DNA of 63,322 nt, the filler included, from Stramenopiles sp. TOSAG23-2 (taxonomy: Eukaryota), in the NCBI GenBank assembly GCA_900128395.1. It is 29 parts of 29 records of this genome, joined end to end, with 100 filler letters (N's around TTAATTAATTAA, not from the genome) between each part and the next. Parts side by side here need not be neighbours in the genome. Positions count along the whole stretch, not along the records: positions 15,514 to 23,167 come from LT650292.1; 28 more parts are not named here. One strand, given 5' to 3'. This document shows positions 1-63,322 of the stretch, piece after piece. Each line of letters starts with the position of its first letter. Position 1 is the first letter of the stretch. A model generated the notes under the pieces. That model was not told the DNA's origin and did not search any database. It was given only the letters and a program-made list of their open reading frames with translations. Made by a program: the position numbers and the translations under genes.

Positions 1-1039
1 GCAGTTTTTCGGCCCCTATTACCTATTAAACATTTTTACAAACTAACTCCTACCTATTTTATTATAGTATCCAATAAGAGCATATCCTCTACTGGCATAC
101 ATGCGAATAGCATAGCGGGGTTTCCTGAGTACATCTCCTCGAGCATCTCCTGAAATTGAAGTGGAACAACAATGTGTATAATGAATTTGTTATAAGATAT
201 AAATACCATTGTGCAAAAACTACGTGCAACTATCTTAGATCATATTTGCACATTTCATATATGAATACGTGTTCTTTCTTGAAATTGTATAGGAATAGCA
301 CTGCATTCGTAATCTCGAATGAATTTATACACGTAATCGCTGGAAAATCTTGATGTGGGGATTTCGATGGGCGGATTTTTGAATTAAGAAAAAACAGAAG
401 ATGGAATTTTACTATCAAAATAAAATTATAATATTTATCATAATTTATATATACACAGGATATAAATATTATTAACATATGTATCTATCTATATCGTATA
501 TTTTAATATTATATTATTTGAGTATAATATATAATAGTAAAAACGGTTGTGATTTCCGGACACCGTGTGTAACAAAAGAAATATATATATATATCTATAG
601 ACAAATAAGATAAGTGATGACGACAACCAATTCCATCTATATATAGTATATCGTCATTCTTCTTCTTCCAGATTTTTGTGTTCAGGTATTAAACTATTAT
701 TAATACCTGATTTTTGTAAATTTTTTTATCTATATTTATACAGTATTTATAAATAAAAAAAAAAAAGAAGAAGAAAGAAAGAAATTGAAAGATCGTGATA
801 TATTTTGTTATAGGGTACTGTATATATATAAATTCCCAAAATAAAAAGAAGAAAATAAATTGGAAAACAAAGAAATACATAATACATCGTCAAGCAAAAA
901 AGTATATCATTTTATACATACATTGTACATATATAGAAAGTATAGTTTATATAGTTTGTCAAATAGTAATAATAAAGTAAATATAAGAAAAATAGTAGTA
1001 CGTAAAAAGTAATTTAATAATACAATAGCAAAGAAAAGG

Positions 1040-3840
1040 ATGAAACTACGTGTTAAATTTAACGACGGTCGAAAGCGTATCCTTGAAGTGCGTGAATGGT
1101 CCAATATACACGATGTAAAAAATTTAATCAAAGGTGTTGAAGGTATAGCACCAGAACGGCAACGATTGTTTTTTAGAGGTAGGGAAGTGGACAATTCATG
1201 GTGTGTAGCATCTGCTGAAGATGGTTGTACACTTTTTTGTGTTGTGAAGTCATCAGACACATCACAACGTTATGCTGCTAAAATCAATTTGTGCGCATCG
1301 TCGTCAACAACTGCTAAACGTTTACGTGAATGTATGTTAGCTGCACAACGTGGCCTATCATTGAATTTAAAACCTTTATTAGCAGTTGAAGGGTTGGGAG
1401 GAACGTATTTTTTACGCGATAATAAAAAACAATGCGTCGCTTGTTTCAAGCCGCAAGATGAAGAACCTGGTGGAATTAACAATCCAAGAGGTTTAGTTGG
1501 TATGCATGGTCAGATTGCACAGGAACGTGGTATTAAAGCAGGTGAAGCGTGTGCGAGAGAGATGGCTGCATATTTATTAGACCATGAACGTTTTGCTGGC
1601 GTCCCTGCTACTGCCATGGCGGAAGCCTCGCATCATAGTTTCAATCACTCGAACGGGAAAGAAAAACCAAAATTAGGTATGTTACAAGAATATGTCATAC
1701 ACGATGATGTCGCTGGTGATTTAAGTCCAGATTTATTCTCTGTAAATGAAGTTCATAAAATTGGTATTTTAGATATACGTTGTGTCAATACAGATAGAAA
1801 CGAGGGAAATATTTTAGTACGCTATGGAAGAGACAAAACGGAATATGCGCGTAAGGATGGGTTTACACATTCATTACCAAAATGGAGGCAAGTGAAACGT
1901 AGTGCAAATAATATAACATTGGTTCCGATTGACCATGGCTATTGCTTCCCTAAAACATTTAACATTGGTTGGTGCGATTGGTGTTGGCTTGGATGGAAAC
2001 AAACAAAGAAACCATTCGATAAAAAAACATTAGAGTACATCTCAAAATTAGACCCAGATGCAGATATAGAACGACTTAGGAAGGAAACGGATATACCAAA
2101 AGAATGCTTGCGTAATTCGAAAATTGCCACTGTATTGTTGAAACAAGGTGCAGCAGCTGGTTTATTGCTATTTGAAATTGCTGATATTATGTCACGAAAT
2201 AACTTGGAACGACCAAGTGATTTAGAAGAAGCTGTTGCACGAGCACAAGCAATGGCAAAAGCATTTTTAAAAAGCCCAAGAGCACGTGGTTTGCTAAATG
2301 CCGAGATGAATCATCGTCACGGTGATAGTTCTACACCTATGTTGTCTCCACCAAGACGACATAGGCGAAAAAAAAGTAACTCTGGTAGTACCGGTAAAAG
2401 TAAAACGAATACCGTAACAGCCGTTAATAGTTACGGTAATAATCAAACACCGTCCCCAATACGTAAACCGATGGATGGAGTTACGCTGAATATAAGCAAT
2501 CCTTTGGATGGCGATGACGGTAGTAACAGCAGCAGTGGTAATATCAACCGAAATTTATTAAATGCATTTGAAATGTCACCAATACATGAAGCGCGCTTGA
2601 AGAAAGAAGATGAATCAAACTTTCGTAGACAACATAGCCGTGAATTTAAAGATATAGAAAATGCATTAAGTTCTATGTTGTTATCCCCAGTTGAAGAAGT
2701 CGGTGTGAATTTCAACATGGCGACGGAGGAGAAGGATAACAACCAAAACATGATGATGATGTAAATGAAATTAGTGAGAGTAATATTGGTATGGACATTG
2801 ATGCAGATGATGAAGGCGACGATGATGATTATTTAGACAAAGATGCCCCATTGCTGAGTGAAGCAAAAGACAGTACAATTTCACCACCAAGTGTTAAACG
2901 CAGAAAAAGCTCAGATGGAAGCATGCGACCACCTCGTATACCAATTGCTAATCGAACAATATCATCTGAACGAAAACCACGAAAACAATCGAAGGGGCCA
3001 CGTATATTTGAAGCATCGCCACTTTTACGCCCTGCTGACGTATCAACTTTAAAGACTGCTGGTTTCTTTGAAAATAATTTAACAAATGTTGAGGAGACAA
3101 AAACAAAAGGAAAGGATGGGTTGAAAAATTTCGATTTAGATGGAACTAATGAATTGAAAGAGACACCACCATATGGAGCAAATAATAGTAGCAATAATAG
3201 CAAATCGCTGGGAGTTGAAACATCTCCAATGATGGAAAGCACTATGAATACTACTGAAATCATGATGATCAAAGGCAACAAAACAGCAGACAAAGCTAGC
3301 AATGGCGTTGGGAAATCACCACAACGACCACGAGTAGATTCTCTTTGTACAAGTGATGATGAAACCTTCCTACGGTCTCCAGCACGTACACCAAATGATA
3401 AATCTAATTCGTCAGACGGATCTCCAAATTCAAATTCGAGAAGTTCCTCTCCCAACAGCGTGCCAACATCTCCAACTGGTCACATCCCACTTACACGTAC
3501 ATTTAGTTATTCCGAAGCCATGTTTTCTTTACCAGGGCAATCATACAACTTTAACTCGGGTCCAAGAACTTTACGTGCGCGTCGTAGCGGTGATAATTTA
3601 GATGCCGTATATGGCGATCCAATAATGTTTGATAAATGTTTCTTTGGTTATTTAGAGAAATTACTAAGCGATTTAATATCATTCCGTTTAAGAACCAGAA
3701 AAGCAAAAGAACAAAAAAGCAAGAAGAAGAATGGTGCGAAAATATTTACCAAAGTTGCGAAAGGTGCATCAAGCGAGAAGAGGTTAAGTGCACCAAGTGC
3801 ACCAAGTGCACAAACTGCTATGAACATTTTGACGCGTTGA
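1040..3840 (+). CDS. Phosphatidylinositol 4-kinase type II (gamma-like) with N-terminal ubiquitin-like domain; apparent frameshift near 2745
   Basis: Ubl (EGIAPERQRLFFRG), kinase motifs GLGGTYF, FKPQDEEP, REMAAYLLD, NTDRNEGNIL, LVPIDHGYCFP. ORFs 1040-2764 and 2791-3840 join through a one-base shift (second frame open from 2740: KHDDDVNEISESNIG). Confidence 0.85.
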
Positions 3841-4136
3841 AATCAGTGCATTTGTACATTAATATATACATGTTTTGTATAGTTTTATAATTACACCACA
3901 TATTAAATATATGATATTGTCATTTTATGTTTTGTGGTATCATAATTATTAAATAATATGTATGATATGATAATACACACATAATATTTATTTTAAAATA
4001 TTAAAAAATGAAAATTTGTTTTGAGTTGTGTGTACGAATTCGTATATAAAAAAGTGAATTTTTAATAAAAAAAATTCTACGAAAAAATAAATTAACGAGA
4101 GATATTACAACCGAAGCGTTTGTGCGAGATTTGTTT

Positions 4137-6488
4137 TTACAAACCATAGATATGCTTCACTGCAACATCTTGCGCAAACTTTAATAAACTATTTAACGAG
4201 CTTATCTTCCCTTCAAAACCATCACCTGAGCATAAACTTTCTAATCCGACTAATAGACCTGCTAAAAATGCATCACCAGCCCCAACGGTTGATTTTAGTG
4301 TAACACCTTCTGGTATGATTGGTCTTTCAAATGTATTTGATTCTCCTACCCAACAAGAAATAATCATATTGCCTAAGCTAGTAGGTTCTCCTAATGCAGA
4401 ACGAAATTGTTGACGCACTATATTTATATCATCATTCATATGTAAAAATGCACCGGAGCTACCTAATGTAATTGCTACCAAAGCAACGTTGTATTTTAAA
4501 AATGCATTTGACAATATGTTCAAATCATCTATTGTTACCTTTGAAAAATCATCCTCTCCGTCGTCCACCAATTTTAAAAGGTGTGCTGGAATCAGCCCCT
4601 CATTGTCGTTTGCGAAGGCTATTGCTTCATGAATGTTTGCATGCACTACTGCAATATATGGTAAAGCATCGCTAACAATATCTTTTACATTTGGTCCAAT
4701 TGATGCTGATGTAGCACCATTCATGTCTACTGATATTGCTATATCAATCTTTGCCAATTCCATACACAAATCACTTAAGTTTGATCGTTGTAATTGTGTC
4801 AACTCAAAGGGATATCCTAAATTAATCCATAATAATTCTCGCAACATATCAATCCGCTTGCAACCCAAGCCTACTTCTCCTATTATCGAATCTTTATTCA
4901 ATAATGCAGTTGCACCTTGTATTACTATACATGCTCGTTCACCGCTATCATATACAGGCAAAAACGATACTTGTGTTGACGCTTCGTTTGTTCTGGCTAC
5001 GTAACGTGTACCAACATTATTTGCTTCCATTTCCTTTAATATGAAATCACCATCATTATCTACACCGATCAACGTTAACGCTTCGCAACGTACGTTATCA
5101 AATGATGCAACAGTTTTAGATGTGTTTGGTACTGAACCACCACAACGACGATGGAAGGATTTTGCAAAAACATGTGCAGTGCTATGATCAATAACATCTG
5201 TGCCTTCAATAATATAATCCACACATGTCAATCCAGCACAACAAATACCACTACGTTTTTCTACTGCAGGAGAAAACGGATATACAGACAATAAAAGTAA
5301 TTTTTCATTTGAATTATTATTAACAATATCTAATGTTGTATCTGGTACAATAAGTAGCTCCCGTGCATTATTATTTTGATAATCTACATCAATACCGTTA
5401 ATAATACCACTACCAAGCCAAACAACCATTGCACATGGCATATCTGTTTTCTTTAAGCTATATTTCTCACCTGGGTTCAATTCAATAGCTTCTCCATAAA
5501 AACGATTAAAAAAGGTTTGTAATCTTCTCCCCCACTGTCCCTCTTCTATTGTCTTACTAGGGTGAAAATATTTTTCTTTAAAATTTTCTACTGATGTTAG
5601 TGACATATTAACAACTTCATCGAACAACGACGCTTCATCTGGCATCCCTTTCAACATCGTTCGATCCCTTTCCTCTTTTAAATTCTCTTCACCTTCAATT
5701 TTTTGTCCTAATTGCCATGCTAATAAATTGCCATCATCTTGTGGCAACTGTACTTCGAACGTCAAATACGGTCCTGGAGCATGAATCACACCACATTCAA
5801 TGGTCCAACCACTAAATGGTTCGACATCGTAAACATTTAAATGGGTATACATATCGTCATCAATACCAAATCTACACATACATGAGCATAATGTTTCTTT
5901 ACTGGTCCCTGGTTTTATCCCGAGCCTTGTTTTTGCACCAACAACTTCTTTACCCTTTGGTAATGGTGGGAAAAAATATGCTTCCAACTTCCCATGTCCA
6001 CAACATCTACCATCGCATATATAACCATTATGCACATGACATGGAATTGGTGGGACTTCTTCCGGTGCTAATTTGCCGCTAAAAGTTGGTTGAGTTGCCC
6101 TTCCACCGATATCCAAAACTTTAATTAATGGCCAAGAATGCTTATATTTTCCTAGAACTTCAAGTTCAGCAATTTTCAAAATATCAGAGAATAGAGCTGT
6201 TTCATTATCGTCCATAAAAAATTTTGCAACGCCTTCGTTGTCTTTCATTATAGGATTTCCAGCCATAACAGTCGAACATAACCACCATTCAACTGGTACA
6301 TACCCACGTTCATCACCATGTTTTTCTTTATCAGAATTAGGTGCTAATATATCTCTCCCAAGATATGTATGCCGTCCCACCAAAGATGGTTTAGCCACTA
6401 AAATGCCAGAGTTGGACTTTAATGTATTTAATACTTTCTGGCGCAATTGCTTCTTACTATCCGCGACATCGCTTGCAATTGACGACAT
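4137..6488 (-). CDS. Fusion of a phosphomannose-isomerase-like cupin domain and a PfkB/ribokinase-family carbohydrate kinase
   Basis: N-half: HxH (IPCHVH), KLEAY, IHAPG, FEVQLPQD cupin metal motifs. C-half: AGLTCVD, GGSVPN, ITLGSSGA and anion-hole motif STVGAGDAFLAG. Confidence 0.75.
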   Translation of the reverse strand: MSSIASDVADSKKQLRQKVLNTLKSNSGILVAKPSLVGRHTYLGRDILAPNSDKEKHGDERGYVPVEWWLCSTVMAGNPIMKDNEGVAKFFMDDNETALFSDILKIAELEVLGKYKHSWPLIKVLDIGGRATQPTFSGKLAPEEVPPIPCHVHNGYICDGRCCGHGKLEAYFFPPLPKGKEVVGAKTRLGIKPGTSKETLCSCMCRFGIDDDMYTHLNVYDVEPFSGWTIECGVIHAPGPYLTFEVQLPQDDGNLLAWQLGQKIEGEENLKEERDRTMLKGMPDEASLFDEVVNMSLTSVENFKEKYFHPSKTIEEGQWGRRLQTFFNRFYGEAIELNPGEKYSLKKTDMPCAMVVWLGSGIINGIDVDYQNNNARELLIVPDTTLDIVNNNSNEKLLLLSVYPFSPAVEKRSGICCAGLTCVDYIIEGTDVIDHSTAHVFAKSFHRRCGGSVPNTSKTVASFDNVRCEALTLIGVDNDGDFILKEMEANNVGTRYVARTNEASTQVSFLPVYDSGERACIVIQGATALLNKDSIIGEVGLGCKRIDMLRELLWINLGYPFELTQLQRSNLSDLCMELAKIDIAISVDMNGATSASIGPNVKDIVSDALPYIAVVHANIHEAIAFANDNEGLIPAHLLKLVDDGEDDFSKVTIDDLNILSNAFLKYNVALVAITLGSSGAFLHMNDDINIVRQQFRSALGEPTSLGNMIISCWVGESNTFERPIIPEGVTLKSTVGAGDAFLAGLLVGLESLCSGDGFEGKISSLNSLLKFAQDVAVKHIYGL

Positions 6489-7404
6489 GATATAAATAAT
6501 TATTTTGTATATTGATATGAAAATAATTCAATGAATAGATCCAGTTGATTTTTTGTACTAAAGGTAATATATATATTATACCTTTCAGGATTCCATATAT
6601 TTTTTTTCTTCGCTAATAATACTTCTATTATTGAAATTATTATGTTGTTATATTATTATTGTTATATAGTGATGATGATGATGGGCTCATGGTATTATTT
6701 TATATTTTAATTTTGTTGTTTGTTTTTTTTTGTTGGTTTTACAATAACATAATTTGGTACAAGATTTACTGTAGTGTATCATATAGGATATTATACAATT
6801 TAATTTATTAAATTCGAAAATTTTTCTATAAGAGAAAACTGTTTTTTTTGTCGCACATATATATGTGTGTCATATATATTATTGTACATTATGAAAACAA
6901 CTATACAGATGTATATATGTTGTTATTCAATTTATTTATTTTTATGCTATGGCACCTGCTATGCAGTTGCCAATAATATAAAAGATAATGGATGGAATAT
7001 GGCCACATGATATATATATATTTACTTGATGAAATCCAGTCCCTGTGCCTGGTGTGCTGTTGTGCTGTTGTGCGCGCACGTGCTTGGATAAAATATAAAA
7101 TATCTTTACCTGCCAATATGCTAATGCTGTGTCCTGCTTTTTGAGCAACAAAACAAAAACACAAAGAACGCAAGAAGCACACGTGGTAGTAAAATCGGCC
7201 TCTATATTAGAGCTCGTGTGCAGATTTTGATGTAAAATAATTGAGGGAAAGAGAAGCGGGCTGCGATTAGGCGCGACTGGAACACTGAAATAAATTACGA
7301 AAATTCAATTTAAACCAACACTCAAGTTTTAGCTAATACTGTAACAATACGAAGTCGTATGTGAATTTTATGTGATAATCGTATTGGAGAGAACGACGGC
7401 TCTG

Positions 7405-7560
7405 TATAGTGCTTCAAAGAAAGATACAATTTTTATTAAAAATTAGGAATAGTGCAATATACTGAGATTAATATAGTATTATAGTGCTTCAAAGAAAGAT
7501 ACGCGTACAATTTATTAAAAATTAGGAATAGTGCAATATATGATACTGAGATTAATATAT
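7405..7560. repeat. Imperfect tandem duplication (~75-bp unit)
   Basis: TATAGTGCTTCAAAGAAAGATAC...AATTAGGAATAGTGCAATATA...CTGAGATTAATATA occurs twice in tandem. Confidence 0.85.
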
Positions 7561-7613
7561 ATTATAATATACGACTCGTAATATAATATACGAGTAATAT
7601 ATAAACGAGAGCG

Positions 7614-7658
7614 CATGGAAGGATAGAAACCTACTCGTGCTTGTAGAGTATTAGTTTG
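7614..7658 (-). repeat. Dispersed ~200-bp repeat family, partial copy (cut by contig end)
   Basis: Reverse complement CAAACTAATACTCTACAAGCACGAGTAGGTTTCTATCCTTCCATG matches 33014-33044 and 59724-59766. Confidence 0.85.
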
Positions 7659-7758
7659 NNNNNNNNNNNNNNNNNNNNNNNNNNNNNNNNNNNNNNNNNN
7701 NNTTAATTAATTAANNNNNNNNNNNNNNNNNNNNNNNNNNNNNNNNNNNNNNNNNNNN
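7659..7758. other. Artificial contig spacer N44-TTAATTAATTAA-N44 (first of 28)
   Basis: Identical six-frame-stop 12-mer inside N runs at 7703, 15458, 23212, 24762, 26312, 27862, 29412, 30962, 32511, 34060, 35608, 37155, 38702, 40249, 41795, 43341, 44884, 46426, 47967, 49508, 51049, 52590, 54130, 55670, 57210, 58750, 60289, 61828. Confidence 0.99.
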
Positions 7759-7787
7759 TATAAACGTGTTATATCATATATTTTTAC

Positions 7788-9039
7788 ATGATGAATCATC
7801 ATAATAATTCGTCACAACAATCAAATGCAACTTTCTATTCACAAACGTCGAATAGTAGTAGTAGTAGTAGTAGTACTCGCAGTGGTGGTGGTGGTGGTAT
7901 TGATCGTGTATTTAATTCTTTGGGTAATATTACACAAGATGGTTATGATTTAGAACAAAGGATGCATCAATATCAACAACAACATAAACATGATAAAAAA
8001 CAAATCACGACATATGATAAACGAATCAAAAATTTTGAAAAAACTATTACGAAAAAAGATGAAGAAAATTCTACTTTACGAGGTCAATTAAAATCACATG
8101 AATCGACGATTGCATCATTAGAAAAAGAAAAGAAAAATTTATCGGACACAATCAAAAAATTGAGCGATACTGTCAAACAAACGAATGAAGAAGAAAGGAA
8201 AACGAATGAAAAGTGGTTTGCTGTTGGCCAAAACGTTTCGTCAAAAGTTTCGACGTATTTAAAAAATTTTGATTTTAATAAATGTATTGAAGAGCAAAAA
8301 CAATTAGAAGATATTAACTCAACAACAACAAGAATAACAACAGTCATTGCAAATAATAATAATAATCAATTACAAAAACAACGTAAGCCTAATAATTCTC
8401 AAGAAATGGATATTGATAATGATGAAGAATCTATAAGTGAGCGTTTTGCAAAAGCAGCAGCAGCAGCAATCAATGGTGTTGTTGATAGAGATGAAATTGT
8501 AAGTCTGGTTGTTAAAAAATATCAAGAAATTGTTATTGAACATGATAAAAAAATGAATGATGTAGCATTATCAAGTCGTATAGAACAGATGAAGCGCGAT
8601 ATGGAAAACGACAAAGCTATTATCGAAAAGATGAAATCAAATATTGAAGTAGCTGATGAAGAGTTGAAAAACACCAAAGCCAGTCATGACGAATTAAAGA
8701 TTAATTACGATGAATTAGAACAAAAACATCGTGGGCTTATGAAAGAATATCAAGAGATACATGATGAATATGGATTATATCAACAGCAAGTTGAACGAGC
8801 TTTTCGCAATGGTTATGGTGGGGAAAATAGTAACTATAACAATGAAATTTCAACCGATAATACTGGAAACGATAATTCACAATTAACGACACATGATGCT
8901 GATAACGACAGGAATGGTGAAGTGATTGAAGAAGACCGACAACAACAAGACGCAGCAGCGGCAATTGTCCCTGTTAATGAAACGACTTCAGAATCATTAC
9001 CAGCAGTACATTCAACGCAAGAAACTCAAGAAAACCAAG
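7788..9039 (+). CDS. Coiled-coil protein of unknown function, 3' end lost in scaffold gap (9040-9576)
   Basis: Long ORF, heptad-rich E/K/Q segments, low-complexity S/G/N tracts. Confidence 0.65.
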
Positions 9040-9603
9040 NNNNNNNNNNNNNNNNNNNNNNNNNNNNNNNNNNNNNNNNNNNNNNNNNNNNNNNNNNNNN
9101 NNNNNNNNNNNNNNNNNNNNNNNNNNNNNNNNNNNNNNNNNNNNNNNNNNNNNNNNNNNNNNNNNNNNNNNNNNNNNNNNNNNNNNNNNNNNNNNNNNNN
9201 NNNNNNNNNNNNNNNNNNNNNNNNNNNNNNNNNNNNNNNNNNNNNNNNNNNNNNNNNNNNNNNNNNNNNNNNNNNNNNNNNNNNNNNNNNNNNNNNNNNN
9301 NNNNNNNNNNNNNNNNNNNNNNNNNNNNNNNNNNNNNNNNNNNNNNNNNNNNNNNNNNNNNNNNNNNNNNNNNNNNNNNNNNNNNNNNNNNNNNNNNNNN
9401 NNNNNNNNNNNNNNNNNNNNNNNNNNNNNNNNNNNNNNNNNNNNNNNNNNNNNNNNNNNNNNNNNNNNNNNNNNNNNNNNNNNNNNNNNNNNNNNNNNNN
9501 NNNNNNNNNNNNNNNNNNNNNNNNNNNNNNNNNNNNNNNNNNNNNNNNNNNNNNNNNNNNNNNNNNNNNNNNNNNNCGTAATACTATAGCTTCATCGTAC
9601 TTT

Positions 9604-11403
9604 TTACAATTTACTCGTATTATTATTATTATTAACATCTAATGCTTCCCTTGCTACCTTTGTAATTTCAATACTAGCAAGTCGCATATCATTTGAATCA
9701 CCTACATCTAATGGTTTAACAAATGCAACTCTGCTTCTACGTTTGCCATCTGTCATTGAACATAATATATCCATACCATAACGATCTATAGATAATACGA
9801 CAACATCATCTATATCGTTACTTGGTAGACCAGAAAATGCTTTTGCTACTAATATCATAGCATCATGATGATCTTCGTTTAAATGTTTCACTGCATCTGG
9901 TCCACCACCATTAATAACAACTGGATCTGGTTCACTATCAATCAATTCATTTCGACCAAACCAACTCATTTCTCCAAAACCACCAATGTAACGTATCGTT
10001 TTCACTTTAAATTCCAAACAATGAAAATCATCAAATTTTATATAATATGCTTTAGGATGTTTGTTTAAAAATGAATGTACTTCTAAATCTGTTTTCATAA
10101 CTTGTTCTACGTCACATAATAATGTCACACGAGCAGTAGCAAGATTATCACCTTCGCCTTGTTCAACACTTACTAATATTGAAGCTCTTGGATCTTTTTT
10201 TATATTTGCATAATGTTCTGCTAATTTGCTAACGAATGTTATAATACGATCATTCCCAATACGTGCAAAATTTATAATACTACCATATGGATATCCATTT
10301 GTATGATGTATCGTTGACATTGTACCTTTTGATATAGATTCAATTAATGATTGTACTTTCTCTGCATGTGTTGGTTTTCGTGCTGTATTTTCAAAATAGG
10401 TTACAGCTGAACCGGAATTAGAACGCATTGTGCTTGGTACGGAATGTCCTTGACGTCTAGCTTTTACTAATTCAATTGTTGGTGCTTCGTTTTCATTATC
10501 TTTGTCATTTGATGATGAAGCACTCGTTCGATTCGGTTTTACAATTCGTTCTAGTTGCTGTAACGAATTGTTTTTTCTTCTTCCTGTTGTCGATATAGAC
10601 GACAAATGATGATGAGGATATAAATGGTGCTGTGTACAATTTCTTATTCTACCATTTTTCAATAATGGCATATTAAATGGTTGATATGTTAAAATAATTG
10701 CACGTCGTGATTGATTTGTTGAATTACGCATGGAACCATGAACTGTATGCGGGTTAAAAAAACATACACTTCCTGCTTTAGCAATGATTGGGACTGCATT
10801 TTGTTCATTGAAGCTATTTTTGTCTGTAAAAAATCCTGGAAACTCAAAATCTTCATTGACTCGTCCTGGTAATACACCTTTTGTATGACTTTTTTGAACA
10901 ATATGTAACGCACCATTTTCTAACGTAGCATCATCAAAATATACAATAACATTTGGTAACAAGTCGACATTATGCTTACAATCATATTCCCAATATGGAG
11001 AATCTTGGTGGTATTCGAATGCAGAGCCATGCGGTCGTTTTAAATTCAATTTAGAAGTCCATAAGGACACACCTCCATGTACCTGTCCTAATATTTGCTC
11101 CATCGGTTCAACCAATCTTTTACTATCAACTAATTGTTCAAATGTTTTATCAAAATGATGTATAGGTTCAATAACACGAACAACATTATATTCCTTTTCT
11201 TTATCATGTTCAAATTGTACAGTTGTATTGCCGTTGTATCTTAAATCAACAAATCGATTCCCATCAATAGTATATGGTTTATTTCCATACATATTATTAT
11301 TTATAAATAATTTTGCTGCATTGACCGAATTTTCAGCTGCTATTTTAAGTTGTTTCACTTCACTTTGATCAAATAAATTATATTTAATTAAATATCCATT
11401 TTT
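9604..11403 (-). CDS. Phytanoyl-CoA dioxygenase (PhyH)-family Fe/2OG oxygenase fused to HugZ-like split barrel + DUF2470; 5'-truncated
   Basis: NGYLIKYNLF (frame open upstream of 11358), YHQDSPYW (HxD), ENGALHIV, TVHGSMRN..RRA. Then GYPYGS, SKLAEHYANIKKDPRASIL, RYIGGFGEMSW, KHLNEDH, IDRYGMDI. Confidence 0.8.
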   Translation of the reverse strand, partial: KNGYLIKYNLFDQSEVKQLKIAAENSVNAAKLFINNNMYGNKPYTIDGNRFVDLRYNGNTTVQFEHDKEKEYNVVRVIEPIHHFDKTFEQLVDSKRLVEPMEQILGQVHGGVSLWTSKLNLKRPHGSAFEYHQDSPYWEYDCKHNVDLLPNVIVYFDDATLENGALHIVQKSHTKGVLPGRVNEDFEFPGFFTDKNSFNEQNAVPIIAKAGSVCFFNPHTVHGSMRNSTNQSRRAIILTYQPFNMPLLKNGRIRNCTQHHLYPHHHLSSISTTGRRKNNSLQQLERIVKPNRTSASSSNDKDNENEAPTIELVKARRQGHSVPSTMRSNSGSAVTYFENTARKPTHAEKVQSLIESISKGTMSTIHHTNGYPYGSIINFARIGNDRIITFVSKLAEHYANIKKDPRASILVSVEQGEGDNLATARVTLLCDVEQVMKTDLEVHSFLNKHPKAYYIKFDDFHCLEFKVKTIRYIGGFGEMSWFGRNELIDSEPDPVVINGGGPDAVKHLNEDHHDAMILVAKAFSGLPSNDIDDVVVLSIDRYGMDILCSMTDGKRRSRVAFVKPLDVGDSNDMRLASIEITKVAREALDVNNNNNTSKL

Positions 11404-14400
11404 TACTAAATTAATGAATATAGCAAAATATAAAGTGTTAGATACAGAAGATATCGGTGCAGTTGCTAGTAGTGATGAGTCAGAGGCAAATTATAAAAAA
11501 TTGATTACAATGTGGGAAGAAGAACTTAAAGTGAAAGGTAAACAAGATGCAAAATTAATATCCGTTTGGTTTAAGTTTATTGGGAAAACTACATTTGTAC
11601 AACTTTTCGGTTTTGCAGTCATTGATGTAGTTTTTCAATTGTTAACACCATTACTTTCTATGGCCCTTTTAATGCATTTAGAGGGAACAGATGTATTAAG
11701 TACAAGTATGTTAATTGTCATCGTGGCATGTTTGAGTTTAAGTCCAGGAGTATCTGGTTTTTTTCGTGGTCGAATGATGTTATTAGCAAAGCGAAAGGCA
11801 CTTCAAGTTTATGCTGCTTTGACTACAGCTGTATATCGCAAAACAATGAAATTGTCTGCCGCTGGTAAAGCTAGTGTGGAGACTGGACAAGTCATTAACA
11901 TGCTAAGTGCAGATGCTAGTAATGCTATGGAACAATCTGTCGCTCAAATTATACCACTTATATTGGGTTTGCCAATTATAATTGTGACATTGATTTTATT
12001 GTACGTAACCATAGGACCATCAATGTTTGCCGGTTTTGGATTTCTATTCATATCAATCCCATTAAATCTATACATTTTTCGCACTGTTGTACATTGGTAC
12101 AAAGAAGCTGTTGGAAGAGCAGATAAACGTGTTAAATTGGTCAATGAATTAATTACAGGAATTCGAATTGTTAAATTCTATGCATGGGAACAACCGTTCA
12201 AAAAGATGATTGAAAATGTGCGTGGAGTTGAATTGAAAGCAATAGAAAAACATGCATACTGGATGCAATGTGGCATGATGGTAGTATTCATGCAAATGCC
12301 CCAACTTATGCAACTGTTTGTTTTTTTAAGTTATGCACTAAGTGGTGGTGTATTTAAAGCATCTGTAATTTTCACAACAATACAATTGTTCAATGTATTA
12401 CGTGGTCCGGTTTCTCAATTTCCAAGTGCATTAAGTCAATTTGCATCATTAATTGTTGCGACAAGACGTATTGGGGCATTTTTAAAGCGAGAGGAAACAA
12501 CGGAGAAACTTGAAGGTGTTTCTTTTAATACCGACGAATCGCCAGTTAATGGGGAATCATGTATCGTCATCAAAGATGGAAAATTCATTTGGAGAAAAGA
12601 AGAAAGCTTGGACGATGCATTGAAAAATGAAGACAGCCGCCGAAAACGCAAAGGCAGGAAGAACAAAGGTGTTGAAGAAGAAAAGAAAGAAGAAGAAACA
12701 GATGAGAAAAAGGGTGATGGTAAAAAAGATGATAATTCTACAGAAAATCCGTTTGAATTATCTAATGTAAATGTTGATATTAAAGCTGGTGAATTAGTAA
12801 TGGTTGTTGGCAGTGTTGGTAGTGGTAAATCTTCGCTATTGATGTCTGTATTAAATGAGATCCCAAAAGTTGAAGGCTCTATATCCGTGAAAGGTAAGAT
12901 GAGCTTAATTCAACAAAATGCTTGGATTACTAACTCAACATTGCGAGAGAATATTCTTTTCGGGGAAAAATACAACCGTGCACGGTATAAGGAAGTTATA
13001 GAGGTGTGCGGATTGAAACAAGATATTGAAAACTTTGACGAAGGGGATCAAATTATGATTGGGGAGCGTGGAATCAATTTATCTGGTGGACAGAAAACCA
13101 GAGTTGGATTGGCAAGGGCAGTATATTCGCAAAGTGATATTATATTACTTGATTGCCCATTAGCTGCTGTTGATTTACACGTTGGTGACCATATATTTAA
13201 CAAATGTATTTTGGAATATTTAAAGAATCGATGTCGATTATTTGCAACGAATCAAACACATCGCTTAGGCGATGCGGATAAAGTGATTGTATTGGAGAAT
13301 GGCGAAGTTGTAGCGTGTGGAAAATACGAAGAGTTGTTGGAGAAAAATATTAAATTTAGTGCATTGATGAAAGATGAACGTGTAAACAATACATCATCAT
13401 CTGAAAGTGAAGTTAGATCGGAGACACCTGTTGAGAATAAAAAACGAATGAGCAATGCAGGTGAAGAAGAGGGTGTTGAAATAACAGCAAATAATCGAGA
13501 CTCAAGCACCGGTAGCAATAGTGGGAAACCTGGTAAAAAATTAATGGCAGATGAGGAAAGGGCAATTGGACATGTATCAGGTGCAGTATGGAAATATTTT
13601 TTTCAATCTGCTGGATATTGTCAAGCATTTTGGTCCATTTTTGCCATTAGTGCATTTACTTACTTTCAAACTTTTCTTACATTTGTGTTAGCTATGTGGA
13701 CAAATGACGTTGGGACCAGGGAGCCGCTATATGATGTAAATGGGACCTTGTCAATCAAATTACAAGAAGAACATGTTGAACGAGATAGGTTTTATTTAGG
13801 TTTTTATGGAGTAGCAGCTGTTGTCAGTTTAATTATCATGATGCTTGGAGGTTCATTAATGGCACAATTACGTGTTAAAGTCGCTAAGAAATTGCATGGT
13901 GATATGCTAACACGGATACTAAAGGCACCGATTGATTTTTTTGATGTTACGCCTGGGGGTAGAATTATGAATCGTTTCAGTAAAGAACAAAATTCCGTAG
14001 ACATGATGTTAACCACAATGATTGCATGGAGTTTTGTCATAGTAAATTTTGCTATTTCTGCCTTTTTAGCAATTGTAATAGCGACCTATGGATTATTTCT
14101 GATCATTTTAATTCCATTAATCATATTGTATTATTACATAGCTAATTATATTAGGCACACTTCAATTGAAGTCCAACGGCTTGAAGCTATTGCCAGATCC
14201 CCGTTGTACGCAGCATCCACAGAAATTTTAGGTGGTGTGGAAACTATTAGGGCATTTAAACAAGTTGGTAGATTTGAACAAACTTACCGTGAAAACTTGA
14301 ACAGGCAATTAGTACCATTTTTCCTGGCGAAAACGTGTATTCCAGTTTGGATGATGATGAGAATCAACATAATGTCATCAATTATTATCGCATCTATTAC

Positions 14401-15403
14401 AAGCTTTGTCGTAGCAATGCCAAATGTCTTACCAGCAGGTTTTGTCGGTTTATCAATCACTTTCGGCTTGACAATCACGCAAACGTTGATGATGGTTGTC
14501 AATATCTCTGTATTTGCTGAAATTCAAATGAATGCAATTGAGCGTATTAAATATTATGCACAAGAGTTGCCCGAGGAAAAACCAATGATCATTGAGGACA
14601 CTGCACCTCCAAAATCATGGCCATCTAAAGGTTGCATTGAGATAAAGAATTTAGTTGCAGGTTACAGGGAAGGTCCTGATATTTTGAAATCGATTTCGTT
14701 GACTATTGACGAGAAACAAAAAGTTGGTATAGTCGGACGTACTGGTAGCGGTAAAAGCAGTTTGCTCGTGACATTATTTCGTATCATTGAACCACGTGGT
14801 GGACAAATCATAATTGATGGTGTAGATATTGGTACTATCGGATTGGAACAATTGCGTAGTAAAATTGGTATTATACCGCAAGATCCTGTACTTTTTAGTG
14901 GTACTTTAAGACACAATTTAGATCCATTTGAATTGCATAGTGATGAAGAGTTGTGGAATTCATTAGAACAAGTATCCTTAAAAGATTTTATAAGTGACTT
15001 GCCTGATCAATTTCATTTTAAAGTCACTGAAGGTGGTAAAAATTTCAGTGTTGGCCAAAGGCAACTTTTGTGTATGGCTCGAGCATTGTTGCTGGATCCA
15101 AAAGTTTTGTTATTAGATGAAGCAACTGCGCAAGTTGATAAGAAATCTGATATGATGTTACAAAAAATGATTCGTAGATGCTTTGCTGATAAAACTGTAT
15201 TAACAATTGCACATCGTTTAGATACAATTATGGATTCCGATAAAATATTAGTGCTTGATGACGGTAATATTGCTGAATATGCTGATCCGCGTACATTAGT
15301 AGAAAAAGGTGAAGATGGTAGCTTTTATGGTTTGGTGTATGCGGAAGGAAATGAAAATGCAGATCGATTAATTTCTATGATACCAGATAAAAAGAATGAT
15401 TAA
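11402..15403 (+). CDS. ABC transporter subfamily C (MRP-like), TMD-NBD-TMD-NBD; probably 5'-truncated
   Basis: Walker A GSVGSGKS and GRTGSGKS, signatures LSGGQ and FSVGQRQL, IVKFYAWE, LLDEATA, TIAHRL. Confidence 0.93.
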   Translation, partial: FTKLMNIAKYKVLDTEDIGAVASSDESEANYKKLITMWEEELKVKGKQDAKLISVWFKFIGKTTFVQLFGFAVIDVVFQLLTPLLSMALLMHLEGTDVLSTSMLIVIVACLSLSPGVSGFFRGRMMLLAKRKALQVYAALTTAVYRKTMKLSAAGKASVETGQVINMLSADASNAMEQSVAQIIPLILGLPIIIVTLILLYVTIGPSMFAGFGFLFISIPLNLYIFRTVVHWYKEAVGRADKRVKLVNELITGIRIVKFYAWEQPFKKMIENVRGVELKAIEKHAYWMQCGMMVVFMQMPQLMQLFVFLSYALSGGVFKASVIFTTIQLFNVLRGPVSQFPSALSQFASLIVATRRIGAFLKREETTEKLEGVSFNTDESPVNGESCIVIKDGKFIWRKEESLDDALKNEDSRRKRKGRKNKGVEEEKKEEETDEKKGDGKKDDNSTENPFELSNVNVDIKAGELVMVVGSVGSGKSSLLMSVLNEIPKVEGSISVKGKMSLIQQNAWITNSTLRENILFGEKYNRARYKEVIEVCGLKQDIENFDEGDQIMIGERGINLSGGQKTRVGLARAVYSQSDIILLDCPLAAVDLHVGDHIFNKCILEYLKNRCRLFATNQTHRLGDADKVIVLENGEVVACGKYEELLEKNIKFSALMKDERVNNTSSSESEVRSETPVENKKRMSNAGEEEGVEITANNRDSSTGSNSGKPGKKLMADEERAIGHVSGAVWKYFFQSAGYCQAFWSIFAISAFTYFQTFLTFVLAMWTNDVGTREPLYDVNGTLSIKLQEEHVERDRFYLGFYGVAAVVSLIIMMLGGSLMAQLRVKVAKKLHGDMLTRILKAPIDFFDVTPGGRIMNRFSKEQNSVDMMLTTMIAWSFVIVNFAISAFLAIVIATYGLFLIILIPLIILYYYIANYIRHTSIEVQRLEAIARSPLYAASTEILGGVETIRAFKQVGRFEQTYRENLNRQLVPFFLAKTCIPVWMMMRINIMSSIIIASITSFVVAMPNVLPAGFVGLSITFGLTITQTLMMVVNISVFAEIQMNAIERIKYYAQELPEEKPMIIEDTAPPKSWPSKGCIEIKNLVAGYREGPDILKSISLTIDEKQKVGIVGRTGSGKSSLLVTLFRIIEPRGGQIIIDGVDIGTIGLEQLRSKIGIIPQDPVLFSGTLRHNLDPFELHSDEELWNSLEQVSLKDFISDLPDQFHFKVTEGGKNFSVGQRQLLCMARALLLDPKVLLLDEATAQVDKKSDMMLQKMIRRCFADKTVLTIAHRLDTIMDSDKILVLDDGNIAEYADPRTLVEKGEDGSFYGLVYAEGNENADRLISMIPDKKND

Positions 15404-15874
15404 AAAAATACAGNNNNNNNNNNNNNNNNNNNNNNNNNNNNNNNNNNNNNNNNNNNNTTAATTAATTAANNNNNNNNNNNNNNNNNNNNNNNNNNNNNNN
15501 NNNNNNNNNNNNNTTTCCAGCTGCCCAGCTTTGGCCAATATCTTTTCATTTAGAATTGCACGCAAAATTAGCCAAGATTGCCAGGTGCAGATGATTTGCA
15601 TGCTATGTTAATGTTAATGTACCTCCAGGACCCTGTCTATCAAATTCTGTATTTTTTTAGTACCATAGCAAGTATAATATAATATGAAGCTTAAGGAAAT
15701 GCATGCATCAAAATACGAAGAAGTTCTAGCTCCCTGCCGGGCCTGCCCTGGGCCTGCTGCTGTGTGGATCCTTTGGCTAGTGGGAGCGTAGCATTGTTGT
15801 GTATGATATCAAACCGATTTTAATTGGTTTTTAATAATTAGCATGGATATAGCATTGTATTTAAAACCGTGATG

Positions 15875-15989
15875 AGAAATATTTTCATCTAGAATTTGTG
15901 GCAAATTCCTTAAATTTATTTCACATATAATGGTGTTGCTATGCTAGTTATGTTAACAGGAGAATAGCACTGTTATTGGCATATGTGTT
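15875..15989 (+). repeat. 115-bp diverged direct repeat, copy 1
   Basis: Ungapped match to 17001-17115 (about 21 mismatches by manual count). Confidence 0.9.
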
Positions 15990-16135
15990 ATATATGGTGC
16001 TACGGTTGTACAACACTACGGTCCCAGATCCACCCACAATTAATATATTTATTGAATAAATACACAAACCAAAAAAGCAGACGGAAAGCATGCACATATA
16101 CACCACCGCGAAATAGTGCTGCAACACACAACATC

Positions 16136-16897
16136 ATGGCATCGTTGACAACAACAGAAGCGAGCTCTGATACAATCACAATAGGCAACAACCCCCAGTT
16201 TGCGATACAAGTGGATGTACAAAGAAGCAACGACAACATCATATTGCCTAAAGAAAGCTTCGAACGCATTCTAGATGTAGTAAAAAAATTGGAAGATAGT
16301 TTAAAAGAATCAGAATGCAAAGTAAAAAAACTTACCGTAGAAGCAGCAAAAGACAGATTATGTGCAAAAGAAGCAATAGATATATATAAATCAGTTATTA
16401 TTCAACGCAAATTTACAGAAGGCTATTGTTACAAATCGAATACTGGTAAAACTATTATACAAATAATAAAACGTATGGAATATGACCCTGTGAATAAAAA
16501 CGGAAAAGTAAAAGTAAAAGACATGTCAACAAACGAAGAGAAGACCGTTTCGTTTTCACAACATCTAAGCGAAGCTTTTGATGTCGGGGATTGGCAAGAG
16601 ACTATTGTGCTACGCGAATCGATCAATTACGATGGTATAACTATTTTATCTTTTAACACTACATGGCCGAACGAAGTGAATGCACGGAAGAGAAAAACAC
16701 CACCACAGTCGTCTTTGCTTATTGCGCCAAAAGGTGGTGAAATCACTCCAGAGAAGCGCGTAAAAAATGCAAGAGAGGGTGATGAAGAAGATGTATTTAA
16801 TAGTCCTAGATTTACAAAAAATGCTAGAGAGGGTGATGAAGAAGATGTATGTAATAGTCCTAGATTTACAAAAACCCCACCACCGCTATATTTGTGA
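16136..16897 (+). CDS. Hypothetical protein with short coiled coil and C-terminal 18-aa duplication
   Basis: Likely start MASLTT at 16136. KNAREGDEEDV(F/C)NSPRFT x2 (54-bp tandem at ~16762-16874). Confidence 0.65.
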   Translation: MASLTTTEASSDTITIGNNPQFAIQVDVQRSNDNIILPKESFERILDVVKKLEDSLKESECKVKKLTVEAAKDRLCAKEAIDIYKSVIIQRKFTEGYCYKSNTGKTIIQIIKRMEYDPVNKNGKVKVKDMSTNEEKTVSFSQHLSEAFDVGDWQETIVLRESINYDGITILSFNTTWPNEVNARKRKTPPQSSLLIAPKGGEITPEKRVKNAREGDEEDVFNSPRFTKNAREGDEEDVCNSPRFTKTPPPLYL

Positions 16898-17000
16898 TGT
16901 TCAGTAAAAACATCGCATATTATTGAAAATCTAACTTTTGAAGTTCTGCTAGAGTGGTTGCATCGCTGTTTGATTTATGCATTATTATATTATTATAAGA

Positions 17001-17115
17001 AGAAATATTTTCATCTGGAAGGATGAGCAAATTCCTTAAAAGTACTTCTCTTGTAATGGTATTGCTATGTTAATTATGTTAACAGCCTAATAGCATTGTT
17101 ATTGGCAAATGTGTT
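17001..17115 (+). repeat. 115-bp diverged direct repeat, copy 2
   Basis: Matches 15875-15989; lies upstream of the primase-helicase gene. Confidence 0.9.
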
Positions 17116-17390
17116 TTGTTTAGGCGTAGATATATATGGTTTTCCGACTGTAATCTACGCATAGATATTTTGAGTTGGGTTACGCACAAATGTATCATCA
17201 AGTATACATATTAGTATACCATTTTGTTGTATTTTGATAGGAATATACTAACCTTGATTATGTATAGTGCTAATCCTATAATAATTATTGGAGTCAGAAA
17301 TCGGAATAAAAAACAAGAACTATATCCCATGCAGGTAAAAGTTACAAAGTATACTACTTATAAAAATACTGATAGATCAATACAAAATTT

Positions 17391-20300
17391 ATGAATTCAA
17401 AAAGAAATTTACAGAGCGAAGATGCCAGCACAACAGCTTCAAAGAAGCAGAAAATACGTGTTCCTGAACTCTTAAAGTCGAATGGCACATACCCAAATGC
17501 AAGTAAGAATAATGATGTTGTTGACAATGGTCGTAATTACAAGAATAATTTTTACTCAAAGGATGGACTTCAGTGGTATTATCATGAAGCAGATGTCCCG
17601 CGGTTGGAGGACGGCGAATTTATGTTTGCGAGAGATAAGAAAACATACAAATCTTTCTGCAAAAGTACATGGGAGATTATATACAAGAAAATTGAAGAAG
17701 GTTATTCAATAAAAAAATTTTGCCATTATTATGAGCAACGAAAGGAAAATACCCCTGTCGTTATGTTTTTTGATATTGATGAAAAGGTTGGTCGAAGAGA
17801 GGAGCATAACCCCACAGTATATTTAAAACAATTTAGAGCAGGGCTTTTGTGTCTTGGTATACAAGAAGAAATGGTTATCCAAAGTGCTTGTGGTCAAGTA
17901 GGTGGTGGATACAAATTATCTTATCACATAACAATTCCGCGTGTCCAGTTTAGAACATTGAAACATTTGAAGACATGGGTTCAAAAACGTGCAAAGAGGG
18001 GGGGCGTCTACCAAATTGGGGGGATTGTCATCGACACTACGGTATATTGCAAAGGGTACTGGCGCTTACCACATTGTGCAAAAATCGGTTCGGAGCGCGT
18101 TTTGGAGTTGGAGAAAAAGCAACACATGGATTTCGCAACATTTCGATGCTTAAGCATTCATTATACTAGCAATGTAGGACGTGTTATTGAACAAGATCTT
18201 AGCTACGTACAAGAGAAACCCCGACTGCAAGACGATAAAATTCAAAAATCCACCACAGTCCTTAAACAGCTATCTGATGCAGATAAAAGGTTGTACGGTG
18301 TTGAAGGTGATTTTTATTTCAGAGATCGGCATATGGGTGGTCTGAGGTACGAAGCAAAAAGTGATACTTGGTTATGTCCTTCTGGGGAGTGGCATCTGCG
18401 GAACCGTTGCTTTGTTGTGAATGAAAACAATGTTTGGTGTTATGCCTGTAAACAACGAATCAACATTTTCCCGACTGTCCCTGCTAACATTTTACCAGAA
18501 AATTTATTTGTTGGTACAGATGAGTGTTTTGCAAAAGCATTGTTATATTTCTATGGGGTAAACTACATTTACTCAAATGATAAGTTATATCACTTCAATG
18601 GGGACATATGGGAAGATCCGAAGATCGCCATACACACAGATCTTGAAAAGTTATACAACAAATTAGAGGAAATGGCATACAAAAGGTCAGGACATCAAAG
18701 AAATTCTGAAGTAAAACCAGCGCTATCCGAAGCAGACGATAATGGTATGATGGATCTAGAAAGGGAAATAAAAAACAAGGAATCAAGGCTGGTACCAACT
18801 GCTGAACTTGAAGAAAATGTTGCAAGAGCAAAGGAGGTTGAAAGAAATGCACGAAAAGCTTTGTCAAAAGCAACTGATGAAGTTGCTTCCTTGAAACTTG
18901 TTGCACTGAAGAAAGTCGCGAAAATCGATTCAGAGATTGCAAAGGGGGATTCTGATACCAGAAAGGCGCTAGAATTGGATCGTAAAGCTTTAAAAAGTGC
19001 CGCAGCACTTGATCTCGCGAAAGCGAAGCGCAAAAAGTTCGCTGCTGGCGATACTTTAAAAGAAGCTGTTACAAATACAATGCAGTCACTAATAATTTTA
19101 GGAGAAGCACAAAAAGAAGTTAAGGCACTAAAAAAAGAGTTAGAGAAAGTGCGAAAGGAGAAAGCAAAATCGATGAAGGTTGCTGTCGAGAAGCAAGCAT
19201 TTATGGTATCATCGAAGGAGGATGCTTGCGAAGCACTACTACGAAGAATTCGACGGTTACAACAAGTTCCACATAAGAGAAGAGTAACAGAGGATTTTTT
19301 TATGTTGTGTAGACGCTATCTCAAAACTGATATAAAGATGGACATAAATGAAGAATCGCGTGAAGTAACTCATTTCAAGAATGGGTGTGTTAATTTGCGT
19401 ACAGGCGAGTTCCGAAAACGCGTGAAAACAGATTTTGTCACATGCTGCCTAGATTACGATTTTGTGGAAATGAACCCTGATCTCCAAAAAATTCAAGATG
19501 TGCTGAAAAGGAGTCTGCGCATGGTTCAACCAAAAAAGAAGCAATACAATTTAATGTTGGATTGGCTAGGATACTGTTTGACTGGTCACACCAAAGAGAA
19601 AAAGTTTAAAACATTACTTGGTTACACCGCTGGGAATGCTAAGTCAACCATGATTGAAATTATGAAGAAATGCTTCCCGATTTATGTGCTAGAAATTGGA
19701 CAGGATGCGTTTGACAGAGAGAATAAGAATTGGGCCAAGTCGTTTTTTCCTCTGTTGACTCATGCATACCGACTTGTTTACATGGAAGAATTTGGTGAAA
19801 AAACAATTGATAAGCAACGCTTGAAACGCTTCGTAGATGGTAAAGAATTTCCGTTAAAGGTTATTTATGTCGCAGGGGAAAGGAATGCCATATTACACTC
19901 AAAATTAATGGCGAATACAAACCGCGATCCAAACATTCGAAGCGCCACAAATGGGATTTTTCGGCGTGCGTTGGGACAATTTTACACCTCTCGTTTTGTA
20001 GATGACGGCACAGAGGATCCCTCGAAACATATTTATAAAGATGATAAAACGTTTATGAATAAATTTGATAAAGATGATTGGAAATTAGCATGGTTTTACC
20101 TCTTGCTCCCACGAGCCAAATCGTATTGTGAAGTAGGCTTAAAAATCCCCCCAGAAAATATGCGAATCATGCGTTCAGCTGTAGAAGATTACGATGAATA
20201 TGCACCAGTTTTTGAAAAGTTTGAGGTGACCAATAACAATTTGGATCTTGTAAGTAAAACTGAAATAATGAATTTTTGCGAGCAGCAAGAGGATTTGCGT

Positions 20301-20507
20301 CGATTTGGATGGCGTGGTGTTTTGGCTGCAATGAAACAGAAAGGTGTCACGTATGATAGCCAAAAAAGATGCACCATCAACGGAACAGCACGAAAAGGTT
20401 TTTGCGTCGGCATTAAGTTGCGAGGTAAGGGTTCACTGGATGATGATATTGCAGATAGGGGGGGGAAACTATTAATTATGATAAATTTGGATATTTTAAA
20501 TGCCTAA
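17391..20507 (+). CDS. D5-like primase-helicase (AEP/PrimPol primase + Zn finger + D5_N + SF3 helicase + probable winged helix)
   Basis: AEP motifs MFFDIDE, KLSYHI, IDTTVY..WRLPHCAK. Zn ligands CPSGEWH...CYAC. D5_N LYHFNGDIW...FKNGCVNLRTGEFR. Walker A GYTAGNAKST, Walker B RLVYMEE, motif C KLMANTN, Arg finger GIFRR. Confidence 0.9.
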   Translation: MNSKRNLQSEDASTTASKKQKIRVPELLKSNGTYPNASKNNDVVDNGRNYKNNFYSKDGLQWYYHEADVPRLEDGEFMFARDKKTYKSFCKSTWEIIYKKIEEGYSIKKFCHYYEQRKENTPVVMFFDIDEKVGRREEHNPTVYLKQFRAGLLCLGIQEEMVIQSACGQVGGGYKLSYHITIPRVQFRTLKHLKTWVQKRAKRGGVYQIGGIVIDTTVYCKGYWRLPHCAKIGSERVLELEKKQHMDFATFRCLSIHYTSNVGRVIEQDLSYVQEKPRLQDDKIQKSTTVLKQLSDADKRLYGVEGDFYFRDRHMGGLRYEAKSDTWLCPSGEWHLRNRCFVVNENNVWCYACKQRINIFPTVPANILPENLFVGTDECFAKALLYFYGVNYIYSNDKLYHFNGDIWEDPKIAIHTDLEKLYNKLEEMAYKRSGHQRNSEVKPALSEADDNGMMDLEREIKNKESRLVPTAELEENVARAKEVERNARKALSKATDEVASLKLVALKKVAKIDSEIAKGDSDTRKALELDRKALKSAAALDLAKAKRKKFAAGDTLKEAVTNTMQSLIILGEAQKEVKALKKELEKVRKEKAKSMKVAVEKQAFMVSSKEDACEALLRRIRRLQQVPHKRRVTEDFFMLCRRYLKTDIKMDINEESREVTHFKNGCVNLRTGEFRKRVKTDFVTCCLDYDFVEMNPDLQKIQDVLKRSLRMVQPKKKQYNLMLDWLGYCLTGHTKEKKFKTLLGYTAGNAKSTMIEIMKKCFPIYVLEIGQDAFDRENKNWAKSFFPLLTHAYRLVYMEEFGEKTIDKQRLKRFVDGKEFPLKVIYVAGERNAILHSKLMANTNRDPNIRSATNGIFRRALGQFYTSRFVDDGTEDPSKHIYKDDKTFMNKFDKDDWKLAWFYLLLPRAKSYCEVGLKIPPENMRIMRSAVEDYDEYAPVFEKFEVTNNNLDLVSKTEIMNFCEQQEDLRRFGWRGVLAAMKQKGVTYDSQKRCTINGTARKGFCVGIKLRGKGSLDDDIADRGGKLLIMINLDILNA

Positions 20508-20688
20508 AATACCTAAAATGCCTAAAATTCTACAAACTCATTTCATACAGTTCCATATTACTAAGTTCATTTCATATTGATTATCGCCTGGTATGTTAAT
20601 AAGCAATGCTTTAAGGTCGGTGTATAAAAATTAAAATTAATATAAAAAAGTTTATCAAAATATAGGCATTTTAGACATTTTAGGCATA
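20498..20688. repeat. Two inverted arrays of three 9-bp units flanking an AT-rich core (candidate replication origin)
   Basis: TGCCTAAAA/TACCTAAAA/TGCCTAAAA at 20501-20527 and ATATAGGCA/TTTTAGACA/TTTTAGGCA at 20660-20686. Confidence 0.8.
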
Positions 20689-20756
20689 CTCATACATGGT
20701 GTAAGAGTCACAGGCCGTGAGTCAACATCCAAACTCTCCACACTGAACTGAATGCA

Positions 20757-21101
20757 TCACCTATGTACCAACAGTCTATACTCATATGCGGAGGACCTGG
20801 AGCCTGTAATCGGATTTCGTACGTTGATTTTATTTGAATGAATTGCACATGTTACAGCAGGATCTTTAATGACAATCCGAAATACTTTAATAACGTCATT
20901 TACATGTATGGGCTTCAGCAACCGCCGCTTCAATCGCCCTTTGAACAACTTGATCAAATACAGTCTATGCCTCTTAATGAAACCAAGACCAGGATATAAA
21001 TTGGATTTCCGAATAACTGTTTTAGTGTCATGCAGCCCATGAAAACCAATGGAGTGCGCAAATGAATTTACTAATCGCACTTTCTGTTCTTTAATATTCA
21101 T
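20757..21101 (-). CDS. Small basic protein, paralog A (putative DNA-binding)
   Basis: 114-aa K/R-rich ORF with upstream TATATAA; homologous to 22567-22880. Confidence 0.75.
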   Translation of the reverse strand: MNIKEQKVRLVNSFAHSIGFHGLHDTKTVIRKSNLYPGLGFIKRHRLYLIKLFKGRLKRRLLKPIHVNDVIKVFRIVIKDPAVTCAIHSNKINVRNPITGSRSSAYEYRLLVHR

Positions 21102-21466
21102 CCTATACTACATTCAAAGCAATTCTTATATACATGTGTTTTATTTGCGACTTTTTATCACTTTCCCAAAGTCGGCTACCAGAACATCAATATGATAGCA
21201 TAATGTCAAGCCACAATGTTATACATGCATACAAAGTACCTAACAATTTTACCTCAATGCATCGATTTTCCATTTTTATCACATCATGTTGTACTTCTAT
21301 ATTTTATTCTTAATTTTATTCTTAATTTTATCCTGACCTAATTCAAACTAATCAAAAGTTACAACAACTAATTGACATATTTTAAAAGACGATTACAGTA
21401 ATAGTGCCTCCACACACACCTTAAAAGTCTATATATATTCAGGGCGCAGGTGGATATATATGACTT

Positions 21467-31993: not shown

Positions 31994-32860
31994 TATTGTC
32001 TTCTTCTATATTTTGTTGATTACATATAATAATATAATCTGTTTGCATTAGTTTGACTAAAATTGAAGTATGTTTTATGTATACATATGTGTCATATCAG
32101 ATATGCACATATTTAATATGGGTATGCATATTATTTGTTTGAGACGTGCAGAGAGACCAACGTTACTGTGCGAAGGTACCAAGTAATCTAGGTCCTAGAC
32201 TTAGGTGCGAAGGGTGTCTCTCCTTCTTTAAATTTGGAATTACAAACTCAAGAATCCTTAATTCTATTAATTCTAAGAAAAAAAACGGTTGGTAAGTCAC
32301 GCAATATTATTTAAGGTAATGTCAAGACTAACCTAGACTAATAAAAGTACGCTCTATATATTCAATGCACCAATATACTTCGTATTATTTTTATTTTTTA
32401 TACACCACCACCTCTACCATATTTATTTTTCAAACGTTTACGTTCCTCAAATGCAGCAATATGTAGNNNNNNNNNNNNNNNNNNNNNNNNNNNNNNNNNN
32501 NNNNNNNNNNTTAATTAATTAANNNNNNNNNNNNNNNNNNNNNNNNNNNNNNNNNNNNNNNNNNNNTAGTGCATGGAGAAAAATATAAAAAATTCTGCAC
32601 GATCTTGTAAAGAAAAAAAAAGTTTACCGTCTCTCTCTTTTTTTTTATATTTAATATTTAAAATATAAAAATATATGATATATATAAAACAAAAAACATT
32701 TTAAATAGAGAGAGCGCGTGAAACTTACGTATATATACGAATACAAACTTTTGCATTTTTTATTATAAGAAAAATATCTCGTTTTTTTTTTAAAGAGAGG
32801 TTTAAAACAAATATGCATATATAACATTCTAGAGAGTATTATATAATATATCATATATAT

Positions 32861-33066
32861 TATGATTGGTTAAAATCTGTATTAAATTATATTTTTAATA
32901 ATTTTACTTCCCGTGCTAAGTACTATATGCACAATACTCAATCTCAAGAATAATATTCTATCCTACTATAGTAAAGCTCTAATGCACCTCTGCAAATACT
33001 AATATTCGTACTCCACAAGCACGAGTAGGTTTCTATCCTTCCATGTTCGTTCGTTGAACGCGTTGG
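32861..33066 (+). repeat. Dispersed ~200-bp repeat, most complete copy (contains empty MITE target TA at 32964-32965)
   Basis: Blocks TGGTTAAAATCT, AATAATTTTACTTCCCG, CAATACTCAATCTCAAGAAT, AAGCTCTAATGCACCTCTGCAAA, ACAAGCACGAGTAGGTTTCTATCCTTCCA are shared with other copies. Confidence 0.9.
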
Positions 33067-33384
33067 ACGTCGGGTTATCATATATATATACATATAAAAA
33101 ATTCTCTTATTCATTTTAATATATATATATATTATACGCGTACTCGTATTTTTAATATTAATATTAATTTAATTTACGCATATATATATATATAATTTAA
33201 TTAATGCATAATTTATTTTTAATTTACTCATGATAATTCCTACTCTCCAGAAAGAATACAATAACTGATTATATATAAGGATGACTTGGCTTGTGCCTTT
33301 ACACATAATGTATCACATAAAATCATAATTTTTATGATAGTAGATAATATTTATAATTATATGTATCAGTATTATGCATTAAAT

Positions 33385-33510
33385 TATGATTGGTTAAAAT
33401 CTACGAGATAAGTTATATATGATATGATATGCATAATAATTTTACACTTCCCGTGCTAAGTACGAATAAAATATGCTCTCAATACTCACTCGCAAGAATA
33501 AATTATTCTA
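33385..33510 (+). repeat. Dispersed repeat, partial copy
   Basis: TATGATTGGTTAAAATCT...CTTCCCGTGCTAAGTAC...CAATACTCACTCGCAAGAATAA. Confidence 0.85.
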
Positions 33511-33956
33511 TGCATATCCGTACTTATAGTCGCTAATAATATATCTCATAAATTGTTTAATTTAATGCAAAATATTGAAAAAATTACAATTGGAGGAAAG
33601 TAAAAGAAAACATGTATCATAACTGAGGGCAATAATAAATGGTCAACTGACAAATACTTATATTATACTCTCTCATCTATTATCATATATTTTTAGAATA
33701 CTAATGGAGGGTCAATATATGGCTTTTATATATATTATACGAGAACCTATTACGTATATCAGTTACAATATTCTTTTAGAGAGAAGACCAAAATCTTTTA
33801 TTGTTTTACATTTTATTACCAATAATGACATACGTATGATTCGAACAAGTTTTTGTGTCTGTATTTTACATACACTCCTTTTAATATATCATATATTTAC
33901 AGTATATGTATGTGTATCATCTGTCATCTAAATCGTTATAGCCATGGACAATGTCA

Positions 33957-33990
<34 letters not shown>

Positions 33991-34698
33991 ATTTTGCTGT
34001 TGTCAAAACTAATAANNNNNNNNNNNNNNNNNNNNNNNNNNNNNNNNNNNNNNNNNNNNTTAATTAATTAANNNNNNNNNNNNNNNNNNNNNNNNNNNNN
34101 NNNNNNNNNNNNNNNTACTATAATGAAGTATCTGTATAATGTACGAAGTATATATACTCGTACCATAATTATTTAAAAAATTGAAAAAAAGTGATAAAAT
34201 TATTTGATTTTACTAATTTCGTCACTAATGTTTTGAAAGAATAGCGGAATGTTTATTATAATATCAACACAGTACACAGTCTACAAACTGTGCGCCCTCG
34301 TCGATATTCAGAAAAACCTTAATGTTTCTGTGCTGTGTCCCCTAACCTCCAAATTTCGGGCTCTCCAGCTCTCACGCGTTTATTACCATGGGAGCCTTAT
34401 AGTGCATTAGTCTAGCACAGTTGTTGCATTAGCACTACAAAAGTACAACAACCGAAAAATAATAATGGAGCCCAGTAAGACTATATATTTTATATATATA
34501 TATTAGATATATAACTTTGTAACTTTGTATAAATCATATCTTCGCACTCTTTTTGTTAATGTTTGACTGAAATCATTATTTTCCCTCCTTTAATTGCTGG
34601 TAAATGCACGTTGTATATCGTATCACTAGTGAACAAGTTGTTAATAAAATAGGGATAGATACTGCGAAAAACAAAAATAGTTAAAAGACTTGATCATC

Positions 34699-34884
34699 AT
34701 GGAAAGGGGAGGATATGTAAAAAAAAAAGTTTTAAATCCACAGGATGATAACACACACGTTCAGTATGAATGGGTAGAAGGACCTGGGGGATATATAAAA
34801 ATGAGTAACGGATTGTGGACATGGAAAGCCGGTAGAGGTAGTTATGTTATGAAAGACGGAGAGTGGCAATGGAAATTAAATTAA
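34699..34884 (+). CDS. Small Gly/Trp-rich repeat peptide (61 aa)
   Basis: Three G-(G/S)-Y-x-x...W units; the internal periodicity argues for a real ORF. Confidence 0.5.
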   Translation: MERGGYVKKKVLNPQDDNTHVQYEWVEGPGGYIKMSNGLWTWKAGRGSYVMKDGEWQWKLN

Positions 34885-34975
34885 AATATTTTGTAGCTGG
34901 TATACAAAATGCTGGGCAAGTGCGAATAATATGCAAAGATACACAAGACAACCGAAATTATATATACATATTAAA

Positions 34976-35380
34976 ATGGAGAAGTTTCTAGGAAAGATTT
35001 ATTATGACCGCAAAAAGGGTTTTATAGGTATTTACAAATAATATCGAAAGGTAAAGAAGATAGATAAAACGATAAATATGAAAGATGTTGAAAAATGGTT
35101 GAAACAACAAGCAGTATAGGACAAGTTCATACACGTAATTCAGATCAAATCGAATACTTACCCATTATGAGGTTCACACCAGGACATTTCAAAAATGGAT
35201 TTGACCGATATGGATGTTTTCAAAAGTGTCAAAAACAAAATTTTTAGTTATATATTGAGAATGATAAATGTAAATACGAGAAAGCTACATATGGCTATAA
35301 ATCGAAAAAGAAAGCTGCTGCGCTAGTGATTATTACGCGTTAAAATATTATTTTATCAAACAATTTGTAAAAGATGTATG
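34976..35380 (+). pseudogene. Decayed Polinton/Maverick/PLV-type retroviral-like (rve) integrase
   Basis: MEKFLGKIYYDRKKGFIGIYK*YRKVK...VEKWLKQQAV / GQVH...YLPIMRFTPGHF / MDLTDMDVFKSVKNKIFSYILRMINVNTRK, broken by stops and frameshifts. Matches the IYYD..GF, WL..Q, DL.DM, Y.L..I(D/N)V..R(K) pattern of these integrases. Confidence 0.75.
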
Positions 35381-35812
35381 GATTAAGTTTCATGAAAACG
35401 ATGATCAAAGACCCTTCCCTTAAATATTATAAAAAATTATAAATAACTCAGAGATGCTGCTGCTGTGTCAGAGTTTAAATTTAAAATCGTGTCTGTTAAT
35501 TTAATATATACGCTTCGTACGAATTCGTATGTATATATATATATATATATATATAACCATATTNNNNNNNNNNNNNNNNNNNNNNNNNNNNNNNNNNNNN
35601 NNNNNNNTTAATTAATTAANNNNNNNNNNNNNNNNNNNNNNNNNNNNNNNNNNNNNNNNNNNNTTTATTATTATTAGATTTATTAATTGTCTTGTGTTAT
35701 AAAGTTTATATACAAAGAGAATATATATTTATTTTTAAAATATAATAAATTTTAGAGAGTTCGTCCACAATCAAGCAGCAAAATATCTTTTCTTTTTTAC
35801 TTTTGTATTGTT

Positions 35813-36808
35813 TTATAATTTACTCTTTGTTTTATTTTCATTTTTAACTTTTGGTTTTGGACGAAAGATTGGATCATATGGCATATCTAGTGTCTTTGAC
35901 ATATAACGCAACATTCCATACGTACGTGGATCTTCAAAATTATTATTATTGTTATTACCATCAGTACTGCTACTACTACTACTACTACTTGATGCACCAT
36001 ATACTGCTACATTTGTATCTTTACCAATATCTGGATTAGCTAACATTTCTGAAGCAATATCTTGTAGCATATTAATAATTTGATCGACAACATGACAATG
36101 ACGTATAGTAACACAAAGATGTACACATGCTGGGGATTGACATGGACTCATACCAAATCCTCTTCTCCCCATTTCATCTGATAATGCATAGATATTGAAA
36201 TCATTGCTACCAAATGCAACAATCATTGCTTTTGGATCACCTAGAACAAATAAACCAGGAGTATTTCGAATACTATTTGTAATTTTTTCTGTACCAACAT
36301 GCTGCACTCAATGCACCAGGCCGACTTCCAGCAGTTGTAGGTGTTACGTACATACCGCCTGTCCATTTTGGGTATGCAAAAAATTGATAATTTCTAAAAT
36401 CACTATTTCGATATAATACTACAGATGTACCTTTTGCGGCATAACCATATTTATGCGTATCACATGACATTGCTGTTACTCCTGGTAAGCCAAAATCAAA
36501 TGGTGGGATGTTATGTCGTAATTTCCGTGCAAATGGAAGGAAAAAACCACCAAGGCAACAATCAACATGCAATCCTATTGGTCTTGCAAATGGTTGAGAT
36601 TGTACTAAATCAGACAATGATTTGATTGGATCGATGATACCAAATGGATAATTCGGTGCACTGCTAAAAATCATAATTGTATTTCGTGTAATATGCTTTG
36701 CAACTTCTTCTACCATCATTTCATAACTTTCTGGATGAAATGGTGTCTTGATTAATTTTATTTTAAGCATATCACAAGCTTTATCAAGACCAGCATGGGA
36801 TGATGCGT
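35813..36808 (-). CDS. SGPL1: Sphingosine-1-phosphate lyase (3' exon; internal deletion/frameshift near 36290)
   Basis: SAPNYPFGIIDP, LHVDCCLGGF, PLP-lysine SCDTHKYG, KGTSVVLY, GSRPG, PACVHLCVT, AVYG. Confidence 0.88.
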
Positions 36809-37212
36809 CTAGGTGTTTTATTATTATTATTATTATCCATCTTGTTTCTGATTCTTATTTCTTTTTTTTCCTAGTGTGTATATGTATATGATATATAATA
36901 TGAAGTTGTACATCTATTTAAGTAATCCATCACAAAAACAATTTGCACATTTCATTGGTTATATTTTCACACATTCCCATCATATTTACACGGTGCTATA
37001 TATATATATAAATAAATTGATTTTCCAACCTCTCCTCTTCTTAAATTCAATAGTGTGTAGTGTTATTATTTCGAGCAATAAATAAATAGTTGTTCTTTTA
37101 GTCCATATATNNNNNNNNNNNNNNNNNNNNNNNNNNNNNNNNNNNNNNNNNNNNTTAATTAATTAANNNNNNNNNNNNNNNNNNNNNNNNNNNNNNNNNN
37201 NNNNNNNNNNCA

Positions 37213-38657
37213 GAAGCAGCAATCGTTGCTGATTTCCCTGCTCATGGTAGTGACATACTTGAGGTATTCAATTATGATAATAGCAACATAGATGTAAATA
37301 AAAATAACAATAATAATAACGATAACGGCGATTGCTTCTTTTCATTTATAGCTAACAATTTGAAAATTTGTGGAGTGAAAAATAACGAAGCGGAATTTTA
37401 TTCACCTAACATAAGGGAATATGTTTCAACACGCATGCTAAAAGAATGTATTACGTTGCATGGGCTAAATGAAAAAAACTGTAAGCTATTGGTAACAAGT
37501 TTTCATGAAAAATACAATAATACTTTTAGAGGGGACGTTTTATACACTACATATTTTTGGAAATTTTATAATTGTTTTATTAGTCTTGACCAGGCCTGTG
37601 TTGTTACAGGAAGTGAATACTTAAAAGGCAAACCATTATTTGATCCGTTCATGGGAGAATATACATGCCAACGCTTCCAAAATACATGGCCTAAATTGTG
37701 TGCAAAAACTCTGAATATTGCTCGGATTAAGAAATTACAGGAAATGAATAAAAAAATAGAAACTGGTGAATGCATATTTTCATATGGTAATAACACATGT
37801 TTTATTGATTACACTACCTTTTTTGCTAATTTTAACCACAATTATATGCATCACAATGAATTATTTGTAACATATGTGTGTCAATATTATAACAAAGTCT
37901 GGAAAGTTAATGATAATTCTTTTCAATGTCTAACAATTTTAAAAATGTATAAGGAAAATACTGTTGTTAACAAGGTAATAGAAAAAAGGAGAAATTCCAC
38001 AATTCTGTTTTGGAATAAATGCAAATTACGATTGAATTCTGAATGTATTTTGTTTCATGCAGAGTATGAAAATATGGCAGAATTGTTCAATCCGTCATTG
38101 GCTACGAAATCTTGTATAATAATGAATGAAGACATAAATAGTCCTATGTGTAATAAAATTCATTATTACATTGATGAACAACGCACGCTTAAAAGGAAAG
38201 AATTAAAAACTTCTACATTTCAGTTGAGGAACAACAGTGCTAAGTATATATACCAAAAGAAAAATGTATTTATATTAGGCGATAGTGTATCAAGATACAT
38301 ATTCAAAGGTTATGCTAACATGACTCATTGTGTCGAATTGGATTGGGCGGATGGAATTTTACAACCTCGGGCTGACAAGTATGATACTACAAATAAACCT
38401 AAATCAGCTGTATCATCAGGTTGCTACGCGAGTGGGATATCTACCGATGACGATGGAATAATATATCATAATACAACCTTAGGTTTTTTGCACCTATTTG
38501 GAAATACAAAAAATGGTCCGTATCTCTATGGATATCACGGATCTCCCAGACAACCATTTATATCATCACCACAACGTATATGCAAAGGTTTACAATTATA
38601 CAAAAATCGCATGGGGCCACCATCTTCCATTATATACATGGCTACAGCATGGTGGGA
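37213..38657 (+). CDS. Partial protein with SGNH/PC-esterase-like GDS motif
   Basis: Open across the contig; KNVFILGDSVSRYIF. Confidence 0.55.
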
Positions 38658-39077
38658 NNNNNNNNNNNNNNNNNNNNNNNNNNNNNNNNNNNNNNNNNNN
38701 NTTAATTAATTAANNNNNNNNNNNNNNNNNNNNNNNNNNNNNNNNNNNNNNNNNNNNATATTGGTGGAGGTAAATAGATGCAATTAACGCATTATATGCA
38801 TCAATTGAAAACTGTGTATTGTTCAAAGGTGTGTGATACATCGTACCGTGGTAGAGTATATCATAATCCTTCTATATATAATATAGAATGAAAAGAATAC
38901 TTCGTATTAAAAAATAAAAAAAATAAAAATTTTAATACTTCTTTCGTATTTTTTATTAAAAGAGAGATTTACACCCGCGCGCGTGTAAAATATTTTGTTT
39001 AAATTACGCGCGTTAAAATAATTTACCCCGGTATTTTATACAAAAAAGTATTTTAATCTAAATACTCTCGTATTTTT

Positions 39078-40204
39078 TTATAAATCCATCTTTTCCCTAT
39101 CTTTTGCTATCCACCAAGTTGGCAATTTTGGCGGGCCAGGGCAAACTGTTTGTTCCCATTGTGGTTTATCAATATCATCATGCATGAACAAGCCATTACC
39201 ATGAGCAACTATGAAACATTTATTATTCCATAATGGTGGCGAAAATGATATTGCTGCTTCTAAACGAGTAGAATGGTCATTTAATGCAGCTGGGGCGATA
39301 TGTTTTAAAAACCATCTTTTTGAAAACAAAATTGGATTATTAGTCCAGGATGCGTGTGTTGAAAAAGCACAATGATATTTTTCTGCTTCATCATCACTAG
39401 ACATACCACAACGCCACGCTATATTTGAAAAATATTTCGGCAAATCATTGCGCCAAAAATGTACATCCAATAGTGTTTGATTGTTTAACATCGGTGTTTG
39501 CTCGTTTCCAAGCAAATACTCGCTATTTTTCCATGCAAATGCACAATTTGGAATACCTGGCATATCGCGTCGACGTAAACGTACGACATTTGCACGTTCA
39601 TTTTGTAATAGATCGATTGATTTTCTCATTTGTATTTCTACGTTGTTCCTTAACTCATCAATTGACTTTAAATTTAAAAGAGAATCTGAGATACGAAAAT
39701 CCTCTTCTAAAAATAGGATATACTCAGCTGTACTAGATTCGACTAACGTTAATAAACCTTTCGAAATACCAACTTGTTCTTCCTCCCCTACAATTTTTAA
39801 TCCGTATTTCTTTAAAATGTCTCCATTTAATCTTTCATCGCTTTCTATGTCTTTCAATTCTTGTAAAAATAATATTTTTTCCTCTGCTAAATTTAATAAT
39901 CCTGATTTTTCCCATGAATCAAGAGCTTTCCGTAACGCATTTCTACCACGATGCGCTAAGATGCATATTGAAAATGAGAGTGCACTATTTTTTTTTGTTT
40001 TTCGTAATGGCAACATTTCTAAATATTTTAGTTTCTTGCACGTTTTGTAATTTTGTAATTGCCCATTATAATTCTCGCTGCTGGTTGTAATTGGCAATAA
40101 GAATGGGATAACATGGACATAAACTTTTCTTTCCAACATTGGTCGTGTTGCTTTGAATGGATCTGAAAAATTTAACATGTATACATAGATATCATGGGCG
40201 CCGT
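39078..40204 (-). CDS. Glycosyltransferase-like (GT-A fold) protein, 5'-partial
   Basis: FSICILAH, VGISKGL, YILFLEEDF (DxD-like), WTNNP. Confidence 0.65.
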
Positions 40205-40304
40205 NNNNNNNNNNNNNNNNNNNNNNNNNNNNNNNNNNNNNNNNNNNNTTAATTAATTAANNNNNNNNNNNNNNNNNNNNNNNNNNNNNNNNNNNNNNNN
40301 NNNN

Positions 40305-41228
40305 TCACTCGCAGCAAAAAAACGAAGTGTCAATGCTGTTAGAAAAAAAACAAGAAAACGATTGTTAAAAAAAGAAAAACAATTTGGTAATAGTGACAAT
40401 AATACATCTATTACTCATGAGAAACGAAGAAAATTATATTCACATCAAAAAATAATTGTATCCTCCTCCTCATCTTCTTCTGCTAATAATAATAATAATA
40501 ATAATAATAAAACACCGAAAAAAATATCAGTACTTTTCAATACAATGGAAAAAAATATAAGACATGAAACAAAATTATTTATGGATCCAAATGTAAGAGA
40601 TGCTTATTTATTGGAAAAAGTAAATGAAGTTCGTAAAAAATATACAACAAACCAACGTGACCGTTCAACATTATTAATAATTGTAAAAAATAGAAAACAT
40701 GCTGTAAAATTAGCTCCAAAACTTGGTTGGAATGGTAAAAATTCTGAAGTATTACGTAAAATTAAAACAAAAGGTGAAATTAAAGGTAGCCTAGGGAGAT
40801 ACATAGATTGGAAAGGAATTGGAATAATTGATCCTAAAACAGATGATGACGAAGATATGTTAGTTGTTATTAATCAATTAAAAGCAGGTCAATTACATAC
40901 AATTTTAATTTGTGCCAATCCAAAAAAAAGAAAAGTTCATGCAAATAATAGTAATAGTAGTAGTAATAATTATAATAATATGTTAAGAGATGATGATGAA
41001 GATGTAATATTACGAACATTGAAATTAAATAACGTTAAAAAGAAATTTTCATCTGTAATATCATTAATGACACCAATTACATTTGATCATTATAAAGATC
41101 GATGTTATTTTGTTCAAAATGATTTGTACACCTTGTTAATGAGAACTAAATATAATGTTGAAAAAGTATCAGTAAAAATCAATCAATATGTTGAGCAAAT
41201 TGAAAATGGAAATATAAATTGTTGTTAA
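40305..41228 (+). CDS. Partial protein with a degenerate helicase C-terminal (RecA2)-like region
   Basis: TLLIIVKNRKHAVKLA and NQLKAGQLHTILIC resemble DEAD-box motif IV/V context; motif VI absent. Confidence 0.4.
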   Translation, partial: SLAAKKRSVNAVRKKTRKRLLKKEKQFGNSDNNTSITHEKRRKLYSHQKIIVSSSSSSSANNNNNNNNKTPKKISVLFNTMEKNIRHETKLFMDPNVRDAYLLEKVNEVRKKYTTNQRDRSTLLIIVKNRKHAVKLAPKLGWNGKNSEVLRKIKTKGEIKGSLGRYIDWKGIGIIDPKTDDDEDMLVVINQLKAGQLHTILICANPKKRKVHANNSNSSSNNYNNMLRDDDEDVILRTLKLNNVKKKFSSVISLMTPITFDHYKDRCYFVQNDLYTLLMRTKYNVEKVSVKINQYVEQIENGNINCC

Positions 41229-41510
41229 TATCGTATTACTTCTTGTAATACTACTCTGTGTGTGTGTGTGTGTGTGTGAAAAGTGGAGCAGGTTGACGAG
41301 GGTAAAAAACTGATCTGGGTAAATTTTAATTCGTAAATTAATACATGCGTCGTCGTAATATATTATGTTCGTATAATTTTATATAATGTACGAATCGTAT
41401 TATTTTTTCATATGTATGTTCTTTTTTACTCTAGAGCGGTATTTAATTTGATCGCGAGAAATATTTTTGGCGATGTGGTACGAAAAGATATTTTCTCTTT
41501 TTTCCCTTTT

Positions 41511-41750
41511 TTATACTCTTGCTGATTTCGATTTTCTTGATTTACGACTGGCGTTTGGCAATTCAAAAGTGGTACCTGTATCGTCTCCATCATTTACACC
41601 CTCCTCTAATTCTATCTCTTCTACCGCTGCAATAGTTTCTTCATCCTCCGTTGCTTTTTTCTTTAATTCTTCCAATTTTGCTTTCGCAACTTTATCCAAC
41701 GCTTCTTTTTTGTTTTTTATTTCTGCAGATTTTGGAGATTGTTGCGACAG
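41511..41750 (-). CDS. 3' end of an unknown gene
   Basis: Charged open frame from contig end to stop at 41511. Confidence 0.45.
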   Translation of the reverse strand: MSQQSPKSAEIKNKKEALDKVAKAKLEELKKKATEDEETIAAVEEIELEEGVNDGDDTGTTFELPNASRKSRKSKSARV

Positions 41751-41850
41751 NNNNNNNNNNNNNNNNNNNNNNNNNNNNNNNNNNNNNNNNNNNNTTAATT
41801 AATTAANNNNNNNNNNNNNNNNNNNNNNNNNNNNNNNNNNNNNNNNNNNN

Positions 41851-42548
41851 ATTTAAAGTTGTATGTTGAATAATCCAATTAAGTTCTTGATGTGCTAAAA
41901 TCCGATTTCCAGCAAACATTAGATATTGTATTACTTGGCATCTTAAAAATGTTCCAGGCCCAAGAGTATTTAAACATGACTTTAAACTTTGCAACTGTCG
42001 TTTCCAAAAATCTGTACCTTCCACTTCGTTTACTACAAGAGATGCGTCGAACATTTCAGCTACTAATGATGGTGCAGCAAGTTCAAATCGTACATTTGCT
42101 TTTTCATCAAGAACTTGTTGATTAATTCGATAACATTGAATAGATTCAGACAATATATTCAATTTATTGCAAACTTTTTTACTACAAGAGATGCGTCGAA
42201 CATTTCAGCTACTAATGATGGTGCAGCAAGTTCAAATCGTACATTTGCTTTTTCATCAAGAACTTGTTGATTAATTCGATAACATTGAATAGATTCAGAC
42301 AATATATTCAATTTATTGCAAACTTTCTCGTTCACTTCTTTTCTTGTTGTATTGAATGGCATAGAAATCTGTTTTGCTTCAGATAAACCAGTTATTTCGG
42401 TTAAAAGATTGAATTCTCTAATATAAACATTTTTATATTTTTCCGGTTCAAATCCAGTTACATAAGAGCTTGGTTGATTGAATGTTTGAGACGATACAAT
42501 ATTACTAGACAATAATAGAATAATATTAATAATTATTATAATTAACAT
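41851..42548 (-). CDS. Secreted protein of unknown function, frame broken by a 149-bp tandem duplication
   Basis: Hydrophobic signal peptide; NILSESIQCY...FDASLVV appears in two frames. Confidence 0.55.
42031..42326. repeat. Near-perfect tandem duplication, period 149 bp
   Basis: 42031-42177 repeated at 42180-42326. Confidence 0.95.
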
Positions 42549-42588
42549 TATATTTTTCTGTTATTCCTTTTTTATTTTACAAACCAAA

Positions 42589-42839
42589 AATGATATCGTT
42601 ATTATTATTAGCAACAGAAACTAAATTCTCTCTAGATATATATATTTATATATTCACTATTATTATTATTCATGAAACAAGAAATAGAATTATTAAAAGG
42701 AAAGAAGTATATAATGATATCGTTATTATTATTAGCAACAGAAACTAAATTCTCTCTAGATATATATATTTATATATTCACTATTATTATTATTCATGAA
42801 ACAAGAAATAGAATTATTAAAAGGAAAGAAGTATATAAT
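42589..42839. repeat. Near-perfect tandem duplication, period 124 bp
   Basis: AATGATATCGTT...AAGAAGTATAT twice. Confidence 0.95.
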
Positions 42840-43620
42840 CAAATCCTTTTCTTTTCTTCGTATCCATCAATCATTCCAGCATTCACGGAATACGGGTGGT
42901 CCAGTGGTCTCTTCTTTGAGATGATGTCGCGTGTGTCGCGTCTCTTTTGCTGTGGGTTTTCGGCCGATAAAATCAAAATCCCTTAAAAACTAAATACTGC
43001 CTCCTAGCAAACTCTCTCTTACCTACATACACTAAGAGGTATATGCTACACCAATAGCATAGGGATAGCATTGAAAATCATACTACTCTACTATAATATT
43101 TTGATTTGCACTATACTACATTTGATGGATTTGAATATTGAAGCGGTCTCAGCACATCACCACAGCTCCCAGCCTAAAAGCCCAGGGAGCTCACGCATTT
43201 TTGCAACAACAACAAAATATTTTTTTGTGTCTCGGTCTCGTTTATTAGTTATAGATTTTTTCAATTTAATAAATATAAAATAATTAAGTGCATGAANNNN
43301 NNNNNNNNNNNNNNNNNNNNNNNNNNNNNNNNNNNNNNNNTTAATTAATTAANNNNNNNNNNNNNNNNNNNNNNNNNNNNNNNNNNNNNNNNNNNNTTTG
43401 GGTTCTTTTTATATTTACATATACGAGTAATACACAACATTACAATTATTAATAATTGCATATTAATATTTACGCACACACATCAAACAAAATGTGTACT
43501 ATAGGGGGGGGGGACTAGTTTTTATGAAAACTATTTATTTAAATTTTAATTCTGAATTAATGATGGGGAAGCAAAGGAATGTTTAACAAACATGAAATTT
43601 CATAATGCTTGTAAATAAAA

Positions 43621-44508
43621 TCAAAGATCAGTATCACCTCTTTTTCGTTTATTTAATCTTACACTACGACGTTTTTCTGTAGTTGGTGCTACTAAACTGC
43701 TAGCCATATCATTTAATTTTTCATTATTATTAGTAGTACTCTGGCTTTGGTGCACAAATGTAGGAGGTGAAAGGAAACTACCTCTGCTATTATTACCATT
43801 ACTGCTAGTGTTACTACGATTTCCACCGCGTTTCTTCTGTTTTTTATCATTACTTTTTGTTGTATGTGCACCATCAAGCCGAGCACCATCTTCTTCAGAG
43901 GTAAGGGCTTTGGGATTGATTTTAACTGATGTAGCTCGGATGCCTGAACTATTATTTCTTCGACGGCGTTTACGGTTATTCTTCTCTCGTACTTTTCTTA
44001 ACGAAAGTCGTAATGCGACCGAGACTTTGAAGATAACCCGTGCCAATCTAGTGCGACGTTGATAACTGCGGAGCCAATCTGCAGTTCTGTCTTTGTAGTG
44101 GATTTCAGCAGTTTCAATAGGTGTCTCATTACTGCCATTTCGCTTTTTTAAACTCCAACCATGTTTCATTAATAACTTTACTATATCGATTCGTCCTTCT
44201 CTTGCTGCAATATGTAATGCAGTATTTCCATTCGATGCTTGGTAGTCACGTTCATAACCAGGAAAATTCTTTTGTGCCATGTCCAATTCGTCTTTACTAA
44301 GTACTGGAAGATCATCATCTTCATCTGCATCTCCAAGAATTCTGTAATAGCCTGGAGTTAACCATTCGAGTATTGCATTATTATCAAGTGCTGCTATACA
44401 ATCTTGAAAATTATTCGTTTTTACCGCAATAATGAGTGACATGTTTTGTAATGAATAATCCCAACATGCCTTACTATCCCTTTCTTGCGTTGCAGCTCTT
44501 CCCGACAT
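43621..44508 (-). CDS. Ankyrin repeat protein with basic low-complexity tail
   Basis: GNTALHIAAREGRIDIVKLLMKHG, NETPIETA; likely start MSGRAA. Confidence 0.8.
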   Translation of the reverse strand: MSGRAATQERDSKACWDYSLQNMSLIIAVKTNNFQDCIAALDNNAILEWLTPGYYRILGDADEDDDLPVLSKDELDMAQKNFPGYERDYQASNGNTALHIAAREGRIDIVKLLMKHGWSLKKRNGSNETPIETAEIHYKDRTADWLRSYQRRTRLARVIFKVSVALRLSLRKVREKNNRKRRRRNNSSGIRATSVKINPKALTSEEDGARLDGAHTTKSNDKKQKKRGGNRSNTSSNGNNSRGSFLSPPTFVHQSQSTTNNNEKLNDMASSLVAPTTEKRRSVRLNKRKRGDTDL

Positions 44509-45034
44509 AATATAATACTGTGAATATGTATGTATATCTTGCAATGAAAGAAATTGTTGTTTTAGTTTGTATTTGTTTCTATTCTTGGAGTAGGTCTTTT
44601 GTTTTATTGTTTCTCTGTATTATTTTTTGAAATCGTTGTTCTGTTCATATAGAGGTTTGATACAGAGTAGTATTGCAAGGATGGTTGTGTTTTTTTGAAT
44701 ACTGTATGACATATTGTTTCGCCAATACTATTCGTATCGTAATTTGAAGATGGATTGTTTGTTGTTTTGACTTGCCATTATATTAATTTACCGCCCTAGT
44801 AAACTTAAACTGCCTTGTTCAAAAAACCAAAATAAATACNNNNNNNNNNNNNNNNNNNNNNNNNNNNNNNNNNNNNNNNNNNNTTAATTAATTAANNNNN
44901 NNNNNNNNNNNNNNNNNNNNNNNNNNNNNNNNNNNNNNNTATATATATATATCCAATTTTAACTAAGAAATAAAAATAAAATAATAATAATTAAAAATAT
45001 ACTAACATATACAAACACAAATAATAATACATAG

Positions 45035-45235
45035 TTCTGGAACACAGTGAAAGGCTTAAAACCAGCAGATACATCAAACTTCTCACAAGAAGATGCATCT
45101 AACTTACAAACAGTTGTACAACAAGTAGCACAAATGGATGATGATATTAACAACCCAAAACGTGAAAATAAAGTAAAAGGTGAATATAGCAAAATACAAA
45201 CAGAGTTAAAAGATGCCGGAGTTGAAAGAAGATAA
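45035..45235 (+). CDS. Terminal exon of an unknown gene
   Basis: Branch ACTAAC and acceptor CATAG precede FWNTVKGLKPAD...VERR*. Confidence 0.45.
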   Translation, partial: FWNTVKGLKPADTSNFSQEDASNLQTVVQQVAQMDDDINNPKRENKVKGEYSKIQTELKDAGVERR

Positions 45236-46481
45236 AAAAAGGAAAAAAATATATTATAGGTTCGCATAGATAACACAAATATAATATATCTTGTTGTTAT
45301 TATTATTAATTGTATGCAAGTGAAAAACAAAACAGGAAAAAAAGAAGTTAAAATACATGTGGAGGTGTTGGAAAGACAAGCATTGGTCATCATTTTAAAA
45401 TATAGCACACGGTGCACACGTAAAATGTTATTGTTCTGGAAAAGATGTGCCGCATTAAAATGAAGAGACACGCAAATTTGAATTTTTTATTACACGTCGT
45501 TTGATGCAAAAACAAAAATATGAAATATACGGGACGTATATATGAAAATGTTTAAAAATGCACGAAAAAAGTAAATTAGCTTTTTACACACACATATTTG
45601 TTTTTATATTAATGAAGTCTTCTTTACGTATTTTTTTAATAATCTCTCCTATGATATATGTATATGATAGAAAGAAATAGGTCGGTAATGCATAATGCAC
45701 TCCAATTTTTATTATTTTTCTAACTCCATTCTGGCATTCACAAACCAGGCAAACGTAGTTGCTTTTCTGTAGTTGCGTTTCTTTTTCTCACACATTTTTA
45801 CAATGCTATTCTCATGCTACAATACCTTTTAGGAAAGAAAACCAGTACCAAGACACCACACAAGACTACGAACTACGATACCAACTACGGAAAAAAAAAT
45901 AGAGATTAAAATGTTGTAGTTGTTCCATCAACGACGACCCTTTTCGACGGCCGCTGGTTTTACCCCATCACCCATCATATAAATGCAATCGCAAAATCCA
46001 ATTCTCACATTGTGCCATTCTTACTATTACACACTACACTATTGCCGTATTATGTTGTATGTTGTATAATATTAGTTATTACTATTAGTCGTCTATCAGA
46101 GAGCGGTATTATTGCCCCTCCATGGCCAGTGAAACGAATGAAAAAAGAAAGGCAAATGTAAATCACAATATCCTTAATAATGTATACAAAATATTATTAT
46201 TATTAACTAATATTAGTAGTTATTAAGGATATAGATGTCCATAAGACCTAACTTTTTTTTTATTCGGTTATACCAAATAGACTGTTTCAAAAGACGTCTA
46301 TTTTTTATATTTATGAATGCACTTTTATTATTTTATCATGCCCCTACTTTAAAAATACATGTTTAATACAATTAAAATATTNNNNNNNNNNNNNNNNNNN
46401 NNNNNNNNNNNNNNNNNNNNNNNNNTTAATTAATTAANNNNNNNNNNNNNNNNNNNNNNNNNNNNNNNNNNNNNNNNNNNN

Positions 46482-47915
46482 GAAAATCGTATTAATGAAT
46501 ATGGATACTTATCGTCAGAAGAAAGACAAAACATAGTAGCACCCGTTGGTGTTGAAGATGACGAAAGTAGTGATGAAATGAAAGAAAGCGACGATGAGGC
46601 TAAAGAAAAGACCCCAAAGAAAGTCAAAAAAAGACTCAAGGAAGTTCATAAAGAATTTAAGAAACGAGACGCGTTGACATTTATCCAAGAAGATCATATT
46701 ATTTTATTGACGGGTTTAGGAATTGAAAATGGGGCTCCAAAGCAATTCAATGAAAAAGAGAGAAAGGCATTAATGATCCCATTAAAATCAATCATAAAAA
46801 TGTGCGACAGGCTTGCTCAAATGACGGAAAATTTGTCACCATCATCAAATCATGAAGTAGAAGAAATCAACAAAATACTAGATAATGAGTTAAGAAAACA
46901 TGGAATCACAAGATTTCAAGCAATGCTGCAAATAATCTACTCAGTGTTTCTATTGATTTTGATATTTGTCTTGATATTTGTGGCGCAAAGAGCATTTGGG
47001 TTTCAAAGTTTAGCAAGTGGTATCGTGACAAGTCTACTCTGCACAGGCTCTACTGCTGGATTTTCCTATGCATCTTCGCAAACTTTAGTAGAGCAAAAAA
47101 AAGGTGATTTAGGCCCAAAAGGTAAAATCACGCATACTATAAACAAAAGAGTTGGAGGAAAAGGTTTTCCACCTCTTATTGATGCCCCAAAAACTATAAT
47201 TACTCCAAAAATTAGGCCCAAGATTCCCCCTCCAGTACCTTCATTTCAGGACGATTATGAAAGCTTAAAGATCGAATTCGCAAAAATTCTAAAAGAAAAA
47301 CTATTTTTACGAAAAAGGAATGACGAAATAGAACATAAGTATGGTATGAATATAGAAGACTGGCGAAGTCGAACGGTAGAAATAGGCAATAGATATCAAG
47401 CACAAAAAGTAATGCACAAAAAAACAGTAAATGATTTAAAAGATAAGCATGACAAAACATTACGTTTGAACATAGAAGACTGGCGGAGTCAAATAGTAAA
47501 AATAGATACTAGACACAAAGCAGAAATTGAACAAAACAGAGTAAAACATAATGAAGTAGTCAATGGACACACAGCTAAAATTGGCGAGTTGACCAGAGAG
47601 CATAACGGCTTCAAAACTGAAAATGCGAAGACAATAGAAGGAAAAGATGATGAAATTAGCAAGCTAACGGAGAAACTGGAAGGAAAAGATGATGAAATTA
47701 AGAAAATGAAAGAAGAAATAATAGGTATTAAAGCCGAAAATACGAAGAAAATGGAAGAAAAAGATAAAGACCTAAGAGAGCAAATAATAAAGTATGAAAG
47801 TATTATCAAAACAAGTAATGACAACAAAAAGATTATTGTTGATTTGAAGGCTAACATTGAAATACTGCAGGGAAAAATAAAAAAATTAGAAAAACAAAAA
47901 CAAATATGGGCCTAA
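46482..47915 (+). CDS. Membrane-anchored coiled-coil protein, 5'-partial
   Basis: Two hydrophobic segments, then a long heptad region with NIEDWRS x2 and EGKDDEI x2. Confidence 0.65.
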   Translation, partial: ENRINEYGYLSSEERQNIVAPVGVEDDESSDEMKESDDEAKEKTPKKVKKRLKEVHKEFKKRDALTFIQEDHIILLTGLGIENGAPKQFNEKERKALMIPLKSIIKMCDRLAQMTENLSPSSNHEVEEINKILDNELRKHGITRFQAMLQIIYSVFLLILIFVLIFVAQRAFGFQSLASGIVTSLLCTGSTAGFSYASSQTLVEQKKGDLGPKGKITHTINKRVGGKGFPPLIDAPKTIITPKIRPKIPPPVPSFQDDYESLKIEFAKILKEKLFLRKRNDEIEHKYGMNIEDWRSRTVEIGNRYQAQKVMHKKTVNDLKDKHDKTLRLNIEDWRSQIVKIDTRHKAEIEQNRVKHNEVVNGHTAKIGELTREHNGFKTENAKTIEGKDDEISKLTEKLEGKDDEIKKMKEEIIGIKAENTKKMEEKDKDLREQIIKYESIIKTSNDNKKIIVDLKANIEILQGKIKKLEKQKQIWA

Positions 47916-48160
47916 AACGAAANNNNNNNNNNNNNNNNNNNNNNNNNNNNNNNNNNNNNNNNNNNNTTAATTAATTAANNNNNNNNNNNNNNNNNNNNNN
48001 NNNNNNNNNNNNNNNNNNNNNNACTTTTTATACTATATTTATTTTAATACTGTTTTCCTTAAATATTTCTTTCTTCCAAGTCTCTTCTTTGTTATCTTGT
48101 AACGTTAACACTCGTATACACATCAGGGCAGGGAATAATAAATACTTTATTAATGTAAAT

Positions 48161-48218
48161 AATTAAAATCTAAGTTTTATCTCTCCCGTTAATAGTAAAT
48201 GCTATGATGCTCAATACT
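48161..48218 (+). repeat. Dispersed repeat, degenerate partial copy
   Basis: TTAAAATCTAAGTT...TCCCG...TGCTCAATACT. Confidence 0.55.
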
Positions 48219-48333
48219 TGATGGAATTAAATTAGTTTGGATTGTAGATCAGATTTTAAATTGAATTTATATTTTGCTATTGTTATTATTACCCTTTGCA
48301 ACCAATATGTTTGACAATTGACTTTAATGCTGT

Positions 48334-49463
48334 ATGAATATGTTTTATTTTTTTCATCATTATTTTTTGCTAATTTTTTTAATAATAATTATAAATGTAA
48401 TAATAATTGCATCTGCTAATACTAATAATGATAATAATAATAATAATAATAATAACGTCTTATCACCGCTCGATTTGCAAATGGTTTTTCAAGGCATGAA
48501 AAATGGTAGCACTGTATACGTAGACGATGTAGAAAATAATGGTTGGTCTATCTCTATATATCCACATCAAAATAATGACGTACGGCTACTAGTAAAAAAG
48601 AATGGAAAATTTTTGAAAAATTATAGGAAAGGTACAAGATATGTTGATTCAATTATTGGTATGCATCATATTGAAGCAATTGCAGTTTTTCAAACCCATG
48701 TCGTACGACGTCAACTTTATTATACCATTTTATCGAGGGAACGTGGATTAACCGAATGGGGTATTCCTCCATACACCCCACGCGGTTTTGTACCATCAAT
48801 TTACGTTGATGAATGGCTTCTTAGTGGGACACTATATTTACAACTGTTATTGCCAAAATGCATTTTTAAAACACAAAAGAAATTCCCAATAATCGCATAT
48901 TTACGCAATAAAACAACGATGGAATTATTACCAGTACCACTAGATATCAATTTTAACAGAGGAAACGATGAGATGATATTTGAAATGTCATTTTTTCGTG
49001 GAATGGCAAGTGCATTAGTACCAATTCCATTGTCTATAGCATCATCTGCCACTTCTACTTCTATTGGCTTAAGATTCTTTCGTAATAGTAATTTATTTGG
49101 AGAAACAGAACTTGAATTTTGTAATATGCATTATAAATTGCCTAAATATGAATTTTTAAACAGTTATGAAGGTGTAGATACCAATGTACACTTCCCAGCA
49201 AATATTATATTATCAAATATAAATGTAAATCATAATGACAATAATATTGATATCGAAACAGAAGCGTATGGCATTGATGATGATCATGATGATGATGATG
49301 ATGTAGAAGACGAGGCAGAAAAAACAAATGCGGTTCTTAATAATCAAAAGAATGATATACATATCACAAACAATGCTGAAGTTACTATTTGTGGTGGCTC
49401 CATCGTTTTGTTAAAAGAAGATACAAATATATATATCAACTCCGGTGGAAAGCTTCGTATCGA
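48334..49463 (+). CDS. Secreted protein of unknown function, 3'-partial
   Basis: Signal peptide, poly-Asn, long open frame to contig end. Confidence 0.65.
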
Positions 49464-49563
49464 NNNNNNNNNNNNNNNNNNNNNNNNNNNNNNNNNNNNN
49501 NNNNNNNTTAATTAATTAANNNNNNNNNNNNNNNNNNNNNNNNNNNNNNNNNNNNNNNNNNNN

Positions 49564-51004
49564 TATTCTTTCAATGTCATATTATTATTATTACCATTAC
49601 TACCATTCACATCATTATTACGCCCTGTAATCAATAATTTCACATCCTCAAAACGTCCTTTTTCACATGCACATATTATTGGAGTACCTTCTGGAAATTC
49701 TTCTTTATATTTTTTCCTTAATTCCTTAATTGTCAATAAGTCTTTCATCTTTCTTTTTTCCATTTCATTACGACGTTCTTCCGCTTCTAATTGTTCAATC
49801 TCATTTTTAAAACCTGCTGTTGATTTTCGTGGTAATTCTTGTTGGTTCTTTATTTGGCTGAGTTTATACTTTGATGAACCTAAATATGTTTTTGTTGATT
49901 CAGGTATATCTAAAGTATCGAATACTGCAGTAAAGCTTTTTGCTGGCGGCTTATTCATGCTTTTTTCGGAATTTAAATTGTTTTGTTTTTTAGAAGAAGG
50001 TTTCTCCTCTAGTGATGATTTTTCATTCGAATCTAGTATAGTCTTTATAATTGGTTCAGGTTTTTCTTTAATAACATTAGTCTCTACACCCCCTGAATCT
50101 GAATAGTCATCTGTACGATCTCTTATTGGCACAACAAGTTCACGCCCCTGATCCTGCTTCTTCAAACTTTCATCATCTTTAAATGTTGTATCGGTAATAG
50201 TGCTATGAAAAAAACCATTCTTAACGGGTTCATTTACTATCACTAAAAAATCTTTTGCACGTGTCATAGCACGATATAATGTTGTTTTATCTTTATTATG
50301 CTGTTTACGCAATTCACTAATTGTCACACCAAAACCAACCACAATCGCAATATCATATTCTAAACCATCTTGATTAGAAATGGTATCGACTACCATTTGC
50401 ACTGATTTATATTCCAATTGTGGAAATTTTCCAAACATCTCTTCAGCACTGAATAGTTCAAATTGAAGACGTTTTCTTTTTGTTTTTGTATTTAATTCGC
50501 TTTGTAAAAGATTTTTGAACTCGTGTTGGTCAAACTTTGTATTATTACTAGGAATGATAATAGAAACACGATGATTTAAATCCCAAAATCCTTCCTCATG
50601 CGACTTTCTATTTTTTGCATAATATATTGCCTCTATTGTTGTACGAACATATGCATTTAGAATCTGGTCGTTTTGAACATTTATCATAAACATTTTCACC
50701 GCTTCACCAAATTGTTTGGTTTTGCATGTTGGTGTTTGCTCCATGTGTTTGAATAGATGTGATGCTAACGTAATTCGTTGCGTCGATCGTACTACATCAT
50801 TTAATTCTATATTGTAAATAATTTCCATTGTTTGCTCATCATTCCCATCTTCTTCTTCCTCGGCAGCTGCTTCTTTTATTCTACTTTCTATGTCTTTTAT
50901 GGTGGAAGGATCTTGGGATGGATCGGTAAGTATGATCCGTTTTTTTGCCGTATAAAAATGTTGACGATGTATTTGTTTCCATTCTCTATTCTTTTCATGT
51001 ATTG
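49564..51004 (-). CDS. SF1/UvrD-like helicase C-terminal region followed by ankyrin repeat(s); partial at both ends
   Basis: Frame open to 51004: IILTDPSQ (III), LNDVVRSTQRI (IV), DTISNQDGLEYDIAIVV (V), LYRAMTRAK (VI); then GTPIICACEKGRFEDVKLLI. Confidence 0.7.
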
Positions 51005-51706
51005 NNNNNNNNNNNNNNNNNNNNNNNNNNNNNNNNNNNNNNNNNNNNTTAATTAATTAANNNNNNNNNNNNNNNNNNNNNNNNNNNNNNNNNNNNNNNN
51101 NNNNAGTAGACGAAGAGGAAGTTGTTGATCCAGAGGAAAAAACGGAGAAGAAAGAAAAAAGAGGTGAAGAAGAAGTAACACACAACAAATAAAATGTCGT
51201 GTCTGGTTTGTGGTTCAATGCACGATAAAATCCGTTATATATACTCACAAGTTGTTTACGTATATCAAAAATATATGTTCTATTGTTTTTCTAAAACATA
51301 TACTTCGTAACGTGTACTGTATATATATAACTCCATTACTGTGTGTGCGTGTGTGGTCTCGCATCTCTAAAAAAACACACCCATTTATATAAGGAATTTA
51401 CAATTTTGTCCCCATTTTAAGGGATTATATTAAACATAATATAATGGAAAATGATACATATAGATATAATATAAATATAGCATTAGTATCTCTAGTAATA
51501 AATAAAAGGGTTCAAAAGTGCAAAATATATTATTATATTTTATTATTTATTTATTTAAAAAAAACATTATATTTATGATGTGATACTCTTCTGACAAAAG
51601 TTTATGCTACTATTATTTGCCAACACCACCACCATACATTTCTTTCAACTTTTTTTGTAATTTCTAATATCTCTTGCGCTTTGTTTTTCACCCTCCATAT
51701 AGGGTA

Positions 51707-52545
51707 ATGTCATCGATATGGACGAAGCATGAAGATCCAACAACGAAAAGGATATATTATCATAATAAAGAAACAAATGAAACGAAATGGGAAGATAATG
51801 CTGTAGTTACAATACATACAGATCCAACTACAAGTAGAAGATATTCATATAATGCTATAACAGAAGAAACAGAATGGTTAATAGAGGAAGATATGAATGA
51901 ACTAAATGATGATGAGGATGAAGACACAATGAATAGTAATAATAATGAGAATGAAAATAATACGAAGGATCAATGGACAGTAAATACAGATCAAACAACT
52001 GGTAGAAAATATTATTTTAATGCAACAACTGGTGAAACAAAATGGGCAAACACCGAGGAGGAGGAGGAGGAAGATGTAGAAGTAGAACAACAACAACAAA
52101 ATCTAATATCAAAGAATATTACTATACATAAAGATCCTAAAACTGGAAGGCGGTTTAGTTACGATGCAACGACTAAGCAAACGGAATGGGTCGAAGATGA
52201 CATTACCATTACAAAAACTAATATTCAGGACTATCACACGGTGCAGGACCATCGCTCCACAAACACGGTGCAGGACTATCGCAATGACAACTCCTACTAT
52301 CAAATTGATGCAATTGTAAATGATCAAATTGATGCAATTGTAAATGATGATTATGTGGAAGATGACATTACCATTACAAAAACTAATATTCGTAGTGGTG
52401 TACCAGGCGTAATTTTGTCACCTCAGGACTATCACACGGTGCAGGACCATCGCTCCACAAACACGGTGCAGGATGATTATGTGCAGGAGGATTATCTTAA
52501 AGAAAAATTCCAATATATAAATTTCAAAGATACGTTGCAAATTTT
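51707..52545 (+). CDS. Protein with four WW-like domains, 3'-partial
   Basis: WTKHEDPTTKRIYYHNKETNETKW and three similar units. Confidence 0.85.
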
Positions 52546-53366
52546 NNNNNNNNNNNNNNNNNNNNNNNNNNNNNNNNNNNNNNNNNNNNTTAATTAATTA
52601 ANNNNNNNNNNNNNNNNNNNNNNNNNNNNNNNNNNNNNNNNNNNNAATATACAATAATTATGATTATCAAAACAACCATAATAATATATATTCTAAGAAT
52701 GCAGCAATAGAATGGTATGATAGAGATGATGAAAAATACATGTCATTTATAAAAAAATTAAAAAATACGATAGAAAGAACCATATTAGATATTTTGTAAA
52801 AAGAAGTTATATCCCGCCTGTGAGAGGTACAGATTTAATCTACACTAATATATAATATATATATAACATATGCATATAATATATCATATGTAAGGATGGA
52901 AAATTGAAAGTTAAGTTCAATAATGATATGATACAAAAAAATACAGATTGATTAAAGGATGTGATTTATTTATTTACGAGTAGCTTTTTTACCTAACTCT
53001 GAATCACAGGCAGAGGAAGACTCTTTTGAATACTAAAATGATACGTATTTACTACGAGTACTAGAGTATACTCGTATTAAAAAATATATACATATACTCC
53101 TTTTAAAATATTTTATAAAAGATTTTGTAAAATATACAAATTCGTACGAATATATATTTTTAAAACTTTTCCTAAAAAAGCTTTTTTGAAAAAAATATGA
53201 AGAGGGTGTACATCGCCCCCCGCATTAAATTTTTTATGTGTTCTCGTCAGAAATGAGAGTAATCCCATCATACTAAAATACCATGTATAATTAAAATATA
53301 TATATATGTAATACGTCGTATATATATACAAATATTTACGTATTACATGTCGTATTTTCTCTCTCT

Positions 53367-54014
53367 TTATATAAACATTCCATGAATTAATCTTTTCAAT
53401 GCACGATAACATATAATAGCCCACGTTACAGCACTCATTGCAATACTACCCTCGTCAATTGAAAAACTTATGAAACGTGTCATTGGATGAAACCATGAAG
53501 ATGGGAAATATACAAGCGGTGTCCCCCAATAAAATAACGCAATCAAACTGATTAAAAATGGTTGTGATAAATATTTCCAACCTTTTTTAAACAAAAATGC
53601 TGCTACAGATGAGTTTGATGACGATGTAAAAGCAGATACGAAAGAATCATCTAGCAATGCTTTCAAAGGCTTCTGGTCTTTTTCCAATGCATTAATCGTG
53701 CGTTGTATTTTGGCCCGCTTTGTAAAATTGTCAATGCCATGTAATTTCATTTCTTTTTCTTTTAATATACTAAGTTGATCTTCTATTTGATTTAATCTTC
53801 CTCTATCTTTATATTGTATAACATAAACATATATATCAATAAAAAATTCTACCAATAATATTGTCAATAATACACAAATACATGTAGTTGGTGTATCCGT
53901 GTCAGATGCAAAAAAAGATGAACATGCAGCTGTTGTAAACTGTGAAGAAGAAGAAGCATCATTTTCATCTGTCAAAATTTCAGATACCTTGCGTGTATCT
54001 ATTTTAATAGACAT
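53367..54014 (-). CDS. GET1: Get1/WRB tail-anchored protein insertase receptor
   Basis: TM, coiled coil DNFTKRAKIQRTINAL, TM, PLVYFPSSWFHP, AVTW; typical size. Confidence 0.7.
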   Translation of the reverse strand: MSIKIDTRKVSEILTDENDASSSSQFTTAACSSFFASDTDTPTTCICVLLTILLVEFFIDIYVYVIQYKDRGRLNQIEDQLSILKEKEMKLHGIDNFTKRAKIQRTINALEKDQKPLKALLDDSFVSAFTSSSNSSVAAFLFKKGWKYLSQPFLISLIALFYWGTPLVYFPSSWFHPMTRFISFSIDEGSIAMSAVTWAIICYRALKRLIHGMFI

Positions 54015-54482
54015 TTCTTCCTTTTAAAATAGTAAAAAAGTATTTATAGAATGACTTTATATTTATATAGTATATATTATATATCNNNNNNNNNNNNNNN
54101 NNNNNNNNNNNNNNNNNNNNNNNNNNNNNTTAATTAATTAANNNNNNNNNNNNNNNNNNNNNNNNNNNNNNNNNNNNNNNNNNNNAATTATGAAAGTAAA
54201 CAAAGGATATATAAATGAACACATAAAACAACGAAGATTTAGAAAAGAACAGAATTCTTAAATCCCTCATTACCTTTGAAAAATATTTGATGTTTAAAGT
54301 TATGCACATGTCATACGAGCCACGTAGATAATAATTTTACTTCCCGCTTGAAAAATATATATTTTTTATATCCCGAGAGACTTTAAAACACACACACACA
54401 CACACACATAAATGTGCGCGTACGATGTAAAATATCAAAAAATAAGAGATGGCGTATGTGGTTAATTCTTTTTATACACTAG

Positions 54483-54639
54483 ATGATGGTTAAAATCTAA
54501 GTTATAATAATTTTACTTCCCGGTGGTAAATAATACTGCTCAATACTCAATCTCAAGAATGAAATTATGCAATATTTAATATTTTTCTAAAAAACCTACT
54601 AATATCTTAAGTGAAACTCTAATGCACGTCTGCAAACTA
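54483..54639 (+). repeat. Dispersed repeat copy
   Basis: GGTTAAAATCTAAGTTATAATAATTTTACTTCCCG...CAATACTCAATCTCAAGAAT...CTCTAATGCACGTCTGCAAACTA. Confidence 0.88.
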
Positions 54640-54672
54640 TTTACGCGTAATTTCTTTAATCTTTTTTACTTT

Positions 54673-55625
54673 TTATCTAGATGATGATACTAGAAAACGT
54701 TGTTGTAATCGTTGTTTACCTTGTATCTGTAAAAAAGATTTGCCTCTTCTTCTTTTTCTTCTCTTTCGTACTTTTTTTGATCTTTTACGATGTCTTTTTT
54801 TTATTAGCTTCTTTAACTTGATACGATTATTGATATTATTATTGTCACTGTTTGATAATGGTGGTGGCAGAAATATATCCTGCAACTTTTTATAATTGTT
54901 ATAATCATAAATTGCTTGCAAATCTGAAAGAGCAATATTTCCGTTTGTTGATAATTTCATCTTAACAGAATTTTGATCCGCAGTAATGTTGCTTGCACTA
55001 ACCATATCACTTTCTGGGCCGCCAGAGGAACTTACTTCTAATGTTGTTGTTTTCTTCGCATTTTTCACCAATGTTGCAATCGATAATTTTCTATTATTTT
55101 CTCTTTCGTCATAAATGGTATTTAAAAATTTGTCAAAATTATTGTTTCTACTCTCGTTGTTAACTACCATATGATCATTATTGGGATGCAGCGAATCATG
55201 TGAGTGATAACGATTGAGATAACCACCTCCACAATTCAGTTTTGAACGTAGATTTGTAGCGAGAAAAAAATCTTTATGATATCCTCGAAACTGTCCAGAT
55301 ACTTTATATATTTTTTCCATATGATTGTACCAGTTTGGATCATTATCAATATCATTAGCTGGTAGAGGATACTTTGATGGATTAATATCTATGCCATTAC
55401 TTTCCATAGGAAGCATGGCGGCAGCACTTTTGTTACTACAGTTCTTATCAGTACAATCATCTGTTAATGAATAACTACTAGAATAATTAAAATCTGCATC
55501 TTCAATATTATTGCATTTAGAAATATCATTTATATGGTTTATGTGGTGGTGGTATGCCTCTTTATTAATATTATTAATTTTATTATTACCTAGAGAGTTG
55601 CTAATAATCTCAGCATTATTGTTAT
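54673..55625 (-). CDS. Asn-rich hypothetical protein fragment
   Basis: Frame appears open from contig end; basic KR tract near the C-terminus. Confidence 0.5.
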
Positions 55626-56130
55626 NNNNNNNNNNNNNNNNNNNNNNNNNNNNNNNNNNNNNNNNNNNNTTAATTAATTAANNNNNNNNNNNNNNNNNNN
55701 NNNNNNNNNNNNNNNNNNNNNNNNNGTATATGCAATTTTTTATATTCAATCATATTTACACATTCTTCCCATAATTCAGCACCAAATTGGAATTTAAAAG
55801 CTAGAGAAAAGTTAGGATTGGAAAAAGAGAAAAAAGATTAAAGCGTGTTATAAATGTATAGATTTTGAAGTTCCTAAAACTTTAATGAATTTATAAAAAA
55901 AAATATATGTGTAAATACAGTAAAATATTAAAAAATGATAAAATAAAAAAAAGCTACTAATGCACAAAGATAACAGTTAAACTAGATCGATATAGAGATT
56001 TAAAAAACTACGAAGTACTAAAACACGAGAGACGTAAAAATTTTTAACCCTTCTGCTGAATTTACATTCTCTCCCTTTCTCTCATCTATATACCTCACAC
56101 ACACACACACACATTGTCCATCTCTCCCTC

Positions 56131-56805
56131 TTATAATTTATCAGTGTGTGCAATACATTTATTCACAACTTTCAATAAATGTGCATTTTCTAAAGCAGCA
56201 GCAACTCTTTCTTTATCATTTAATTGTTTATTTACAGCATCTTCTTGTGCATGTGTTCCAGGTGTAATTGATACACGGACTTTAAATCGTTTTGGCAATG
56301 AACGTAATAATTTCACACGAATACTTAATCCAATTAATGTAGCCATGCTGCAATGTGGTATTGTTGGAGTAAAGCGTACATCGACAACATTGTTTTGATT
56401 ATCGATATCAATATTTTCTAATGTTGTTACATGTAATTGTTCTAGTGTTAAAGGGTGTTCTGGATCATTTAAATGTCGTATCATTTCAAAAACTTCTAAA
56501 GAATCAAAATTATCTTTATTTTTAGTTTCGATATTTGTAGAAGTAAATTTATTTACAAGATCCGTCGTATCTTTTGATTCTTTCATTTCTACATCATTAT
56601 CATTGTTGTTGTCATTGTTATTACTATTATTACCATATGCATATAATTCATCCTCCTCAAACGAGTTCACCTTATCAATTAAAGCAAATTCATTTTTACT
56701 AATAAATTTATATTTTTTCCCATCTTGTTCTTTTCCTTTTAAAAATGTACTATGCGATAAGTCACTGACATTATATACAGTGGGATTTGCATTTTGTTTT
56801 TCCAT
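56131..56805 (-). CDS. CIAO2B: Cytosolic Fe-S assembly factor CIA2B/FAM96B/MIP18
   Basis: [56 protein letters not shown]. Confidence 0.95.
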
Positions 56806-57596
56806 CGTGTGTTGTTTTTGTTGTTTGTTAATATTTATATTTATATATAAAAATATACGAAAAGACAATCAACTCTTACAAACTAATCCTGTTCAAAACT
56901 ACTTTTGTACTATCAACATTAAATGATATATATACAGAATGAATATGTATTTATTTTTTGCTGCACTTTTATTATCGCTTTTGTTGTATTTTTTTTTGTG
57001 ATCGATATTAGAGGAGGTGGGGTGGAAAAGTGGCTATATAGGGGTATTGTACTTGGTAGTATATGAATATATAGTACTAAATATTAATTATTATGTGAAT
57101 ATCCACATTAACATCCCTACCACTTGTTGATACCCGTTTGATCCATCTCTTTTATATTGTTGTAANNNNNNNNNNNNNNNNNNNNNNNNNNNNNNNNNNN
57201 NNNNNNNNNTTAATTAATTAANNNNNNNNNNNNNNNNNNNNNNNNNNNNNNNNNNNNNNNNNNNNGTAGAGGGTAGAGGGGGCCAGGAAGTGCGTTATAA
57301 AATTAAAAATATTGCATATTAATATCACACATGTGTGTTTTAGAAGTTAAAGAAGTACCACATAATATCATACGAATCGTAGTTAAAAAAAATCTTAAAT
57401 AAAAAGAGTTTAAATTTTACCACACACGTCGCAGATCTCAGCTCAGGAACACTTTCCTCTGCGGCGTGCGGCGTGCGGCAGTCTCGCTACAAAACACAAA
57501 ACCCACACCTCCTTTCCGTCTTCCGTCGCGACACACTGTTCATCTCTGGAAAACGTAAAACTAATACACATATCACTCACATCCCATACACAACAT

Positions 57597-58665
57597 TTAC
57601 GACGCTTGTTGCAATAAACCAACTGTATCGATATCTACAGCAACACCATTGTCACCACTACCACTAGATGCAACATGTTTTTGTACATTACGTTCATCAT
57701 TGACCAATGTAAAACTAATCATACAAATAAATGTACCACATAGTAGCCAAAACAATACACCAACGGTAAATGCACTTTGTCGTCCACCGGTAATTGTTTC
57801 TAACCCACTTATTAACAATGGCCCAAAACCACGTCCTAAATCATCTGTTAAACCAAAGACACCGTTCGCAACACCACGCATTTCTGGTACATTGCAATTT
57901 AATACTACTGCTTTGATATTTGCACCTGTTACACTTGCAATTGCACCACCACCAAAACTAATAAATAGAAATGATGTATAATGAAATGGTGAATTAATTA
58001 AATACAACATTGGTATTGAACCTAACATCGTCGTAATGCCCATTAACCAACATAAACTTGGTTTACTACGATTATACATAAATTGTCCAAGTAAACCACC
58101 TAAACTTTGTCCAATTAATAATTGTCCTAAATTCCATGCGATGATAATGGACGTTGCTTGCATAATTGTTGCACCACGATCTGTATGTAAATAATCTGTC
58201 ATAAATGCAAAGATAATACCCCATGGAACACATCCAGGTATACCTTGTAAAAATAATAATATATTTGTTTTGATTTTAAATAGATCTTTCTGTAGTTTGT
58301 TGTGTGTGTATGTATATATATATATATTTATATAAGCAGATTGCTGTTAGTATGATGATGGTGGTGGTTAATAAAAACATATAAATAAAATATCATGTAT
58401 ACGTACCATCTTTTGTAACGAGGCTTTTGCTTTATATTTTGGTACATTTACAGCACCTTCACTAATTAATTCATCGATTGATTTTTTACGATTATAATCA
58501 ACCATTGGTACAGCGATATTATCATCATCATTACTACCACCACGATGATCATGTTCAACAATTGGACTAAAATCTGGATGTTGTACATCTAATGATACGC
58601 GACGTTGTGTAGTCATTTCTTGTGCTGCACGTGGTGGATCTTCCGTTGTACGTAACACTAATATC
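57597..58665 (-). CDS. MFS transporter (Spinster-like), 3' part, intron 58290-58406
   Basis: LQGIPGCVPWG, NCNVPEMRG, DDLGRGFGP. Donor GTACGT and acceptor CTACAG keep the frame (SLQKM|KDLFKIKTN). Confidence 0.8.
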
Positions 58666-58806
58666 GATAATACACGTTTAAAAAATGGTATATCTTTTTT
58701 TTCCANNNNNNNNNNNNNNNNNNNNNNNNNNNNNNNNNNNNNNNNNNNNTTAATTAATTAANNNNNNNNNNNNNNNNNNNNNNNNNNNNNNNNNNNNNNN
58801 NNNNNA

Positions 58807-58976
58807 TATTGAATTAGAGCCAGATAGTAAAGATAAACATTTACCAGCATATGCAACTACCGCAGAGAAAAATGAACGGGAAGATATGCGACGTGCAATG
58901 TTTGATGTACAACGATTGGTGAAAAAAATTGAACAGGAAAAACGACGTCGTGGTGGTGGTGATGGTGGGGATTGAT
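58807..58976 (+). CDS. 3' end of an unknown gene
   Basis: IELEPDSKDKHLPAY...KRRRGGGDGGD* open from contig start. Confidence 0.4.
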
Positions 58977-59018
58977 GGAAGTGTCTCACATACATTAACA
59001 TATATAATTTAATTTATA

Positions 59019-59792
59019 TATGATTAAAATCTAAGTTATACGAGTAATATTTTTATGTTTCTCGTGTTAAAGTAATATGCTCAATACTCAATCGCAAGAA
59101 TAATATGTTATCCTACGAACTCCCAAGTATGGATCAGGGCACGATACTCCATTTTAAGTTGTGGAATTTGGATTTATTGCCTGCTATTGTTGCAACCCTA
59201 GCAAACCCGATTTCTTTCGTAGTCTAAGCACTACCAAAACTTTTTAAAAAAAATATATATTTACCCAATATTGCCGAAATAATGAAAATATGGAAAACTT
59301 ATAAAATACATATAAATCCAATAAATTTCACACGATTGAATTTACCTATAAATACTATATATATTGTACTAAAACACTACAAACATAATATTATACATAC
59401 TATTGTATATATTAAGGTATATATTTCCAATATAATAAAGTTTTATTGTTTTACTTTATATTTTTAATATCCAAATACATCAAATATTCGACTAAAATGA
59501 CTATTTTAGTACATTAAATAGCACTAGATGATTTAAATATCCGATTTTGTCAATTTATTTGTGGATTGATAATAATTTACGAATGGCAAAACGTAATATA
59601 TTTTGGGAGTGCAGTGTAAATAATCATTAGTAGGCAGTTACCATTAAACACCTTTAAATGGAGAATCATGCCCTGATCCATACTTGGGAGTTCGTACTAT
59701 AGTAAAGCTCTAATGCACCTCTGCAAACTAATACTCTACAAGCACAAGTAGGTTTCTATCCTTCCAACATGTTCGAACGTTGAACGCGCTGG
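59019..59792 (+). repeat. Dispersed repeat copy interrupted by a MITE
   Basis: 59019-59115 and 59695-59792 rejoin to match 32861-33066. Confidence 0.9.
59116..59694. mobile_element. 579-bp MITE, Tc1/mariner/pogo-type (TA target duplication)
   Basis: 47-bp TIRs (first 26 bp CGAACTCCCAAGTATGGATCAGGGCA perfect, 4 mismatches overall). TA at 59114-59115 and 59695-59696; no transposase ORF; empty site at 32964. Confidence 0.92.
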
Positions 59793-61013
59793 TATTTAAT
59801 TTATATATATATAATAATACGTATATGATATACGAGTAATAATATTATATGATAATATAAATCTAAAATTAAAATCATCTCCGCAATCATATAATTGCTG
59901 GTTACACTGCAACTACATGAAAGTATAATACCACGAACAAATTCAAAAATGTTCGATGCACAGAGATAATTCTACTCTCTCAGTATTTTTAAAATATTTC
60001 AAAAAGAAAATTGTTCCAAATTTCTTTTTCATTTTTATAATAGGTTTGATTTAAAAATACGTCATTGATTCCAGATATATATTATATATATATATATAAA
60101 TGCACATAGACTGATCGTTTATTGCATTGCATTACCCCCACCTTACCATTTAAACAGAATTATTACCGACTAATGGTGTTTTATAACTGTTCACAGATGA
60201 TTTACTTCTTCCATTATTTGTACCACGTAATTCATTCCATTTCTNNNNNNNNNNNNNNNNNNNNNNNNNNNNNNNNNNNNNNNNNNNNTTAATTAATTAA
60301 NNNNNNNNNNNNNNNNNNNNNNNNNNNNNNNNNNNNNNNNNNNNTTTTGGATGATCATGCACTTGTAATCGTTCAATTAATGCATTTAATTGATTGCCAT
60401 TCATGTTTTAATGTGTGATTGTGTTTTTACCTGATTATGAGGTGCAGTTCGTCTGGTTTTCTGTGAAAAATATTTTAAATACTTCGTAATAGTATAATTT
60501 ATATATCGTTGGTTGTGATGTTGTGATGACCAAAAAAAAAAACAGAACCTGGGAAAATGTATATAGTATTTTTTAAACAGTTGTTTTGTGAAATTAATGT
60601 GCGAGAATCAATAATATTGTGGTAAATTTTAAGAGGAGAGAATTAAAAAAAATTTGATATTTTATATATGCATGCATATCAATATTGATAAAATATTAAA
60701 AAAAATATATATTATATTTAATATTTTAAATGTGTGTTTGTTTAAAATTCATTCTCATATGCATATACATATATACATATATCATATATATCGATATATA
60801 TGGTTGCACGATTCATTATTGAAATTATAAGGTGTGTGGCATAGAGGCCGATAATTTTAAGTTTTGCACTTTTGATTTTTTTGTAATTTTTTGTGGGTAA
60901 ATATACCCCCATCACCGATTTTTGTGAATTCATTTTTATATGGTGATGTATGAAGCATCCGGTATATATATATTATCTATAGACGTATAATATGAACGGT
61001 GCAGAAAATTTTA

Positions 61014-61577
61014 TTATTTATGCTTTATATTTTCATCAGATACATTTGCAAGGAATGCACCAGCGAAATTTGCTGCGGTCATGATAAGGAATCCCATCAT
61101 GTTATCAGCAAAGCCACTGAATCCAATTCTGGAGAATACGACTGCTGGATTGTATACACCACCAAATACAGCAACAGAAGCAAATAAGACGAAACCAACA
61201 TGTATAGCATTATTACCTGCACCAGCAGCAGCTGCAAGGAAAAACATAGTTCCAAGCATTTCACGTAAGAATCCAGTTTGGTCGAAGTCGTTTGATGGAG
61301 CTGCACCAGCGGTGAAGCCAAGATGTGGTGCAGCCATGTTTGCTACGCCAGCACCGATAAGTTGGTATGCGAATGTGAACATAAATTCGTCAGCATTTTT
61401 AAATCCATCTTTTGCAAATCTTTGGAAAGCAGCTGCTGGATTCATTTCTGCACCGAACGCCATCAGACATGCAGCTAACCCAAAAGCTCCAGTGAAGTCA
61501 CCACCACACATGCATACGAAACAGAACATCATAGTTCCTACAACTTCATTAACACAGTCATCTTTATCGAAAGGCAT
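61014..61577 (-). CDS. Very short aquaporin/MIP-family channel
   Basis: Two NPA motifs (EMNPAAA, VYNPAVV), twin E-x-x-G-T helices (EVVGT, EMLGT), YQLIGA. Confidence 0.85.
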   Translation of the reverse strand: MPFDKDDCVNEVVGTMMFCFVCMCGGDFTGAFGLAACLMAFGAEMNPAAAFQRFAKDGFKNADEFMFTFAYQLIGAGVANMAAPHLGFTAGAAPSNDFDQTGFLREMLGTMFFLAAAAGAGNNAIHVGFVLFASVAVFGGVYNPAVVFSRIGFSGFADNMMGFLIMTAANFAGAFLANVSDENIKHK

Positions 61578-61745
61578 CTATTATATGGTATAGTATATAT
61601 ATATTTGAGGACATTGTATTCGTGCGTAGTTAAATTTATGGTTAGCTTTAAAAAATGTTGATGGTAAGGTAAATGGTATATTATAAATAGTAATAGTAGT
61701 GTGCTATTGCTTTTCAACAATCGATTTCTATATATATTTACTTAC
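61578..61745 (-). other. Probable 5'-UTR intron ending immediately before the aquaporin ATG
   Basis: Donor GTAAGT at 61745, acceptor TAATAG|ATG at 61578. Confidence 0.55.
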
Positions 61746-61883
61746 ATTTGCTTGTTTGTTTTTGTTGTTTTGTTTTGAATTTGNNNNNNNNNNNNNNNNN
61801 NNNNNNNNNNNNNNNNNNNNNNNNNNNTTAATTAATTAANNNNNNNNNNNNNNNNNNNNNNNNNNNNNNNNNNNNNNNNNNNN

Positions 61884-63322
61884 TTGTTTCACATGCATTT
61901 TTGTGTTGGTGATACTAGCAATATTCAATCTCTTTGATAGACTGGGGTAAATTTTATGTAACCGCTTTTTACCTCGATACTTTTCGATAGCTGCTTTTGA
62001 CTTTTCTTCTAAACTTTCTTTAGCAAGCTGTAATGCATCTTTTACGTCCTCCTTCGATAACCATTTTGTCAATATATATTGGTTTTCTATCCATTGTTTC
62101 ATAATTAGGCGTGTAGTCTCTTTCTTTGATAATATTTTAATGACTTTCTCTCTACAAAAAGGAAGAGTCAGAAACAATCCTGTCATTCCAAACAAAATAT
62201 TGCCGACTGTCATGATAATCAATAACCAGTCAAACAAAATTTGCTCATACCCATTTTCTACATCCTCATTATTCAATAGGCGCCTTGAACGGTACAATTC
62301 TAAGCCGAAACCACATATTAGAGAGAGCAACAACCCTAACGATAATGTAATGGATAGAACATTATCCCAATATGCTTTATAAGGGAATTTTATAGAGACA
62401 GTTACTAACCAGAGGACACAAGTTAAAATCCCTAACAGCGATTGTACAATACTATGTTCGCCCACCAAGATCAATCCTCCTGTCAAAATCAATCGACGAA
62501 AGAGATCTACCAAATCAAAATAATAACATTCTTCGGTGTAATTCGCATAAATAGAACCGAATTGCTTCTTGACTAACCGATGGGATTGATGATCTAGAGC
62601 GGATTCCTCATGCAGGTGATGTCTGTTTCGACAGAGCAGCACAAATTGAATCAGAGGAATCCCTAAGACATACAAAAACATACAGAATACGGCAACCCCA
62701 CCATAATTCCACCATTCTGTTGAATAGCATTCCATACTATAATCCGACGTCAAAAAATAGGCATCTTGCACCTTTTGGCATTTGAATAGACGAAAGATTC
62801 GGGTGGAAATACCTGTGTACAATCCAAATGCCAATAGGGTGACAAACGTGAACAGCCGTGTCTTCATGCTTTCCTCTGTAAAACGTGTTTGGCAGCAATA
62901 TTTCTTACGCAAATGAATCAGCGCCCACACTCCCCCTATTAACAGAAGAATCACTGGAAACAGAAGCATATGAAAGACGAATTTCTGCTGGAACGAAGTC
63001 TGCATATGGCAAGATACTTCACCAAACAAGACGTAGATATCCAATGACGTCAATTCTAAGAGAGTCATAAGATAGAGCATTCCCTTTGGAAACGGTAAAT
63101 CAAATACCACCGGTAGATAAGTCATGCATTGACTGTATCCAACTAAAATTTTAAATTTCATTAGAGAGCCACCTATGTCACGTACTATTTCTTCTGTACT
63201 GTCTATATTCTCCTCGTATTCATTTATCTTCTCCCTTAAAGACTCAATGTCTAGCCCTCCACCATTTTCTATATACATTTGTAGTTCTCCCTTGGTGATC
63301 GAACCAGTCCTATCTTTATCTA
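61884..63322 (-). CDS. Multi-pass membrane domain protein, paralog of 29514-30608; partial at both ends
   Basis: KFKILVGYSQ, FDLPFP, YTGISTRIFRLFKC, LTSDYSMECY, FGSIYANY..YYFD. Confidence 0.78.

Follow-up and report, generated by a model that had tools for sequence, protein, structure and literature searches.

Does the block of short opposed repeats at the end of a primase-helicase gene in the assembly of Stramenopiles sp. TOSAG23-2 act as an origin of replication, and which protein would read it? The assembly is eukaryotic and fragmented (32.8 Mb in 9146 contigs), and the window, by which we mean the whole 63,322-nucleotide stretch of DNA that was analysed, consists of contigs strung together with N linkers; near matches to its sequence come from marine runs, and its gene content points to a heterotrophic protist, probably a stramenopile. 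The helicase gene and the arrays both lie on a single 7.65-kb contig, C2458, the features of which are given below with positions counted along the window.

15514–23167, no strand: whole contig C2458 (LT650292.1), 7.65 kb
15983–16897: 304-aa ORF, lying between 115-bp direct repeats
17391–20507, plus strand: 1038-aa primase-helicase, composed of an AEP domain (C962R-like), a coiled-coil insert, D5_N, an SF3 ATPase and a winged helix
20256–20408, plus strand: part coding for the predicted winged helix, residues 956–1006, pLDDT above 90
20458–20465, plus strand: G8 run, one G shorter in a 97%-identical contig from run X2
20486–20498, minus strand: weak and uncertain extra inverted copy, outside the left array
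20500–20528, plus strand: left array, three 9-bp units with the consensus ATGCCTAAA, period 9
20528–20659, no strand: core, 132 bp, 25% GC
20660–20687, minus strand: right array, three 9-bp units in inverted orientation, period 9
20757–21101, minus strand: 114-aa basic protein (24 K+R, 5 D+E) combining a helix-turn-helix with a hairpin, its gene converging on the arrays
21467–21889: 140-aa ORF
21894–22355, minus strand: gene of the RNase T2 family (Pfam E 1.4e-9); the contig that bears it is virus-like
22567–22872, minus strand: paralog of the 114-aa protein (42% identity), its 5′ end replaced at about 22867 by a fragment of an LRR gene on the other strand

The sequence-only reading of this locus had described three tandem 9-mers, the first containing the helicase stop codon, facing three inverted copies 132 bp away, and every one of these details was confirmed. 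The left units are TGCCTAAAA (20501–20509), TACCTAAAA (20510–20518) and again TGCCTAAAA (20519–20527), while the right units, read on the minus strand, carry two mismatches (20660–20668), one mismatch (20669–20677) and none (20678–20686). The motif TCATTTCATA is present twice in the core as had been reported, at 20538–20547 and 20567–20576. Three copies facing three inverted copies were found in one of 315 tiles of the whole window, namely this block, and in none of 430 dinucleotide shuffles of 20401–20810. The 11-mer alone gave seven matches at up to one mismatch where 3.55 were expected, and 9 of 100 shuffles also reached seven; the significance therefore sits in the arrangement and not in the word, which by itself is not rare. 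The weak inverted copy outside the left array has a parallel in SaPI5, where inverted copies are also found within an arm, according to the available text of 10.64898/2026.10.17.759575.

The core had been called AT-rich, and at 25% GC it does fall below the contig (37%) and among the lowest 3% of 131-bp windows, but nearby intergenic DNA is at 29–31% GC, so that the margin is small and the AT-richness modest. The most AT-rich part is the right third of the core (20620–20661, 9.5% GC), and the core as a whole is about twice the length commonest in relatives (55–77 bp). Strand skew, which had been named as a possible check on the origin, gives no independent support, because the cumulative GC-skew peak at about 20500 falls where the direction of the genes changes.

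Overlap of the stop codon with the array was considered as a functional feature and rejected. The TAA at 20505–20507 does lie within the first unit, but the overlap is absent in all 15 relatives that have downstream arrays and in the 97%-identical variant, a 3839-bp X2 contig that covers 17204–21005 with 113 differences from the window. In this variant the stop falls at 20473–20475, before the array, because the G8 run has one G fewer, and the indels listed for it leave the repeat units intact. The overlap is thus incidental.

The protein encoded beside the block has the architecture of SaPI5 PriRep and poxvirus D5, including the C-terminal winged helix. Its N-terminus is AEP_C962R-like (atlas scores 0.94–0.97), the D5_N match is weak, and the ATPase is of the P4/D5-type SF3 group. 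We take GYTAGNAKST at 744 to be the Walker A motif, LVYMEEF at 795 to be Walker B, and the arginine pair to be RR 858–859; the NAKS form of Walker A is not a sign of decay, because it is common to P0001–P0003, which are among the nearest helicases to that of the window. An AlphaFold2 model of residues 594–1038, built from 95 sequences, has a pLDDT of 90 and ends in a winged helix, the wing hairpin of which begins T-Y-D-S-Q-K-R (987–993). This predicted winged helix is the proposed reader of the iterons. The best structural matches of the model are poxvirus D5/E5 and ASFV C962R, at sequence identities of 13–21%, and comparison with SaPI5 PriRep (PDB 7om0), in an alignment that includes the C-terminal domain, gave a Z of 23.6 and an rmsd of 6.6 over 344 aligned residues.

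Two observations on the variable parts of this protein may be recorded here. A long alanine/lysine-rich coiled-coil insert (18700–19200, residues ~440–600) is present in P0002 and P0003 as well, and is missing from P0001 and others. The helicase half of P0001 is ~70% identical to that of the window, while its N-terminal primase part resembles, by eye, that of a second helicase of the assembly, on contig C1557, a pattern suggestive of primase-domain swapping.

A search for analogous arrays beside homologous helicases had been proposed as a check on the origin, and its outcome was positive. The helicase family is large, with 227 representatives at E up to 1e-30. Loci were taken from pattern scans of viral contigs, from one metagenome locus and from the assembly itself, and 30 distinct loci with a profile score of at least 300 were counted, a set that stands apart from the window's nearest helicases (P0001–P0003 and P0011). 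Matches scoring below 300, same-contig duplicates (L128, L131, L138 and repeats among L148–L166) and the near-identical L164 were dropped; L070, the one family member among 29 stretches from a scan of genome contigs, was left out because only 15 bp follow its stop. With a detector that allows one mismatch, opposed arrays were found within ~225 bp of the helicase gene at 23 of the 30 loci, 15 of them starting 8–153 bp after the stop and 8 ending 47–224 bp before the start. Counted by window, this corresponds to 23/59 helicase flanks, against 7/252 control windows placed at other genes in these loci. Three of the seven control matches are additional origin-like blocks in L048, another is an array in L038, and another is a collagen-like repeat (L037). 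An exact-word version gave 14/23 against 4/301. The 30 loci amount to about 15 lineages and so are not independent points.

Among the seven misses, L067 and L156 are cut by contig ends, L161 has arrays that are visible by eye only, L038 has its array ~1.1 kb away, and L136, L132 and L037 gave no opposed arrays with the detector. The reverse test agrees in direction: only L063, of 32 viral loci that carry the tandem word, has an opposed arm, positioned 10 bp behind a homologous helicase, and the other 31 had neither. Locus searches with protein patterns returned 0, 1 and 3 loci, and the region after the stop was reached only in two distant matches from outside the family.

Individual relatives illustrate how the layout recurs. 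On contig C1557 of the same assembly (10678–10820, or 5680–5820 of L005), opposed TGTCTAAA arrays with the word TGTCTA lie just before a primase-helicase gene whose product is 34–35% identical to that of the window and has the wing YNSQ; the array is upstream of this helicase, and none was found downstream of it. Contig C1829 (7007–7126, L145), which bears an A32 gene, has opposed ACGAAGGA arrays with the word ACGAAGG directly before a 976-aa primase-helicase-like gene. Locus L048 contains three copies of a CCTCCACC origin-like block and a fourth block (1020–1175) with a different word (GCGAAAA). Many of the family loci carry genes of polinton-like viruses: an A32-like ATPase, recombinase-like or capsid-like gene was present at 22 of the 30 loci, and A32-like genes stand beside the helicase homologs at 17, both counts including seed sequences of profiles built from the same 30 loci. 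The A32 assignment was confirmed by Pfam in L046, and the recombinase label in relatives was confirmed weakly. The capsid label had no Pfam, NCBIfam or PDB sequence match in the relatives, and is our assumption, made from size and position.

The words themselves differ among loci (TGCCTA, TGTCTA, AGTCCC, TTTCCC, CACCCT, TGGAGC, ACCTCC and others), and the likeness of words shows no trend with ATPase identity (r −0.06). A layout that is kept constant beside the same gene while its word changes suggests that this is most likely the site where the helicase binds to start copying. L063 and L046 share both TGCCTA and the wing YDSQ with the window, yet on the ATPase tree they belong to the other main clade, where the helicases beside them have different words (L063 is 34% identical); L133 and L163 share AAGTCCC and the wing Y[DN]KE. 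Over 15 lineages, however, the link between wing and word is weak: a dipeptide picked with the data already in view gave p 0.014, and scoring by BLOSUM gave p 0.25. Of 260 sliding positions, the ten best do not include the wing, and the words of the four YxKD helicases are unlike one another.

We therefore consider it probable, at roughly three chances in four, that the arrays are iterons and that a replication module derived from a polinton-like virus has its origin in this 190-bp block, read by the helicase wing. The origin proposed earlier is thereby supported, its function being judged by comparison with known systems. The primase-helicase would hexamerise, and its C-terminal winged helices would use their wing hairpins to read successive TGCCTA words ~9 bp apart; one hexamer would be loaded on each arm without a loader. 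The DNA beside or between the arms would be opened, most easily at 20620–20661, after which the fused AEP domain would prime and a host or helper-virus polymerase would extend. The copy in the window may still be active.

This iteron-origin design is established for SaPIs. In the available text on PriRep5, bases of the iterons are contacted by the wing, and binding is lost in wing mutants (10.64898/2026.10.17.759575); in that on SaPI Reps, head-to-head loading, which the sequence-only reading had assumed for SF3 initiators, is not settled, nor is the orientation of the hexamers (PMC9371898). SaPI/PICI PriRep5 (PDB 7om0, 7ola) joins a fused primase, an SF3 ATPase and a C-terminal winged helix as in the window, and the SaPI origin, as far as the same two sources describe it, also has opposed short words around an AT-rich centre next to the gene, the word being specific to the element. 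The block conforms to the SaPI/P4 type in having at least two opposed iterons per side (3+3), an AT-rich centre and an adjoining gene for a winged-helix helicase. It differs in having 3+3 units that follow a strict 9-bp tandem along 190 bp, compared with 6–12 scattered iterons over ~300 bp in the SaPI accounts available, and whereas those accounts place the SaPI origin always downstream, the block precedes the gene in 8 of the 23 relatives. The window also has a eukaryotic-virus context and a C962R-type AEP, and its candidate origin is known from sequence comparison. The element would work like a SaPI/PICI without being a member: the assembly is eukaryotic, the contig yielded no integrase, and primase matches in a phage collection reached only 22–26% identity.

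A second candidate reader is encoded 70 bp from the block, and we consider it unlikely, though it is the alternative with most to commend it, that this 114-aa protein binds the arrays or the TCATTTCATA pair, alone or with the helicase, as a separate initiator or as a repressor of the origin or of the flanking genes. The gene converges on the block, the model is confident (pLDDT 91), and the predicted fold resembles, by weak matches, the DNA-binding domain at the C-terminus of origin-binding proteins of the UL9 type, from herpesviruses and giant viruses. The top VIA row was residues 637–807 of HSV-1's origin-binding protein (Z 4.7, rmsd 3.7, 110 aligned), but this Z does not rise above background and is equalled by unrelated rows; BFVD returned giant-virus proteins with TM ~0.6, some of them named origin-binding protein (E 7e-4, TM 0.63), whereas PDB Foldseek, Pfam and PHROG gave no match and atlas scores were below 0.8. 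Unlike UL9, the protein is free-standing and without an SF2 helicase; no longer form of it was found, which is weak evidence, and it had no profile match to the helicase. The longer core would offer room for extra sites, and the protein may act at this block. Because its gene is present at none of the 30 family loci, 23 of which have arrays, it is not a general reader of the arrays. Its five homologs lie on short contigs, the third copy of the gene, on C3368 (673 bp), is accompanied by no opposed array that could be seen, and a TCAT-type inner motif, chosen after the fact, is found in 9 of 25 cores, eight of which are without the 114-aa gene.

Less probable again is that the arms pair with each other, to form either a cruciform or stem-loop origin in the DNA, like that of plasmid pRN1, or an RNA hairpin that ends convergent transcripts. 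The arms are 80% complementary over 44 nt, with a strand fold of −42.4 kcal/mol (z −3.56), the block lies between convergent genes, and the L134 block is a near-perfect palindrome. Like the window, pRN1 has a primase-SF3-winged-helix gene (orf904) with an inverted structure just downstream, and the available text on pRN1 describes this stem-loop 3′ of the AEP-SF3 gene as essential for replication and its integrity as important (PMC4234260). But any opposed array folds, the loop would be 100–130 nt, and the arms of relatives are unequal (5 against 4 copies in L046 and L063), copy number and spacing varying among them. In 8 of the 23 relatives a terminator role is excluded because the arrays precede the start codon, and tandem words with a long spacer, unlike the pRN1 structure, point to protein sites. 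More improbable than pairing is that the block serves the element as a site of recombination or attachment, or as a repeat at a genome end, although polinton-like viruses frequently have tyrosine recombinases and their terminal inverted repeats have been proposed as both recombination substrate and origin, in the available text of PMC11296320. No recombinase was found on contig C2458, and the arrays follow the helicase, not a recombinase-like gene, and are internal in most relatives. The cores used by tyrosine recombinases have short spacers, not 60–130 bp, which also counts against such a site. The smallest chance belongs to the insertion of a MITE, or another small transposon, where the helicase gene ends; the MITE had been raised by the sequence-only reading itself. 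The inverted ends of such an insertion would lie ~190 bp apart as observed, but a whole-contig DNA search, of a kind that skips simple repeats, turned up no further copy of the block elsewhere in the assembly, the other matches of the tandem pattern, on four contigs, are on one strand only, the flanks have no target duplication, and the layout tracks the gene family across unrelated contigs.

The element to which the putative origin belongs is a replication module of the polinton-like-virus type, and could be part of a virus, an integrated remnant or a replicon without a capsid. AEP-SF3 genes are described in polinton-like viruses in the available text of PMC4642659, and the helicase family is shared with them; as origins, the available text of PMC11296320 proposes their terminal inverted repeats and not internal iteron arrays. 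Unlike those viruses, contig C2458, possibly itself a fragment, yielded no capsid, packaging ATPase or integrase/recombinase gene, and no terminal inverted repeats were seen when it was compared with itself. Three A32 genes are present on other contigs of the same assembly, and the one capsid-like query used had no match there. Run X4, a second sample of the study that produced X1, is identical to the window over 20448–20707, and since X4 was possibly used in the assembly, this identity supports a stable association with the host only weakly. Contig depths in run X2, 41 over the helicase against 5–20 on some flanks, are not readable as copy number.

Several further features of the contig and window were observed. 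The direct repeats of 115 bp (82%) on either side of the 304-aa ORF lie at 15875–15989 and 17001–17115; a further copy is present on C1190 (L014), and one X2 contig fuses 15856 to 17056. Searches with the 304-aa and 140-aa ORFs yielded no assignment for either. An 88-bp piece of the RNase T2 gene recurs at the end of C6977 at 94%. Positions 22867–23167 hold a fragment of a multi-copy membrane-LRR gene family, 87–90% identical to C1279 and C8703. At ~22867 this fragment meets, in antisense orientation, the second small gene's 5′ end; this may be a true junction or an amplification chimera, and none of the pieces listed spans it. Exact tandem duplications of 149 and 124 bp at 42029–42326 and 42589–42839 are probably assembly artefacts. 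Among host genes, the 783-aa product of 4137–6488 (minus strand) is presumably a fusion of a cupin/isomerase-type part with a PfkB-type kinase, and the ORF at 9604–11358 (minus strand) presumably a fusion of a PhyH-type dioxygenase with a HugZ/HutZ-type domain, both by eye.

A wider version of the iteron-origin reading is doubtful, ranking in probability just ahead of the alternatives weighed above. It would hold that the word is set by two or three wing residues (YDSQ for TG[CT]CTA, Y[DN]KE for AGTCCC) at internal, SaPI-style iteron origins general to D5-type polinton-like viruses, and that a free-standing UL9-like domain encoded next to a lengthened core makes the present locus a two-protein origin, in which satellite-type iterons are combined with an initiator of the herpes/giant-virus type, possibly in a capsid-less replicon. 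A literature search that covered subscription journals thinly found no paper that describes internal iteron origins for polinton-like viruses. For those of these viruses that lack a protein-primed polymerase, the block and its 23 relatives offer defined candidates for the origin, paired with their helicases and with words that can be exchanged, so that binding to cognate and non-cognate words can be tested directly. If the iteron-origin reading is true, a design known from bacterial satellites would extend to small eukaryotic DNA viruses.
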